64,000 nt of DNA, from assembly GCA_035650735.1 (NCBI GenBank), contig DASRGZ010000142.1, forward strand, positions 1 through 64,000, written 5' to 3'. This document shows, piece by piece, positions 1-64,000 of the stretch. Every line of letters starts with the position of its first letter. Position 1 is the stretch's first letter. Under the pieces are notes generated by a model. That model ran no database searches, was not told the origin of the DNA, and was given only the letters and a program-made list of their open reading frames with translations. The DNA comes from Chthonomonadaceae bacterium. GTDB taxonomy: Bacteria; Armatimonadota; Chthonomonadetes; Chthonomonadales; Chthonomonadaceae. A program made the translations under genes and the position numbers.

Positions 1-51
1 GTGGGATGCACTTGGGTCCTCTTGAGGAGATAGGCCAGCCGCTCATTAGAG

Positions 52-83
52 GCTTGGTGCTCGCTTTCTAGCGAGCACCAAGC
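52..83. other. Perfect 14-bp hairpin, function unknown
   Basis: GCTTGGTGCTCGCT-TTCT-AGCGAGCACCAAGC; no U-tract. Confidence 0.5.
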
Positions 84-338
84 GGTCATCAGCCTCCAAG
101 TCCTCTCTCGAAGCAGGCAAAAAAGGGCATAACACCCTCTACAACCGGAAAACCAGGGTACGGATAGAACGTCTTTGTCATATCGAGGAGAAACGCTTTT
201 TGCAAAAAGCGCCCCTGGCTGGTTGATGCTCTGCCAGAATTCGATGCAAGCCGCTGGCAGGTCTATGGGGACTGGCGGTTAAGATGGAGATTGGTAAGGC
301 TCCGTGTACAAGGAATTAAATGCCATAGAAGAGTCTCC

Positions 339-420
339 GGTAGACACTCCCAGCCGTGTGGATCAATCTCACGCAGCCTGCTGCTGAGGAGATACGTCAA
401 CACCGTTGGGAGCGATTACC
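339..420 (+). mobile_element. MITE family A, copy 1 (82 bp)
   Basis: GGTA...TACC imperfect terminal inverted repeats; 8-bp direct repeat GAGTCTCC at 331-338 and 421-428; near-identical copies at 20584 and 35924. Confidence 0.9.
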
Positions 421-465
421 GAGTCTCCGATTGGGATGGATTATTTCGCCATTCGAGAGAGGCCG

Positions 466-2442
466 ATGATGACGATTCGTGAGTATCTGGCGCGAGAGGC
501 GCAGAGGATTACCGACCGTGCGGTGAAGGAGTACACCGACGCGGCGACCTGGGAACGGCTGCTGCCGGAACGCCGCCGCCGGTTTCGGGAGATGTTGGGG
601 CTGCAAGCCCTGCCTCCCTATGAGCAGCGCCCGCCGCTGAATGTGACCGTGACCGGCGTGGTCGAGCGCCCGCATTACCGTATTGAGAAGCTGTACTACG
701 AGAGCCTGCCGAAGCTCTATGTGGCGGGGAACCTCTACGTGCCCAACGAACGGCACCCGCAGGACGCCGCTGCCGGGGAGGGCCGCTTTCCCGGCGTGCT
801 CTACGTCTGTGGGCACTCGCCGACGCAGAAGGTACACTACCAGGCGCACGCCCGCCGCTTCGCCGAGCTGGGCTTCGTCTGCCTGATCGTGGATACGGTG
901 CAATATGGCGAGGTACGCGGCTACCATCACGGCTGCTATCACGAGGGCTGGTTCCACTGGTATAGCCGGGGCTACACGCCCGCAGGCATTGAGGCGCTAA
1001 ACGGCATACGCGGGCTGGATCTGCTGGCCCAACGCCCAGAGGTAGATGCCCATCGTCTGGGCGTCACCGGCACGTCGGGCGGCGGCGCGGTAAGCTGGTG
1101 GACCACGGCCAGCGATGAGCGCGAGCGCGTTACCGCGCCCTCGTGCGGCACCTCCACGCTGCACTCGCACATCGCCGACCGGACGATAGACGGGCACTGC
1201 GACTGCATGTGGTGGATCAATACCTATCGGTGGGACTTAGCGGACGTGGGGGCGCTGATCGCACCGCGTCCCCTGCTGATCGCCTCCGCCAACCGCGATG
1301 CCATCAATGCCATCGCCGCCATCCGGCAGGTCTACGAGCAACTCAAGCCGCTCTATGCCGCGCTCGGCGTGTCGGAGAACCTGCAACTGGTCGAAGGCCC
1401 CGGCCCGCACGCCTATACGCCCAACACCCGCACGGCCATCTTTTCCTGGTTTGCCCGACACCTCCAGGGCCGAGACGTGCCGGCTGAGGAGGTCGGCGAC
1501 CTGGACGACGCGCCGGAGCGCCAGGAGTCGGAGGAGACGCTGCGCGTGTACCTCAACGGCCCCCTGCCGGACGACCGCACGACTACCATTCAGGACGACC
1601 TGTTTACGCCGCCGCAGCTGCCCCGGATCGCCGCGCAGGAGGATGTCGCCTGGGAGCGCGAGCGCGTGATTGCGGCGCTGCGGGAGAAAACGTTCGGCGC
1701 GTTCCCCTCCGAGCCGCCTCCGCTGGACGTACGGCGCGAGTTCGAGTTCGCCTGGCACAACGCGACGGGATGCCGCTTTGCGTTCACGTCCGAGGAGGGC
1801 TGGCGGCTGCACGGGCAGTTCATTCTGCCCCGGACGGCCCGGACGCCCGCGCCGGCGCTGGTGGCGCTGCGCTCTCCGGGCGAGTCGCGCGGGGCCACCG
1901 AAGCGTTCCTGCACGGTGCGCCTGCCTCCTGGGCGCGCGTGATCGTCGAGCCGCGCGGCACGGGGGAGACAGCCTGGGGCGAGGAGTTGCAGTGGCACCT
2001 GCGCCGCGCCGCCGCCTGGACGGGCCGCACCCTCGCGAGCCTGCGCGTCTGGGATACGCTGCGCGCCATCGAAGCCGTGCGGTCGCTGCCGGAGGTAGAT
2101 GAAGGCCGGATCGCGCTGGCGGCGCGCGGCGAGATGGCGGCGGCGGCGCTCTATGCGGCGCTGCTGGACGGCAGCATCGTCACGCTGATCCTCGACTCGC
2201 CGCCCGCGACGCAGAACGCGCCGAGTTCGCCGGACGGGCGCGGCCCGGCCCTGGAAATGCTCAACTGCCTTCAGATCACCGATCTGGGACAGGTGGCGGG
2301 GCTGCTCTATCCAACGGAAATCCTCGTCCTGGGCGATATGCCGGTCTCCTATGCCTGGGCCGAAAGGCTCTATCACCGGCTGGGAGAACCGGGCGTGTTC
2401 CGGCACATCGGCTCCCTGCGCGAATGGCAGGAGGCGCAATGA
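466..2442 (+). CDS. Alpha/beta-hydrolase (acetylxylan esterase/dienelactone hydrolase-like), two hydrolase modules
   Basis: Motifs IEKLYYESLP, VLYVCGH, nucleophile elbow GTSGGG, GHCDC, LIAPRPLLI; second module has WDTLRAIE. Start moved to ATG 466, downstream of the MITE. Confidence 0.8.
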   Translation: MMTIREYLAREAQRITDRAVKEYTDAATWERLLPERRRRFREMLGLQALPPYEQRPPLNVTVTGVVERPHYRIEKLYYESLPKLYVAGNLYVPNERHPQDAAAGEGRFPGVLYVCGHSPTQKVHYQAHARRFAELGFVCLIVDTVQYGEVRGYHHGCYHEGWFHWYSRGYTPAGIEALNGIRGLDLLAQRPEVDAHRLGVTGTSGGGAVSWWTTASDERERVTAPSCGTSTLHSHIADRTIDGHCDCMWWINTYRWDLADVGALIAPRPLLIASANRDAINAIAAIRQVYEQLKPLYAALGVSENLQLVEGPGPHAYTPNTRTAIFSWFARHLQGRDVPAEEVGDLDDAPERQESEETLRVYLNGPLPDDRTTTIQDDLFTPPQLPRIAAQEDVAWERERVIAALREKTFGAFPSEPPPLDVRREFEFAWHNATGCRFAFTSEEGWRLHGQFILPRTARTPAPALVALRSPGESRGATEAFLHGAPASWARVIVEPRGTGETAWGEELQWHLRRAAAWTGRTLASLRVWDTLRAIEAVRSLPEVDEGRIALAARGEMAAAALYAALLDGSIVTLILDSPPATQNAPSSPDGRGPALEMLNCLQITDLGQVAGLLYPTEILVLGDMPVSYAWAERLYHRLGEPGVFRHIGSLREWQEAQ

Positions 2443-4391
2443 GAGGGATCACGCCGCGCGCCATCGGCATCGGCCTGCTGATGGTCCTGGTCATCGTCGG
2501 CATGACCGAGGTGCTCTCCGTGCAGCACTCCGCCGCCGACGTGGGGGCCGGCTCGCCGCCGCCCGCGCCGACCTACCTGCTATTTCTGTACGTGGCGCTG
2601 CTGGCGCCGCTGCTGACCCGGCTGAACCGCCGGCTGGCCCTCTCGCGCGGGGAATTGCTATTTATCTACGCGCTGATGCTCGTCGTCGGCCCCATCGCCC
2701 ACGCGCACTCCGTCGGCTTCCTCGTCCCGCACACCGTCTCGCCTCTCTACTACAACGCGGAGGAGCCGGCCTGGGCCGTGTTCCAGGCCGTCCTGCCCTC
2801 CTGGTTCGGGCCGAGCACGCGGGCGGCGGTGGAAGGGTTCTTTCACGGCACGCACGGGATCGTGCCCTGGCTGGCCTGGATGGCACCGCTCGTGGCCTGG
2901 TCGTCGCTGCTGATCGCCTTCTTCTTTGTGATGCTCTGCATCAACGTGGTAATGCGCCGGCAGTGGATTGATAACGAGCGCCTGACCTTTCCCCTGGCGG
3001 CCATTCCGCTGGCGCTGACCGGGGGCGGCGAGTCGGGCCGGGATACGCTTGGGGTCGGGCGCATTCTCCGGATGCCGCTGTTCTGGCTGGGCGTGGCCGT
3101 GCCGCTGCTGGTGCAGCTGCCGACCTCGCTGCACAGGTACGTTCCGGTCGTGCCGGAGATCCCGCTCAAAGAGGTGCTGGTGCTGAACGCGACGCAGCAG
3201 TTGGCGCCGCCCTGGAAGGGGCTGGGGGAGATCTACCTCTCGCTGGTCTTCTGGCTGGTGGGCGTGGTCTATCTGATCCCGAAAGAGCTGGCCCTGAGCG
3301 CCTGGGTGTTCTACTTTATCGCACTGCTGGAGAACGTCTCGGCGGTCTGGTGGGGCACGAGCGGGGAAGCGCCCAGCGTCTATACCAACCAGTACCCGGC
3401 GCTCTATGCGCAGGGGGCGGGGGCGGCCTTTGCGCTGACAGCCATCACGTTCTGGACGGCGCGGCGGCATCTGCGGGCGGTGCTGCGCAAGGCGCTGCGC
3501 GGCGACCCGACGTTAGACGACAGCCGCGAGTTTCTTTCCTATCGGACGGCGGTGTTCGGGGTGGCCCTGGGCATTCTCTTCATTGTGGGCTGGTTCTGCC
3601 TGGCGGGAATGCGGCTCTGGGTGGCGGCGCTGCTGCTGGGCCTGATGCTCTCCTATTTCTTTATCTTCGCGCGCATCCGGGCCGAGACCGGGCTAGGGTT
3701 AGGCGTTATCCTCTGGCCCAAGATGCTCGACGAGGTGATGCTGACCTTTGTGGGCGCGCGCTATCTGACGCTGGCAGATTCAACCGTGCTCTTCGGGCTG
3801 CGCTGGCTCTACTTCGGCTCCCCGACCGGCTCGGTGATGGGCTGCGAGATGGAGGGCTTTAAGCTGGTGGGGGCGGGCGGCGTGCGTCCGCGCCCGGCGG
3901 GGTGGCTGATGGCGCTGGCGGTGACGCTGGTCGTGCCGCTGGCGTTTCTCTGGACGCTCAAGACCTACTATATTCGCGGCTTTGAGGCGATGCCTGCCGG
4001 GCAGCGCGCGACCAACATGGTCGGCAGTCAGATCTACTGGTCGTATCAGGACCTGGTCGGGGCGATCAGTTCGCCGACCGGTCCGCAGTGGGATGGCATT
4101 CTTGCCATCTGCGGCGGCGGGCTGGTAGCGGTTGTGTTAAGCTGGATGCGGATGAATTTCCTCTGGTTTCCGCTGCATCCGGTGGGATTTATCGCCGCCA
4201 ATTCCTGGGGGATGCACCTGAACTGGCTTACCTTTCTTATCGGCTGGCTGATCAAGGAGCTGGTGACGCGCTACGGCGGCATGAAGACCTATCAGCGCCT
4301 GCTGCCTTTCTTTCTGGGGCTGATCGTCGGCGACATGCTGCACGAGGGCATCTGGGGCATGGTGACCTGGCTGACCGGCGGCAGGCAATAG
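2439..4391 (+). CDS. Polytopic membrane protein, DUF6785/DUF6784-like, putative transporter
   Basis: Many TM segments; motifs RRQW..ERL.FP, ARIRAE.G, WFPLHPVG, RYGG...LPFFLGL shared with the paralog at 44234-46261; ATGA overlap with the upstream gene. Confidence 0.7.
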   Translation: MRGITPRAIGIGLLMVLVIVGMTEVLSVQHSAADVGAGSPPPAPTYLLFLYVALLAPLLTRLNRRLALSRGELLFIYALMLVVGPIAHAHSVGFLVPHTVSPLYYNAEEPAWAVFQAVLPSWFGPSTRAAVEGFFHGTHGIVPWLAWMAPLVAWSSLLIAFFFVMLCINVVMRRQWIDNERLTFPLAAIPLALTGGGESGRDTLGVGRILRMPLFWLGVAVPLLVQLPTSLHRYVPVVPEIPLKEVLVLNATQQLAPPWKGLGEIYLSLVFWLVGVVYLIPKELALSAWVFYFIALLENVSAVWWGTSGEAPSVYTNQYPALYAQGAGAAFALTAITFWTARRHLRAVLRKALRGDPTLDDSREFLSYRTAVFGVALGILFIVGWFCLAGMRLWVAALLLGLMLSYFFIFARIRAETGLGLGVILWPKMLDEVMLTFVGARYLTLADSTVLFGLRWLYFGSPTGSVMGCEMEGFKLVGAGGVRPRPAGWLMALAVTLVVPLAFLWTLKTYYIRGFEAMPAGQRATNMVGSQIYWSYQDLVGAISSPTGPQWDGILAICGGGLVAVVLSWMRMNFLWFPLHPVGFIAANSWGMHLNWLTFLIGWLIKELVTRYGGMKTYQRLLPFFLGLIVGDMLHEGIWGMVTWLTGGRQ

Positions 4392-4396
4392 CGAAC

Positions 4397-4632
4397 AGCC
4401 CTCACCCCCGGCCCACTGCCAGGGTCGGCGCTCAATGGTTCGCGCCACTGCAAGGTCCAGCGTCTTAAAGTGCGCCACCGGGCGCACGAGCAAGGGGCGG
4501 CGCTCAACGGTTCGCGGCTCTGCCTTGCGACACCTAGCGACCCCCGGCGCTGCGGGAGAGGGGAGACTTGGCTTCTGCTCTCTCCCTCCCCTAGAATTGG
4601 GGGAGGGGGGCCGCAGGCCGGGGTGGGGGCCG
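4397..4632. repeat. Composite REP-like palindromic element
   Basis: CCCTCACCCCCGGCCC, GGGAGAGGG and TCAACGGTTCGCG modules recur at 8376, 43958, 52095 and 61590. Boundaries approximate. Confidence 0.75.
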
Positions 4633-4675
4633 CAACGCCGCGAAAAAATTGCCCGCTGTTCCCACGAAAACCCTC

Positions 4676-4704
4676 TTGACACATCAGTTCGGTCGTGTTA
4701 AGAT
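4676..4704 (+). promoter_or_regulatory. Sigma70-type promoter of the LacI gene
   Basis: TTGACA-17 bp-TAAGAT with TG extended -10. Confidence 0.7.
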
Positions 4705-4710
4705 GCAGTA

Positions 4711-4726
4711 GCGCAAACGGTTGCGC
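4711..4726. promoter_or_regulatory. LacI-family operator
   Basis: Near-palindrome GCGCAAACGGTTGCGC with LacI-type central CG, at the predicted transcription start. Confidence 0.65.
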
Positions 4727-4743
4727 AGAGGAGCCATGCTGCC

Positions 4744-5739
4744 GTGACCATCAAGGAACTGGCCCGGGAAATAGGCGTATCGCCGACGACCGTCTCGCGC
4801 GTCATGCACGGACGCGGGCGAATCAGTTCGGCTACGCGGCAGAAGGTGCTGGAGCGCGTCCGGGAGGTCGGCTATACCCCCAACGTCAACGCCCAGCGCC
4901 TGACGGTGGGGCGGACGCACCTGGTCGCGCTCGACTTCGGCGGCTGGCATGACTTCCTCGCGGATATGTTCTTCGTGGAGCTGACGCGGGGCGTCCAGGA
5001 TGCTCTGGAAGCGCACGGCTATGGGCTGCTGCTGAACGAGGCGAACGATGTCTTGCGGCGCTGGGTCAAGTCGCGTGCGGTGGACGGGGTCATTCTGGCG
5101 GTAGGCGGCCCGCCCGATGCGCGTGTGCCCCGCGATATCGCCAGCACGGGGACGCCCTGCGTGGTAATCGGACACCATCCGCTGGAGGGGATACCCGGCG
5201 TCGGATCGGTCGTCGTCGGGCTGCGCAACGGTGCCCAGGAGGTAGCGCGGAAGCTAGTGGCGTGCGGGCATCGGCGCATCGGCTTTCTCGGCAATCAGGA
5301 GCCACAGGATGCGGTGCTGCTGGCGTTTCGGGAGGAGTTGAAGGCGCTGGGCGTAGCTCTGTGCGCGGAGTTAGTCATTCCCGGAGGCCGCAACCCGGCG
5401 GATGGGGAACGGGCGATGCGGGAACTGCTGATGCGCCCTGACCGCCCTACTGCCGTCTTTGCGCGTACCGACGCGCTGGCAGCGGGCGCGCTGCGTGCGG
5501 CGCGGCGACTCGGCATCTCCGTGCCGACAGAATTATCCCTTGTGGGGCACGATGATGTTCCCTTCGCCGAACTCGCCGAGCCTCCGTTAACGACCGTGCG
5601 GGTCAACTGTATCGAGTTAGGCAAAGTGGCAACGGAGATTTTGATTTCTCTGCTCCAGCAGCCCGGTCTGTGCCCTGCGGCTCAGGTGGTGCAGACCGCG
5701 TTGGTTGAGCGCGAATCGGTCGCGCCGCCCAAACAGTAA
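4744..5739 (+). CDS. LacI-family transcriptional regulator
   Basis: HTH TIKELAREIGVSPTTVSRV, YTPN hinge, C-terminal VGHDD...PPLTTV. Confidence 0.95.
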   Translation: MTIKELAREIGVSPTTVSRVMHGRGRISSATRQKVLERVREVGYTPNVNAQRLTVGRTHLVALDFGGWHDFLADMFFVELTRGVQDALEAHGYGLLLNEANDVLRRWVKSRAVDGVILAVGGPPDARVPRDIASTGTPCVVIGHHPLEGIPGVGSVVVGLRNGAQEVARKLVACGHRRIGFLGNQEPQDAVLLAFREELKALGVALCAELVIPGGRNPADGERAMRELLMRPDRPTAVFARTDALAAGALRAARRLGISVPTELSLVGHDDVPFAELAEPPLTTVRVNCIELGKVATEILISLLQQPGLCPAAQVVQTALVERESVAPPKQ

Positions 5740-5834
5740 CGGGGTTAATGGGTGGCTGGTTTCCTGGACTCATTGGCCTATGGATGTCGGCGTGATGTAG
5801 GAATACAGGCCCCTGGGCCTCTCACGAAAGGAGA

Positions 5835-6674
5835 ATGGTAATGGTACGGTCTTCCGTCCCAAGTTCCCGGCGTGTGTGTAAGGGCTTCACCTTGATCGAA
5901 CTGCTCGTCGTCATCGCCATTATAGCGATTCTGGCTGCGATTCTGTTCCCTGTGTTTGCCCAGGCCCGCGAGAAAGCGCGCGCCATCACCTGCGTGTCCA
6001 ACATGAAGCAGTTGGCGCTGGGCTGGCTGATGTATGTTCAGGATTACGATGAGACCAATCCGCTGACGGCGCTCTGTACCGGCTGCTCGGATACGGGCGG
6101 TCAGATCTACTGGCTGGAAAACATCGAGCCTTACGTCAAGAGCGGTGGTCACAGCTCGGACCTGCGTGAAAAGGCGAGCATCTTCGTCTGCCCTAACTAC
6201 AACGTGGCTGCCCCATATCCGACCGATGAGGCCGGCAACAAAGCGACCAACATTGACCCGACCGGTGAGAACGGCAATATGCCGGTGGGACGGTGGCCGC
6301 TGACCTCCTACGCGCCCAACTTCTCGGTAACGACGGCCTGGTGGGCTTTAGGCCAGAGCTGGGCTGGGGAGAACGCCAACGTGGGCACCCTGGCTTCTAT
6401 CGGCAAGCCCGGCCAACAGATCATGCTGGCCGAAAACCATGACTGCTGCGTGGAGACCTGGGGCGGCGGCGGCGACAACAACTGGACCGAGTCCCGGCGG
6501 CACTCCAAGGGAATGAACTACGCGATCATGGATGGGCACGCTAAGTGGTATCCGGGCCCGACGCCGCAGTATGGAGCCGATTCCAACGGCGAAGCGCTCG
6601 GCACGCCCGTAGCGACCAATATCAAGAACCGGCCCAATGCGCCCATCTTCTTCTTCCCGCGCGCCGGGGAGTAG
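5835..6674 (+). CDS. Prepilin-type N-terminal cleavage/methylation protein (DUF1559-like, H-X9-DG motif)
   Basis: [34 protein letters not shown]...C.SN.KQ; C-terminal [16 protein letters not shown]. Confidence 0.9.
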
Positions 6675-6738
6675 CACTTAGAGAAGGAGGAAAATGGCGG
6701 GCCTGTCCGATCAGGGCAGAAGCAGTAAGGGGAAATTC

Positions 6739-6999
6739 ATGGTAGATAAGAAAAACATCAGTACGCCGGTGTTTATCGGCGTTATTGTGGTTGTCGTGCT
6801 GATAGCCGGATACTTTCTCTGGAAAAACACAATGGTTCCCGAGCCGACGATAGGTCCCGGCCAGACCATTAAGAATCCCTTCGGCAACGCCAGCCCCGGC
6901 CCGCGCGGCGGAGGCGGCGGCGCGGCGATGCCGGCCCCCGGAACAGCCAGGCCGGGGATGGGGTTCGGCCCCTCCAGGAACGCCCCGATTCCCAGGTAA
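6739..6999 (+). CDS. Small single-TM protein with Pro/Gly-rich tail
   Basis: Hydrophobic stretch VFIGVIVVVVLIAGYFLW; in operon position. Alternative start at 6694. Confidence 0.65.
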   Translation: MVDKKNISTPVFIGVIVVVVLIAGYFLWKNTMVPEPTIGPGQTIKNPFGNASPGPRGGGGGAAMPAPGTARPGMGFGPSRNAPIPR

Positions 7000-7001
7000 G
7001 T

Positions 7002-8354
7002 ATGCCCGTAGCTCGACTCAAAATGCCCGGGAAGGCCGGACGCCCGGCTCCTCTCCGCCTGCTTCTTGCGGCGGCGCTGGGCCTGGCGGCCCTGGCCTTC
7101 CTGGGCTTTCGCGTGTATCAAAGCGCCCGGAGCGCGCCGCCCTCCGCTCCCAGGCTGCTGCTTGGGGAGGATGTTGCGCTGGAGGCGCCGCCGCCTCTCC
7201 CACCGGGCGATCAACAAACCGTGCAGGCGGGTCTTCGGCAGGTGCGCGAACTGCAAGCCGCAGCGCAGGCGCAGGGCAGCGCTCCCTCCGCGCACCTGGA
7301 GGCCGCGCAGGCGGCAACGCGCATCGGAGACCTGCTCTCCGCGCGGGCCGAGATTCGCGCCGCGCTCGCCCACAACCCGCAGCCACCCCCTCCCGTTATC
7401 TCCGATGTACTTGCTCGCTGTGAGGCGCAGCTTGGCCTCTTCTCCGAGGCGATCCGCACCTATGACGACCTGATCGCCCGCGCGCCGGGCAGCGCCATCG
7501 GCTACATCGGCCTCAGCCGCGTCCAGTTTCTGCTCGGCCAGAGGCAGGAGGCGCTGCGCACCCTGGAGCGCGGCAGCGGCGCCGTTGCCGCCAGCGACAT
7601 CCAGGGCCGCCTCGCGCTGGTGAGCGAGTTTGAGGCGCGGGCGGAAGTGCAGCGCGCCCTGAAGGAAGCACAGGCCGTTGCCGGGGCCGCGCCGGAGGAA
7701 CCCGCCGCTAAGGTGGCGGTGGCGCGTCTGCTTGGCAAGCTGGGGCGTCTTACAGAGGCACGCCAGATGCTGGAGAAGGTGCTGGCCGCGCATCCGGATC
7801 ATGCGGAGGCGCTCAGCGCGCTCGCTGACCTTCTGCTGAACCCCCTGCTGCCCAAAAGCGATCCTGCCGCTATCGAGCAGACACTGCTCCGGGCAGGCCA
7901 GAACAACCCGCGCGATACCGCCTCTTTCACTCGCCTGGGCGCTTTCTACCAGGAGTTGGGCCACTATCGGCAGGCCGCCTATGTCTATACGCGCCTGCTC
8001 ACTCGTGCCCCCGATTCGGCGGTGGGACGTCTGCAGCTTGCCTACGCCTATGCGCGCCTGGGCGATACGCGCGCCAGCGCCGAGCAGCAGCAGATCGCCA
8101 ACCGGCTTCTCGCCCGTGACCAGGAAGAGGCCCGCCTGGTTACCCGCCGCGATGCCCATCCCAGGGACCCGGCAGCCCGCCTGGCGCTGGCGCATCACTA
8201 TATTGGGGCCGGCCAGTTCGCCTCTGCGCTCATTGAATTGCAGGCGGCCTACTGCCTGGCGCCCGGTTCCGCGCCGGTTCGCCGCGAGTTGAATGCCTTC
8301 TATACGAGACTCGGCGTGCCGCCTCCGGGGCCGTTGGCGGGAGCGGTGAAATGA
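7002..8354 (+). CDS. Membrane-anchored TPR protein
   Basis: N-terminal TM segment followed by Ala/Leu-rich TPR-like repeats. Confidence 0.8.
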   Translation: MPVARLKMPGKAGRPAPLRLLLAAALGLAALAFLGFRVYQSARSAPPSAPRLLLGEDVALEAPPPLPPGDQQTVQAGLRQVRELQAAAQAQGSAPSAHLEAAQAATRIGDLLSARAEIRAALAHNPQPPPPVISDVLARCEAQLGLFSEAIRTYDDLIARAPGSAIGYIGLSRVQFLLGQRQEALRTLERGSGAVAASDIQGRLALVSEFEARAEVQRALKEAQAVAGAAPEEPAAKVAVARLLGKLGRLTEARQMLEKVLAAHPDHAEALSALADLLLNPLLPKSDPAAIEQTLLRAGQNNPRDTASFTRLGAFYQELGHYRQAAYVYTRLLTRAPDSAVGRLQLAYAYARLGDTRASAEQQQIANRLLARDQEEARLVTRRDAHPRDPAARLALAHHYIGAGQFASALIELQAAYCLAPGSAPVRRELNAFYTRLGVPPPGPLAGAVK

Positions 8355-10576
8355 TAAAGTTCGGACTATGGGGACAGCCCTCACCCCCGGCCCTTCTGGA
8401 CCTAACCCCCCGTCCCCCACTGCCAGGGTCGGCGCTCAACGGTTCGCGCCACTGCAAGGGACGCCGCTCAACGGTTCGCGGCTCTGTCTTGCGACACCTA
8501 GCGACCCCGCGAGGGAAGGAAGGGACCCAACTTGGGATGGTTGCGGCCCTCACCCCCAACCCCTCTCCCAATTCTAGGAGAGGGGAGAGGAGAAGCCTAG
8601 TTCTACCCTCCTCCCCGGCCCTTCTCCCTGCTAGGGAGAAGGGGTACCGAGGAAGCCGGGTCCCCCCCTTCCCTAGCGAGGTACGAGCGGGTAGGGTCGC
8701 TAGGTGTCGCAAGGCAGAGCCGCGAACCGTTGAGCGGCGTCCCTTGCAGTGGCGCGAACCGTTGAGCGCCGACCCTGGCAGTGGGGGACGGGGGGTTAGG
8801 TGCTCGAAGAGAGTTTCGCTCCGAGGCGTCTATGCCTTGTTGATAAGTATTCTGGTCGGCGTGGTGCTGGCGGGCTGCGCAACACGCCCGTCCGCGCCGA
8901 AGGCGTCCGCAGTCTCGGCGATCCGCTTCCAGGATGCCACCCGATCGGCGGGCTTGAACTGGACTCGCATGAACGGGGCCTTCGGCAAGAAGTGGTTTCC
9001 GGAGACGATGGGCGGGGGAGGGGCCTTCCTCGATTACGATAACGACGGCTGGCTCGATATCCTGCTCATCAACGGAGACTACTGGCCCGGCCATGCCCCT
9101 AAGGGCGCGCCCCGCCCGACGCTGGCCCTCTACCGCAACAACCACGACGGCACCTTCACCGACGTAACGGCAAAGGTAGGCCTCCATGTTCCGCTCTACG
9201 GCATGGGCGTGGCCGTCGGCGACTACGACAACGACGGCTATGAGGATCTATTCCTTACTGCCGTCGGGCGCAGCCGCCTGTATCATAACGCCTCTGACGG
9301 GCACGGCGGGCGTCGGTTCGTGGATGTGACCGCCGCCAGCGGCATCCAGGATACGGGCTGGTCTACCTCGGCAGCCTGGCTGGACTACGACGGGGACGGC
9401 AAGAGCGACCTGTTCGTCTGCCACTATGTCAAGTGGACGCCGCAGACCGACGTGTTCTGCGGCACGACCGCCAAAGCCTACTGCCGTCCGACCGTCTACA
9501 CCGGCGAGTCGTGCCGTCTCTATCATAATGAGGGCGGCGGGCGTTTTCGTGATGTTACCCGGCAGGCCGGAATGTACAACCCGGAGACGAAAGGGCTGGC
9601 CGTCTGCGTCTGCGATTTCGACCGGGATGGCCGCCCCGACCTGGTCGTCGCCAACGATATGGAGCCGACGTTCGTCTATCGGAACAACGGCAACGGCACC
9701 TTTCGCGAGATCGGCGTGACGACGGGCCTGGCTTACGATAAGGCGGGGCATGAGCGCGCGGGGATGGGCATTGACGCGGCAGACTATAAGAATAACGGCA
9801 CGCTGGGCATCGCCATCGGCGACTTCAGCTTTGAGGGCATGGCCTTCTATGAGGTCGGCGGCCCGCCGCCCTACCTCGACCGCGCGCAGCAGGCGGGCGT
9901 CTTTCAGGCGAGCTATCTTTACGTCACCTTTGGCGTCCTGTTTGCCGACTTCGATAACGACGGCTGGCCGGACCTGTTCGCCACCAACGGCGATATTGAG
10001 GATTCCATCTCCCGTGCCTTCCCGGAGCAGAGCTATCCGCAGCCCAACCTCCTATGGCGCAATAACGGCGCGGGCGTTTTTGTGGATGTCTCCCGGCAGG
10101 CGGGCACGGCGGTCATCGAGCCGCTGGTGGGGCGCGGGGCCTGCGTGGGCGACTACGATAACGACGGCAGGCCGGATGTGCTGCTCATTCCCAATATCGG
10201 CCCGCCGCGCCTGCTCCACAATGAAACCCAGGGCGGCAATCACTGGCTGAAACTGCGGCTCGTCGGGACGAAGAGCAATCGAGACGGTTTCGGAAGCCTG
10301 GTCTCCGTCACGGCGGGAGGAATCACGCGGACAGGCTACGTGCATAGCGGCTCCAGTTACCTGTCGGCCAGCGACCCGACGCTCTATTTCGGGCTGGGAG
10401 CCAGTGCGCAGGTGAGCCGCATCACGGTGCGCTGGCCGGACGGCGCGGAGGAGACCTGGGGGCCGCTTGCCGCAAATCAGGCGCTCACGCTGACGGAAGG
10501 CCAATCGCGCGGGGCCGGCCTGTCTTCCGCAGGGAGCGGGATGGATACGGCAGGCGCGGCGCTGGGCAAGCGTTGA
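8351..10576 (+). CDS. CRTAC1-family lipoprotein (FG-GAP/VCBS repeats + ASPIC/UnbV); start uncertain
   Basis: Repeated DYDNDG.LD motifs, lipobox LAGC, C-terminal SYLSAS...FGLG...VRWP. The 5' part runs through a palindromic array. Confidence 0.85.
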   Translation: MIKFGLWGQPSPPALLDLTPRPPLPGSALNGSRHCKGRRSTVRGSVLRHLATPRGKEGTQLGMVAALTPNPSPNSRRGERRSLVLPSSPALLPAREKGYRGSRVPPFPSEVRAGRVARCRKAEPRTVERRPLQWREPLSADPGSGGRGVRCSKRVSLRGVYALLISILVGVVLAGCATRPSAPKASAVSAIRFQDATRSAGLNWTRMNGAFGKKWFPETMGGGGAFLDYDNDGWLDILLINGDYWPGHAPKGAPRPTLALYRNNHDGTFTDVTAKVGLHVPLYGMGVAVGDYDNDGYEDLFLTAVGRSRLYHNASDGHGGRRFVDVTAASGIQDTGWSTSAAWLDYDGDGKSDLFVCHYVKWTPQTDVFCGTTAKAYCRPTVYTGESCRLYHNEGGGRFRDVTRQAGMYNPETKGLAVCVCDFDRDGRPDLVVANDMEPTFVYRNNGNGTFREIGVTTGLAYDKAGHERAGMGIDAADYKNNGTLGIAIGDFSFEGMAFYEVGGPPPYLDRAQQAGVFQASYLYVTFGVLFADFDNDGWPDLFATNGDIEDSISRAFPEQSYPQPNLLWRNNGAGVFVDVSRQAGTAVIEPLVGRGACVGDYDNDGRPDVLLIPNIGPPRLLHNETQGGNHWLKLRLVGTKSNRDGFGSLVSVTAGGITRTGYVHSGSSYLSASDPTLYFGLGASAQVSRITVRWPDGAEETWGPLAANQALTLTEGQSRGAGLSSAGSGMDTAGAALGKR
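8376..8800. repeat. Large composite palindrome with ~105-bp inverted arms
   Basis: About 8401-8507 is the near-exact reverse complement of about 8694-8800; REP-like modules lie between. Confidence 0.85.
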
Positions 10577-10586
10577 GCGGAGGGAG

Positions 10587-12026
10587 TTGGTAGTAGTGAT
10601 AGAGACAAAGCGACCGGAAGAGAAACCCCATCCGCCCGCCCAAAGCCGCCGTCACCGCCGCGCTCTTGCAGCCGGGGTGGGGGTGATCGGGGCGGCCGTG
10701 CTCCTGACAGGCGGCCTGCTCTGGCTGGCGTGGGGAGGCTCGAACCTCTCGGCCTCCAATCCCCCGCGAGGCGGTTCGACAAGGAACCCTGACCTGGACG
10801 CGAAGAGAGGTGGTTCGAACCTCCCGACGTCCATTCCCGGACTGCCTGCGGCAAGCCAGGCGGCTGCAAGCCGCGTGCCGCCTGCCGGAACCGCCGCTTC
10901 GCTTCCCTTCCTCCCGGCAAGCCGACCAGCATCGCCCGTGGAAAGGCCGCCGAACCCGGAATGCACGGTGGCGCTCAGACAGGGATTGGCGGCATTGCAG
11001 CGGGAAGGTTTGCCTGCGGCCACCCGCGCGTTTGAACGCGCCGTCAAGGCCGATCCGAGTTCAGCGCTGGCGCGCGACTATCTGGGAATGGCCTACCTCC
11101 AGCAGCATCGGCTGTCGGAGGCGTCGCGCCAGTTCCGGGAAGAGATACGCCTGGAACCGACATCGGCTAACGGCTGGGCGCGTCTAGCCGATGTCGCCAT
11201 GGCGCAGGAAAAGCTCACAGACGCTGTGCAGGCGCTGGAGAAAGCGGTCGCCCTCAGCCCCGATACCGCCCAACTCTATTTTAATCTGGGGATGCTCTAC
11301 CCGCGCATGATGGAGCTTGGGAAGGCCGTCGAAGCCCTGCAGCGCTGCCTCGCCCTCCAACCGGAAAACCACTACGCGCACTATCTGCTCGGAAACCTGC
11401 TCTACAAGCTGACTCGCCTGGATGAGGCCGAGCAGGAGCTTCAGGAGGCGATCCGCCTGGAGCCGCGCTCAGGACTCTATCATTTCGGGCTGGCACAGGT
11501 CTTCCTGAAGCGCGAGTCCACGCCGGAGAATACGGAGCGGGCGCGGGCGGAACTGGCGCGCGCGTTGGAACTGGGGATGCCGGAGCCTGCCGCCGTGCAC
11601 TACCACCTCGGTATCTGCTATCAGCGGCAGGAGAAGTGGGAGCTTGCGCGGCAGGAGCTGGAGACGTCGGTGCGGCTCGCCCCGAAAGCCTGGTCCGCCT
11701 ACTATGCGTTGCAGGAGGTCTTGCGGCGATTGGGACGCGTCGAGGAGGCGGGCCACGTCCAGGCGCGTTTCCGCGCCCTCCGCGCCAAAGAGGATGCCCG
11801 GATGCAGCACGATTTCTATATTCAGGAGGCGCAGCGCAATCCCAACAGCCCGAGCGCCCACTTCCAATTGGCGGAGTTCCTGGCGAGAACGGGCGACCGT
11901 GCACGGGCACGGGAGGAGTTGGCGCGGGCAAAGCGACTGGCGGCAGGCAGGCGCGATTCAGAGGCGCTACAGCGGCGCTTCGCGGCCCTCGCGCAGCGAC
12001 TCCAACAAAACGGGGGCGGCAAGTGA
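10587..12026 (+). CDS. Membrane-anchored TPR protein
   Basis: TM segment, Pro/Ser linker, then multiple canonical TPRs (A.YYLG....LG...EA...A..L.P). Start codon uncertain. Confidence 0.85.
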   Translation: MVVVIETKRPEEKPHPPAQSRRHRRALAAGVGVIGAAVLLTGGLLWLAWGGSNLSASNPPRGGSTRNPDLDAKRGGSNLPTSIPGLPAASQAAASRVPPAGTAASLPFLPASRPASPVERPPNPECTVALRQGLAALQREGLPAATRAFERAVKADPSSALARDYLGMAYLQQHRLSEASRQFREEIRLEPTSANGWARLADVAMAQEKLTDAVQALEKAVALSPDTAQLYFNLGMLYPRMMELGKAVEALQRCLALQPENHYAHYLLGNLLYKLTRLDEAEQELQEAIRLEPRSGLYHFGLAQVFLKRESTPENTERARAELARALELGMPEPAAVHYHLGICYQRQEKWELARQELETSVRLAPKAWSAYYALQEVLRRLGRVEEAGHVQARFRALRAKEDARMQHDFYIQEAQRNPNSPSAHFQLAEFLARTGDRARAREELARAKRLAAGRRDSEALQRRFAALAQRLQQNGGGK

Positions 12027-13768
12027 GGCCGATACGACGCTTCTGGGGCCTAGTTCTCCTGCTGGCGCTGCTGCCGCTCGGTTGCGCGCCGAAGCTGGCG
12101 GCAAGCAAAGCGGCAGGACAACCCACGGCCCATACGACGCAGGAGATACGCTTTGTGGACGTGACCGAGAAGGCTGGCATCCATTTTCGGCACGTCAACG
12201 GCGCGTCCGGACGCAAGTACTACCCGGAGACGTTCGGCTCCGGCTGCGTCTTCCTGGACTACGATGGGGATGGCTGGCTGGACATCTTCCTGGTCAATTC
12301 CGGGCCGCTGCCAGGCTACAAAGCCGAGACGCCACCGACCTGCGCCCTCTACCATAACAACGGCAACGGAACCTTCACGGACGTGACCAAGCAGGCGGGC
12401 CTGGCCGTGCCGATGTACGGCATGGGCGCGTGCGCCGGGGATTATGACAACGACGGCCACGAAGACCTCTATGTGACGGCGGCGCTCGGCCCCAGCCACC
12501 TCTACCATAACAACGGCAACGGGACGTTTACGGACGTGACCAAGCAGGCGGGCGTGGATAATGACAGTCGGTGGGGCACCAGCTGCGCCTGGCTGGATTA
12601 CGATAACGACGGCAAGCTCGATCTCTTCGTCTGCAACTACGTTCGCTATCGCCCGGAGGAGGATACGGTCTGCCACCAGGGCGACCTGCGGATCTACTGT
12701 GGCCCGCTCGTCTACAGCGCCGAAAGCTGCCGCCTCTATCATAACCTGGGGAACGGGCGGTTTCGGGATGTGACGCGCGAGGCGGGCCTCTACAACACGC
12801 GCGGCAAATCGCTCGGCGTGGCGGTCTGGGACTTCGACGGGGACGGCTATCCCGATATTATGGTCGCCAACGACCTGACCCCGAACTATCTCTTCCGCAA
12901 CAGGCGCAACGGCACGTTTCAGGAGGTCGGCGAGGAGGCCGGCGTCGCCTACGGCAGCGACGGCACGGCCCGTTCGGGCATGGGCATAGATGTCGCCGAT
13001 ACCCGCAACGACGGCAAGTGCGCGATCCTCGTCAGCAATTTCGCCCGCGAGCCGAACTCCTACTTTACTCAGTGGCAGGCGCCGTTCTCGTTCTCCGACC
13101 GGGCGTTTGAGGTCGGCATGGGCGAGGTGAGCTTGCAGCCGCTCGGCTTCGGCCTCTTTTTCTTCGATTACGACAACGACGGCTGGCAGGATGCCTTCGT
13201 GACTAACGGCCATATTCAGCCGGACGTCGCCCGCTACGAGCCGGGACAGACCTACGCGCAGCCGCCGCTTCTGTTCCATAATCGCGGCGACGGGACGTTC
13301 CAGGAGGTCGGCAGGCAGATGGGTGGGCCGCTACAAGAGCCGATGGTGGGACGGGGCGCGGCCTACGGCGATTACGACAACGACGGCCACCTGGATATTC
13401 TGGTCACCAGCAACAACGGCCCGGCCCGACTCCTGCGCAACGAGGGCGGCAGCCGCAACGGCTGGCTCGAAATCCGGCTGGTCGGCGTAAAAAGCAACCG
13501 GGACGGCATCGGCGCGGAGGTGCGCGTGCGCGTTGGAGGCCGCACCCTGCGCGATCAGCGGCGCAGCGGGTCGAGCTATCTTTCCGGCAGCACCCCCTGG
13601 CTCCATTTCGGCCTGGGCAGTGCGGACGTTGCCGATGTCGTGGAAATCCGGTGGCCCAGCGGCGCGATAGATCGCCTGAATACCGTGCGCGCCAACCAGA
13701 GCCTTACCGTGACCGAGGGCAGCCATCCGGCTCCCGGCGATAGCCGCCTGACGAAAACGGAGCTATGA
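12023..13768 (+). CDS. CRTAC1-family lipoprotein (FG-GAP/VCBS + ASPIC/UnbV), second paralog
   Basis: GTG start overlaps the TPR stop (GTGA); lipobox-like PLGC; DYDNDG repeats; GSSYLS...HFGLG...IRWPSG. Confidence 0.9.
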   Translation: MRPIRRFWGLVLLLALLPLGCAPKLAASKAAGQPTAHTTQEIRFVDVTEKAGIHFRHVNGASGRKYYPETFGSGCVFLDYDGDGWLDIFLVNSGPLPGYKAETPPTCALYHNNGNGTFTDVTKQAGLAVPMYGMGACAGDYDNDGHEDLYVTAALGPSHLYHNNGNGTFTDVTKQAGVDNDSRWGTSCAWLDYDNDGKLDLFVCNYVRYRPEEDTVCHQGDLRIYCGPLVYSAESCRLYHNLGNGRFRDVTREAGLYNTRGKSLGVAVWDFDGDGYPDIMVANDLTPNYLFRNRRNGTFQEVGEEAGVAYGSDGTARSGMGIDVADTRNDGKCAILVSNFAREPNSYFTQWQAPFSFSDRAFEVGMGEVSLQPLGFGLFFFDYDNDGWQDAFVTNGHIQPDVARYEPGQTYAQPPLLFHNRGDGTFQEVGRQMGGPLQEPMVGRGAAYGDYDNDGHLDILVTSNNGPARLLRNEGGSRNGWLEIRLVGVKSNRDGIGAEVRVRVGGRTLRDQRRSGSSYLSGSTPWLHFGLGSADVADVVEIRWPSGAIDRLNTVRANQSLTVTEGSHPAPGDSRLTKTEL

Positions 13769-13799
13769 ATCGAGCCAGACATAGAACATACCCGGCTCT

Positions 13800-15509
13800 T
13801 TATGGCTTCACGGCATTCAGTCTCTGCTCTAACTGCTCCGCCAGCTTGAGGCGCTGCGCGTCCCAATCGCTGCCCCGCTGACTCCACGCCACGTCTCCTT
13901 TGGCCTCCGAGAACGCCGCAGGCACGCAGGCATCCGCGACGACGCGCGCCTCGGCTTGCAGTTCGTTCTGTTCCGCCAGCCAGAGGTATTCGTAGTCCTG
14001 TATCCCGCGACGGATGTTCTTGAGCCGGATGGAGGCGATTGGACCGGCGATGCCCCGGTCCTGGTCGGGAAAGACCGCGTCCTGGCCCGCGTAGATGAGC
14101 ACGCCATCGCCGTTATACTCGCCATCGTGGCCGAAGGTGACCGGGTCCACCCAGACGTTCTGCTCTCCGCGCGGGGCCTGCGAATTATGCCGCCAGTGGT
14201 TGGCGAACCAGTAGAACCAGAGCTCCACGCCGTACTTCCAGCAGGCCCAGGGCGTCACCCGTAAATCCACCGCCGGCGCCTCCGTCAGCCCGGTTCCCGC
14301 CGCCGGGCGATGCCCATTGTAGACCCACCAGCGCCGCCCTTTCGCCTTCTCCGCTTTCGCCCGCGCGATGTCGTACTGGTTGGTCACCGTACACCAGATG
14401 TCTATGGCGCCCTCCAGTTCGGGATGTGGGGCGTGCGTGATGAACATGGGAAGATTTCTGCCGGGGCCGGGGTTGGCGTGATGCAGCTGGCCGATAGAGC
14501 GAATCCAGGGCAGGCGGTCGGGCGGCGGCTCGTCGGTGATGTAGAGGAAGGTGATGGCGTTGGGCTTGATGCCGTTCAGCCAGGTCATAAAGGCGTCCGC
14601 CGTCGCGTGCGCCCTGTCTTCGCTCCACTCCGGCCCCATGCCGTAGAAGCTCGCCGGAAGAATAGAGTAGCCCACGCCCTCACCCGGCCCAACGTAGCCG
14701 CGTCCAGGGGTGAAGGCTTCGCCCGTAATTCGGTCACACTGTTCCTGGCCGGTGTTCGGTCGATAAGTATGCGTGAACTCTACCCGATGCCGATGCGCAA
14801 AGCGGTGGTAGCGCGCGACCAACGCCCTGTCCGGCGTGCCGTGCCGGGTCGCCACCTGCGCCTCGTCGAAATAGATCATGGCGTCAAAGTGCGTCTCGTC
14901 CGGCAGGACGAAGTCGAAGACGCGCAGCGAGACGGGTATCTCCTTGGCCACCTGGCCGCCCTCGCTTATCCGAATCGTCCCCTCGTATATGCCGGCAGGC
15001 ATATTCTCTTTGGGAATGGCGATGTCGAACCAAACGCCCTGGTTCTGGTTAGGGCCGATGTCAAAGGGCGCACCGCCCTGACCTCGCTTCGCATTGCAGG
15101 GCACGAGCGGGTCGGGAATCCAGCCGGTCGGATCGGGCGGAGCGGCGTCCCGGTTATAGAACCAACCGGGCGGCGACGGTTTGGCGATATGCAGGTAGTG
15201 CTGCGTGAACCGCTCGATCTGGCGGTCGCGGGTGTCGGTGGGATCGTCGGTTTCGGGGCGGAACACTAGCCGCGTGCCGCTCTCTCGATGAACCAGCTCC
15301 TCCAGGCGGACATCCACCTCCTTTGCCCCGTTCGGCCCGGCCTGCACGATAACCTGGAAGCCCAATATCTCGTTGCGCGCGCCAAAAAGCGAGACCTTCT
15401 GCCCGTCCCAGACGGAGTTCTGCGCGCGGTTGGGATTGGCAAGGTCGTCCCGTTTGACCTTTTCGCCATCATTTACCGCCCACACGTCCGCGATGCCCAA
15501 ATCGCCCAT
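13800..15509 (-). CDS. DUF4091-domain protein (GH123-like putative glycoside hydrolase)
   Basis: Motifs GARNE..FQ, YITDEP, NGDGVLIY, PIASIRLKNIRRGIQDYEYL; AGGAGG RBS before ATG 15509. Confidence 0.75.
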   Translation of the reverse strand: MGDLGIADVWAVNDGEKVKRDDLANPNRAQNSVWDGQKVSLFGARNEILGFQVIVQAGPNGAKEVDVRLEELVHRESGTRLVFRPETDDPTDTRDRQIERFTQHYLHIAKPSPPGWFYNRDAAPPDPTGWIPDPLVPCNAKRGQGGAPFDIGPNQNQGVWFDIAIPKENMPAGIYEGTIRISEGGQVAKEIPVSLRVFDFVLPDETHFDAMIYFDEAQVATRHGTPDRALVARYHRFAHRHRVEFTHTYRPNTGQEQCDRITGEAFTPGRGYVGPGEGVGYSILPASFYGMGPEWSEDRAHATADAFMTWLNGIKPNAITFLYITDEPPPDRLPWIRSIGQLHHANPGPGRNLPMFITHAPHPELEGAIDIWCTVTNQYDIARAKAEKAKGRRWWVYNGHRPAAGTGLTEAPAVDLRVTPWACWKYGVELWFYWFANHWRHNSQAPRGEQNVWVDPVTFGHDGEYNGDGVLIYAGQDAVFPDQDRGIAGPIASIRLKNIRRGIQDYEYLWLAEQNELQAEARVVADACVPAAFSEAKGDVAWSQRGSDWDAQRLKLAEQLEQRLNAVKP

Positions 15510-15633
15510 CCTCGGAACCTCCTGATTTATGCTGGTCTGGAGAGAGCATTCCCTGCCCGCCGACAGAAATCCTGCGCTTTCCGAGGCATACGGGCGCACC
15601 TGGCGGGGCGGAGGTTGCGTGCGGCGGCGCGGC

Positions 15634-15663
15634 TTGACGGGGCGCGGAACGAAGGGCTATAAT
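15634..15663 (+). promoter_or_regulatory. Sigma70-type promoter
   Basis: TTGACG-18 bp-TATAAT. Confidence 0.55.
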
Positions 15664-15706
15664 ACGGCGGTAGAAGAGTTAGGAGCGAAAAGCGCGAGGA
15701 CGCACG

Positions 15707-17326
15707 GTGACGGCAGAGCAGATACAGCAGCCCATATTCGATATGCTCATTCGCGGCGGCACCGTCCTGGATGGGACGGGCGCGGAGGCGTACCGCGCCG
15801 ACGTCGGCATCGTTGGAGAGCGCATCGCGGCGGTGGGCGATCTATCGCAGGCGAAGGCCGGGCGCGTTCTGGAGGCGGCGGGGCTGCGCGTGGCTCCGGG
15901 CTTCATTGATATTCATACTCACTCCGATATCTCCGTCACCTACGATCCCGGCCAGGCCAGCTCTGTGGCGATGGGCGTCACCACGCAGGTCACCGGCAAC
16001 TGCGGCCTCTCCCTGGGCTTTGCCACCGGCGCCGATGTCTTTGCCTTCGAGAAGCGCTGGCTGGCCCCGCACGGCGCGCGCATCACCTGGGCTACCTTCG
16101 ACGAGCACCTGCGCCTGATTGAAAGCAACGGCGTCGCCAACAACTACCTGCCGCTCGCGGGCCACGGCACGCTGCGCAAGCGCGTGATGGGGATGCAGGA
16201 GCGCGCTCCCGACCGGGCCGACATGGCGGCCATGCAGCATGAGCTGGAGGCGGCGCTAATGGCGGGCGCCTGGGGCCTCTCCTCCGGCCTGGAATATCCG
16301 CCCTCCTCCTATGCCAGCGAGGACGAATTGGCGGAGCTGTGCAAGGTCGTCGCAGTGCACGGCGGCATCTACGCCACACATCTGCGCAGCGAGGGCGATG
16401 GGCTGATCGAGGCGGTAGAGGAGGCCATCCGAATCGCCGAGCGCGCCGGCGTACCGCTCCAGCTTTCTCACCACAAGGCCGAGGGCCGCGCCAACTGGGG
16501 CAAGGTAAAGACCACGTTAGGCATGGTGGAGGCGGCGCGGGCGCGCGGCCTGGACGTGCAGCTGGATCAGTATCCGTATACGGCCTTTATGACCGGCCTG
16601 GGCATACAGACCCTGCCGCGCTGGGTCTTGAGCGGCACCACCGAGGAGACGGTCGCCCGCCTGTTGGACCCGGCGCAGCGCGCCGTCATCCTGGCCGAGA
16701 TTCGCGCCGCCCACCCGGACTGGGACGACCTTTCGGAGGCGTCGCCCTGGCATAACATCCAGATCGGCGTCTCTCGGGGCAAGCCTGAAATTCAGGGGCG
16801 CACCATTGCGGCGCTGGCGATAGAGGCGGGCCGCAACCCCATCGAATATGTGCTGGATCTGCTCGCGGAGACCGGCGGCTACGTCAGCGCCGTGAACTTT
16901 GCCATCGGCGAAGAGGATATCGTCGAGGTGATGCGCTATCCCTGGACCGCCATCGGCTCGGACGGCGCAGGCACGCATCCCGGCGGACCGGCCAGCGAAG
17001 ACAAAATCCACCCGCGCGCCTACGGCACGTTCCCGCGCGTCCTGGGCCGCTACGTGCGCGAGCGCGGCGTGCTGACCGAGGCGGAGGCCGTCTACAAGAT
17101 GACCGCGCTGCCCGCCGCCCGCCTCGGCCTGGCCGACAGAGGCCGAATCGCGCCCGGCTACTACGCCGATATTACCCTCTACGACCCGGCCCACGTTCTC
17201 GATTGCGCGACCTTCGACCATCCGCATCGGTTCGCCGCCGGCATCGAGGCGGTGCTGGTCAATGGGCGACTCGTCCTCGAAAACGGCTTGCCCAACGGCA
17301 TGCGGGCGGGGCGCGTCCTGCGCTAG
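15707..17326 (+). CDS. N-acyl-D-amino-acid deacylase (D-aminoacylase family amidohydrolase)
   Basis: APGFIDIHTHSD, GNCG, THLRSEG, SHHK, IGSDG, HPRAYGTFPRVLGRYVRE. Confidence 0.92.
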   Translation: MTAEQIQQPIFDMLIRGGTVLDGTGAEAYRADVGIVGERIAAVGDLSQAKAGRVLEAAGLRVAPGFIDIHTHSDISVTYDPGQASSVAMGVTTQVTGNCGLSLGFATGADVFAFEKRWLAPHGARITWATFDEHLRLIESNGVANNYLPLAGHGTLRKRVMGMQERAPDRADMAAMQHELEAALMAGAWGLSSGLEYPPSSYASEDELAELCKVVAVHGGIYATHLRSEGDGLIEAVEEAIRIAERAGVPLQLSHHKAEGRANWGKVKTTLGMVEAARARGLDVQLDQYPYTAFMTGLGIQTLPRWVLSGTTEETVARLLDPAQRAVILAEIRAAHPDWDDLSEASPWHNIQIGVSRGKPEIQGRTIAALAIEAGRNPIEYVLDLLAETGGYVSAVNFAIGEEDIVEVMRYPWTAIGSDGAGTHPGGPASEDKIHPRAYGTFPRVLGRYVRERGVLTEAEAVYKMTALPAARLGLADRGRIAPGYYADITLYDPAHVLDCATFDHPHRFAAGIEAVLVNGRLVLENGLPNGMRAGRVLR

Positions 17327-17337
17327 AAAAGCTTTCC

Positions 17338-17487
17338 AACAGGATGAACAGGATTTTGCAGGATTTACAGGATTAAAGCTAGAGACAGAGAAACAAGCAG
17401 GGCTTGTATGGGTTATAGACCAAGAAGCAGGGATTGGGTAGGTTTTGGAAATCCTGTTTAATCCTGTCTAATCCTGTTCATCCTGTT
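17338..17487. repeat. Inverted arrays of ~9-nt ACAGGATT units
   Basis: Four CAGGAT units at 17338-17374 and four ATCCTG units at 17450-17487. Confidence 0.85.
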
Positions 17488-17514
17488 GAGGTTTTTGGTT
17501 TTGAGGGAGTTCGT

Positions 17515-18804
17515 ATGATAGACCGGTATACGACGCGCGAGATGCGCGCGCTCTGGAGCCCACAAAACAAAACGCAGAAGTGGCTGGATGTGGAGATCGC
17601 CGTCTGCGAGGGGCTGGAGCACTTTGGCCGCATTCCTGCCGGGACGACCGCCCGAATCCGCGCCGGGGCGCGGTTCGACCTGGCGCGCATGGCCGAGTTG
17701 GAGAAGGAGACCCGGCATGACGTCATGGCCTTCGTCAAGAACGTGGCGGAGAATCTGGGTGAGGAGGGCCGCTACGTCCACTACGGCGTCACCTCGTACG
17801 ATATTGTAGATACGGCGCTGGGCCTGCTGCTGCGGGATGCGACCGATATTATCCTGAACCGCTGCGAGCAGCTTACCGAAGTGATTCGCCACCGCGCCCG
17901 CGAGCACAAGCACACCGTCATGATCGGGCGCACGCACGGCATCCACGCGGAGCCTATCACGTTCGGGTTCAAGCTAGCGACCTGGCTGGACGAAATGAAC
18001 CATAACATCGAGCGGCTCCAGCAGGCGCGGGCCGCCGTCAGCGTGGGCAAAATCTCCGGCGCTGTCGGCACGCACGCCAACATCGGCCCGGAGGTCGAGA
18101 GGTATGTCTGCGAGAAGCTGGGCCTGGGCGTCGCGCCTATCTCCACCCAGATTATTGCCCGCGACCGCCATGCGCAGCTTATGGCCGCGCTCGCCATCCT
18201 GGCCGCCTCGCTGGAACGCTTCGCCACCGAGATACGGAACCTGGCGCGCACGGAGATACGCGAGGTGCAGGAGTATTTTGCGGAAGGCCAGAAAGGCTCC
18301 TCCGCCATGCCCCACAAGCGCAATCCCTGGAACTGCGAGACGATAACGGGCCTGGCGCGCGTGGCGCGCGGCAACCTGATCCCGATGCTGGAGAGCATGG
18401 CGACCTGGCACGAGCGGGACCTGACTAACAGCAGCGTGGAGCGCATCGTCCTGCCGGATACAACGACGCTGGTCGACTGGATGCTGGCGAAATTTACCGA
18501 CATCCTGGCTACGCTGATCGTCTACCCGGAGAATATGCGGCGCAACCTGGAGCAGATGGGCGGGCTGGTCTTCTCCGAGCAGATCATGCTGGCGCTGATC
18601 GCCGCTGGGCTTTCCCGCGAGGAAGCCTACACGGTCGCCCAGCGCAATGCCGCCAAAGCCTGGGCCGGGGAGGACTTCCGCACGGCCATCGAGGCGGACC
18701 CGGTCGTTCGGGAGCGGCTCACGCCCGAACAGGTCCGGCACGCCTTTGATCTGCGATATCACCTGCACAACCTGGAGCACACCTTCAACGTCCTGGGGAT
18801 TTAA
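17515..18804 (+). CDS. purB: Adenylosuccinate lyase
   Basis: MIDRYT start, TRHDV, GRTHGIHAEP, fumarate-lyase signature GSSAMPHKRNP. Confidence 0.97.
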   Translation: MIDRYTTREMRALWSPQNKTQKWLDVEIAVCEGLEHFGRIPAGTTARIRAGARFDLARMAELEKETRHDVMAFVKNVAENLGEEGRYVHYGVTSYDIVDTALGLLLRDATDIILNRCEQLTEVIRHRAREHKHTVMIGRTHGIHAEPITFGFKLATWLDEMNHNIERLQQARAAVSVGKISGAVGTHANIGPEVERYVCEKLGLGVAPISTQIIARDRHAQLMAALAILAASLERFATEIRNLARTEIREVQEYFAEGQKGSSAMPHKRNPWNCETITGLARVARGNLIPMLESMATWHERDLTNSSVERIVLPDTTTLVDWMLAKFTDILATLIVYPENMRRNLEQMGGLVFSEQIMLALIAAGLSREEAYTVAQRNAAKAWAGEDFRTAIEADPVVRERLTPEQVRHAFDLRYHLHNLEHTFNVLGI

Positions 18805-18822
18805 TCGTGTTAAGGCAGGTAC

Positions 18823-19353
18823 GTGACCGAGCGGACGATTCACCTATTCGAGAGACCCTGCCCGCCTGGGTGGGTCTATCCATGTACTGCCGCTGACCTG
18901 GCGGAGCATCTTGCCCGCCTGCCAGCCTCGGATCTGTCTGGACTATGGGCAGTGGGCCTCGCTCCGTCCACGCGCAAAGATTGCCGGGCCAGTGCTCGCT
19001 ACTTCTTCTCTGAGAAGCCGACTATCTATATCTATTCCTATCCTGAGGGGCTGCGATACAGATTACCGCCACACACCAGGCGGTCGGATATTGAGCAGGG
19101 CATGGCGATGGAGTTGCAGTTCGGCATGACCGTCGAAAGGCACGGCAGCCGCTATACCTGCGCGTGGTCAGCAGACAACCTGCGCCGCTTCATCCTGGAG
19201 CATGTGCTGCTCCATGAAGTCGGGCACCATGTCTACCACCTCCAGCGCAGAGAGCGTGGGCTTCCTTATCATCCCAACACGGTAGAGTCGGAGCAGTTCG
19301 CCGAAGCCTATGCCTGTCGCTACCGCCACAAAAACCGATTCGGACAGGATTAA
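18823..19353 (+). CDS. Hypothetical protein with HEXXH zinc-metallopeptidase-like motif
   Basis: VLLHEVGHHVYH followed by E..A (SEQFAE). Confidence 0.65.
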   Translation: MTERTIHLFERPCPPGWVYPCTAADLAEHLARLPASDLSGLWAVGLAPSTRKDCRASARYFFSEKPTIYIYSYPEGLRYRLPPHTRRSDIEQGMAMELQFGMTVERHGSRYTCAWSADNLRRFILEHVLLHEVGHHVYHLQRRERGLPYHPNTVESEQFAEAYACRYRHKNRFGQD

Positions 19354-19476
19354 CGGGATTAACTGGATTTCAACTACAAGGATAAGCCCGGCTTGTCTAC
19401 CTTTGTGCAATCCTGAAAATCCTGTCTAAAATCTTGTCTTTTGCTTTTAATCGGTGTTAATCTGTGTAATCTGTGG
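19343..19476. repeat. Degenerate inverted ~9-nt unit array
   Basis: GACAGGATT/AACGGGATT/AACTGGATT ... AATCCTGAA/AATCCTGTC, then AATCGGTG/AATCTGTG/AATCTGTG. Confidence 0.7.
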
Positions 19477-19498
19477 ATTCTGAAATAGGAGGCAAGCG

Positions 19499-20485
19499 AT
19501 GTTGAATCTGGCGGTGGTCGGGTGCGGCAACATGGCCAGCGATCTGGCGCGGCGCAGCGTGAAGCTGGGACGGGCGCGCATCGCCGCCATTCACGATATT
19601 GACCCGGAGGTGCTGGCCCGACGTTGCGCCGAGTTTGATGCCGAGCCGGAGTCGGATATCCACGCGCTGGCAAAGCGCGCGGACATAGATGCCTTTCTGG
19701 TCGGCTCGCCGCCGCTCTATCACCATGACAACGTGCTGGCGCTGGCTCCGGCAGGCAAGCCCATCTACTGCGAAAAGCCGCTCTGTACGACTGTGCAGCT
19801 CTGCGATGAGATGATCGCGGCATGCCGGGAGCATGGGGTGAAGCTGTTCGTGGGGCAGGTGCTGCGGCTGTTCCCGCTGTTCTGGAAGTCCTACGAGGTC
19901 ATCGCATCGGGGGAGTTGGGCACGCCGCAGGTCCTTTCCATCACGCGGGCCGGGCAAGCCCGGCACCACGCGGCAGGTTGGCGGGCCAGTTTGGTCGAGT
20001 CGGGTGGGCTGCTGCTGGAAGTCAACTCGCACGAATTGGATTACATGCTCTTCCTGATGGGCGAGGTCGAGAGCGTCTATGCGCGGGGCCGCAACCTCAA
20101 CGGCTGGGCCGACTTCGACGACGCCCTGCTGGTGCAGCTAAACTTCAAGAACGGGGGCATCGGCATGCTCCACAGCAGCAACTCCTCTCCGGTGGGCGAG
20201 TACCGCGTGCATATCCAGTGTACGCAGGGCAATCTGCTGCACGGCGGGTTTGGAGGCGAGCTGCGTTATCGGTCGTTCCAGGCCGCCGAGCCGACCGTTA
20301 TCACCCTCCAGGACCTCGCCGACCGCCCCAATCCCTACGACTGGGAGCTGACCTCCTTCTTCGACTGGTGCCAGGACGATACGCCTCCCTTCTTCACCGG
20401 GGAGACGGGCCGAGCCAACGTCGTCGTCGCCGAGACGATCTATCGCGCTCTGGCCAGCGGCCAGGTTGAGCCGGTCACGAAATAG
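19499..20485 (+). CDS. Gfo/Idh/MocA family oxidoreductase
   Basis: LAVVGCG Rossmann motif, CEKP, SGGLLLEVNSHELD. Confidence 0.93.
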   Translation: MLNLAVVGCGNMASDLARRSVKLGRARIAAIHDIDPEVLARRCAEFDAEPESDIHALAKRADIDAFLVGSPPLYHHDNVLALAPAGKPIYCEKPLCTTVQLCDEMIAACREHGVKLFVGQVLRLFPLFWKSYEVIASGELGTPQVLSITRAGQARHHAAGWRASLVESGGLLLEVNSHELDYMLFLMGEVESVYARGRNLNGWADFDDALLVQLNFKNGGIGMLHSSNSSPVGEYRVHIQCTQGNLLHGGFGGELRYRSFQAAEPTVITLQDLADRPNPYDWELTSFFDWCQDDTPPFFTGETGRANVVVAETIYRALASGQVEPVTK

Positions 20486-20583
20486 GCGCCCCCTGTTTGC
20501 CTCCACCGCTCGCTTTCCAACCATTCCGGCGCTTCCGTTGGAAGGGGTCGGAATGGTTGGATTTTGGCGTTCCCCCAGGGATA

Positions 20584-20665
20584 GGTAGACACTCCCAGCC
20601 GTGTGGATCAATCTCACGCAGCCTGCTGCTGAGGAGATACGTCCACACCGTTGGGAGGGATTACC
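20584..20665 (+). mobile_element. MITE family A, copy 2 (82 bp)
   Basis: 8-bp TSD CAGGGATA at 20576-20583 and 20666-20673. Confidence 0.9.
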
Positions 20666-20834
20666 CAGGGATAAAACCGCCAAAAAAAAGTCAACAAAAT
20701 CCGCGCTTGATCCGTCCTCTCATAGGTCATGAGCGCAGACGCATCCACTCCACACTGCGGCTCGGGCACTATCCGCTAGTTCAGGGAAACGCACGCGATA
20801 GCGTCTCCACAAACATCCACAAGGAGAGAGAACG

Positions 20835-21956
20835 ATGCGTACTGAGGGATCGCCAACCAGACGGGCTTTGCCCTTCCTGCTCGGCTGCACTCTGGCGGGC
20901 TGGGTTGGGGCCACGCCGGTGTTTGCTCAGAATGCGCCGATGCCGGATGTCACACCGCCGCCGGCCGACTCGCTGGAAGCCGCGATCATGAAGGACTACG
21001 ACCCAGATCTGGGGACCGTACCGTATCCGGCCCCTCTGAACTATCCGTTCGCAGCTCCCGGCGGCCTGCAGGTCCAGCACTGGAAGGACTTAACCCAATC
21101 GGAGCTACGACCTGGCTCGGTCGACGACGTCCACTACTATGTGAGGCGGATGGAGGATGAGCAGTACCGCCGCCGCCGGGAACGGATGGCCAGCCTGATG
21201 AGCGGCCAGATGAACCCGAACCAACCCAGGTTCTACCGGCGCACCGCCGAGTCGGAATATGAATCGGACTACTACGGCGCCCAGGGCACGCCCATGCAGC
21301 CGGGCATGATGGTCGGCCCGATGTTCGGTCCGACGGCCATGGCCGCCGGCGGTGACTTCATCTACATCCTGCGGGGCGGCACGCTCTACCAACTGCGGAC
21401 CGCCGATATGTCCGTGGCCGCCCAGACGACCCTGCCCTTCCCCGGAACGTCCGGGGCGACGGGGACGACCGGTGCGACCGGCAACGTCACGCCGGGAACC
21501 GGTGCGACCACCCCGTCAACGGGTGCAACCGGCAATGCGACCGGAGAGAATCAGAATCAGGCTAATCCCGCCGCGCCGAATAACCCGAACACCAACGGCA
21601 ACCAAGCGACTACGGGTGCCAATCAATCGAACGTCAACGGCAGCCAGTCGAACAGCACCGATAATCGCTTCTATCGCCGGGGCCAGAGAAACCGGCGTGG
21701 GCAATTCGCTCCCGGCACGATAGGGATGGGCCCCCGAATGTTTGGAGGGGCCGCCATTACCGTTAGCGGCGATTACGTCTATGTCCTGCAGGGCGATACG
21801 CTCTACCAGCTGCGGACTTCCGACCTGTCGCTCGTCTCGCAAAAGACCGTGCCCTTCTCGGCGTTGGGCACCACTCCCGGTACTCCGGGTACCGCTCCTA
21901 GCGCCCCGGGCGCAACCGGCACTTCGGGGGGAACCGGTACCCAGACCAGCCCCTGA
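20835..21956 (+). CDS. Secreted hypothetical protein with internal repeats
   Basis: AAGGAG RBS; signal peptide ending VFA-Q; one YP..PG.L..HW.D.TQS...PGS motif; two GD.IY.L.G.TLYQLRT.D.S modules with T/G/N-rich linkers. Confidence 0.8.
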   Translation: MRTEGSPTRRALPFLLGCTLAGWVGATPVFAQNAPMPDVTPPPADSLEAAIMKDYDPDLGTVPYPAPLNYPFAAPGGLQVQHWKDLTQSELRPGSVDDVHYYVRRMEDEQYRRRRERMASLMSGQMNPNQPRFYRRTAESEYESDYYGAQGTPMQPGMMVGPMFGPTAMAAGGDFIYILRGGTLYQLRTADMSVAAQTTLPFPGTSGATGTTGATGNVTPGTGATTPSTGATGNATGENQNQANPAAPNNPNTNGNQATTGANQSNVNGSQSNSTDNRFYRRGQRNRRGQFAPGTIGMGPRMFGGAAITVSGDYVYVLQGDTLYQLRTSDLSLVSQKTVPFSALGTTPGTPGTAPSAPGATGTSGGTGTQTSP

Positions 21957-22370
21957 TGCAGTGATGTCTCTAGGGGCAGACACAACGCGGATGCTTGACG
22001 GCCCATAGGAGCGCGGCCTGATGGCGCTTTCACCAGGTTGCGCTCCGTTCCTACCCGACAGCTGGCTGTTACGTGCGTTTCCCTGATCGCCGCGCGTTGG
22101 CGCTTGTTTCGTACCCGGCGCCGGTTCTGTCAGGATTTATTCCCAGCAGAACCGGCGCTTTCCTGTGGGGAGGCCCAACGGGCAGCGGTCTGTTTTCTCT
22201 TGAGACAGGTCCACGCCTCCCGGTAAATTCGGTGAACAAAACGCTCGCTTTCATCGTTTCTATTGTCGAAGAGGCCACTGCCCGTCCGCAGTCTCGAATT
22301 GGCGGCCAGGGGTGAGCGTGGTAGGAGACTAAGGATGGCGGCTATGGCTATCCCCCACGGAGGAAGAACC

Positions 22371-23063
22371 ATGCACACGTTTGCAGGCAAAAGTACTCTT
22401 GCGGTGTTCCTGGGACTTGTCCTGGCGGGCGGTGTGAGCGCCCTCCCGGCTTCCGCTCAGGATAACACGGACAACGGCACAATGGAGCGTAAAGCGACCC
22501 AAATCGATCCCATGCCGGTGCAATATCCGATGGCTTCGCCGGGCAGCCTGGATCTCAATCACTGGGCCGACTACACTCAGTCCCGCATGGAGCCTGGATC
22601 GGCGGAAGAGGCCCGCAGGGAGAGGCAGCGCATGCAGGATGAGCAGGCCAGGGAGAGGGAGAGCGAGCAGCGTATGTCCGACTATCAGGATCGAACGCGA
22701 GTTGCTCCCATGCCGGTGCAGTATCCGATGGCTTCGCCGGGTAGCCTGGATCTCAACCATTGGGCCGACTACACTCAGTCCCGGCTAGCGCCCGGCTCGG
22801 CGGAAGAGGCCCGCAGGGAGAGGCAGCGTATGCAAGATGAGCGGGTAATGTCCGATATGCCATCGGATTACGAGGACAGGAACCAGATCGATCCTATGCC
22901 GGTGCAGTATCCGATGGCTTCGCCGGGCAGCCTGGATCTCAATCACTGGGCGGACTATACTCAATCCCGCATGGAGCCTGGATCGGCGGCTGAGGCGCGC
23001 ATGAGGAGGCAGCGCATGCGGGAGGAGCGTATGCGCAACCGCCAGGAGAATACGCCGCAGTAG
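22371..23063 (+). CDS. Secreted protein with three tandem ~45-aa repeats
   Basis: GGAGG RBS; signal peptide ending ASA-Q; three copies of PMPVQYPMASPGSLDLNHWADYTQSR..PGSA.EAR..RQRM. Confidence 0.85.
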   Translation: MHTFAGKSTLAVFLGLVLAGGVSALPASAQDNTDNGTMERKATQIDPMPVQYPMASPGSLDLNHWADYTQSRMEPGSAEEARRERQRMQDEQARERESEQRMSDYQDRTRVAPMPVQYPMASPGSLDLNHWADYTQSRLAPGSAEEARRERQRMQDERVMSDMPSDYEDRNQIDPMPVQYPMASPGSLDLNHWADYTQSRMEPGSAAEARMRRQRMREERMRNRQENTPQ

Positions 23064-23115
23064 GTTGCGAGCCATCCGGCGAGAAGGTGCGTCAGGCAGA
23101 CGCGATAGTTCCGGT

Positions 23116-23145
23116 GGGCAGATACAACGTATCTGCCCCCTTTTT
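23116..23145 (+). terminator. Rho-independent terminator
   Basis: GGGCAGATAC-AAC-GTATCTGCCC followed by CCTTTTT. Confidence 0.7.
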
Positions 23146-23266
23146 GTTATGGCGGCGCGACTCTTGGGGTAAAGTTATGGCAGCGCGTGGGCGCATCGCC
23201 GCCGGATAGGGCCGATCCGTCTCACTGCTGCCAATCGCTTCTCCTCGGAGGAAGGGAACAGCCGCC

Positions 23267-23788
23267 ATGCAGAATCCGCTTGAGGCTTACCGACGGACAC
23301 AACGCGAGCTCCGCCGCCACTTTGAAGCATTTACGCGCGAGAACTGTCCAACCTGCCCCACGCCTTGCTGCGTGCGTCCGGCGCGCATCCTGCCGACGGA
23401 TATTCTGCTGGCGGAGGCGACGGGATGGAAAGCGCTGATCGCTGCGCCTCCCGGCGCCGCCGAACCCGACTCGGCCCCGGACATAGTCGCGGAGGTGGCA
23501 GGCCGCATGGCGGAGGCGCTCGGCAAGCCGCCCGAGTCGGCAGAGGCCGACACTGTGCACGCCTGCGGGCAGCCCTGCGAGTTTCTAGGCGAACACGGCT
23601 GCACCTTCCCGCCCGATCTGCGCCCGTTCGGCTGCACCGCCTACATCTGCCGCTACATGTACGCGAAGCTAGACCGCCAGTCGCTCTCGCGCATCAAGCG
23701 GCTGGTGCGCGAACTGGAAGAGAAGCATAACGACCTGCTGAGAACTATCCGCCCGGTCTCGTGGCAGCAAGATCCTCCGCCGGATTAG
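23267..23788 (+). CDS. CxxCxxCC cysteine-cluster protein (YkgJ/FliB-like)
   Basis: CPTCPTPCC ... CEFL...GC...RPFGC..YIC. Confidence 0.75.
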   Translation: MQNPLEAYRRTQRELRRHFEAFTRENCPTCPTPCCVRPARILPTDILLAEATGWKALIAAPPGAAEPDSAPDIVAEVAGRMAEALGKPPESAEADTVHACGQPCEFLGEHGCTFPPDLRPFGCTAYICRYMYAKLDRQSLSRIKRLVRELEEKHNDLLRTIRPVSWQQDPPPD

Positions 23789-24533
23789 ACCAGGCGCGCA
23801 TGCCTTCGTACTCTAGCCAGATGTCGGTCATGGCTTCCCACTTATGCTCTTCGTGATCGACGTGGGTCAGGCGGAAGAAGATGGCGTAGCGGACGTGAGG
23901 CGAGACGTTGGGCGCGGCGGAGTGGGCCAGCTCGTAGTGTACCAGGACCACATCGCCCGCCTTGCCCTGAATCTGCACCGGCTCCGGCATTTCGATGGGC
24001 GGCATACCGTCGAGCAGGGATTGGGGCGTGTGCTCCTGGAAGTAGCGCTCGTAGCAGTGGTGCGTGCCCGGCCAGACGGTGAAATTGCCGGAGTAGGGCT
24101 GATGGAGATCGCTCAAAAGCACACCGACGAGCATGGTGAAGTTCTGGATGGTGCCTTCGGGGACGCCGTTGTGGGGCGAGTGCATCCCGTCCAGGTGGGC
24201 GCGGGGTCTATTGGGCGGGTCTTGCGTGCCCGGAAAGCGGAGCGCGATCTGGCCGCTGTCGACCGGACGGATTTTGCCGGGGCCGATAAGCGATTCGGCC
24301 AGCGACCAGGCGGGCGTTTTGTTGAGCAGGTCGGTGATAACCGGCTCCCGTTGCAGTTCGGTGCAGTAGGAGCGCGAGCGCATCGTCACGACCTGGTCCG
24401 TCGGGATGCCCTCGCCTACCGAGTGGTTGATGGCTTTGAGCGCCGCATCCACCATGACGCGCGGCACGACGCCGGGCACCTGCACGTATCCCTGATCATA
24501 GAACGCCTGCTTCTGGGCGTGTGTCAATTCCAT
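23745..24533 (-). CDS. Phytanoyl-CoA dioxygenase family Fe(II)/2OG protein
   Basis: Q..FYDQGY start, HLD, GNFTVWPGTH, AGDV....LAH...N...R. Confidence 0.85.
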   Translation of the reverse strand: MELTHAQKQAFYDQGYVQVPGVVPRVMVDAALKAINHSVGEGIPTDQVVTMRSRSYCTELQREPVITDLLNKTPAWSLAESLIGPGKIRPVDSGQIALRFPGTQDPPNRPRAHLDGMHSPHNGVPEGTIQNFTMLVGVLLSDLHQPYSGNFTVWPGTHHCYERYFQEHTPQSLLDGMPPIEMPEPVQIQGKAGDVVLVHYELAHSAAPNVSPHVRYAIFFRLTHVDHEEHKWEAMTDIWLEYEGMRAWSNPAEDLAATRPGG

Positions 24534-24559
24534 TTCTTACCTCTCGCATAGAGTTGCTA

Positions 24560-24601
24560 GTATAAAACCCGACAGCTAAGGAGCAGCCGTCGGGTTTTAT
24601 A
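24560..24601. other. Intergenic hairpin
   Basis: GTATAAAACCCGAC...GTCGGGTTTTATAC arms at the left edge of an AT-richer segment. Confidence 0.55.
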
Positions 24602-25248
24602 CGAACCTTATATGGACTTATTCTTCATTTCGCCCTCAGCTTTCTGAAAATTCCGCCTCTAATGTAGTTATTTGGCACGCTTCTTGCAATCCATAAAATG
24701 GCAAGCTGTTGTGCCTGCTTCCTGTTGCCTATCGTATGCTTCACCAACTCGTTTGCCAGCGACCTGCTGCTACGCGACCCACCCGCGCTCTACCGCCTAC
24801 TGTCAGCTTTACCGACTCTCTCAATCTCGAAGGTTCCTGAAAGATCGCTTGGAGCCGTTGTCATCAAGGATTTCCGATTCCTCAACCGGGCCGGTGCGCT
24901 GAGCGGCTTATGGGAGTAAGTCGGCAGTATTAGACGTGAACACGTCTCTGCCAATTCTCTCTGCTGTGCAGCAATGGGATAGCGAGCGTTCAGCCGGGCT
25001 ATCAAGCCTGCAGTCCTGTTGAAGACTTCGGCCTCAATCCACAGTACAACCTGTCTCCATCCCAATAGAAGTTGGAGTAGGGTAGATAGGTTTTCAACTC
25101 CATCTCGCCAACGGGGAGGCGCAGCCCTGCGGTCACGCCCCATCGCCGTAACCGGCTGATGGATGGGGAGGGATGAACAGCAAGGCGGCACGTAGGTCTT
25201 ACGGGCGGCCTCCTCTACTGACGACCCATCATACCGCCCCGCCAGCGG

Positions 25249-25472
25249 GTTATGACTGGCTGTTCGGCAGCGTTCTATCGCCTGCGCGGTAGTGCTCTGC
25301 TGCTATCACCGTTTGAGGCACAGTTTCGCGCTGTAGCGATCCAGACGTTCCAGGGAGATGCCTCTATCCTGAAGCAGAGCGCGAACTGGACCTGACGTAC
25401 CCTTACCCAAGAGGCTCGGTGGCATATGCGGGCGAGAGTCCGCTGTAACGGTTCCGTCGAAAGGAGACGAAT
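25249..25472 (+). promoter_or_regulatory. Duplicated ~225-bp leader, copy 1
   Basis: Aligns with 26970-27196; 35-bp identical core at 25354-25388 and 27077-27111. Confidence 0.7.
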
Positions 25473-26909
25473 ATGTCTACCAACAAGGTTGCGGATTACA
25501 TTGTCATCACAGACGCACCCAGTCAGCTAGGTGGCTTCGGTGGAATGTGGAATTTCACGGTTCCGCCGAACATTGACCTGGATTCCAAAGCCGTTCTGTA
25601 CTTTGTCTTGCGCGACATTAACGCTGATGACCTAACATTGAACGTAACCATCAACGGTAAGAAAATTAGTGCGCCTCCTTACTTAACGTTCAACGGAGAT
25701 GACCACCCGTATAGAACAATGCATGAGGTATTCAAGCCGAAAGACGTCAACATAAACCTCGACCAGGACCAGTACGCGAACACGCTCAAGTTTGAAATGA
25801 ATGCGCAGGATGATGAATACTTAACCGTGTCCGACATTGTGCTGTGGTTCCAGGTGGACAGCGGCAAGATGCCTGCCATCCTACTCGATGGCACTAACGG
25901 CAACATCTTCGCGGGCGCCCGGTTGGAGGTTTACCACACGTCGACTGGCGAGACAGAAACGTTATTTGGCCAGGGAAAGTTCGGGGATTTGTACCTGAAC
26001 AACGACCAGGGTGAGCAGCGTATTCGCCTCGAAGCCGGCCAGGCTAACCTGTGGATCGGGGGAAACTTAGCAGAAGGCGATATCATGGTGTATCCCAGCC
26101 ATGTAACCAAAGCACCGAGCAAAAAATGGGAGCCGGATGAGGCCTCATTTCATCTCGATGGACACAACGCCAGATTGACGATTGGCAGTGGTGAATCCGT
26201 GGGTTCTCACGTGGAAGAAGTGGTAATTCCGAATTCCAAAAGCGGAAAACTCGTGATCCGTGGTGCCCTTAAGGAGCAGAAAGAGGGAATTCAGGAATGG
26301 GAAGTTAAGACAGTCAACCGAATCGTAATGTTTGCCGACGTTCCCGACGCAGATGCGCCAACCGGCCGCGGGGCCCACGTACTTGTGGGTGGCCATGGTG
26401 CCAACGGGCAGATGTGGCTGTACCCTTCTTCGGCCAGCGACTATGGTTCGCCCACAATCCGTCTTAACGGGGAAACCGGCGAGATCGACTGCGCGAACTG
26501 CGATTGCGCGGAGGACTTCGAGGTCGAAGAGGGAGAGGCCGTTGAGCCTGGCACCGTCCTGGTCATTGGCGAGGATGCCAAGCTCCACGTCAGCCACCGG
26601 GCTTATGACAAACGCGTCGCTGGCGTGGTCTCTGGAGCCGGAGACTACCGTCCGGGCATCGTTCTGGGACGGCGAGCGGGCCAGCAGACCAATCGGCTTC
26701 CTGTGGCTCTGGTGGGGCGGGTTTTCTGCAAGGTGGATGCCGACCAGGGAGCCATTGAGATAGGGGACCTGCTGACAAGCTCATCAGAGCCAGGCTACGC
26801 GATGAAAGCCTCGGACCCAGTGCAAGCGTTCGGTGCGGTGTTGGGGAAGGCCCTTAGCTCGCTGGGTTCGGGTCGTGGGTTGATCCCTGTAATGGTGGCT
26901 CTCCATTAA
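25473..26909 (+). CDS. Tail-fibre/tailspike-like protein with intramolecular-chaperone-like (peptidase G2/IMC-like) C-terminus, paralog 1
   Basis: AAGGAG RBS; Gly-rich beta-type middle; C-terminal DCAEDF...PGTVLVI...YDKRVAGVVS...VALVGRV.CKV...GDLLTSS..PG.AMKA...GKAL. Confidence 0.65.
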   Translation: MSTNKVADYIVITDAPSQLGGFGGMWNFTVPPNIDLDSKAVLYFVLRDINADDLTLNVTINGKKISAPPYLTFNGDDHPYRTMHEVFKPKDVNINLDQDQYANTLKFEMNAQDDEYLTVSDIVLWFQVDSGKMPAILLDGTNGNIFAGARLEVYHTSTGETETLFGQGKFGDLYLNNDQGEQRIRLEAGQANLWIGGNLAEGDIMVYPSHVTKAPSKKWEPDEASFHLDGHNARLTIGSGESVGSHVEEVVIPNSKSGKLVIRGALKEQKEGIQEWEVKTVNRIVMFADVPDADAPTGRGAHVLVGGHGANGQMWLYPSSASDYGSPTIRLNGETGEIDCANCDCAEDFEVEEGEAVEPGTVLVIGEDAKLHVSHRAYDKRVAGVVSGAGDYRPGIVLGRRAGQQTNRLPVALVGRVFCKVDADQGAIEIGDLLTSSSEPGYAMKASDPVQAFGAVLGKALSSLGSGRGLIPVMVALH

Positions 26910-26969
26910 TCTTGGATGGCCGCCCTCGGAAGCCTGCTCCGTACTGCTTCCGAGGGTGGCCTCTCACGA

Positions 26970-27196
26970 GTTATGATTGGCTTTCCGGCAGATTTCTATC
27001 TCCTGCGCGCGGTATTGCTCTGCTGCTCTCACCTGCCAGGTCAGCGTTTCGCGCCGCAGCGATGCAGGCGTGCCCAGGAGATGCCTCTATCCTGAAGCAG
27101 AGCGCGAACTGAACCTGACGTACCCATACCCATGAGGCCAGGCAGCAGATGCGGGCGAAAGTCCGCAAAGGCCGTTCCATCGAAAAGGAGAAGAAG
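26970..27196 (+). promoter_or_regulatory. Duplicated leader, copy 2
   Basis: Aligns with 25249-25472. Confidence 0.7.
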
Positions 27197-28762
27197 ATGG
27201 CCACTAACAAGGTTGCGGATTACATAGTCATCACGGACGCACCCAGTCAGATAGGCGGCTTAGGTGGGCAGTGGCGTTTTAAGGTTCCGCTGAACATAGA
27301 CCTGAATTCCTACGCCGTTCTGTACTTTGTCTTGCGTGAAATGGACGCCGATGATGTAACATTGAACGTGAAGATCAACGGGAAGCCAATTAGTACGCCT
27401 CCCTACTTAACATTCAACGGAGATGACCACCCGTTTAGGTCCATGCACGAGGTATTCAAGCTGAAAGATGTTAACATATCACTCGACCAAGACTCGAGCC
27501 CGCCCGCGAACCAGCTCGAGTTTTCAATGAACGCGCAGGATCATGACTACATAACCGTGTCCGACATCGTGCTATGGTTCCAGGTAGATAGCGGCAAGAT
27601 GGATGCCATTCTACTCGATGGCGTCCATGGCGACATAATTGCAGGCGCCCGGAGGGATGATTCCGGTAAGGTGACTTCTGGCGAGGGACAGGACGGGGAT
27701 TTGGTACTGAACGACGGCAAGGGCCATGAGCGTATTCATCTCGACGCCGGCGCGGCCAACCTGTCGATGGGTGGACACGGTGAAGATGGCGATATCTTGC
27801 TGAACTCCTACGAGGGCGAGGGCTATCAGCGTATTCACCTCGACGCCGGCGGGGCCAACATGTGGATCGGAGGAAACGATGCCGATGGCGATATCATGGT
27901 GTTTCCCAACGGGGTCGGGGGGTCAAGTTACCGAAAGGGAGATGACCGAGCGGACCCGGACATGGCTTCCTTCCATCTCGATGGCGACAAAGCCAGATTG
28001 ACGATTGGCGGAGGCATTCACCCGAGTCAGCACCCAATAAAAGAGGCCATCCCGGACCCGGATTCCAAAAGCGGCGAAATCTACCTCCGTGCTGCTATTG
28101 AGGAGCAGGAAAGTGAGGGACATTCGGGATGGTTGTTTAAGTCAGTCAACCGAATCGTAATGCTGGCCGACGATCCCGGGATAGGAATGGGCGGTCTCCC
28201 CTCTGGGGCCCACATACATGTGGGCGGCTTTGGCGCCCCCGGGCGCCTGTACCTGTACCCTTCTTCTGCGCTCAACCATACAACTTCGACGTCCAAAATC
28301 CGTCTTGATGGGGAAACCGGCGAAATAACTGCCGTGTTGTTCACGCCGAACCCCGATTGCGCGGAGGACTTCGAGGTCGAAGAGGCAGAAGCCGTCGAAC
28401 CCGGCACCGTTCTGGTCATTGGCGAGGATGCCAAGCTCCATGTCAGCCACCGGGCTTATGACAAACGCGTCGCTGGCGTGGTCTCCGGAGCCGGAGACTA
28501 CCGTCCGGGCATCATCCTGGGAAGGCGAGCGGGCCAGCAGACCAACCGGCTGCCTGTGGCTCTGGTGGGGCGAGTTTTCTGCAAGGTGGACGCCGACCAG
28601 GGAGCCATTGAGATAGGGGACCTGCTGACAAGCTCATCAGAGCCAGGCTTCGCGATGAAGGCAGCGGACCCAGTGCAAGCGTTCGGTGCGGTGTTGGGGA
28701 AGGCGCTTAGCTCGCTGGGTTCGGGTCGGGGGCTGATCCCTGTGTTGGTGGCCCTGCAATAA
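27197..28762 (+). CDS. Tail-fibre/tailspike-like protein, paralog 2
   Basis: Same N-terminus (TNKVADYIVITDAPSQ) and near-identical C-terminus as paralog 1; extra internal repeat. Confidence 0.65.
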   Translation: MATNKVADYIVITDAPSQIGGLGGQWRFKVPLNIDLNSYAVLYFVLREMDADDVTLNVKINGKPISTPPYLTFNGDDHPFRSMHEVFKLKDVNISLDQDSSPPANQLEFSMNAQDHDYITVSDIVLWFQVDSGKMDAILLDGVHGDIIAGARRDDSGKVTSGEGQDGDLVLNDGKGHERIHLDAGAANLSMGGHGEDGDILLNSYEGEGYQRIHLDAGGANMWIGGNDADGDIMVFPNGVGGSSYRKGDDRADPDMASFHLDGDKARLTIGGGIHPSQHPIKEAIPDPDSKSGEIYLRAAIEEQESEGHSGWLFKSVNRIVMLADDPGIGMGGLPSGAHIHVGGFGAPGRLYLYPSSALNHTTSTSKIRLDGETGEITAVLFTPNPDCAEDFEVEEAEAVEPGTVLVIGEDAKLHVSHRAYDKRVAGVVSGAGDYRPGIILGRRAGQQTNRLPVALVGRVFCKVDADQGAIEIGDLLTSSSEPGFAMKAADPVQAFGAVLGKALSSLGSGRGLIPVLVALQ

Positions 28763-28852
28763 CCACAGATTGCAGCCCTTGGAAGCAGTACCGAGCAGGC
28801 TTCCGAGGGCTATCCCTCAAACCAAAGGCCCCATCTATCGGGAGGCAATCTG

Positions 28853-28900
28853 AAGCGCGCACTTCTCACGCCTGAAGGCCGGGAGAGCGCGCTTTTTTTT
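28853..28900 (+). terminator. Rho-independent terminator
   Basis: AAGCGCGC...GCGCGCTT stem followed by a T run. Confidence 0.65.
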
Positions 28901-29090
28901 GCCTTCTGTTTGTGCTGCTGTCCTATGCGCTCGCCTGGCTGCTGTGGCTGGATGGCATCGCGGCCTGCCCTCACATCACAAAAAGCCCGGAGGGGCCACT
29001 TTTCGTTGCGTTCTGCGTAGAGGGAATGTTATAATGTCCGCAACGGCCCTGAGAGATTTGACGACACGAGCGCAAGGAGGTCACGGTATT

Positions 29091-30572
29091 ATGAGGTCGC
29101 AGCAAGCATCCCGCAAACCCAGGCCCGCTTCCACTTCCCAGCGCAGCAACGTCCTGACGGAATACCTGGACGAGAATCTGGCCAACCGCCTGCTGGCCGA
29201 AGCCCTCTCGCGCGGCGGCGACTTCGCGGAAGTCTATGGCGAGCGCGCCGAAAGCACGCGCATTCCCCTGGAAGAGAATAAAATCAAGAGCGCGGAGGTC
29301 CGGCAATCGCTGGGCGTGGGCGTGCGCGTTATTCATGGCGAGCGGCAGGGCTACGCCTACAGCGATGACCTCTCTCCCGAAAAGCTGCTGGAGGCCGCCC
29401 GCGTCGCCGCCTACATCGCCGAGGGCGGCAAGACCACTGCGCCGGTCCCCGTCTCCCGCCAGCACGGCCCGAACTACTACCCGATCCGGCACGCTCCCTC
29501 CGACGCCGACGTGCGCGAGAAGGTGCAGATCGTCCAGCGCGCCAACGCCGCCGCCTTCGAGTTCGACGGGCGCGTGCGGCAGGTGCAGGTCGGCTTCATT
29601 GATGCCACCAAAGACTTGCTGGTCGCCAACTCCGAGGGGCTTTACATCACCGACCATCAGACGATGCTGCGCCTGTCGGTCATGGTGCTAGCGGTGGAGG
29701 GCGGCGAGGCGCAGATGGCCTTCCATGGCGGCGGCGGGCGCATCGGCATGGAGTATTTCGAAGCCAACACGCCGGAGTGCCTGGCGGTAGAGGCGGCGCG
29801 GCAGGCTATTATCCAGCTTGGGGCGCAGGAGGCCCCGGCGGGCGCCATGCCGGTCGTCATTGATAACGCCTGGGGCGGCGTCTGGCTGCACGAGGCGGTC
29901 GGGCACGGCCTGGAAGCCGACTTCAACCGCAAAAAGACCTCCATCTACTCCGACCGCATCGGCGAGATGGTCGCTAGCGAGCTCTGTACGGTCGTGGACG
30001 ACGCCACGCTTCCCAACCAGCGCGGCTCCATTAATATTGACGACGAGGGAACCATCGGCCAGCGCAAGGTGCTCATCGAGAAGGGCGTCCTCAAGGGCTA
30101 CATGCACGACCGCCTGAACGCCAAGCTCATGCGCGCCGCCAGCACCGGCAGCGGCCGCCGCGAGAACTACCAGTGCATTCCCATGCCCCGCATGACCAAT
30201 ACCTTCCTGGAGCCCGGAGAATATACCCCCGACGAGATCATCCAATCGGTCTCGCGCGGCCTCTATGCCAAGAGCTTCAGCGGCGGCCAGGTGGACATCT
30301 CCAACGGCAACTACGTCTTCAACGTCACCGAGGCCTATCTGATCGAGAACGGCAAGATCGGGCGCCCGGTCAAGAACGCTACCCTCATCGGCAACGGCCC
30401 CAATGACCTGGCCAAAGTGACACGGGTCGGCAACAACTGGTCGCTCGATCCCGGCGTCGGCACCTGCGGCAAGGATGGGCAGAGCGTGCCGGTGGGCGTC
30501 GGTATGCCCATGATCCTGATTAGCGAGATGACCGTCGGCGGCACGGCCCTGCCCGCCCGTCCGATGATCTGA
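29091..30572 (+). CDS. tldD: TldD metalloprotease
   Basis: GVWLHEAVGHGLEAD, PMPRMTNT, GTCGKDGQSVPVGVG.P; AGGAGG RBS; TGTTATAAT at 29027-29035. Confidence 0.95.
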   Translation: MRSQQASRKPRPASTSQRSNVLTEYLDENLANRLLAEALSRGGDFAEVYGERAESTRIPLEENKIKSAEVRQSLGVGVRVIHGERQGYAYSDDLSPEKLLEAARVAAYIAEGGKTTAPVPVSRQHGPNYYPIRHAPSDADVREKVQIVQRANAAAFEFDGRVRQVQVGFIDATKDLLVANSEGLYITDHQTMLRLSVMVLAVEGGEAQMAFHGGGGRIGMEYFEANTPECLAVEAARQAIIQLGAQEAPAGAMPVVIDNAWGGVWLHEAVGHGLEADFNRKKTSIYSDRIGEMVASELCTVVDDATLPNQRGSINIDDEGTIGQRKVLIEKGVLKGYMHDRLNAKLMRAASTGSGRRENYQCIPMPRMTNTFLEPGEYTPDEIIQSVSRGLYAKSFSGGQVDISNGNYVFNVTEAYLIENGKIGRPVKNATLIGNGPNDLAKVTRVGNNWSLDPGVGTCGKDGQSVPVGVGMPMILISEMTVGGTALPARPMI

Positions 30573-30684
30573 TCGCCGCGCGTATCCAGTTCTGGCCCGG
30601 CTGCGCCAATAAAAGAGACAGGGCCGGCGCCGCGCGTAAACGGCATCCCGCAAGGCCGGCAATGTAGGCGCGAGGGGAGGTATC

Positions 30685-31428
30685 ATGGCCGACAACAGGT
30701 ACGTCTTTATTGATTTCGACAACACGTTAAGCGACCAGTTCGAGTTCAACTTGCAATACGTGCGCGAGGTGGGCGCGCTGCTGGCTCCGAAGTATGGCGG
30801 CGACGCGGAAACCTGGGCGCAGGCGGCGACCGAGATGCTGGAGGCGCTGGAGCAGGACTACCTGGCGCGGTTTGCCGGGAATCCGCTCGGCGGCTATTGT
30901 GCCTGGCTGGAAACGGTGCATACGCGCGCGGCAGAGATGTTGTTTGCTCGCATGGGCCTGCCCGTTCCGCCCAACGCCAAAGAGCTGGCCCGCGAGACCC
31001 AGTTCAACGCGCTCATCGGCTGCAATGCCGCCTTTTCCGGCGCGCACGAGGCGTTGATGACCCTGTTTGAGGAGGGCTATCGCACGCAGATGGCCTCCGG
31101 CCAGGAGTCGGAGTGGCTGCTGGCCGCGCTGATGGGCGCGGGCGTCGAGAGCTTCACGGAGAGCAAGTTCGGCCCCGATCTGGTGGACTGCGCTAAGGAA
31201 GGTCCGGAGTTCTATGAGCGCATCTTTGCCGAGGTCGGCGTCCAGCCGGAGGAAACCGTCGTCATAGATGACCACCCGGACGCGCTGCGCTGGGCCATGC
31301 AGACCGGCGCGAAGGCCATTCAGGCCAAGCTCTCTCCGGAGCGCCATGTGGAAGACATTCCCGGCGTCGTCGCCGTAATGACGGATTGGAGCCGGTTGCC
31401 GGGCCTGCTCAAGCAGGCGCTCGGCTAG
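30685..31428 (+). CDS. HAD-superfamily hydrolase
   Basis: Motif I FIDFDNTL; K..P (KEGP); VVIDD. Confidence 0.8.
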   Translation: MADNRYVFIDFDNTLSDQFEFNLQYVREVGALLAPKYGGDAETWAQAATEMLEALEQDYLARFAGNPLGGYCAWLETVHTRAAEMLFARMGLPVPPNAKELARETQFNALIGCNAAFSGAHEALMTLFEEGYRTQMASGQESEWLLAALMGAGVESFTESKFGPDLVDCAKEGPEFYERIFAEVGVQPEETVVIDDHPDALRWAMQTGAKAIQAKLSPERHVEDIPGVVAVMTDWSRLPGLLKQALG

Positions 31429-31449
31429 AATGTACACTATACCTTTTGG

Positions 31450-31642
31450 CAGCCCACCCGTAAACGAGTGGGCTGTGTCGCAAGGCGGAGGGCCGAACCG
31501 TTGTAGGCCCGACCCTTGCAGTCGGCAAGCCCGCTCAAGCGGGCTACGCGAGGTTTGTTAGTCCCTTTCAAGGGCTACCAGAGGGGAGAGTAGCCCCCTT
31601 CAGGGGGCTTGCCGTCCACAGCTCGGTCCTTTAGGGCCGGGC
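31450..31642. repeat. REP-like multi-hairpin cluster, family 2
   Basis: Serial hairpins (GCCCCCTTCAGGGGGC, CGGTCCTTTAGGGCCG). The 3' ~75 bp are the reverse complement of about 37540-37612. Confidence 0.75.
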
Positions 31643-31686
31643 GGAGAAGGGTTTCGTAGACTCTAAGCCGCTTGGAGGTGGATTCG

Positions 31687-33033
31687 ATGGACTACGAGCA
31701 GCTAGCCGCCGATGTGGCGGCGCGGGCGCGCAAGGCCGGCGCCGACGAGGCCGATGTCTACTTGCAGGTTTCCACGGAGTTCAACGTCCAGGTACGTAAA
31801 GGGGAAATCGAGACGCTGACGCAGGCGGGCAGCAAGGGGTTGGGGCTGCGCGTCTTCGTGGACAAGCGGCTGGGTTTTGCCTCCACCTCCGACTTCGATG
31901 AGGCCGCGCTGGACCGGCTCATCGCCACGACCGTCGCGCTGGCCGCCGCCGCCGACCAGCGGCCCGAAAATGGACTGCCGGAAGATGCCGCGCCCGAGGC
32001 CCGCCCGGAGCTCAAACTCTACGACCCAACCATAGAGAGCGTGCCTACCGAAGAGAAGATCGCGCTGGCAAAGCAATGCGAGGCCGCCGCCTTCGCCGCC
32101 GACAGCCGCATCACCAACAGCGAGGGCGCGGGCTTCGGCAGTGGCACCACCTATACGGTGCTGGCGAACTCGCGCGGCATCGTCGCCGCCTATCATAGCT
32201 CTGGCTGCTCGCTCTACTGCCAGCCGCTTGCGGAGGAGCAGGGCAAGAAGCAGGTGGATTACGAGTGGTCGTTCCGCCGCGCCTACGCCGAACTGGAAAA
32301 GGCCGAAGAGATCGGACGCCGGGCGGCCATGCGCGTTGTGCGCAAGCTGGGAGCGCGCAAAGTCCCGACCCAGACGGCCCCGGTCGTCTTTGAGCGGCGC
32401 GTGGCCGCCCAGCTCTGGTACGCGGTCATGGCGGCGGTCAACGGCGACTCGGTCTACAAGGGGATGTCGTTCCTCAAGGACAAATTAGGCGAGAAGATAG
32501 CCGCCGAGGCCGTCACGCTCATTGACGATGGCACGCTGGCCGGCGGAGCGGGATCGGCCCCGTTCGACGGGGAAGGGCTTCCCACGCGCCGCAACGTCCT
32601 GATCGAGAACGGCGTCCTGAAAATGTTCATGTACGACACGGCGACGGCGCGCAAGGTCGGCAACGGTGCCCAATCCACCGCCAACGCGCGCCGCTCCTAC
32701 AGCGGCGTGCCGGGCATCGGGCCGTTCAACCTCTACCTGATGGCGGGCGGCCTGACGCCGGAAGAGATCGTCGCTGCCATTCCCAACGGCTTCTACGTCA
32801 CCGATATGATGGGCAGCGGCGCCAACACCGTCACGGGCGACTTCTCCATCAGCGCCTCCGGCCTCTGGATCCAGGACGGGCAGCTCGCCTTCCCGGTCGA
32901 AGAGGTAACCATCGCCAGCACCATGCCAAACATTCTCCAGGGCATCGAGCGCATCGGCACCGACCTGATCTTTAACTCCTCCATCGTCAGCCCTACCTTC
33001 CAGGTCGCCGAAATGACCATCTCCGGGACCTGA
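31687..33033 (+). CDS. pmbA: PmbA/TldE protein
   Basis: PFDGEG, STANARR, N.VTGDFS, PVEEVTIA; lacks HEXXXH; next to tldD. Confidence 0.9.
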   Translation: MDYEQLAADVAARARKAGADEADVYLQVSTEFNVQVRKGEIETLTQAGSKGLGLRVFVDKRLGFASTSDFDEAALDRLIATTVALAAAADQRPENGLPEDAAPEARPELKLYDPTIESVPTEEKIALAKQCEAAAFAADSRITNSEGAGFGSGTTYTVLANSRGIVAAYHSSGCSLYCQPLAEEQGKKQVDYEWSFRRAYAELEKAEEIGRRAAMRVVRKLGARKVPTQTAPVVFERRVAAQLWYAVMAAVNGDSVYKGMSFLKDKLGEKIAAEAVTLIDDGTLAGGAGSAPFDGEGLPTRRNVLIENGVLKMFMYDTATARKVGNGAQSTANARRSYSGVPGIGPFNLYLMAGGLTPEEIVAAIPNGFYVTDMMGSGANTVTGDFSISASGLWIQDGQLAFPVEEVTIASTMPNILQGIERIGTDLIFNSSIVSPTFQVAEMTISGT

Positions 33034-33166
33034 CGGGACAGAGCGACTTCTTGTGCAGGTGCCTGCCTGAGCCTCTTCTTGTCGGCTGGCCTTTTGCTGT
33101 TAACGCTGAGATTTCTCTTATTCACTTGAACACAGCGAAGGGCCTCAAATCGGAAGGAGCGGGCGC

Positions 33167-34369
33167 ATGAAAGCCTCTGCCGGTCTACTCAAGAGCCGTC
33201 CCTTCTGGATCGTCTGCGCGGCCCTTTTGGCGATGTACTTCAGTCTTGCCTGGAGCAGTTTCCGGCAGGAGCGTCTTAATCACGCGCTCATTCAAGCGAT
33301 TGAGCGCGACGATGCTGTCGCCGTCCGCGCTCTGTTGGCCCAGGGAGCCGATCCCAATGCGGATGCCTCCGGCGAAGTGCCTCTCTGGATACGCCTGGAA
33401 GACCTCTTCCACCACCACAAGGAGAGCCACACTCCCGTTCTGTTTCTGGCGATAAACGTGGGGGGGTTCTCCAAGAAGTTCTCTGCTGGCAGTTCTGACA
33501 GTGCTCAGGAGGACGCGACATCCGTCGCGATTATCCAGGCTCTCCTGGACAAGGGCGCGAGGCCGGACGTGCGCGAGGACGGCAGAACGCCGCTGGATAC
33601 CGCCATTTACCTGGACCTGACGAATGCGGCCCTTGTCCTCGCGCGGCGCGGCGCAAAACCAAGCCGCAAGATTAACGGCCAGCCCGCCCTCATGGTTGCT
33701 GTTTCCAATCTCAACCCCACGCTAGTCAAGCTTGTTCTCGATTCGGGCGGCGTCCCGGATGCACAGACCGGCCAGTGGTCGCTTAAGGACGCTTATAATG
33801 CACTGGATCGTCCGGATAAGCCTCCTGGGACCGGCATGCAGGTGATGCAGGCGCTGCTGGAGGCGGGAGTAAGTCCGGACACCATCTATCCGAACGCTCC
33901 CTTGCTGTATTCCGCCGTGGAGCGGAAAAGATACGAGGTCGTCCGTCTCCTCCTTGAGCACGGCGCAAACCCCAACCCGAAACCTGGCGTCGGCGATCTG
34001 CCCCTGCTCTGGTACGCGCTGGACGCCAAGCCGCAGATGCTTCAGATGCTGCTCGATGCCGGGGCGGACGCCGATGCCGTCAACGCTCAGGACGGCGAGC
34101 CTCTGCTCTGGTATGCCGTCATCCATAAAATCGCGGAACCGCCCGCAGAAAGGGCGCTAAAGGTCAAGCTGCTCCTGGATCACGGCGCTGACCCTCTGCG
34201 CCCAATGCCCGGCGCGGCCTCTCATGCTGCCCTGTGGGACTATGCCGCGCAGCACGCCGCCGACTGGCACATCAGCGGCGACATTCTGGCCCTGTTGCAG
34301 AGTGCGGCTGCGAAGCGCCCGCTGCCTAATCTCCCCGCCCCACGCCGAGGCCGTCCGCAACGCGGTTGA
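33167..34369 (+). CDS. Membrane-anchored ankyrin-repeat protein
   Basis: N-terminal TM segment; repeated LL..GAD/GAN.P and G.TPL motifs. Confidence 0.85.
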
Positions 34370-34910
34370 TATAGTTGAACCAGGAGGCGATGAGGTTGAT
34401 CTGGAGGATGGCGGTATCGTCAAAGCCGTGCGCCCGCAGGCTCTCCACATCCTCCCGCCGTACCTGCGCAGGCTTCAGGGTTAATTTTGCGACGTAATCG
34501 AGCATGGCGCGCTCGTTGGGCGGAAGGTTGGCGGTGCGGTAGTCGCGGCGGAGGGCCGCCACAAGCGCCTCATCGTTGGTGACCCGACGCAGAAACTCTG
34601 CGTGCGACTCGATTCAATAGAAGCACTCGTTCAAGACAGAGACGAGGGTGGCGATCATCTCGTGCTGGCGGCGCGACAGCGGCAGTTCGGGCGAGAGCAG
34701 CGTGCCGTAGGTTGCAAAGGCATGGTACAGCGTATCGGGCAGTAGGCTGTGCGAATTGACGATGCCTGCCCCATCCTCCTGGTTCTCCACCGCTTGCAGC
34801 GCCGGAACCGGCACGCCGTATTCCGGTGGATAGAGTTTCCGCTGCCCGCGCAGCGCTTCCCGCAGCTTCTCGTCCGCCCCCTTCAGGGGAACCGTCTTAA
34901 TCCAGGTCAT
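34326..34910 (-). CDS. AhpD/carboxymuconolactone decarboxylase-like peroxidase, predicted selenoprotein (CxxU)
   Basis: ORFs 34614-34910 and 34326-34562 are one frame joined across TGA 34614-34616: [24 protein letters not shown]...[13 protein letters not shown] hairpin follows the UGA. Confidence 0.85.
34587..34603 (-). promoter_or_regulatory. Putative bacterial SECIS element
   Basis: ACGCAG-AGUUU-CUGCGU; the stem starts after a 10-nt spacer following the UGA. Confidence 0.6.
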
Positions 34911-35563
34911 CGTGCTTTCTCCTCACGCGCCGCTTCCGGCAGGTAGCCCACCAGGAAGCGATCTAGCTCCTCCGGGTCGAACCCATAGGGGCCTCTGCCG
35001 CCCTGATAGACCACCCTTCCCTCCGCCGACAGCACATACAGTCGCTCCGGCCAGCCGTTGAACGCATTCTCCGCCGCGTCGTCCATGCTGTCAACCAGGA
35101 CGGGTATGGAGAGCTTCAGATCCAGCGCGCACGCGTCGGCGATCTCCTGTCGCTCCGCAAACGTCTGTGGCTGCGCGTACTCGATTCGCTCCTGCCGGTT
35201 GGAATCGAGCGCCCAGCCGTCGGTCGGATGCGCCTCGCGAATGTAGACGACCAAAAACGCGGCGCGGTCTCCGTATTGCTTATACAGCGCTTCCAGGCGA
35301 CCTGCCTGGCGACGGAACGGGGGTCAGGTATAGCTGCCGAAGATGAGCACGCACGGGCGCGCCGCGCCGGGCGCGCCCAGAATAACGGGCCTCCCTCCTC
35401 CAAGCGGAGTCAGCGCCAGCAACGGCGCGCGGTCTCCCACTTGCAGGCAGTCCGGCTCGAAGTAGCCCATCTCCTGCAAGAACGGCACGGCCTGCGGTGG
35501 AATATCCGGCGGCAAGTTGGCCGACACAGGCTCCCGGCTCTCTGGCGGCACAGCGGACATCAA
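34907..35563 (-). CDS. Iodothyronine deiodinase-like protein, predicted selenoprotein
   Basis: ORFs 35324-35563 and 34907-35254 join in frame across TGA 35324-35326: VLIFGSYT-U-PPFRRQ...FLVVYIREAHPTDGW...VDSMDD...WPERLY. GAGGAG RBS; start is TTG 35563 or ATG 35560. Confidence 0.9.
35293..35309 (-). promoter_or_regulatory. Putative bacterial SECIS element
   Basis: CCAGGC-AGGUC-GCCUGG after a 14-nt spacer following the UGA; the loop resembles the E. coli fdhF SECIS (GCAGGUC). Confidence 0.7.
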
Positions 35564-35816
35564 GACTTCTCCTCCTCTAGCGGCATGGCTTCCTGCCAGC
35601 CTACATCATTATAGTTTCGCCAGGGTTAATTTTTGCTTAACACAGGATTAATTCTTGTTTATCTGCCCGCCCTTCCAGCGGCTCTTCTCCTCGCCCGGCG
35701 TCCTTGCCGTGCCCAGCGTGATGTGCTATATTAAAGGGATGGAAAGGGAGGGCGCGGAGAGAGCCTGCGGGAAACCAGCGCCTATCAACGGATTATTATA
35801 TTGGGTAATGAATAGC

Positions 35817-35923
35817 TAACTCAAGTTGCTACCTTGCCTCTTCGAGAAGGCAAACGGTGATGCAAAAGCCGGTTTCCAGAGCGATTCTCTCTCAAACGTG
35901 TTCCTAGGTAGCAACTTGGGTTA
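35817..35923 (+). mobile_element. MITE family B, copy 1 (~107 bp)
   Basis: 17-bp inverted ends TAACTCAAGTTGCTACC / GGTAGCAACTTGGGTTA; identical to 41718-41824. Confidence 0.88.
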
Positions 35924-36005
35924 GGTAATCCCTCCCAACGGTGTGGACGTATCTCCTCAGCAGCAGGCTGCGTGAGATTGATCCACACGGCTGGGAGTGT
36001 CTACC
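35924..36005 (-). mobile_element. MITE family A, copy 3 (inverted)
   Basis: Reverse complement of 20584-20665; TSD AATGAATA at 35807-35814 and 36006-36013. Confidence 0.9.
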
Positions 36006-36027
36006 AATGAATAAGGAAGACCAGAGA

Positions 36028-37473
36028 ATGCCTGAGGAAGTTATCAGCCAGCCTGCCATAGCAACGCTTCGCCCTGAAACGGCGTCTCAGCCGAGGGAAC
36101 GGCAGGCGGGATACCATATTATGACCTGGGGCTGCCAGATGAACGAGGAAGACTCAGAGCAGATGGGCCTCTACCTGGAGCAGATGGGCTACCGCCCGGT
36201 GAGCGATGCCGCTGATGCCGAGGTGGTGCTGCTCAACACCTGCTCCGTGCGCGCCAAGCCGGAGGAGAAGGTCTGGAGCGAGCTAGGGCGCCTGCGCGAC
36301 CTGAAGCGTGAGCGTCCGAACATGATCATCGGCGTGTGCGGGTGCATGGCGCAGGTCGAGAGCGCGGAGATCAAGCGGCGCGCGCCGCATGTGGATATGG
36401 TCGTCGGCACGGCCAATATCGCCTCCATCCCGACGCTGATTCAAAACCTCAAGGCGCAGCCGAGGCGGCAGGCCGATGGCGCGGGCCTGACGGCGCTGAA
36501 CCTGCCGCCGCGCAAAGGGGCCATCGTCACCGACATCCCGCTCCGGAATGTAGCGCGCACGCCCAAGCTCAAGGCGCACGTGCCCATCATGTACGGCTGC
36601 GACAAGTTCTGTACGTTCTGTATCGTGCCCTTCACGCGCGGACGCGAGCGCAGCCGGCCCACACAGGAAATCCTGATGGAGATCAACGGATTGGCGCGCG
36701 GCGGCACGAAAGAGGTCACGCTGCTCGGCCAGACCGTCAACTCCTATGGCAAGAACCTGCTGGAAGGCCGCGTGCCCTTCTGCGACCTCCTGGAGAAGAT
36801 CAACGCCATCCGGGGCCTACAGCGTATCCGCTTCACCTCGCCCTATCCGCGTGACTTCACCGACGACCTGATTGACGCCATCGGGCGGCTGGAGAAGGTC
36901 TGCGAGCACGTCCACCTGCCGCTCCAGGTTGCCGACGACGACCTGCTCAAAGAGATGCATCGCGGCTACACGGTGGCGAAGTTCCGCCAAATCGTGGAGA
37001 AGCTGCGCGCCTACGTGCCCGGCATCGCCATCACCACCGACATTATGCTCGGCTACCCCGGCGAGACGGACGAACAGTACTACAACACCATGCGCTTTGT
37101 CGAGGAGATACGCTTCGACTCGGCGTTCATGTTCGCCTATAGCCCTCGCCCCGGCACGAAGGCGGCGGCGCGCGAGGATCAGCTTCCGCATGAGGTCAAA
37201 ATCGAGCGGCTTAAGGGCCTGGTGGAGTTGCAGAACCGGATTACGGTCGAGATCAACAAGTCGCAGGTCGGGCAGGTGTTCGAGGTGCTGGTGGAGGGCC
37301 GCAGCCCGAAGGACAAGACCAAGCTCACCGGCCTGACCCGCCAGAACAAGACGGTCAACTTCCCCGCGCCGGAAGGTGGCTCGCGTCCCGCCGACTCGCT
37401 CGTCGGCAAGCTGGTACAAGTGCGGGCCGTTGAGGGGCATCTCTGGGGCTTCACCGGCCAACTTATGGAGTAA
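36028..37473 (+). CDS. miaB: tRNA-2-methylthio-N6-dimethylallyladenosine synthase
   Basis: TWGCQMN, LNTCSVR, GCMAQ, radical SAM motif GCDKFCTFCIVP, C-terminal TRAM domain. Start set downstream of the MITEs. Confidence 0.96.
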   Translation: MPEEVISQPAIATLRPETASQPRERQAGYHIMTWGCQMNEEDSEQMGLYLEQMGYRPVSDAADAEVVLLNTCSVRAKPEEKVWSELGRLRDLKRERPNMIIGVCGCMAQVESAEIKRRAPHVDMVVGTANIASIPTLIQNLKAQPRRQADGAGLTALNLPPRKGAIVTDIPLRNVARTPKLKAHVPIMYGCDKFCTFCIVPFTRGRERSRPTQEILMEINGLARGGTKEVTLLGQTVNSYGKNLLEGRVPFCDLLEKINAIRGLQRIRFTSPYPRDFTDDLIDAIGRLEKVCEHVHLPLQVADDDLLKEMHRGYTVAKFRQIVEKLRAYVPGIAITTDIMLGYPGETDEQYYNTMRFVEEIRFDSAFMFAYSPRPGTKAAAREDQLPHEVKIERLKGLVELQNRITVEINKSQVGQVFEVLVEGRSPKDKTKLTGLTRQNKTVNFPAPEGGSRPADSLVGKLVQVRAVEGHLWGFTGQLME

Positions 37474-37537
37474 GCAGGTTGATCCCGTTAGCCAGTTCAA
37501 AAAGGCCGCCTGAGTGTAGACAAGAAGCCCGACTAAG

Positions 37538-37680
37538 ACGCCCGGCCCTAAAGGACCGGGCTGTGGGCGGCAGGCCCCCTGAAGGGGGCTACTCTCCCCT
37601 CTGGTAGCCCTAGAAGGAGACGAACCCACCTCTCATTGATGGGGCTTGCCGTCCGCAGTCCACCCCTTGAGGGGTGGCTG
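37538..37680. repeat. REP-like multi-hairpin cluster, family 2, second copy
   Basis: GCCCGGCCCTAAAGGACCGGGC and GCCCCCTGAAGGGGGC; inverted relative to the 31450 cluster. Confidence 0.75.
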
Positions 37681-37702
37681 CCCGAAGATACCGTATACGC
37701 TC

Positions 37703-38473
37703 TTAGCGGACGCAGCCGGGATAGGTCTGGCCCTGGATAGGAAAATAGACCGGGCTTTCGCCTTCGCCTGTGTAGCGGGATCGGGCCGACATATAGGACA
37801 ACGCGATAGCCCGCCGCCAGTTCTGTGAGCGGTTGGGCGCGGTGTAGTGGGGCAGCAGGGAATGGAAGAACAGGCCGCTGCCCGCACGCATCGGAGCCAT
37901 CACCGCCTGCGCGGTATCCAGGCACGCCGGGTCAATCACGTAATCGTCGGTAACATAGATGTGCGGCAGCGGCTCCTTCTTGTGCCAGCCGGGAAGCACG
38001 ACCATGCAGCCATTTTCGGGCGTGGCGTCGTCCAGGGGGAACCAGCAGGAGCACAGGTCCATCGGTGCGATGGGCCAGTAGGGGGAGTCCTGGTGCCAGC
38101 CCTTCTGCGAGCCGACCTCCGGGGGCTTGAGCAGAAGGCTGTTGCGGAACATCTTGATGTCGGGGCCGAGGATCTGTTCCAGAATGCTGACGATGTTGGG
38201 GTGCGTGCCCAGGCGGCGAAACAGATCGTCTCCCTGCACTAGCCCATCTATCTTGCGGATGCCGTCGCCGGGATGGTCTACCGTCAGTTCTCCACGCTGG
38301 ACGCGCGGCTCGATCTGAATGGTGAGCTTATCGGTGGGCCGCCCACCGTGCGTATACTCCCGCACGCGCTCGCGCAAGGCGGCAACCTCCTCCGCCGTCA
38401 CCAGGTCTTCCATGACCAGATAGCCGTCCCGATGGTAGGCTTCGAGTTGTTCCGGTGTCAGACGCATAGGCAT
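37703..38473 (-). CDS. Phytanoyl-CoA dioxygenase family protein
   Basis: LKPP, WHQDSPYWP, LDDATPENGC..VLPG.H, FFHSLLPH...N...RRA. Confidence 0.92.
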   Translation of the reverse strand: MPMRLTPEQLEAYHRDGYLVMEDLVTAEEVAALRERVREYTHGGRPTDKLTIQIEPRVQRGELTVDHPGDGIRKIDGLVQGDDLFRRLGTHPNIVSILEQILGPDIKMFRNSLLLKPPEVGSQKGWHQDSPYWPIAPMDLCSCWFPLDDATPENGCMVVLPGWHKKEPLPHIYVTDDYVIDPACLDTAQAVMAPMRAGSGLFFHSLLPHYTAPNRSQNWRRAIALSYMSARSRYTGEGESPVYFPIQGQTYPGCVR

Positions 38474-38497
38474 AATAAGAGATCCTCCTGTTGCGTG

Positions 38498-39274
38498 TCA
38501 GGTCTGGGCGGCGGCGTGCGCGGCTTTCAAATGCGCCAGAGCCGGGCCGATCTCGGCGGCAAAATTGCGCCAGATACACTCGATGGAGAGGCGCGCGTCA
38601 TAGCCGGCCTGGCGCAGCGCCCGGAAGAAGGCCACATGATCGTAGGTTCCGGTTCCAGGAGCGTAGCGGCCCGTATCGGCAGTATGCGTGTGGGCGAGCA
38701 CGTCGGCGCTGGCGGCGATAGCCTCCAACGGATCGTTTTCCCATTCCATATGGTACGTATCGGCCAGGTTACGCACGCCGGGACGCCCGATCCGCCGCAC
38801 CAGTTCTGCCCCTTCGCGGACAGAGTTGAGAATATTGGACTCGCCCCGGTTCAGCGGCTCGACGGCCACAAGAACGCCGGTGCGGTCGTAGGCGTCGGCG
38901 CAGTAGCCGAGGAAATCCAGCAGTTGCCGCTCGGCCTGCTCGCGGGGAAAACCGTCCGGTATATTGCGCGCTCCCCCGCTGCCGAAGACGATCACTTTGC
39001 CGCCGACCTGCGCGGCGCGCGTCAGGGCGGTCTCCACATAGCGGCGCAGGCGGGTCGGATTGGCCTCCGGCCCAACGATCTTGCCGGTTCGGATGAAGGA
39101 GTTGAACGCCTCCGGCAGCAGCGGCATGGCTTCGATGGCCTGGCGCTTTCTGGCCCAGGCCGCGTCGTCTTCATTCGGGATCAGGTCGCCCGCAGCGGCA
39201 AGCTCAATATAATCGTATCCGGCTTCGGCCAGCGGCTTAGCCGCCTCTATACCTGCGCACACGCCAAATCGCAT
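38498..39274 (-). CDS. Sugar phosphate isomerase/epimerase (TIM-barrel, xylose isomerase-like)
   Basis: GYDYIE, FGSG, VEPLNR.E, DTYHM, H.H.AD..R..PG, SIE. Confidence 0.88.
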   Translation of the reverse strand: MRFGVCAGIEAAKPLAEAGYDYIELAAAGDLIPNEDDAAWARKRQAIEAMPLLPEAFNSFIRTGKIVGPEANPTRLRRYVETALTRAAQVGGKVIVFGSGGARNIPDGFPREQAERQLLDFLGYCADAYDRTGVLVAVEPLNRGESNILNSVREGAELVRRIGRPGVRNLADTYHMEWENDPLEAIAASADVLAHTHTADTGRYAPGTGTYDHVAFFRALRQAGYDARLSIECIWRNFAAEIGPALAHLKAAHAAAQT

Positions 39275-39305
39275 CGTCCTCCCCCTGTGGTTATCCTGAC
39301 CGGGA

Positions 39306-40124
39306 TCAGGCCCCCGAATACACGCGCTCGGCCCCGGCATAGACGTTCATAGTATCGCCGCGCAGGAAGCCGATGAGCGTCATGTTCAGTTCCCGCGCCA
39401 ACTGCACTGCCAGCGATGAGGGCGCAGACACGGCGCAGACCACCGGCGCCCCCGCGACCGCCGCCTTCTGCATGATCTCAAAGCTGGTGCGCCCGCTGAC
39501 CATCAGGATGCGCTCCGAGAGGGGAATACGCTCGGCCAGCAACTCCGCGCCCAGCAGCTTATCTACCGCGTTGTGCCGCCCGACATCCTCCCGCAGCACC
39601 AGCAGCGCGCCCTCTTGATCGAACAGCCCGGCGGCGTGCAGTCCGCCCGTTCTGGCAAAGACGCGCTGCGCGGCCCGCATCCGCTCGCTCAGACAGCGCA
39701 CCACGCCGACCGACACGCGGAAATCCGAGGCGGCGATGGGCGGCGCAAAGCACCGCACGGCCTCGATGCTCGCCTTGCCGCAGAGTCCGCAGCTAGATGT
39801 CGCCATGAAGCTGCGCTGCCAGCGCCCCCTCTCCTGATCTGGCCGCCAGTCGCCCGCCAGGTAGACGTTGACGATGTTCTGCAAATGGGGATTGTCGGGG
39901 TCGGTGCAGTAGGCCATCCCGCCGATGTCGTCTGCCGACCGGATGATGCCTTCCGTAAAGAGCAAGCCTGCCGCCAGAGCAAAATCATCGCCGGGAGTGC
40001 GCATCGTTACGGTCAGACTCTCGCCGTTGATCCGTATCTCCAGCGGCTCCTCCACCACGACGCTATCCACGCTTTCCCGCGCTGTATCTCCTTCCCAGCG
40101 CGTGATCGGCACCTCTGCCTGCAT
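39306..40124 (-). CDS. fdhD: Formate dehydrogenase accessory sulfurtransferase
   Basis: EEPLEI, MRTPG, SSCGLCG, TGGLHAA, REDVGRHNAVDK, SGRTSFE. Confidence 0.95.
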   Translation of the reverse strand: MQAEVPITRWEGDTARESVDSVVVEEPLEIRINGESLTVTMRTPGDDFALAAGLLFTEGIIRSADDIGGMAYCTDPDNPHLQNIVNVYLAGDWRPDQERGRWQRSFMATSSCGLCGKASIEAVRCFAPPIAASDFRVSVGVVRCLSERMRAAQRVFARTGGLHAAGLFDQEGALLVLREDVGRHNAVDKLLGAELLAERIPLSERILMVSGRTSFEIMQKAAVAGAPVVCAVSAPSSLAVQLARELNMTLIGFLRGDTMNVYAGAERVYSGA

Positions 40125-40347
40125 CCGTGAGGGTCTCCATGTTGGGAAGTATCTGTTGTTTCGCCAGGAAAGCGATTAATCCTGCACCGGCGGAGGCGTT
40201 TCGTTCTGCGTTCTCGCCGGATAGGGGAACGCGGGAACGCGAAGCCGCTCAGGGGAGTAGGATCAAGGGGTACGGGTAAGGGAGAGCGGCCTACGGCTGA
40301 GGAGCGGCATCGGGGAGCGGGAATCTGGAAATTGTGTATCCAGGTAT

Positions 40348-40376
40348 TTGACGCAGGGGCAACATCGCGCTATAAT
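40348..40376 (+). promoter_or_regulatory. Sigma70 promoter of the tRNA
   Basis: TTGACG-17 bp-TATAAT. Confidence 0.75.
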
Positions 40377-40420
40377 CTAGCAGGCCGCCGACTCTGGCGC
40401 TTCACTCACCACCGGGCTTG

Positions 40421-40494
40421 CGGGGGATAGCCCAACGGCAGGAGGCAGGGGACTTAAAATCCCTCCAGTGAGGGTTCGAATCCCTCTCCCCCGA
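40421..40494 (+). tRNA. tRNA-Leu(TAA) with short variable loop
   Basis: Acceptor stem CGGGGGA/TCCCCCG, discriminator A; anticodon arm GGGGA-CTTAAAA-TCCCT; T arm GAGGG-TTCGAAT-CCCTC; CCA not encoded. Confidence 0.9.
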
Positions 40495-40617
40495 TGTGTA
40501 GAGAGTAGGCAGTCGGCAATCGGCAGTTGGGAAAGCGTTTGTGCATGGCCTCTAACGCACCAGGAAAGCGTAGAGGCTTGCGTTTACGACTCCGCTTGCC
40601 GGCTGCCTGCTCCCGTT

Positions 40618-41682
40618 TTAAGATGCTTCCGGGTACGAGCCGAGGACACGCACGAACAGGGAGTGCTCTTTGAGCAGGTTGATCGCCTTCCACACCGACG
40701 TATCCTTGATGTGGCCCTGCACGTCAATATAGAAGACATATTGCCAGGGCTCTACCTTCGTGGGACGCGACTCGATCATCGTCAGGTTCACATCGTACTT
40801 CTCGAAGGCGTTGAGGGCGTGGACGAGCTCGCCGGCGCGGTTGTGAACGGAGAACATCAGCGAGGTCTTGTCCTTGCCGGTCGGCTCCGGCTCGTTGTAG
40901 CCCAGCACCAGGAAGCGCGTGCGGTTGGTTGGATTATCCTCAATGTGCTCGCACAGGATGGGCAGGCCGTAGCGCTCTGCCGCCAGCGTGGTGGCTATCG
41001 CGGCGCTCTCGGCGTCCTGTGCGGCCATCTCCGCTGCCCGCGACGTGCTGGACGCCTCGATCTCCCCAACATTGGGCAAGTGATTACGCAACCACTGACG
41101 GCACTGCGCCAGCGGCTGGAAATGCGAGTAGAGCCGTTTGATCTCGCCTAACGTCTGGCAGTGGGTCAGCAGGTTGTGGGTGATCGGCTGGTAGACCTCC
41201 GAGACGACACGCAGGTTGGAGCTCATAAAGGTATCCAGCGTCTCCGGCACCACGCCCGCCCAGGAATTTTCCACCGGCACCACGCCATAGTCACAGTGGC
41301 TGCGCTCCACCTGCGCAAAGACCTCCGCAATGCTCTCCACGGGCATGAATTGCGAGGAGTTGCCGAAGCGGGCGATGCTGGCCAGGTGGCTGAAGGTGCC
41401 TTCCGGCCCGAGGAAGGCCACGGCAAGCGGCTTCTCCAGCGCGCGGCAGGCAGAAATGATCTCCCGATAGATGGCGCGAATAGCTCCTGAATCCAGCGGC
41501 CCTTTATTTAAAGAAAGCAGCCTCTTGAATACAGTATGTTCGCGTTCCGGGGTAAAATAGTGGGAACGAGCGCTGGATTTGGCGTGGCCGATCTGCTGGG
41601 CCAACTCCGCCCGGCGGTTCAATAGCTGAATCACCTGCTCGTCAATCTTATCTATCTCTTTGCGCCATTCAGGCAAACTCAT
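40618..41682 (-). CDS. pheA: Chorismate mutase/prephenate dehydratase (P-protein)
   Basis: R.EID.ID chorismate mutase domain; FLGPEGTFS, VPVENS, NRTRF, ACT domain NLTMIESRP. Confidence 0.96.
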   Translation of the reverse strand: MSLPEWRKEIDKIDEQVIQLLNRRAELAQQIGHAKSSARSHYFTPEREHTVFKRLLSLNKGPLDSGAIRAIYREIISACRALEKPLAVAFLGPEGTFSHLASIARFGNSSQFMPVESIAEVFAQVERSHCDYGVVPVENSWAGVVPETLDTFMSSNLRVVSEVYQPITHNLLTHCQTLGEIKRLYSHFQPLAQCRQWLRNHLPNVGEIEASSTSRAAEMAAQDAESAAIATTLAAERYGLPILCEHIEDNPTNRTRFLVLGYNEPEPTGKDKTSLMFSVHNRAGELVHALNAFEKYDVNLTMIESRPTKVEPWQYVFYIDVQGHIKDTSVWKAINLLKEHSLFVRVLGSYPEAS

Positions 41683-41717
41683 TGTCGCGTCTCATCCTTC
41701 AAAAGGAGGTAACTATC

Positions 41718-41824
41718 TAACTCAAGTTGCTACCTTGCCTCTTCGAGAAGGCAAACGGTGATGCAAAAGCCGGTTTCCAGAGCGATTCTCTCTCAAACGT
41801 GTTCCTAGGTAGCAACTTGGGTTA
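41718..41824 (+). mobile_element. MITE family B, copy 2
   Basis: Identical to 35817-35923; TATCTA at both ends (41714-41719 and 41823-41828). Confidence 0.88.
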
Positions 41825-41883
41825 TCTACTCTGGCGACTTCAGTTTACCCCATGCGCGGGCATTTTGCCTGCGGTGACTGCTC

Positions 41884-41976
41884 TCAGTCCCTGTCTCCCT
41901 GCTGTCAGGGACAGCTGTGCATCGTAATTGCCGGCGTCGGCCTGTTCCGTCAGTCCCTGTCTCCCTGCTGTCAGGG
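41884..41976. repeat. Two 27-bp direct repeats
   Basis: TCAGTCCCTGTCTCCCTGCTGTCAGGG at 41884-41910 and 41950-41976. Confidence 0.85.
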
Positions 41977-42070
41977 GCAGGGCCGTCATGGATCGCAAGG
42001 AACGCCGCGCTCGTTGGCCTGTCACAATTACAAAACAGGGCGGTTGTATAACATTTAAGGAAGAAGTAAC

Positions 42071-42934
42071 ATGGCTCGTGGCGGTTGGTTTCGCCGCGGT
42101 GCGCGCAACGGCACCGCGCAGGCGAACGTACCCGAGGGATTATGGACCAAATGCCCGCGCTGCGGCGAAATCCTGTTCGCGCGGGATGTCGAGCGCAATC
42201 TGAAAGTCTGTCCTAAATGCGATTACCACTATAAGCTGCGCGCCCAGGAGCGCCTGGAACTGACCGTGGATGAGGGCAGTTTCCAGGAGATAGACGCGCA
42301 GGTCACCTCGCGCGACCCGCTGCAATTTCCCGACTACGCCGAGAAACTGGCCCGCGCCCGCGCCAACACGGGGCTGACCGACGCTATCCTGACCGGCTAC
42401 GCCCGCATCGAAAACCGCCCGCTTATCATTGGCGTCGCCGACTTCAGCTTTATGGGTGGCTCGATGGGCAGCGTAGTCGGCGAGAAGATCGTCCGGGCGA
42501 TGGAGCGCGGGGCGCAGGAGCGCCTGCCGGTGCTGCTGATCACAGCCAACGGCGGCGGCGCCAGGATGCAGGAGGGCCTGTTCTCCCTGATGCAGATGGC
42601 CAAGACCAGCGCGGGCGTGGCACGTCTGGATCGGGAGGGCGTGCCCTATATCGTCCTGCTGACCGATCCGACCATGGCGGGCGTCTACGCCTCGTTCGCC
42701 TCGCTGGGCGACATCATCCTGGCCGAGCCGGGCGCCTTGATCGGGTTTGCGGGGCGGCGTGTGGGCAATCAAGACCTGGGCGTTAAGCTCCCGGAGGACT
42801 TTCAGACTTCCGAGTTTCAGTTCCGCTGCGGCATGGTAGATCGGATCGTGGCGCGCAAAGAGATGCGAAGCACGTTAGGCAAAATCCTGGCTTTCTTCGC
42901 GGAGGACGGTGTCCATGCTCAGCAACCCGCTTGA
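42071..42934 (+). CDS. accD: Acetyl-CoA carboxylase carboxyltransferase beta subunit
   Basis: LWTKCPRC...CPKC zinc finger, FMGGSMG, GGARMQEG, AEPGALIGFAG. Confidence 0.97.
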   Translation: MARGGWFRRGARNGTAQANVPEGLWTKCPRCGEILFARDVERNLKVCPKCDYHYKLRAQERLELTVDEGSFQEIDAQVTSRDPLQFPDYAEKLARARANTGLTDAILTGYARIENRPLIIGVADFSFMGGSMGSVVGEKIVRAMERGAQERLPVLLITANGGGARMQEGLFSLMQMAKTSAGVARLDREGVPYIVLLTDPTMAGVYASFASLGDIILAEPGALIGFAGRRVGNQDLGVKLPEDFQTSEFQFRCGMVDRIVARKEMRSTLGKILAFFAEDGVHAQQPA

Positions 42935-43958
42935 TTTCGAGAAACCCATCGCCGAATTGGACAGTCTCATCGCCGAGCTTAAACAGGTAGCTAAAGACCC
43001 GCACGTACGGGAGGACGCGAAGACGAAAGGCATAGACATCGAAATCCAGATTGCGGAATTGGAGAGCCGGCGTGAGCAGTTGATACGCCAGATCTTCTCC
43101 GACCTGACGCCCTGGAACCAGGTCCAGATGGCGCGGCATCCGCAGCGGCCCTATAGCCTCGATTATGTCCGCCTGATCTTCGAGGACTTCCTGGAACTGC
43201 ACGGCGACCGCGTGAATGCCGACGACCCGGCCATCATCGGCGGGCTGGCCCGCTTCCAGGGTGAGCCGGTGGTGGTGATCGGGCAGCAGAAGGGCCGCGA
43301 CCTCAAGGAGCGGCAGTATCGCAATTTCGGCAGCGCGCGTCCCTCCGGGTTTCGGAAGGCCCTGCGCCTGATGAAGCTGGCAGAGAAGTTCAATAGGCCG
43401 CTGATCATCTTTGTGGATACGCCCGCCGCCGAGGCGAACCTGACGGCGGAGGAGGAGGGCATCAGCCAGGCGATTGCGGTGAACCTGCGCGAGATGATCG
43501 GGCTGCGGGTGCCGATAGTGGTGGCGATCATCGGCGAGGGGGGCAGCGGCGGCGCGCTCGGCATTGCCGTCGGCGACCGCATTCTGATGCTGGAGCACGC
43601 CATCTATTCGGTTATTCCACCGGAATCGTGCGCGGCCATTCTCTGGAATGACCGCAGCCGCGCGCCTGAAGCGGCCGAAGCGCTTAAGCTGACCGCCCGC
43701 CATGCCCTGGAGTTTGGCCTGATAGATCAGGTGCTGCCGGAGCCGCTGGGCGGGGCGCATCGGGATCTGCCGACGACGGCGGCGACCCTCAAAAAAGCCT
43801 TTGCTCGGCATCTGGCCGCGCTCGGGAAGATGACGCCCGAAGAGCTCCTCCAGGCGCGCTATACCAAGTTCCGCTGCATGGGCGAGTGGGAAGATACCGC
43901 CCTCTCCCGTGCGGCGCAGACAGCCTCCGAGAAAACCCCGCGTAAGCCCAAGAGTTAG
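42909..43958 (+). CDS. accA: Acetyl-CoA carboxylase carboxyltransferase alpha subunit
   Basis: LDFEKPI, ARHPQRP, ELHGDR, GEGGSGGALGI. Alternative start ATG 42915. Confidence 0.97.
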   Translation: MSMLSNPLDFEKPIAELDSLIAELKQVAKDPHVREDAKTKGIDIEIQIAELESRREQLIRQIFSDLTPWNQVQMARHPQRPYSLDYVRLIFEDFLELHGDRVNADDPAIIGGLARFQGEPVVVIGQQKGRDLKERQYRNFGSARPSGFRKALRLMKLAEKFNRPLIIFVDTPAAEANLTAEEEGISQAIAVNLREMIGLRVPIVVAIIGEGGSGGALGIAVGDRILMLEHAIYSVIPPESCAAILWNDRSRAPEAAEALKLTARHALEFGLIDQVLPEPLGGAHRDLPTTAATLKKAFARHLAALGKMTPEELLQARYTKFRCMGEWEDTALSRAAQTASEKTPRKPKS

Positions 43959-44160
43959 AGAGGGGAGACCTCTCCCCCGGCCCCTCGTTTAGGGTGTAGG
44001 GGATAGGGTGTGGGGAGTAGGGTCGCCCTCACCCCCAACCCCTCTCCCGGCGCTGCGGGAGAGGGGAGAGACCTCACTTCCAGGCTCTTCCGTTCTGCCT
44101 TATCTCCCCTCATCCCCGGCCCTTCTCCCTCCAAGGGAGAAGGGAGAGCAGAAGCCGGGG
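43958..44160. repeat. Composite REP-like palindrome with short TAGGG heptamer run
   Basis: CCCTCACCCCCAACCCCTCTCCC...GGGAGAGGGG modules. Boundaries approximate. Confidence 0.75.
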
Positions 44161-44233
44161 TTTTCCCGCCCACGCAGGCAGGCAGCGGGCCGTAGGCCCC
44201 ACAGCGGCAGGGTTTAGCCTGCCGGATATAAGG

Positions 44234-46261
44234 TCAGAGGCCGCCGATGCCCGATTCGGGCGGCAGATGCAGCCCGAAAAGCAGGTCGAGGACGGTACGC
44301 AGGAATCCGGCGGCAAACTCGCCCAGGACAAGTCCGAGGAAGAAGGGCAGGAAGCGGCGGTAGGCCCGCAAGCCCCCGTAGCGCAAAATCAGTACCTTCG
44401 CCAGCCAGCTTACGAAGATGGGCAGCCACAGCCGGAACAGCCCGAAGCTGCCCGAAACCATATAACCTGCCGGATGGAACGGCCACCAGAAGAAGCGGGA
44501 GCGCATCGAGACCAGGAACAGGGTAAAGCCCAAGCCGAACAGATAGGCCCCCATCGAGCCCCGATCCGGCTCCTGCGGAGAGGTGATCCAGGTGTCTAGC
44601 TTCTGCCAGGGCTCCCTGCCGAACGCCCAGATCGCCGGGCCGCGAAATTTGGCCGAGTCGTAGCCGACCTGGTACATCGTATGCAGGAAGGCCCAGAACG
44701 CCGCCACCGTCCCCAGCAGGCTCGCGCCCAGGATGATCGCCGAGACGGAGCGCAGCGGCGTCTGCGTGCGCCGTCCCAGGCGCACCGCATCCACCTGCGT
44801 CTGCATGGGGAATTGGCGGTGCGTGCGCGTCAGCCAGAAGAACAGCGTCATCACAGTCAGATCGCTGCGCGTCCAGGCGTTGGTGCCCGCGACGCGCTGG
44901 AGGATCTGATCGGCCCCCACCTGGTAGAGCTCGAAGGTCGGCAGGCCCAGCTCCGCGCGAATGCGCGCCACGACCACCACGATAACGAAGAGAATCCCCA
45001 GGTAGAGCACAGCGGTCTGCCAGCGCATCCCCGCCGCCACCGCAAACAACACCAGCCCCGCCAGCCCGCCGATCAGCCCGAACACCGTCGTCCGGTAGGA
45101 GAGCGGCTCGTCCGCATCGGAAGCAGCCTCCTCTGCCGCCGCGCCGTCGGTCTTCATGCCCCAGGCCGCGCGCCAGACCCGCCGCAGGTGTCCGCGCGCC
45201 GTCCAGACCACCGCCAGGAACAGCCCCAGAATCGCGCCCACGCCCTGCTGCTGGATATAGGGGAACCGGCCCCAGGGATTGACTTCCGTATAGCCCCACA
45301 TCGCTGCCGTCACCAGTTCCACCCGGCTCAGCAGGAAAAAGAACCAGCAGGAGAAGCCTAGCTGCGTCGGCAGCAGGAAGGTCAGGCCGTAAGCGAAGGG
45401 AAACGAGGAGATGGGGATCGGCCCGGCAGCGTTCCAGGGGTACGTATCGAAGGCATAGGTCTGGACGCCGATGGGGACGCCGGGAAAGGAAGGAGAAAGG
45501 GCGTGGATCAGGTTGACCAACTGTGGGATGGCGCCGACCGCCATCCCGCCCCAGAGCAGCGGCGCACGAAAGAGCGTCTCCGGCTGGTTGATGACCTGGA
45601 TCGGGATCTCGGCGATGGGATAGTTCAGGCGCTCGGCGTCCCATTGGCGGCGGAACAGGGAGGTCAGGCAGAGCATGGTCCAGACCACCAGCATCACAAA
45701 CAGCGTCCACCAGCCCAGCGGCGCGAGCCAGGGCAGGAGATGATCTCGGCGGTAGAGCGTGGAGTTGCCGATGTAGAGGGCGTCAATGGCCTCTTTCTCC
45801 CGCGTGACGAGATGCCCCGGAATATAGGGGATAATCTTCGTGCCCCAGCCCGTCTCCGGCGTGTCGTGGCGGAACACGTAGGTCAGAGTGGTGAAGAGGA
45901 TCTGGAGCACGTCATGCCCGGCGAGGTTGCTGGCGACGGCAACGACGACATAGAGGGCCACCAGCTCTTGCCGTGAGAACATCCAGCGCGGGCAAAGGCG
46001 GCGCAGCAGAGCGTTCAGGCCGATGAGGAGCAGCAGCAGCGTGATGGCATTGAAGAAGAGGGCCTGCGTTGTGGCGTTATCGGAGTAGCGGACGTATTCG
46101 ATCTCGGTCAGCCACCAGGCGTTGAGCGGAATCAGCAGGAGGGAAAAGAGGAGGACTCGCAGCGTCAACGCGCTCCGGCGGGACGGAGCCAGGGAAGCGG
46201 GCAGGATCTCTGCTTCGTTCATCTTTACAGGCTGTGCCAAGATCGCGTTGCGCCTCCTCAA
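44234..46261 (-). CDS. Polytopic membrane protein, DUF6785/DUF6784-like, paralog of 2439-4391
   Basis: RRQWDAERLNYP, ARIRAELG, WWPFHPAG, RYGG...LPFFLGL. Start may be ATG 46222. Confidence 0.75.
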   Translation of the reverse strand: MRRRNAILAQPVKMNEAEILPASLAPSRRSALTLRVLLFSLLLIPLNAWWLTEIEYVRYSDNATTQALFFNAITLLLLLIGLNALLRRLCPRWMFSRQELVALYVVVAVASNLAGHDVLQILFTTLTYVFRHDTPETGWGTKIIPYIPGHLVTREKEAIDALYIGNSTLYRRDHLLPWLAPLGWWTLFVMLVVWTMLCLTSLFRRQWDAERLNYPIAEIPIQVINQPETLFRAPLLWGGMAVGAIPQLVNLIHALSPSFPGVPIGVQTYAFDTYPWNAAGPIPISSFPFAYGLTFLLPTQLGFSCWFFFLLSRVELVTAAMWGYTEVNPWGRFPYIQQQGVGAILGLFLAVVWTARGHLRRVWRAAWGMKTDGAAAEEAASDADEPLSYRTTVFGLIGGLAGLVLFAVAAGMRWQTAVLYLGILFVIVVVVARIRAELGLPTFELYQVGADQILQRVAGTNAWTRSDLTVMTLFFWLTRTHRQFPMQTQVDAVRLGRRTQTPLRSVSAIILGASLLGTVAAFWAFLHTMYQVGYDSAKFRGPAIWAFGREPWQKLDTWITSPQEPDRGSMGAYLFGLGFTLFLVSMRSRFFWWPFHPAGYMVSGSFGLFRLWLPIFVSWLAKVLILRYGGLRAYRRFLPFFLGLVLGEFAAGFLRTVLDLLFGLHLPPESGIGGL

Positions 46262-46447
46262 CAGATAGCTTGCGTTTGCAGGCAGCCGTATGCTGCCTAC
46301 GCAGTGCTTCGCCGGACGGCCTTCCTTTTCCTTGTTTCACTCCCAATCCTCTCGGCATCCAGATCGGTCGGTAAAGCGGAATTCCCTTTCCTCTTTCTTT
46401 ATCTATAGTAGAATGAGAATATCAGACCATCCTGCGGAGAGAGCACC

Positions 46448-47078
46448 ATGCCCAGAGTTGCCCCGCCACCCGAAAAAGCGTTTTGCCCCGAACCAACTCC
46501 CCATCGCAAGCGCTGGACGCGCGACGAATGCGCTTTTCTGAGCGACAGCGGCCTGCTGGCGGGGCGCTATGAACTCATAGATGGGCAGATCCTTTCCAAA
46601 ATGGGACAGAAGCCGCCGCACCGCCTGACGGTCGTTCTGCTGCATGCCTGGCTGACCGCCGTGTTTGGGCTGCTGTTCGTGCAAAGCCAGTTGCCGATTG
46701 ATGTAGGCGACGCCGATCCCGAACACAACGATCCTGCAACCCGATGAGGCTGTCATTGTCGAGCCGACCACCGCCTACACCGACCGTCACCCTTGCCCCG
46801 CCGATCTGGTGCTGGTTGCCGAAGTGTCCGACACGACCCTGCGCTTCGACCTCACCACAAAAGCCGTCCTCTACGCCCGCGCGGGCATCCGTGAGTACTG
46901 GGTGGTAGATATTGTCGGAAGGCGGATCGACGCGCATCGTCAGCCAGCCACGCAGGGCTATCAGGAGATTCTGGTCTACGAGGAGACGGAACGGCTCTCT
47001 CCGCTGGCGCATCCGGAGGCGGCGGTGCGTGTCGCCGGCTTGCTGCCTCCTATGGGGGCCGGATCGGAAGGAGCCTGA
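46448..47078 (+). pseudogene. Uma2-family (DUF820) endonuclease, frameshifted
   Basis: RYELIDG...H in one frame and VAEVSDTTL.FD...KA.LYARAGI.EYWVVD in another; removing one base near 46736 restores DPQPD. Confidence 0.85.
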
Positions 47079-47186
47079 ACCACAGACTAGCCCTGTCGCC
47101 GCTGCTTTCTATTCCGATCAGGGGCCGAGACCTGGAACCTTAGCACCCTGGCAGCCTAACTGCTCCGGCTGCTTTTCTATCCGAAG

Positions 47187-48182
47187 TCAGACGAAAGAGG
47201 AAGGCTCTGGCGGCGGGATAGGGCCGCTTTCCGCAGGACGCCGGAAGTCCGGGGGGACGAAGACTTTGAGTGCATCCCGGGCCACGCGCAGGCGCACGGG
47301 CGTCTTGCCGCACAGGTCGCCATCGAGCACGAGTGGGTGCGGCGTTTCCGTCTCCACGGTAATGTCGTCGGTGAGGAAAGCGCGCAGGCCGGGCGTGTGG
47401 AAAAAACGCCCGTGCATGACGTGATAGGTCATCTTCAGGAAGGCCCATTTACTTTGCGGGGGAAGGGCATAGAAGGCCAGCTTCCCGCTCTCCAGATCCA
47501 CGCCCGGTATCGAAAGGGCGCCGCCCATCCAGAGATGCCCGTTGATAACGCCCGCCTGCAAGACCCTCAGGCATTCCTGCATCTGCCCGTAGCGCAGGGT
47601 GATGCGGATAGCGCGCAGGCGGCGCAGGGCCAGAAAGCCCGCAAGAACATAGCCGAACGGCCCGAACCGCTTCTTATAGGTCGGCGAGAGGAAGCGCTGC
47701 ATCCGCGCGGAGAAGCCGAGGCTGGCCGTAAGGAGGAAATAGCTCTCATTGGCCTGGCCCAGATCGATAGGCACGGCGTTCCCGGCGGCGAGAACTTCGC
47801 AGGCCGCCTCTACGCTCGGAGCAATACCCAGGTTGCGCGCGAAATCATTGACGGTGCCAAGCGGTAGGACGCCCAGCGCCGCATCCGTGTAGGCCAGCAC
47901 ATCGGCAGCGCAGCGGAGCGTGCCATCTCCCCCTCCGACCACTATCAGCTTCGCCCCCTCGGCGAGGCTTTGTCGCACGAGATCGGGCAGACGAGAAGGA
48001 TCGGTGAGGGAGTAGGCAGGGCGGAGGGTGAACCCCTGAGCGCGCAGGCACGCCTGCGCCCGCGCAAACCACTCCTGGCCGCGCCGCGCGCGCGTATTGA
48101 CAATCAGCGCCGCTTCCCGTGACGCACGCGCATGCTCCCCTGCGGGAGCGGGCACTGTCGTCTGTTCCCCAGCTTCGGACAT
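47187..48182 (-). CDS. Diacylglycerol/lipid kinase family (YegS/BmrU-like)
   Basis: LIVN, GGGDGT, LPLGTVNDFARNLG, LDGD. Confidence 0.9.
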   Translation of the reverse strand: MSEAGEQTTVPAPAGEHARASREAALIVNTRARRGQEWFARAQACLRAQGFTLRPAYSLTDPSRLPDLVRQSLAEGAKLIVVGGGDGTLRCAADVLAYTDAALGVLPLGTVNDFARNLGIAPSVEAACEVLAAGNAVPIDLGQANESYFLLTASLGFSARMQRFLSPTYKKRFGPFGYVLAGFLALRRLRAIRITLRYGQMQECLRVLQAGVINGHLWMGGALSIPGVDLESGKLAFYALPPQSKWAFLKMTYHVMHGRFFHTPGLRAFLTDDITVETETPHPLVLDGDLCGKTPVRLRVARDALKVFVPPDFRRPAESGPIPPPEPSSFV

Positions 48183-48393
48183 CCTTGTTTCCCTATGCCC
48201 AGTTGGGCCAGGTCCTCCTGTTGGTGCGCCCTTAAGCCCGAAGGAGAGGGAACAGGCCGCAAGGGACGCCAACATGCCGGACATCATCCAGAGACGTTTT
48301 TAGTTGGATTTAGGGTACACTGAAACGCAGAATTATCAAACCAGAGTACGATACAATTCTCAATATCGTAACCCGCTATGGAGGCAGACAGGG

Positions 48394-49416
48394 ATGATTG
48401 TGGTTATGGCGCCGCACGCCACGGAAGAGCAGATCAAGGACGTTGAGCGGCGTATTGTAGATTGGGGCTATGGGGTGCATCCCATCTATGGGGCCGAGCG
48501 CACCGTCATCGGCGCCGTCGGCGTGCCGGAGGCCGACAAAGCCCGCTACATGGAGTCGCTGGAGGCGCTGCCCTATGTGGAGCGGGTCATCGCCATCCTG
48601 CGGCCCTACAAGTTCGCCAGCCGCGAGTTTCACCCGGAAGGGACGGTGATTGATGTCAAGGGCGTGCCGGTTGGCGGCAACCAGATCGCCCTGATGGCCG
48701 GACCCTGTACCGTCGAGACCTACGAGCAGACCTGGGAGTCGGCGCAGGCATGTCGGGAGGCGGGCGCGACGATTCTGCGCGGCGGTGCCTACAAACCCAG
48801 CACCTCGCCCTATTCCTTCCAGGGGCACGGCGAGGAAGGCTTAAAAATCCTGCGTGACATCGCCGATAAGCTGGGCATGCGCGTCATCACCGAGGTGATG
48901 GACCCGCGCAACGTCGAGCTTGTCAGCCAATACGCCGATATCCTCCAGATCGGCACGCGCAACATGCAGAACTACGACCTGCTGCGCGAGGTCGGCAAGG
49001 CGAAAACGCCAGTGATGATCAAGCGGGGCATGTGGGCCAAGATCGAGGAGTGGCTGCAAGCGGCGGAGTACGTGCTGCTGGGCGGCAACAAAGACGTGAT
49101 GCTCTGTGAGCGCGGCATCCGCACCTTCGAGACCTACACGCGCAATACGCTCGACCTCTCCGCCGTCCCGGCGGTCAAGGAGCTCTCTCACCTGCCGGTG
49201 ATCGTGGACCCCAGCCAGGGAACGGGCAAGCGCAGCCTGGTGACGGCGATGACGAAGGCGGCGGTGGCGGTCGGGGCCGACGGCCTGCTGATCGAGGTGC
49301 ATCCCCATCCGGACAAGGCGCTCAAGGATGGAGCGCAATCGCTGACCTGTGCGCACTTCGGGCAACTGGTTGCCGAGCTTCGGCCCATTGCGCAGGCCAT
49401 CGGGCGCACGCTCTAG
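48394..49416 (+). CDS. aroF: DAHP synthase, type I-beta, with N-terminal regulatory domain
   Basis: [48 protein letters not shown]. Confidence 0.95.
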
Positions 49417-49484
49417 CGATTCCATATTCGCAAGGAGAAGGGGTAGGGGGTGAGGGCTTGCCCCCAACCCACTCAGGCTAGAGG

Positions 49485-50033
49485 ATGACTGAAGGCAACG
49501 CGATGACGGAGCCTCCCTTGCAAATCCGGTTATTAGCCGGGGCGGATATCGCGCCAATGGTTGCCGCGTTCCAGGCCATTGGCTGGGACATGCCCGCTGC
49601 GAAGTATCAGCGCTATCTGGCTGAGCAGAAGGCAGGGAAGCGCACGGTGTTGGTGGCCTTTCTGGAGGAAGCGTTCGCCGGATACCTAACCGTCGTCTGG
49701 CAGCCGGATTATCCCCCTCTTAAGGCCGAAGGCATCCCTGAAATCCAGGACTTCAACGTGCTGCCGCAATGCCGCCGGCGCGGCATCGGGACCCGCCTGA
49801 TGGATGCGGCGGAAGCACTGGTGGCGGAGCGTTCGCCCGTGGTCGGCATTGGCGTCGGCCTCTATGCCGATTATGGCTCGGCGCAGCGTCTCTATGTGCA
49901 GCGCGGCTATATCCCGGATGGCCGAGGCATCACGTATGAGGATCGCTTCGTCACGCCCGGAGAGATGGTTCGGGTGGACGATGGGTTGCTCCTCCATTTT
50001 ACCAAAACGTTACGGCGTCCGCCGACTCCCTGA
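49485..50033 (+). CDS. GNAT-family acetyltransferase
   Basis: VLPQCRRRGIGTRLM acetyl-CoA motif; AQRLYVQRGY. Confidence 0.9.
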   Translation: MTEGNAMTEPPLQIRLLAGADIAPMVAAFQAIGWDMPAAKYQRYLAEQKAGKRTVLVAFLEEAFAGYLTVVWQPDYPPLKAEGIPEIQDFNVLPQCRRRGIGTRLMDAAEALVAERSPVVGIGVGLYADYGSAQRLYVQRGYIPDGRGITYEDRFVTPGEMVRVDDGLLLHFTKTLRRPPTP

Positions 50034-50212
50034 GCGCCCGCGCCGGTTTGTCCTTTCCTCACTCTCTCCCACGCAAAACGACGGTTTCCCCGTCGTAAAC
50101 CCGGCAAATTACCAGCAGATTTCCCCCTCTATTTGGGCAAAAATGAGATACCGTAACCTGCACGGGCGCGGCAGGCACGCTGTCCTGCCCGAATGCTGTT
50201 GCGCCCATCTCT

Positions 50213-52084
50213 TTGCTCTGCGCTGGAGGGAGAACCGCCGTGTTGCTGACATCGCCCGCACTACTTACCGCACTTCTCCTGGGAGGCGCGGGGGTTGGCC
50301 TTACCTGGCGCCAGGCCTTGCGGCGCGCGCTGCGGCGCCAGGCGGCGGAATGGGAAGCGCGTCTGGCGGCGGAACGCAGAGCGGGGCAGAGCCTCTGTTT
50401 TGCCGTTCTGGAAAGCCTGGCCTGCGCCATCGAAGCCACCCACTCCTACGACGTTGACCACCTCCCCTGCGTCGTGGCCTATGTGGCTGCCATGGCGCGA
50501 GAGCTGGCCCTGCCGGAGGAGGAGACGTCAGCGCTGCGCGCCGCGGCCCTGCTTCATAACATCGGGCGGCTGGGCGTGCCGGAGCATATCCTGCATAAAC
50601 CGGAGCCGCTGGCCCCAGAAGAGCAGGAGAAACTGCGCTCCCATCCCCTGCTGGCGGCGCAACTGCTAGAAGCCATTCCCTTCCCCTGGTCGGTCGTCTC
50701 CCTGGTGCGTCACTATACGGAGCATTGGGACGGCACCGGCTACCCGGACGGACTGGCGGGCCAGGCCATTCCGTTCGGTGCGCGCCTGCTGGCCGTCGCC
50801 GCCGCCTATAGCGCGCTGCAGCATGCGCGCCCGTTTCGCGCCGCCCTCCCGTCCGAGGAGGCGATGGAGGCGATCTCGGCGCGTGCGGGAACGCAGTTCG
50901 ACCCGGAGGTCGTGGCCTTGTTCCGCAGGGTGATCGCACAGATGAGGGCCGGTCTTGCGGCGACAGGGGCGCAGGGCGGGAAGACGCCGCTGCCGGCGTC
51001 GGCGCTCCTGGGGCCCCTGGCCAGGCCCGGGGCGCGCGCCACCCTCGACATCATGGCTGCCACACAGCGCGAAACCATCGGCCTGTTCACTCTCTCCCAG
51101 GCGGTCACGGACTCGCTGCACCTGGAGGTAGTCGGCAACACGCTGCTGCATAGCGTCTGCACCCTCGTGCCCTGCGCCGCGTGCGTCCTCTTCCTGGCCG
51201 AGGACGATGGGGAGTTCCTGCGTGCCCAGGCCGCCATCGGCGCCAATGCGCGCCATCTGCTCGGCAGCCTGGCCCGCGTCGGCACCTACCTGACGGGCCG
51301 CGCCTTCTCGCGCGGTGAGGTCACGCGCGCCTCGTTCCTGGCCCACGACCTGATCCTGCGCGATGTCAGCGACGTTTGGATACCCTTCCGCTCCACGCTG
51401 ATCGTGCCGCTAATAGCCGACGGGCAGCCGCTAGGCACGCTCAATCTGTATGCGGAAGAGCCGGAAGCCTTCGGGACGGATGCCCTGCGGGTGATGCGCC
51501 GGATCGCCGCGCAGGCCGGCCATGTACTGGAGAATGCCCGCCGCTTCGCCGCCGTGCAGGAGACGGCCTATACCGACGCCCTGACCGGCTTGCGCAACGC
51601 CCGCTACCTGCGCGAGTTCCTGGAGGGCGAGCTTAACCGCTCGCGCCGGGAGAACACGCCGCTGGCCGTCCTCAATATTGACCTGGATAACTTCAAGCCC
51701 ATCAACGACACCTACGGCCACGCGCGCGGCGACCAGACGCTGCGCGAGATCGCCCATATCCTGCATACCCACATCCGCAACTACGACCTGGCGGCGCGCT
51801 ATGCCGGCGATGAGTTTGTCGTCGTGCTCTCGCGCACCGGGCGCATTCCTGCCGAGGCGGTCGCCGCCAAGCTGAAGCAGGCTGTCCAGAGGCACTGCGA
51901 GGCGCTTATCGCCAGCGATCCCAACTTCCCGCCGCTCGGCATCAGCATTGGCATCGCTCTCTTCCCGGAGGACTCCGAGGACCAGCAAGGCCTGCTTTGC
52001 CGTTCGGACGCCGCTATGTACCTGGACAAGCAGCAGCGCCGCGCCCAACGCGCTGCCTCCGGCGATGGCCTCCAGGCCGCCTGA
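50213..52084 (+). CDS. TM-HD-GYP(degenerate)-GAF-GGDEF signalling protein
   Basis: ALLHNIG, EHWDGTGYPDGL; GAF; TDALTGL.N, DLDNFK.IND.YGH..GD, RNYD I-site, RYAGDEF. Start uncertain. Confidence 0.9.
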   Translation: MLCAGGRTAVLLTSPALLTALLLGGAGVGLTWRQALRRALRRQAAEWEARLAAERRAGQSLCFAVLESLACAIEATHSYDVDHLPCVVAYVAAMARELALPEEETSALRAAALLHNIGRLGVPEHILHKPEPLAPEEQEKLRSHPLLAAQLLEAIPFPWSVVSLVRHYTEHWDGTGYPDGLAGQAIPFGARLLAVAAAYSALQHARPFRAALPSEEAMEAISARAGTQFDPEVVALFRRVIAQMRAGLAATGAQGGKTPLPASALLGPLARPGARATLDIMAATQRETIGLFTLSQAVTDSLHLEVVGNTLLHSVCTLVPCAACVLFLAEDDGEFLRAQAAIGANARHLLGSLARVGTYLTGRAFSRGEVTRASFLAHDLILRDVSDVWIPFRSTLIVPLIADGQPLGTLNLYAEEPEAFGTDALRVMRRIAAQAGHVLENARRFAAVQETAYTDALTGLRNARYLREFLEGELNRSRRENTPLAVLNIDLDNFKPINDTYGHARGDQTLREIAHILHTHIRNYDLAARYAGDEFVVVLSRTGRIPAEAVAAKLKQAVQRHCEALIASDPNFPPLGISIGIALFPEDSEDQQGLLCRSDAAMYLDKQQRRAQRAASGDGLQAA

Positions 52085-52114
52085 ATCCCCAGAGGCCCTC
52101 ACCCCCGGCCCCTT

Positions 52115-52198
52115 GTGTAGGGTGTAGGGTGTAGGGTGTAGGGGGTAGGGGGTAGGGTGTAGGGGATAGGGGGTAGGGTGTAGGGGATAGGGGGTAGA
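52115..52198 (+). repeat. 12 x heptamer G(T/G)(G/A)TAGG tandem repeat inside a REP-like element (~52095-52350)
   Basis: Units GTGTAGG, GGGTAGG and GGATAGG counted directly; the last unit is GGGTAGA. Confidence 0.92.
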
Positions 52199-52375
52199 GT
52201 CGCCCTCACCCCCTTCCCCCCCTCCCTCCAAGGGAGAGGGGAGAGCAGAAGCCGGGTCCCTCCCTTCCCTCGTAGGGTCGCAAGGTGTCGCAAGGCGGAG
52301 GCGCGAACCGTTGTAGCGCTGACCCTTGCAGTGGGGGCCGGGGGGGTAGGTGTAATCTGTAGATCTCCTCGCCGC

Positions 52376-52404
52376 TTGACAGGGACGGCGGCGCGTGCGA
52401 TAAT
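52376..52404 (+). promoter_or_regulatory. Sigma70-type promoter
   Basis: TTGACA-17 bp-GATAAT. Confidence 0.6.
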
Positions 52405-52451
52405 ACCCCGCCTGAGCGCGTCAAAATTCCCGCTCATGAGGAGGTTTCTCT

Positions 52452-54284
52452 GTGATACCCGTCCGTCGCATTGCGCCGCTGGCGTGCCTGCTGTTCCTGC
52501 TCGGCAGTACGGCGGTTCGCGCTGCCGAGGCCGATTGGAAGCCCGCGCCCGCGCCCCTGATGACCCGCTGGGCCGCCGATGTCTCCCCCGAAAGGGCCAG
52601 GCCCGAATACCCCCGTCCCAATGCCGTCCGCAAGGAGTGGTTGAACCTGAACGGCCTGTGGCAATTCGCCTTTGATGATCAGAACGCGGGCCGCGCCGCC
52701 AACTGGTCATCTGGGCACCAACTGCCGCAGCGCATTCTGGTTCCCTGGACGTTCGAGGCGGCTCTCTCCGGCATCGGCAAGGGCAAGGAGGTTCATGAGC
52801 GCGTCTGGTATCGGCGCACCTTTGACGTGCCGGGCCGCTGGCAGGGGAAGCATGTCCTGCTCCACTTCGGCGCGGTGGACTGGGAGAGCACGGTCTGGGT
52901 CAACGGCAAGGAGATGGGTACGCATCGAGGCGGCTATGCCCCCTTCACCTACGACATCACAAGCGCCTTGAAGGCGCACGGCCCGCAGGAGCTTGTCGTC
53001 GCCGTCTACGACCCCGCCGACCCGAAGAAAGGCGCCTATCAGCCCAAAGGCAAGCAGCTCGGCAGCGAGGGCATCTGGTACACGCGCACGACCGGCATCT
53101 GGCAGACGGTCTGGCTGGAGCCGGTCAGCCCGGTCCATATCGCCTCGTTCTCCCTAGAGCCGTCGCTGCTTCACGATAACCGGGACGGCGCGCTGCTGGT
53201 CAGCGCGAATATCGCCGGGGTGGAAAAAGCCCCGATCACTCTAGAGGCCGCGCTAACGCGCCAGGGCCGCAGAGTAAGCTGGGGACGCGCATTCGGCTCC
53301 CAGCCCAATCCGAGCCTCCACTTTAGCCTTCCGACTCCTGCTCTTTGGACCCCCGAAACGCCCAACCTTTACGACGTGACGCTGACTCTGAAGCAGGGCG
53401 GGCACGTCCTGGACGTTATCCAGTCCTACTGCGCGTTCCGCGCCGTCGGCATTGCCAACGGGCGCATCACCCTCAACGGCAAGCCCTACTTCCTGCGCGG
53501 CGTGCTGGATCAGGGCTTCTGGCCGGACGGCGTCTATACCGCGCCCACCGACGCCGCCATTCGCAACGACGTCCTGATGACAAAAGCGTTCGGCTTGAAC
53601 ACGGCCCGCAAGCACGTCAAGGTGGAGGACCCGCGCTGGTACTACTGGTGTGACCGGCTGGGCCTGCTCGTCGCGCAGGACATGCCAAGCAGCCATAACC
53701 TCTCCACCGACGAGGCCAAGCAGAACTTCGTGCAGGAGTGGAAGGAGATCCTGGCGGCGGTGCGCGCCCATCCTTGCGTGATCCTCTGGATCACCTTTAA
53801 CGAGAACTGGGGCGATCCGAAGGAGTTCCAGGATACGGTGGTCGAGTTGACGCGCGCCGCCGATCCGACGCGCCCCATCATTGATGCCTCCGGCTGGAAC
53901 CAGCGCGACAAGACCGACATCACCGACATTCACGACTACGGCAACGACCTGCGCCGGCATTGCACCCCGAACCCGCCGCGCCCGCGCTGGATCGGGGAGT
54001 ACGGCGGCGTGGCCCTGCCGGTTCCGGGGCATACCTGGGTGCAAGGCTGGGGCTATCAGACCGTCCACACGCCCGCAGAACTGGTGGAAAAGTACCGCTT
54101 CCTGACCGATCAGATCAATAACGGACCGGGCCTGTCCGGCTACATCTATACGCAGCTGACCGACGTGGAGCAGGAACTGAACGGCCTGATGACCTACGAC
54201 CGTCTTCCCAAGGCCCCGCCGAAGGCGTTCGCCGCCATCAACGCCGGCACCCGGAAGGCAGTGGCGGCGCAGGAGAAGCGGTAG
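52452..54284 (+). CDS. Secreted glycoside hydrolase family 2 (beta-galactosidase-like)
   Basis: Signal peptide; EYPRP, LNLNGLWQF, LHFGAVDW, TGIWQTVWLE, LDQGFWPDG, FNE, GEYGG. Confidence 0.93.
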   Translation: MIPVRRIAPLACLLFLLGSTAVRAAEADWKPAPAPLMTRWAADVSPERARPEYPRPNAVRKEWLNLNGLWQFAFDDQNAGRAANWSSGHQLPQRILVPWTFEAALSGIGKGKEVHERVWYRRTFDVPGRWQGKHVLLHFGAVDWESTVWVNGKEMGTHRGGYAPFTYDITSALKAHGPQELVVAVYDPADPKKGAYQPKGKQLGSEGIWYTRTTGIWQTVWLEPVSPVHIASFSLEPSLLHDNRDGALLVSANIAGVEKAPITLEAALTRQGRRVSWGRAFGSQPNPSLHFSLPTPALWTPETPNLYDVTLTLKQGGHVLDVIQSYCAFRAVGIANGRITLNGKPYFLRGVLDQGFWPDGVYTAPTDAAIRNDVLMTKAFGLNTARKHVKVEDPRWYYWCDRLGLLVAQDMPSSHNLSTDEAKQNFVQEWKEILAAVRAHPCVILWITFNENWGDPKEFQDTVVELTRAADPTRPIIDASGWNQRDKTDITDIHDYGNDLRRHCTPNPPRPRWIGEYGGVALPVPGHTWVQGWGYQTVHTPAELVEKYRFLTDQINNGPGLSGYIYTQLTDVEQELNGLMTYDRLPKAPPKAFAAINAGTRKAVAAQEKR

Positions 54285-54289
54285 CGGCG

Positions 54290-55219
54290 ATGGCGCGGCC
54301 CTCCTTTGGCTGGAACCGCTGCGATTGCGCGCATAATCCGATCAACCTGCCGGTCACGCTCTCCAGCGGGCAGAGCTTTCGCTGGCGGCGGGACGCGGAA
54401 GGTATCTGGTGGGGCGTTGTCGGGAGGAGCGTCGTCGCGGCGCGGCAGGAGGAGGGCCGACCAGACAGCCCGCTCTACTGGCAGACTTTCCCGGAGCCGG
54501 GTCGCCAGGACATCATAGCCGATTACTTCCGGCTCGACGTGGAGGTGACGGCGCTCTACGCGGAGTGGATCGCGATGGAGCCGCGCATCCTGCCGGCGAT
54601 TGCCGCCTTTCGTGGGCTGCGGGTGCTGCGCCAACCGCCGGTGGAATGCTTTTTCGCCTTTCAATGCGCCGCCTGCAACACGGTGGTCAAGATCGAGCGC
54701 AGCGTCCGCCGACTTGCCGAGCGCTATGGCGAGCCGATAGAGACCGGGCTGGCCGACGCTCCGTTCGACTTCTTCGCCTTCCCGACTCTGGAAGCTCTGG
54801 CCAATGCGGACGAGGCGGCCCTGCGCGCCGATCTCTGGGGCTACCGCGCGCCCCGCGTGATCGCGCTGGCCCGCCACCTGCTCCAGTTACCGCCCGGCTG
54901 GCTGGAGTCGCTGCGCCAGGCGCCCTATGTCCAGGCGAAAGCGGAGCTGATGGGGCTGTTCGGGGTGGGGGCGAAGCTGGCAGACTGCATCTGCCTGTTT
55001 GCGCTGGATAAGGACGAGGCCGTGCCGGTGGATACGCACGTCCGCCAGATCGCCTGCCGCCTGTTCCTGCCGGAGTTGTCCGGCAAGACGCTGACGCCGC
55101 GCGTCTATGAGGCCATCGCCGACGCCTTTCGCGCCCGCTTCGGCGCGTATGCGGGCTGGGCGCAGCAGTACCTTTACTTCGGCCAGCTTCACCGCGTCCG
55201 GGACTTCCTCCGCGAATAG
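54290..55219 (+). CDS. 8-oxoguanine DNA glycosylase (OGG1-like, HhH-GPD)
   Basis: TL.SGQSFRW, GLRVLRQ, GYRA, GVGAKLADCI.LF, PVDTHV, AGWAQQYL. Confidence 0.92.
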   Translation: MARPSFGWNRCDCAHNPINLPVTLSSGQSFRWRRDAEGIWWGVVGRSVVAARQEEGRPDSPLYWQTFPEPGRQDIIADYFRLDVEVTALYAEWIAMEPRILPAIAAFRGLRVLRQPPVECFFAFQCAACNTVVKIERSVRRLAERYGEPIETGLADAPFDFFAFPTLEALANADEAALRADLWGYRAPRVIALARHLLQLPPGWLESLRQAPYVQAKAELMGLFGVGAKLADCICLFALDKDEAVPVDTHVRQIACRLFLPELSGKTLTPRVYEAIADAFRARFGAYAGWAQQYLYFGQLHRVRDFLRE

Positions 55220-55260
55220 ACCGCGTCGCATGGCTGCCTCGATCTACTTCTTTTCGAGGT

Positions 55261-55572
55261 CTACTCGTTTTTTTGAGGTTGGCTCGGCGAACTGCCATTC
55301 TCCAAACACATTACGAACATATTCGTATCGCTCTGGAACACGAATTGCTTGAGACGCCAGCCGCGTGAGTAATAGGCGTTCGCGTTGGTCGGTAAGCTCT
55401 CCAATTTTCAGGCGGTGAAAATATACTGATCGTTTGACGTTTTTGCTAATGGCAAATCTTCCACGCGTGCTTCTTGAGCCGAGGATTTGCGCGTCAGAGA
55501 TATGATTAGGTTTGCTGTAAGCAATAGAACGCACAGCAACAGTAGAGAACGCGTTTGCATGAACTGTTTCAC
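55261..55572 (-). pseudogene. Small secreted protein gene interrupted by an in-frame TGA
   Basis: AGGAG RBS, GTG start, signal-like LLLLCVLLLTANLIISL...SSA-Q; TGA at 55408-55410, after which the frame stays open for 48 more codons. Confidence 0.5.
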
Positions 55573-55714
55573 GAAAACATCTCCTGACCTAAAAGAAGGG
55601 TATTGCTGAATGCAATAAGGTTACAAACAGGAGTTCGGTAAGGCTTACAAGAACTCCTGCTCTGAAGCAACTGGAGATGGTTTTTGTATGCCCGACAGCT
55701 ATTAGGAAGGGGGC

Positions 55715-55743
55715 GGAACTGGCGGCGACCCCAACCCGTCTAA
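55715..55743 (+). promoter_or_regulatory. Putative ECF-sigma promoter
   Basis: GGAACT-N16-CGTCTAA upstream of the methyltransferase. Confidence 0.4.
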
Positions 55744-55992
55744 CCTTCATCGCGCGCAGGCACAGGCCGTATCCCGATTGCAGCAAAGCAGGCGGAGACC
55801 ACTGCGGATCAAACGTACAGGGACTCTGGGTCCTTTACGTGAGAATCCCATCGGAAAGACGCAGTGATAGGTCAGCCCTGTGCGCGAGTAGGGCCGCACT
55901 CCAGGGGACAGGCGCGTGGCCGCAGGGCACAATGGGCGCTGCTGCGGTTTTCTATTGCCCGGAGCTGGCCTCGCGCACGCGGGAGGGTCAGG

Positions 55993-57081
55993 GTGAGCAC
56001 TCAAATAGGGGAGCAGGCACTGCCGCGCGCAGCCGCGAAAGAGGCCAAGACGCCGGGGCTGAAGCCGGAGGTCGAGGTCGCCTGCGTGGTCTGCGGCGGC
56101 AATACCTTTGAGATAATCTGTTCGGCGCATGAAATTGAGGTACAGCGGGAGTATCTGCGCGCGTTCCACCGCCGCCGCCTGCGTCCCGAAGCGCCGCCCT
56201 CCGCGCTTGCCGACCGCGCCGAGTTCACCCAGGACTACTCTACCAACGTGGAGGCATGTCGTTCCTGCGGCCTGGTGCTGCGCAACCCGCGCCCCAGCCG
56301 CAAGGCGATTTTCCTGGCCTACCGCCGAGATCACTACGGCCCGGAGCGCCTGCAGTCGCTCTTCGAGGCGCAACTAGAATGGGAACGTCCCAGGGCACGC
56401 GCTTTGCGGCGCTGGCTGCCGTCGGGGGCGCGTGTGGCGGAGGTCGGCAGTTTTGTGGGCGGCTTCCTGGCGGCGGGACGGGAACAGGGCTGGGAAATGC
56501 TGGGAGTAGACCCCGGCGAAGAGGTGGACGACTTCTGCGCCAGGCACGGGCTGCCGGTCTTCAAGGGAACGCTGGACGAGGCGCCGCTGCTGCCGGCCTC
56601 GCTCGACTGCGTGGCCATCTGGAACACCTTCGATCAGATGCCCGACCCGCACCCAACCCTGCGCGCGGCCCGTCGCCTGCTGCATCCCGGCGGCCTGCTG
56701 GCGGTGCGCGTGCCCAACGGCCGGTGCTTCCGAGCCTGCACGCACTGGCTACGGCGCGCTCGTCATACCCCGCTGCGCCCGCTCGCCGCCTGGCTGCTCT
56801 GCGCGATGGCCTGGAACAACCTGCTCGCCTTCCCCTACCTCTACGGCTACTCCGTCCCGACCCTGGATCGCCTGCTGGCCCGCTACGGCCTGGAGCGGGT
56901 AGGCGCGCGGGGCGATACGCTAGTACGCCTGGCGGATGCGCAGACGAAGCGCTGGGCGGCCTGGGAGGAGCGGCTTAGCAAAGCGGCCTTTCACCTGGCG
57001 GCCCGGATGGAGGCGCTCCATCCCCGCTGCCAGTTTACGCTTGCGCCCTGGCTGGATGTCCTCTATCGTCTCCCCGCCTGA
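55993..57081 (+). CDS. Class I SAM-dependent methyltransferase with CxxC...CxxC N-terminus
   Basis: CVVC...CRSCGL; VAEVGSFVGGFL; LLHPGGLL.V.VPN. Start uncertain. Confidence 0.85.
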   Translation: MSTQIGEQALPRAAAKEAKTPGLKPEVEVACVVCGGNTFEIICSAHEIEVQREYLRAFHRRRLRPEAPPSALADRAEFTQDYSTNVEACRSCGLVLRNPRPSRKAIFLAYRRDHYGPERLQSLFEAQLEWERPRARALRRWLPSGARVAEVGSFVGGFLAAGREQGWEMLGVDPGEEVDDFCARHGLPVFKGTLDEAPLLPASLDCVAIWNTFDQMPDPHPTLRAARRLLHPGGLLAVRVPNGRCFRACTHWLRRARHTPLRPLAAWLLCAMAWNNLLAFPYLYGYSVPTLDRLLARYGLERVGARGDTLVRLADAQTKRWAAWEERLSKAAFHLAARMEALHPRCQFTLAPWLDVLYRLPA

Positions 57082-57279
57082 CCGGCTCCCCTGCCATACA
57101 GGCTCCCGGAAAGAATACGGAAGGACGCTCCCCCCAACACCCAGAAGGGATATTGCCCCGGACTGAAGAAATAAATATGCGCATTTATTGCTCTCAAATT
57201 GCCTGATAGGCCGACCCGGTGAGGTTGGGCTTTGCTGCCCTGCCGCAAAGCACTCTCTGCGACCCGCAAAGCTCTCTTG

Positions 57280-57364
57280 ATGGCCCCTGCGCAGGGATCG
57301 AATGTTTCGTGGCTCGTGGTACGTGGCTCGTGATCCCTTTATGGCCCTTGCGCAGGGGTCGAAT
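57280..57364. repeat. Two 24-bp palindromic direct repeats
   Basis: ATGGCCC(C/T)TGCGCAGGG(A/G)TCGAAT at 57280-57303 and 57341-57364. Confidence 0.75.
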
Positions 57365-57439
57365 AGCCGTTATTGCTGTTCTGTAGACGCGGCAAGCCAG
57401 GGCGTCGCGGAACAGGGAGGAATCCGGGAGTCACGCTCT

Positions 57440-60400
57440 ATGCCGCCCCTTCTTGAGAATCTAGCCAGCTACGTCCCGGCCCTGATACTGCGCCGTTTTG
57501 CCAGGAGCGCCGATTCCGCCGCCGAGCCGGACCGACAATACTTCCCCGCCGCCGTTCTCTACGTGGATATAAGCGGCTTCACTGCGCTGACCCAACGGTT
57601 CGCCCAACGCGGCATGGAGGGGGTGGAGGAGCTTACCGCCCTGCTCAACGCCTACTTTGAGCCGCTAATTGAGCTAATTTCGGCCCATGGCGGCGACATC
57701 GTCAAGCTGGTGGGCGATGCGCTGATCGTGGTCTGGACGGCGGAGGAGACCCAAGAACCGCTCTCCAGCCTGGTCAGCCGGGCGGCGCAGTGCGGCCTAT
57801 CCATACAGTCCGTGCTCAACAACTATGCGGTGGCCGAGGGCATACGGCTGCTGCTGCGCGTGGGGATCGGGGCCGGCGAAGTCCTTCCGATGTACGTGGG
57901 CGGGGCCTACGATCGCTGGGAGCTGCTGCTGGCGGGCACGCCGTTTGTCCAGATGGGCGTCGCCGAGCAGCGGGCCCATCCCGGCGAGGTCGTCCTCTCG
58001 CCGGAAGCCTGGGCGCTTGTTCAGGACAGGTGCGCGGGCACTCCGGCGGAAGCGGGCTGCGTACGGCTGGAAGCGGTGCGCGGCGCGCTTCCCCTGCGCC
58101 CGATGGATTCGCCGCTTCCTCCTCGCGAAGCGGCCTCGGCGCTTTGGGCCTACCTTCCTGCGGCGGTTCGCTCCCGCCTTGCCGCCGGGCAGACGGAATG
58201 GCTGGCCGAACTGCGGCGGGTGACCGTGCTTTTCATCAACTTGCCGGACCTGGATTACCACACGCCGGACGGGCTGGAGCAGATACAGGTCATCATGCGG
58301 ACGCTCCAGGCCGCGCTGTATCGCTACGAAGGCAGCCTGAATAAACTGTTCGTGGATGATAAGGGCCTGACCATTATGGCGGCGATGGGACTGCCTCCGT
58401 TCGCCCATGAGAACGATGTCGTTCGCGGCGTGCAGGCGGCCCAGGAGATGCAGACCAGGCTGCGCGGGTTGGGCGCTCGCTGTGGCATCGGGATGGCGAC
58501 CGGGCGGGTCTTCTGCGGCGTGGTGGGCAGCGCGCGGCGCTGTGAGTACACCATGATCGGCGACGTGGTCAACCTGGCCGCCCGGCTGGCGGAGTTGGCC
58601 CAGGATGCTATTCTCTGCGACGCCGCCACCTGCCAGGCAGCCCAGGCGCGGGTGGCCTTTGAAACGCTGCCGCCCCTGAGCGTGCAAGGCTATACCGAGC
58701 CGGTTGCCGTCTACCGCCCGCACAAAGGAGCCCCTACGCCCGATAGCCAGCGTTCCCTGGTGGGACGGATACCGGAGCGGGCCCGGCTGGCGCAGTGCCT
58801 CGAAGCCCTCCGCAGCGGCGAGAGCGGCCTTGTCCTCATTGAGGGAGAGGCCGGAATGGGCAAATCCCGGCTGGTGGCTGACCTCCTGGATCGCGCCGCC
58901 GCCGACGACGTGACCCGGCTGGTCGGCGCAGGCGATGCCGTCGAGGAGTTCATGCCCTACCACGCCTGGCGGCCTATCTTTAGCCGCCTCCTGGAGATAG
59001 AGAGTCTCTCGGACCCGGAAACGCGACGCACCCATGTGCTCCACAGGCTCCAATCCGATCCGGAAGCGGCCTCGTTGGCTCCGTTATTGAACGCCATCCT
59101 GCCTCTGGACCTGCCGGAAAACGATCTGACCCGGGAGATGACCGGGCAGGTGCGCGCCGACAAGACGCACGAGTTGCTGCTGCGCCTCTTGCAGCAGGCG
59201 GTCCGCCAGACGCCGGCAGTGCTGGTGCTGGAAGATGCCCACTGGTTCGATTCCGCCTCCTGGAACCTGGCCCTGCTGGTCCATCAGCGCGTCGCGCCCG
59301 TCCTGCTCGTGCTGACCACGCGCCCGCTTTCCGATCCGCTTCCCTCAGACTACCGTCGGCTGCTCCAGATGCCTGGCCTGCACCGATTGTCGCTGGAGGC
59401 GCTGCTGCCCGCAGAGACGCTGACCCTGGTGTCCCACCGGCTGGGCGTGGCGGCGTTGCCGGAACTCGTCGCCGCGCTGATTCAGCAGAAAGCGCAGGGC
59501 AATCCGTTCTTCAGCGAAGAGCTGGCCTATGCCCTCCGGGACTCCGGCTTTCTCGTGATACAAGACGGGGTGTGTGAGGTCGCGCCCGACGTAGACCTGA
59601 GCGCCATCCAGTTCCCGGATACCGTGCAGGGCGTCATCCTGGGCCGCATTGATCGCCTCACGCCCTCCCAGCAGTTGACGCTCAAGGTGGCAAGCGTCAT
59701 CGGGCGCGCCTTTGCGTTTCGGATTTTGCGCGATGTCTATCCCCTGGAGCCGGACAAAGGGGCGATTCTGGACTATCTGGAAGCCCTGGTAAAGATGAAT
59801 TTGACAATGCTGGAGACGCCGGAGCCGGAACTGGCCTATATCTTCAAGCACGTCATTACCCAGGAGGTCGCTTACAACCTGATGCTCTTCGCGCAGCGGC
59901 GTCAGCTTCACCGCGCCATTGCCGAGTGGTATGAGCGCGCGCATGCGGAAGACCTTGCGCCTTTCTATTCCCTCCTGGCCTATCACTGGGGCCGGGCTGA
60001 AGACGCGCCGAAGGCTATGGACTATCTGGAGAAGGCCGGCGAGCAGGCGCTGCGGAATGGGGCCTATCAGGAAGCCATCGAGCTGCTGAGCGAGGCAATG
60101 GCGCTCTCTGCACACCATGCGTCCGGCGCGGCCTCGGAGGTGGATAGGCTGCGGCGGGCGCGTTGGGAGCGGCAGTTGGGAGAGGCGTATCTGGGGCTTG
60201 GCCACCGACCGGAGAGCCGTCAGCATCTCGAACGGGCGCTCGCTCTGCTGGGCTATCCGATTCCGACCTCCCGGGGGAAACTGGCGGTGAGCCTGGCCGG
60301 GCAGATGCTGGTGCAAGCTCTGCACCGAACGCGCCTCCGCTGGCTGGCAGGCCGCTACCGGAGGGCCGGCGCGGCGGCGCACGAGGCGGCGCGGGCCTAT

Positions 60401-61570
60401 GAGCGGCTGGCGGAGATATATTATATCGCCAATGAGACCGCCCGCTTGGTGCATGCCATGCTGCATACGGGCAATCTGGTGGAAGCGGGCGGCCCCTCTC
60501 CAGAGCTGGCGCGGGCCTACGGCAATCTCTGCCTGGCCGCCGGGGTCGTGCCGCTGCATCGGCTCGCCGCCCTCTATGATTGCCAGGCACGGGAGATCGC
60601 CCGGAAGGTCGGGCATCCTGCCGCGCTCGCCTGGACGCTGGAAGTGACCAGCATCTACCGGATCGGCCTGGGCCATTGGGAGGCAGCCCAGCAGGCGCTG
60701 GAACAGGCGATCTCCGTCTTTCAGCGCCTAGAAGACCGCTCCCACTGGTGCGAGTGCATGACGTTTCTGGGCGACGTAAGCTATCATCAGGGGCAGTTTG
60801 CGCGCTGCGCGCAAATCTATGTGGACCTCTATCATGCCGCCCTGAGCAGCGGCAATACGCAGGCACAAGCCTGGGGATTTCTTGGGCAGGCGCAGAGCGT
60901 CCTGGCGCTGGGACAGACAGATCAAGCGTTGAGGCTGGCGGAAAAGGTGGTGGAGCTGACGGTGGCGCAAACCACCGAGAGTATGGACCTGCCAAGCGGT
61001 ATCGTGGCCTATGCCGTCCTGGGTCTGGCCCATCTACAGCGTGGGGAGCAAGAGGCGGCTCAAAAAGCGGCGGAAGAAGGTCTGCGGCTCGCCAAGCGGG
61101 TTCCTCCGGCCTCTATCGGGGTCAGCGAAGGGTATACCTCGCTTCCCGAGGTCTTTCTGGCGCTCTGGGAGAAGGGGAACTTTGCTTCGGATGCTGAGCG
61201 GCAGCAGGTCGCGCTAGAGGCCCAGCAAGCCTGCGCGGTATTGAACCGGTACGCGCGGGTCTTTCCCATCGCCCGTCCACGCGCCTATCTCTGGCAGGGG
61301 CTGGCGCACTGGCTGGCGGGACGCTCCAGGCGCGCGCGGAGAGCCTGGCGCTGTAGCCTGGAGGCTGCAACGCGGCTGCACATGCCCTATGAAGAGGCCC
61401 TGGCGCACTACGAGATCGGGCGGCATTTGCCGCAGGGAGACCCCATCCGGCAGCGCCATCTCGATTCCGCCTGTGAGATCTTTACCCGGCTTGGCGCCTA
61501 CAGTCGCCTGGCCAGCGCCCAGGCAGCCGCCTCTCCGCAATGCCTTGGCACCCCTGCGGCGCTCCGTTGA
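57440..61570 (+). CDS. Soluble adenylyl cyclase-like protein (two class III cyclase domains + STAND-type ATPase + TPR)
   Basis: YVDISGFT, KLVGDA; DDKG, EYTMIGDVVNLAARL; Walker A GEAGMGKS, Walker B VLEDAHW, GNPFF; helical repeats. Confidence 0.92.
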   Translation: MPPLLENLASYVPALILRRFARSADSAAEPDRQYFPAAVLYVDISGFTALTQRFAQRGMEGVEELTALLNAYFEPLIELISAHGGDIVKLVGDALIVVWTAEETQEPLSSLVSRAAQCGLSIQSVLNNYAVAEGIRLLLRVGIGAGEVLPMYVGGAYDRWELLLAGTPFVQMGVAEQRAHPGEVVLSPEAWALVQDRCAGTPAEAGCVRLEAVRGALPLRPMDSPLPPREAASALWAYLPAAVRSRLAAGQTEWLAELRRVTVLFINLPDLDYHTPDGLEQIQVIMRTLQAALYRYEGSLNKLFVDDKGLTIMAAMGLPPFAHENDVVRGVQAAQEMQTRLRGLGARCGIGMATGRVFCGVVGSARRCEYTMIGDVVNLAARLAELAQDAILCDAATCQAAQARVAFETLPPLSVQGYTEPVAVYRPHKGAPTPDSQRSLVGRIPERARLAQCLEALRSGESGLVLIEGEAGMGKSRLVADLLDRAAADDVTRLVGAGDAVEEFMPYHAWRPIFSRLLEIESLSDPETRRTHVLHRLQSDPEAASLAPLLNAILPLDLPENDLTREMTGQVRADKTHELLLRLLQQAVRQTPAVLVLEDAHWFDSASWNLALLVHQRVAPVLLVLTTRPLSDPLPSDYRRLLQMPGLHRLSLEALLPAETLTLVSHRLGVAALPELVAALIQQKAQGNPFFSEELAYALRDSGFLVIQDGVCEVAPDVDLSAIQFPDTVQGVILGRIDRLTPSQQLTLKVASVIGRAFAFRILRDVYPLEPDKGAILDYLEALVKMNLTMLETPEPELAYIFKHVITQEVAYNLMLFAQRRQLHRAIAEWYERAHAEDLAPFYSLLAYHWGRAEDAPKAMDYLEKAGEQALRNGAYQEAIELLSEAMALSAHHASGAASEVDRLRRARWERQLGEAYLGLGHRPESRQHLERALALLGYPIPTSRGKLAVSLAGQMLVQALHRTRLRWLAGRYRRAGAAAHEAARAYERLAEIYYIANETARLVHAMLHTGNLVEAGGPSPELARAYGNLCLAAGVVPLHRLAALYDCQAREIARKVGHPAALAWTLEVTSIYRIGLGHWEAAQQALEQAISVFQRLEDRSHWCECMTFLGDVSYHQGQFARCAQIYVDLYHAALSSGNTQAQAWGFLGQAQSVLALGQTDQALRLAEKVVELTVAQTTESMDLPSGIVAYAVLGLAHLQRGEQEAAQKAAEEGLRLAKRVPPASIGVSEGYTSLPEVFLALWEKGNFASDAERQQVALEAQQACAVLNRYARVFPIARPRAYLWQGLAHWLAGRSRRARRAWRCSLEAATRLHMPYEEALAHYEIGRHLPQGDPIRQRHLDSACEIFTRLGAYSRLASAQAAASPQCLGTPAALR

Positions 61571-61589
61571 GGCTGCCCACTCCACCCAG

Positions 61590-61810
61590 CCTAACCCCCA
61601 GCCCCCTTCCCTGCCCGCTCGTACCTCGCTAGGGAAGGGGGACCCGGCTTCCGCTCTCCCCTCCCCTGTTCTTGGGGGAGGGGCCGGGGGTGGGGGCCTC
61701 TTCCTTCTGCCTTGCAGGGAGAAGGGCCGGGGATGAGGGGAGATAAAAGAGAACGGAAGTACCTGGCAGTGAAGACCCCTCCCCTTGAGAAGGAGAGGGG
61801 ACGAGGGTTG
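61590..61810. repeat. Composite REP-like palindrome
   Basis: GGGAGAAGGGCCGGGGATGAGGGGAGATAA is the reverse complement of 44100-44129. Confidence 0.75.
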
Positions 61811-61853
61811 AGTGCGCCCACTCTATAGACACCACCAATGGGAGAACGGAAAC

Positions 61854-62381
61854 ATGGATATTCTAGACCGGCTTTTAGGACATGACGCCTGGACAACACG
61901 GCAATTGTTGCTGCAATGCCGCGACTTATCGGAGGAACAGCTAGACCGCCCGTTTGATATTGGAAATAGAAGCCTGCGCGATACGTTGGAACATATCATC
62001 GCCTGCATGGAAAGTCATACCGACTTCCTGCTGAGACGAAGTTACGTGCCTGGAGGCCGGGACGACACATCCGTCGAGGGAATGCTCAGGCGATTGACGA
62101 TTGTCGCCAAAGACTTCGCCGAGCTTGCGACCCGGGTTCAACGGGAAGGCAGGGCGGATGAAATGATCACCAATCCAAATAGTGGCAATCGAAGGTCGCT
62201 GGGCGGTGTCATCGCCCATCTCCTCACCCACAGTATGCACCACCGTGCCCAGGCGTTGTACATGCTGGATCAACTGGGGGGCGAGAATGTGATTGAAGGC
62301 GACGTCCTCGGTTGGGAAGCGGCAGCGCGCGGTTGGGGTTGGGAGGATGGCGGGAGCTATGGCCGTATGAAAGCGGACTGA
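61854..62381 (+). CDS. DinB family protein
   Basis: SLRDTLEHI and HLLTHSMHHRAQ. Confidence 0.88.
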   Translation: MDILDRLLGHDAWTTRQLLLQCRDLSEEQLDRPFDIGNRSLRDTLEHIIACMESHTDFLLRRSYVPGGRDDTSVEGMLRRLTIVAKDFAELATRVQREGRADEMITNPNSGNRRSLGGVIAHLLTHSMHHRAQALYMLDQLGGENVIEGDVLGWEAAARGWGWEDGGSYGRMKAD

Positions 62382-62430
62382 GGTATGCAGTGATTCCTCC
62401 CTGGCCTGAAGGCATGGAGCTTTGCGGTGA

Positions 62431-64000
62431 TTATTGCGGAGCCTTCGAGGGCAGATCGTGGAGGGCGGCGTAGAGCCCGTGCGCGCGCAGCAGTTGGTCA
62501 TGCGTGCCCATCTCGGCGACCTGGCCGGCGTTGAGGACGGCGATCCGGTCGGCGTTCCGGATGGTGGTCAGGCGATGGGCGATAATCAGGGTCGTGCGGC
62601 CCTGCATCAGCCGCACCAGCGCCTGGCGCACCAGGGTTTCTGAGCGGGTATCCAGCGCGGAAGTCGCCTCGTCCAGCACCAGAATGCGCGGGTCTTTGAG
62701 GAGGGCGCGGGCGATGGCCACGCGCTGCCTCTGGCCGCCGGAGAGCGTAATGCCTCGCTCGCCCAACACCGTCTCGTAGCCGCGCGGCCATTGGGAAACG
62801 AACTCCTCCACATTGGCGGCGCGCGCTGCCGCCTCCACCTCGGCGTCCATTGCGGTCAGGCGGCCGTAGCGGATATTCTCGCGAATGGTGCCGTTGAAGA
62901 GGACGGGCTCCTGCGGGACAAGGCCGATATGCTCGCGCAGGTCCTGCCGCCGGATGGCGCTGATGGGAACGCCGTCTATACGGATGCACCCCTGCTGCGG
63001 ATCGAAGCGATAGAGCAAGAGCGCCAGCGTGGTCTTGCCGGCGCCGCTGGCGCCCACGAGGGCCGTAACTTTGCCTGCCGGAACGTCCAGCGACAGGCCG
63101 CAGAGCACGGGCGTATCGGGAGTGTAGGCGAAGTCTATCTGCTCGAAGGTGACGCGGCCAGGGCCATCCGGAAAGGGAAGGGCGTCCGGCGGGTCGGGCG
63201 TTTCTAAAGAATCGTCGAGAATAGCGAAGAGGCGGTCGGAGGCCCCGAGCGCGCGCTGCAGGCGTCCGTAGAGGGTGGCCAGGGAGGCCATCGGCCCGCT
63301 GATGAGGGTAATAGTCATCAGGAAGGCCAGCAGCGAGCCTGCCGAGAGTTGGCCGGCCAGGACGCTGCGCCCGCCGTACCAGACCAGGCCCAGGAGCATG
63401 CTGAGGAAGGCGGCGCTGACCAGCGTTCCCAATCCGGCATCGAACGCGCTGCTCTTGAGGGCCAGCCGGAACACGGTCTCCAGCTTTGCGCCCGCGCGCC
63501 TGTCCTCATGAGCCTCCCGCGCAAACGCCTTGACCAGCCGGATGTTAGAGAGCGCCTCCGTCATGCCGCCCATCGCCTCCGAGAGAGCCTCCAGCGCCTC
63601 CCGATGCAGCCCCCGCAGCCGCCGCCCCAGCAGCATAAACAGCGCCAGCGTTCCGGCGAGCAGGCCAACCACCACGCCCGTCAGCCGCGCGTCTATGGCT
63701 ATCGCCAGGGCCAGGCCGCCGACCAGCGTAATCAGGTTGCCTGCCAGACGCACCAGGTCTTCGGTGAGGGATTGCTGCAACTGGCTGACGTCGTTGGCCA
63801 AGCGGGAGGTCAGGTCGCCGGAGCGCGTGCGGTCGAAGAAGGCGACGGGCAGGCGCAGAAGATGGGCGTAGAGACGCCGGCGCACATCCAGCACGATGCG
63901 ATTGCCCGCGTAGGCGACCAGCACATACTGGCCATAGGTGAAAGCCGCGCCCAGCAGGATGAGGCCCAGTAGCGCCAGAGCCAGCCGGTCCACGGCGCCG
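62431..64000 (-). CDS. ABC exporter (fused permease + ATPase, MsbA-like), 5' end beyond the window
   Basis: GASGAGKTT, LSGGQRQR, LVLDEATSALD, IAHRL; TM domain upstream. Confidence 0.93.
   Translation of the reverse strand, partial: GAVDRLALALLGLILLGAAFTYGQYVLVAYAGNRIVLDVRRRLYAHLLRLPVAFFDRTRSGDLTSRLANDVSQLQQSLTEDLVRLAGNLITLVGGLALAIAIDARLTGVVVGLLAGTLALFMLLGRRLRGLHREALEALSEAMGGMTEALSNIRLVKAFAREAHEDRRAGAKLETVFRLALKSSAFDAGLGTLVSAAFLSMLLGLVWYGGRSVLAGQLSAGSLLAFLMTITLISGPMASLATLYGRLQRALGASDRLFAILDDSLETPDPPDALPFPDGPGRVTFEQIDFAYTPDTPVLCGLSLDVPAGKVTALVGASGAGKTTLALLLYRFDPQQGCIRIDGVPISAIRRQDLREHIGLVPQEPVLFNGTIRENIRYGRLTAMDAEVEAAARAANVEEFVSQWPRGYETVLGERGITLSGGQRQRVAIARALLKDPRILVLDEATSALDTRSETLVRQALVRLMQGRTTLIIAHRLTTIRNADRIAVLNAGQVAEMGTHDQLLRAHGLYAALHDLPSKAPQ

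Follow-up and report, generated by a model that had tools for sequence, protein, structure and literature searches.

Two adjacent minus-strand genes of a Chthonomonadaceae genome, carried by a stretch of 64,000 nucleotides (the window), were found to encode a deiodinase-like and an AhpD-like protein, which together very likely yield two soluble selenoproteins and may act as non-exclusive redox partners. In this reading, to which a probability of about 0.45 was given, Sec79 of the deiodinase-like enzyme would attack a small oxidised substrate, with a halogenated phenol or a peroxide-type oxidant as candidates, Cys144 in helix alpha3 would resolve the oxidised Sec79 into a selenenylsulfide, and the C96-x-x-U99 centre of the AhpD-like protein would re-reduce the enzyme with electrons from a cellular source encoded outside the pair. 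The recharging by the AhpD-like protein was proposed because the two genes are adjacent in three lineages and fused in one.

Under translation table 11 the region was read as four open reading frames (35324-35563, 34907-35254, 34614-34910 and 34326-34562). When TGA was read as Sec, the four frames merged into two genes (Table 1), as the initial annotation had described them, including the ATGA overlap. To judge from the sequence, this overlap is likely to couple translation of the two genes, which would presumably also be co-transcribed, and the ribosome-binding site of gene 2 lies 8 nt upstream of its ATG. An alternative TTG start of gene 1 at 35563 would add one residue. The pair was flanked by an ankyrin gene and a radical-SAM/TRAM gene, and the ankyrin gene (33167-34369) is convergent with gene 2 and overlaps its 3' end by 44 nt. 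The closest named relatives were Chthonomonadaceae, Armatimonadota. Contigs of two public runs, X2 (marked as a possible source) and X6 (not so marked), matched the window without differences across both TGAs, so these are not sequencing errors. An element of 110 nt bounded by inverted ends, probably a miniature mobile element, was present at 35813-35927 and 41714-41824 of the window and gave 73 BLAST matches in the genome, mostly 96-100% identical among the matches listed. One of its copies separates gene 1 from the radical-SAM gene, and a promoter-like match at 35824-35795, a consensus match only, overlaps this repeated element.

Table 1. Features of the deiodinase-like/AhpD-like gene pair (window coordinates).
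Feature	Position	Strand	Basis
Gene 1, deiodinase-like selenoprotein gene, 217 aa, U79	34907..35560	minus	PF00837, Dio3/Dio2 matches
Gene 2, AhpD-like selenoprotein gene, 194 aa, U99	34326..34910	minus	TIGR01926, PF02627, PDB matches
ATGA stop/start overlap (gene 1 stop TGA and gene 2 ATG)	34907..34910	minus	
Gene 1 ribosome-binding site, AGGAGG	35571..35576	minus	sequence
Gene 2 ribosome-binding site, GAGGAG	34919..34924	minus	within last codons of gene 1
In-frame TGA, putative Sec79 of gene 1	35324..35326	minus	80-homologue codon comparison
In-frame TGA, putative Sec99 of gene 2	34614..34616	minus	110-orthologue comparison
Gene 1 SECIS-type hairpin, 6-bp stem, AGGUC loop	35290..35313	minus	comparative
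Gene 2 SECIS core hairpin, 7-bp stem, GUU loop	34587..34603	minus	comparative

Each gene carries one in-frame UGA at the catalytic Cys/Sec position of its family, as had been claimed for both. In alignments, U79 coincided with the catalytic residue of mouse Dio3 and Dio2, and U99 with the second Cys of the CxxC in AhpD-like structures. Only TGA or Cys codons were found at these sites in homologues: position 79 was TGA in 37 and TGC or TGT in 43 of 80 deiodinase-like homologues, and position 99 was U in 109 and C in one of 110 gene 2 orthologues. A hairpin was scored as SECIS-type when it stood at SECIS distance 3' of the UGA with a G early in a small loop. The hairpins noted in the initial annotation are present after both UGAs, with the gene 1 hairpin starting 13 nt downstream of the first UGA base, but the energies of these single copies were not significant (z of -1.16 and -0.98), so hairpin energy was rejected as proof of a SECIS and the evidence is comparative. 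Among gene 1 homologues, a SECIS-type hairpin followed codon 79 in 49/52 Sec forms compared with 9/49 Cys forms, and for gene 2 it was detected in 103 of 107 Sec forms. The stem pairs of gene 2 were preserved in 96-107 of 107 sequences and the GUU loop in 106, and the hairpin was nearly invariant even at synonymous positions, six codons being nearly fixed whereas flanking codons varied; because the stem showed a single compensatory change, it is supported by conservation and not by covariation.

The Sec machinery was located elsewhere in the genome, in line with the earlier remark that selABCD is not in the window: a tRNA-Sec with UCA anticodon (71.7 bits, cut-off 47), and selA, selB and selD, all over their profile cut-offs, selD itself containing an in-frame TGA. 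A genome lacking this machinery and homologues lacking Cys/Sec at the two sites had been named as grounds for giving up the selenoprotein reading, and the opposite was found for both. It is very likely from these comparisons that both UGAs encode active-site selenocysteine, and we infer its insertion with high confidence. A reading of the TGAs as normal stop codons in two genes undergoing decay is hardly credible: the non-significance of either hairpin alone, and a search that found no expression data, would fit such decay, but a catalytic-codon TGA is shared across several phyla, the frames are intact on both sides of the TGAs, and SECIS hairpins track with TGA in a genome with full Sec machinery. 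The pseudogene reading was thus rejected on the machinery, the TGA/Cys alternation, the SECIS hairpins and the identical public contigs. Taken alone, the selenoprotein status of the two genes is ordinary. Other candidate selenoproteins of this genome (G000) included two BCP-type peroxiredoxins (TPG-U) and three TlpA-like proteins (C28:51152, C215:44415, C83:11521, C151:3062 and C79:5834), and further candidates (C27:7031, C143:707, C170:24060 and C210:16160) came from a noisy genome-wide Sec scan, which missed gene 1 and was not taken as a count.

The gene 1 product matched PF00837 (E 3e-31, 108.9 bits, cut-off 27) and has a thioredoxin fold with the motif FGSYT-U79-PPF. Its match to NF038285 (deiodinase_rel) reached 209.4 bits, below the cut-off of 250, over 167-341 of 347 positions, and the N-terminal EF-hand part of that family is absent from gene 1. 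Mouse Dio2 and Dio3 were the best PDB matches by sequence and by fold (PDB 9h48 and 4tr3; TM 0.80-0.82 by target length), followed in fold by ResA/TlpA proteins. An N-terminal membrane anchor is a feature of iodothyronine deiodinases; no transmembrane segment or anchor was found in the gene 1 product, whose highest 19-residue hydropathy was 1.3. Residues were mapped by manual count on the alignments. The core active-site network is common to Dio2/Dio3 and the gene 1 product, with Ser167, Thr169, Sec170, Tyr197, Glu200 and His202 of Dio3 corresponding to S76, T78, U79, Y106, E109 and H111. Glu259 and Arg275 aligned with E172 and R189 in this protein, but the latter position was Arg in just 9/52 Sec forms. 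Differently, His219 was replaced by P131 (T133 by single-sequence alignment), Cys168 by Y77 and Cys239 by I152, and Asp211 and Phe258 were also replaced, the conserved Cys of the bacterial family being another one, Cys144. According to section 3 of PMC12025243, His219 is the proton relay of Dio3, Cys168 and Cys239 are its resolving cysteines, and His202-Arg275 forms the substrate clamp.

Cys144 was present in 90/101 homologues and lies inside a predicted helix (134-147), and alpha3 is a known site of resolving cysteines in Tpx and some PrxQ in the text available from PMC4749874. We hypothesise from this conservation that Cys144 is the resolving residue. However, its place in the alignment is one residue ahead of the resolving cysteine of Tpx-type enzymes and is taken by a hydrophobic residue in BCP and Dio3, so that Cys144 may be structural instead. 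The peroxiredoxin motif Pxxx(T/S)xxC, as given in the same text of PMC4749874, was absent from gene 1, where LIFGSYTU has the Ser and no Pro. Deiodinase-like genes were present in 63 of 201 Planctomycetota genomes searched; such genes are common and are truncated at the UGA in gene calling.

The gene 2 product matched TIGR01926 (122 bits, cut-off 81.8) and PF02627, and its best PDB relatives (2pfx, 3c1l and 6k40) are uncharacterised AhpD-like proteins. Its catalytic motif is CFY-U99, and the AhpD relay is complete (E84, C96, Y98, U99 and H103, each in 109-110 of 110 orthologues), with Glu118, Cys130, His132/Tyr, Cys133 and His137 as counterparts in M. tuberculosis AhpD and PA0269, as described in the accessible part of PMC3141380. 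A paralogous AhpD-like gene was also observed (L272; G000:C220:13746-14219), which carries CKF-U and a SECIS-type hairpin, is extended by a long stretch at the N terminus, and adjoins prepilin-type (DUF1559-like) genes and an amino-acid permease. Its sequence is judged broken or misassembled, because an internal TAA replaces the Gln of its L052 relative.

The evidence for partnership came from gene linkage. In the order, 18 of 68 genomes had a deiodinase-like gene and 45 an AhpD-like gene, and the two lay within 2 kb in 7 of the 18 deiodinase-bearing genomes, in four arrangements: deiodinase first (this genome and G725), AhpD first (G712, G713 and G714), divergent (G709), and with a paralogous AhpD 1.5 kb on (G719). 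An AhpD-type gene stood within 4 kb, always on the same strand, in 34 of the best 80 GTDB deiodinase-like loci, a count inflated by kin, compared with 0.64 expected by chance from the PF02627 density in 50 of these genomes; 25/43 Cys forms and 9/37 Sec forms were linked. The linked genes were placed in three clades of a 184-domain tree, Chthonomonadaceae, Terriglobia and Planctomycetia, and a single clade of linked deiodinase-like genes was rejected (p-AU 0.004, 40 rows), the groups compared having been named after the tree was seen. The AhpD partners came from at least four AhpD subfamilies in a quick tree.

Several recurrent surroundings were also observed. In Terriglobia, four loci (L108, L112, L121 and L130) showed a deiodinase-like gene (Sec), a TonB-dependent receptor and an AhpD-like gene (Sec), the last slot being filled by two different AhpD subfamilies, and three Planctomycetota loci (L072, L073 and L077) showed a deiodinase-like gene (Cys), an amino-acid permease and a gene 2 orthologue (Sec). 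A NitT/TauT-type ABC transporter and a small no-family protein recurred beside AhpD orthologues and some deiodinase-like genes (loci L137, L141, L142, L146, L148, L071 and L127).

Single-chain fusions, with the deiodinase-like domain followed by a double AhpD, were found in 6/80 loci, two of them with CFY-U, and also in L348. P0003 looks like the same kind of fusion, divided during gene calling at its two catalytic sites, a judgement made without its DNA, and P0047 has the reverse domain order, so that Planctomycetota contain fusions in both orders. The AhpD part belongs to a different, multi-domain AhpD subfamily from gene 2, and the fusions look exported, unlike the window pair, on signal peptides judged by eye. 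Among the matches listed, no PDB chain covered both fusion domains (best TMq 0.37, Sestrin2). The predicted model of one natural fusion (pLDDT 90.6, pTM 0.82) had no control and was not counted as evidence. In Planctomycetia, a cassette of a DUF1559 prepilin-type gene, a small no-Pfam protein, a double or quadruple AhpD (Cys/Sec) and an EF-hand deiodinase-like protein was observed at ten loci (L055, L058, L065, L075, L078, L086, L087, L094, L098 and L110), fused in several, and its double AhpD has a weak fold resemblance to Sestrin2.

The pairing is real but not universal. Just 2/96 deiodinase loci from evenly drawn samples were accompanied by an AhpD gene within about 5 kb: one of 26 in Acidobacteriota, on the opposite strand and with a weak deiodinase match, one of 60 in Planctomycetota, which is a fusion, and none of 10 in Armatimonadota. 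The Acidobacteriota sample comprised 26/28 matches, omitting the search centre (itself linked) and one unpublished genome, and the Planctomycetota sample 60/87 matches, omitting the weakest matches and genomes that the first set already contained; for these 86 loci 0.84 was expected by chance, and the observed linkage was judged to be no higher than chance level. Three classical CMD queries added no CMD neighbours in the same 86 loci, and no neighbour family occurred in more than 5 of the 96 loci, so a wider conserved pathway around the pair was rejected. The gene 2 orthologue usually stands alone: a deiodinase neighbour was found in 1/80 metagenome loci (mean 5.3 kb) and in 0/29 phylum loci at 1.5 kb. 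In 11 of the 18 order genomes the genes were apart or one was missing, many of these genomes being fragmented. Conserved adjacency, which the initial annotation had proposed as a check, was thus borne out by the three clades, the fusions and the 7/18 order genomes but not by the evenly drawn loci, and linkage of the AhpC/AhpD type is strong in three clades, fused in one and at chance level elsewhere.

How far these observations favour electron exchange depends on the alternatives. A serious, though minority, possibility is that two independent redox selenoproteins stand in a small selenium or oxidative-stress operon, sharing promoter and Sec supply but not electrons, with the AhpD-like protein serving peroxiredoxins elsewhere and thioredoxin or small thiols reducing the deiodinase-like protein. 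Both genes are usually found apart, excerpts of PMC2398784 and PMC13188914 describe selenoprotein genes that lie side by side without a known link, and the genome has many other candidate selenoproteins, among them the two Sec-type BCP candidates, which would be more conventional AhpD clients than the deiodinase-like protein and count against the partnership. However, the linkage holds for Cys forms too, so Sec co-regulation is not the whole explanation, and fusions in either domain order and four arrangements within one order also speak against it. The functional relay of the initial annotation accordingly survives in part: a link is backed indirectly by the repeated neighbourhood and the fusions, but a dedicated or obligatory relay is unsupported because so few evenly drawn deiodinase loci are linked and the AhpD orthologue mostly lacks a deiodinase neighbour, and Sec need not be present on both sides, as Cys serves in many of the linked or fused pairs.

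Electron flow in the other direction, with the deiodinase-like protein as a TlpA-like reductant and the AhpD-like protein as terminal peroxidase or reductase, is unlikely. The thioredoxin cis-Pro position holds Pro171 in 99/101 homologues where Dio3 has Phe258, the closest folds after Dio3/Dio2 are ResA/TlpA, and the AhpD-like PA0269 is weakly peroxidatic according to the part of PMC3141380 available, all of which would suit such a flow; but the protein lacks a UxxC pair, having UPPF, and retains the Ser-Thr-Tyr-Glu-His network known from deiodinases, features more suggestive of a site for a substrate than of a disulfide shuttle. It is very improbable that the protein is a true reductive dehalogenase acting on iodinated or brominated phenols and served by a dedicated, obligatory Sec reductant. 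This reading would draw on the eight Dio3 residues with identical counterparts and on uptake-type genes (TonB receptor, amino-acid permease) often seen in linked loci, but the Arg275 equivalent is seldom Arg, Asp211 and Phe258 are not retained, the pair is not obligatory, and halogen-metabolism genes were not recurrent among the neighbours examined; the reductive dehalogenase suggested in the initial annotation is left unsupported, as His219, Cys168 and Cys239 are missing. Of the readings compared, a non-exclusive partnership was judged the most likely.

The consulted portions of the surveys PMC1088965 and PMC2398784 described both families as selenoproteins in 2005 and 2008, in agreement with the statement of the initial annotation that bacterial Sec forms of both are on record, and both are listed in the extracts of the reviews PMC9312934 and PMC13188914. 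Gene 1 shares the thioredoxin fold, Sec/Cys alternation and bacterial SECIS with the bacterial deiodinase-like selenoproteins of the Sargasso Sea (PMC1088965) and GOS (PMC2398784) surveys, but the review extracts give their motif as UxxC, compared with UPPF in gene 1. Gene 2 shares CxxU, proton relay and SECIS with the published AhpD-like selenoprotein (TIGR01926/COG2128; partial texts of PMC1088965 and PMC13188914), the sole difference being the neighbour gene. In Mycobacterium tuberculosis, one operon likewise joins a redox enzyme of thioredoxin fold, AhpC, to the AhpD-type protein AhpD, which re-reduces this peroxidase (excerpts of PMC6300522 and PMC3141380), whereas the window pair is known from genes alone, its partner is no peroxiredoxin (no PxxxT/SxxC) and both catalytic residues would be Sec. 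Adjacent Sec genes thought to serve one pathway, as here, are described for grdAB, prdBC, SAO and Tso, and a deiodinase-like/AhpD-like operon is not among the operons named in the same extract of PMC13188914. In the main texts of open-access literature, searches for a pairing or fusion of the two families yielded surveys, reviews and papers on other subjects but no report of either, and the literature consulted, in part as excerpts, gave no function or partner gene for bacterial deiodinase-like proteins.

Catalogues of deiodinase-like proteins in bacteria go back to 2005. As far as was found, the recurring partnership and the fusions of two known selenoprotein families give this uncharacterised family its first testable partner: the repeated linkage names a candidate reductant, and Cys144 a candidate resolving residue. 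Since the proteins are small and soluble and have natural Cys-only relatives, both ideas are directly testable. A broader proposal, which we consider rather doubtful, is that bacterial deiodinase-like enzymes would have AhpD-type proteins as their natural reductants, which would have been recruited on three independent occasions and fused to them in Planctomycetota. The window pair would then be the smallest version, soluble and all-selenium: a module of two proteins for reductive dehalogenation or detoxification, with its resolving cysteine in alpha3. If true, this would offer a model in bacteria of the ancestral deiodinase cycle.
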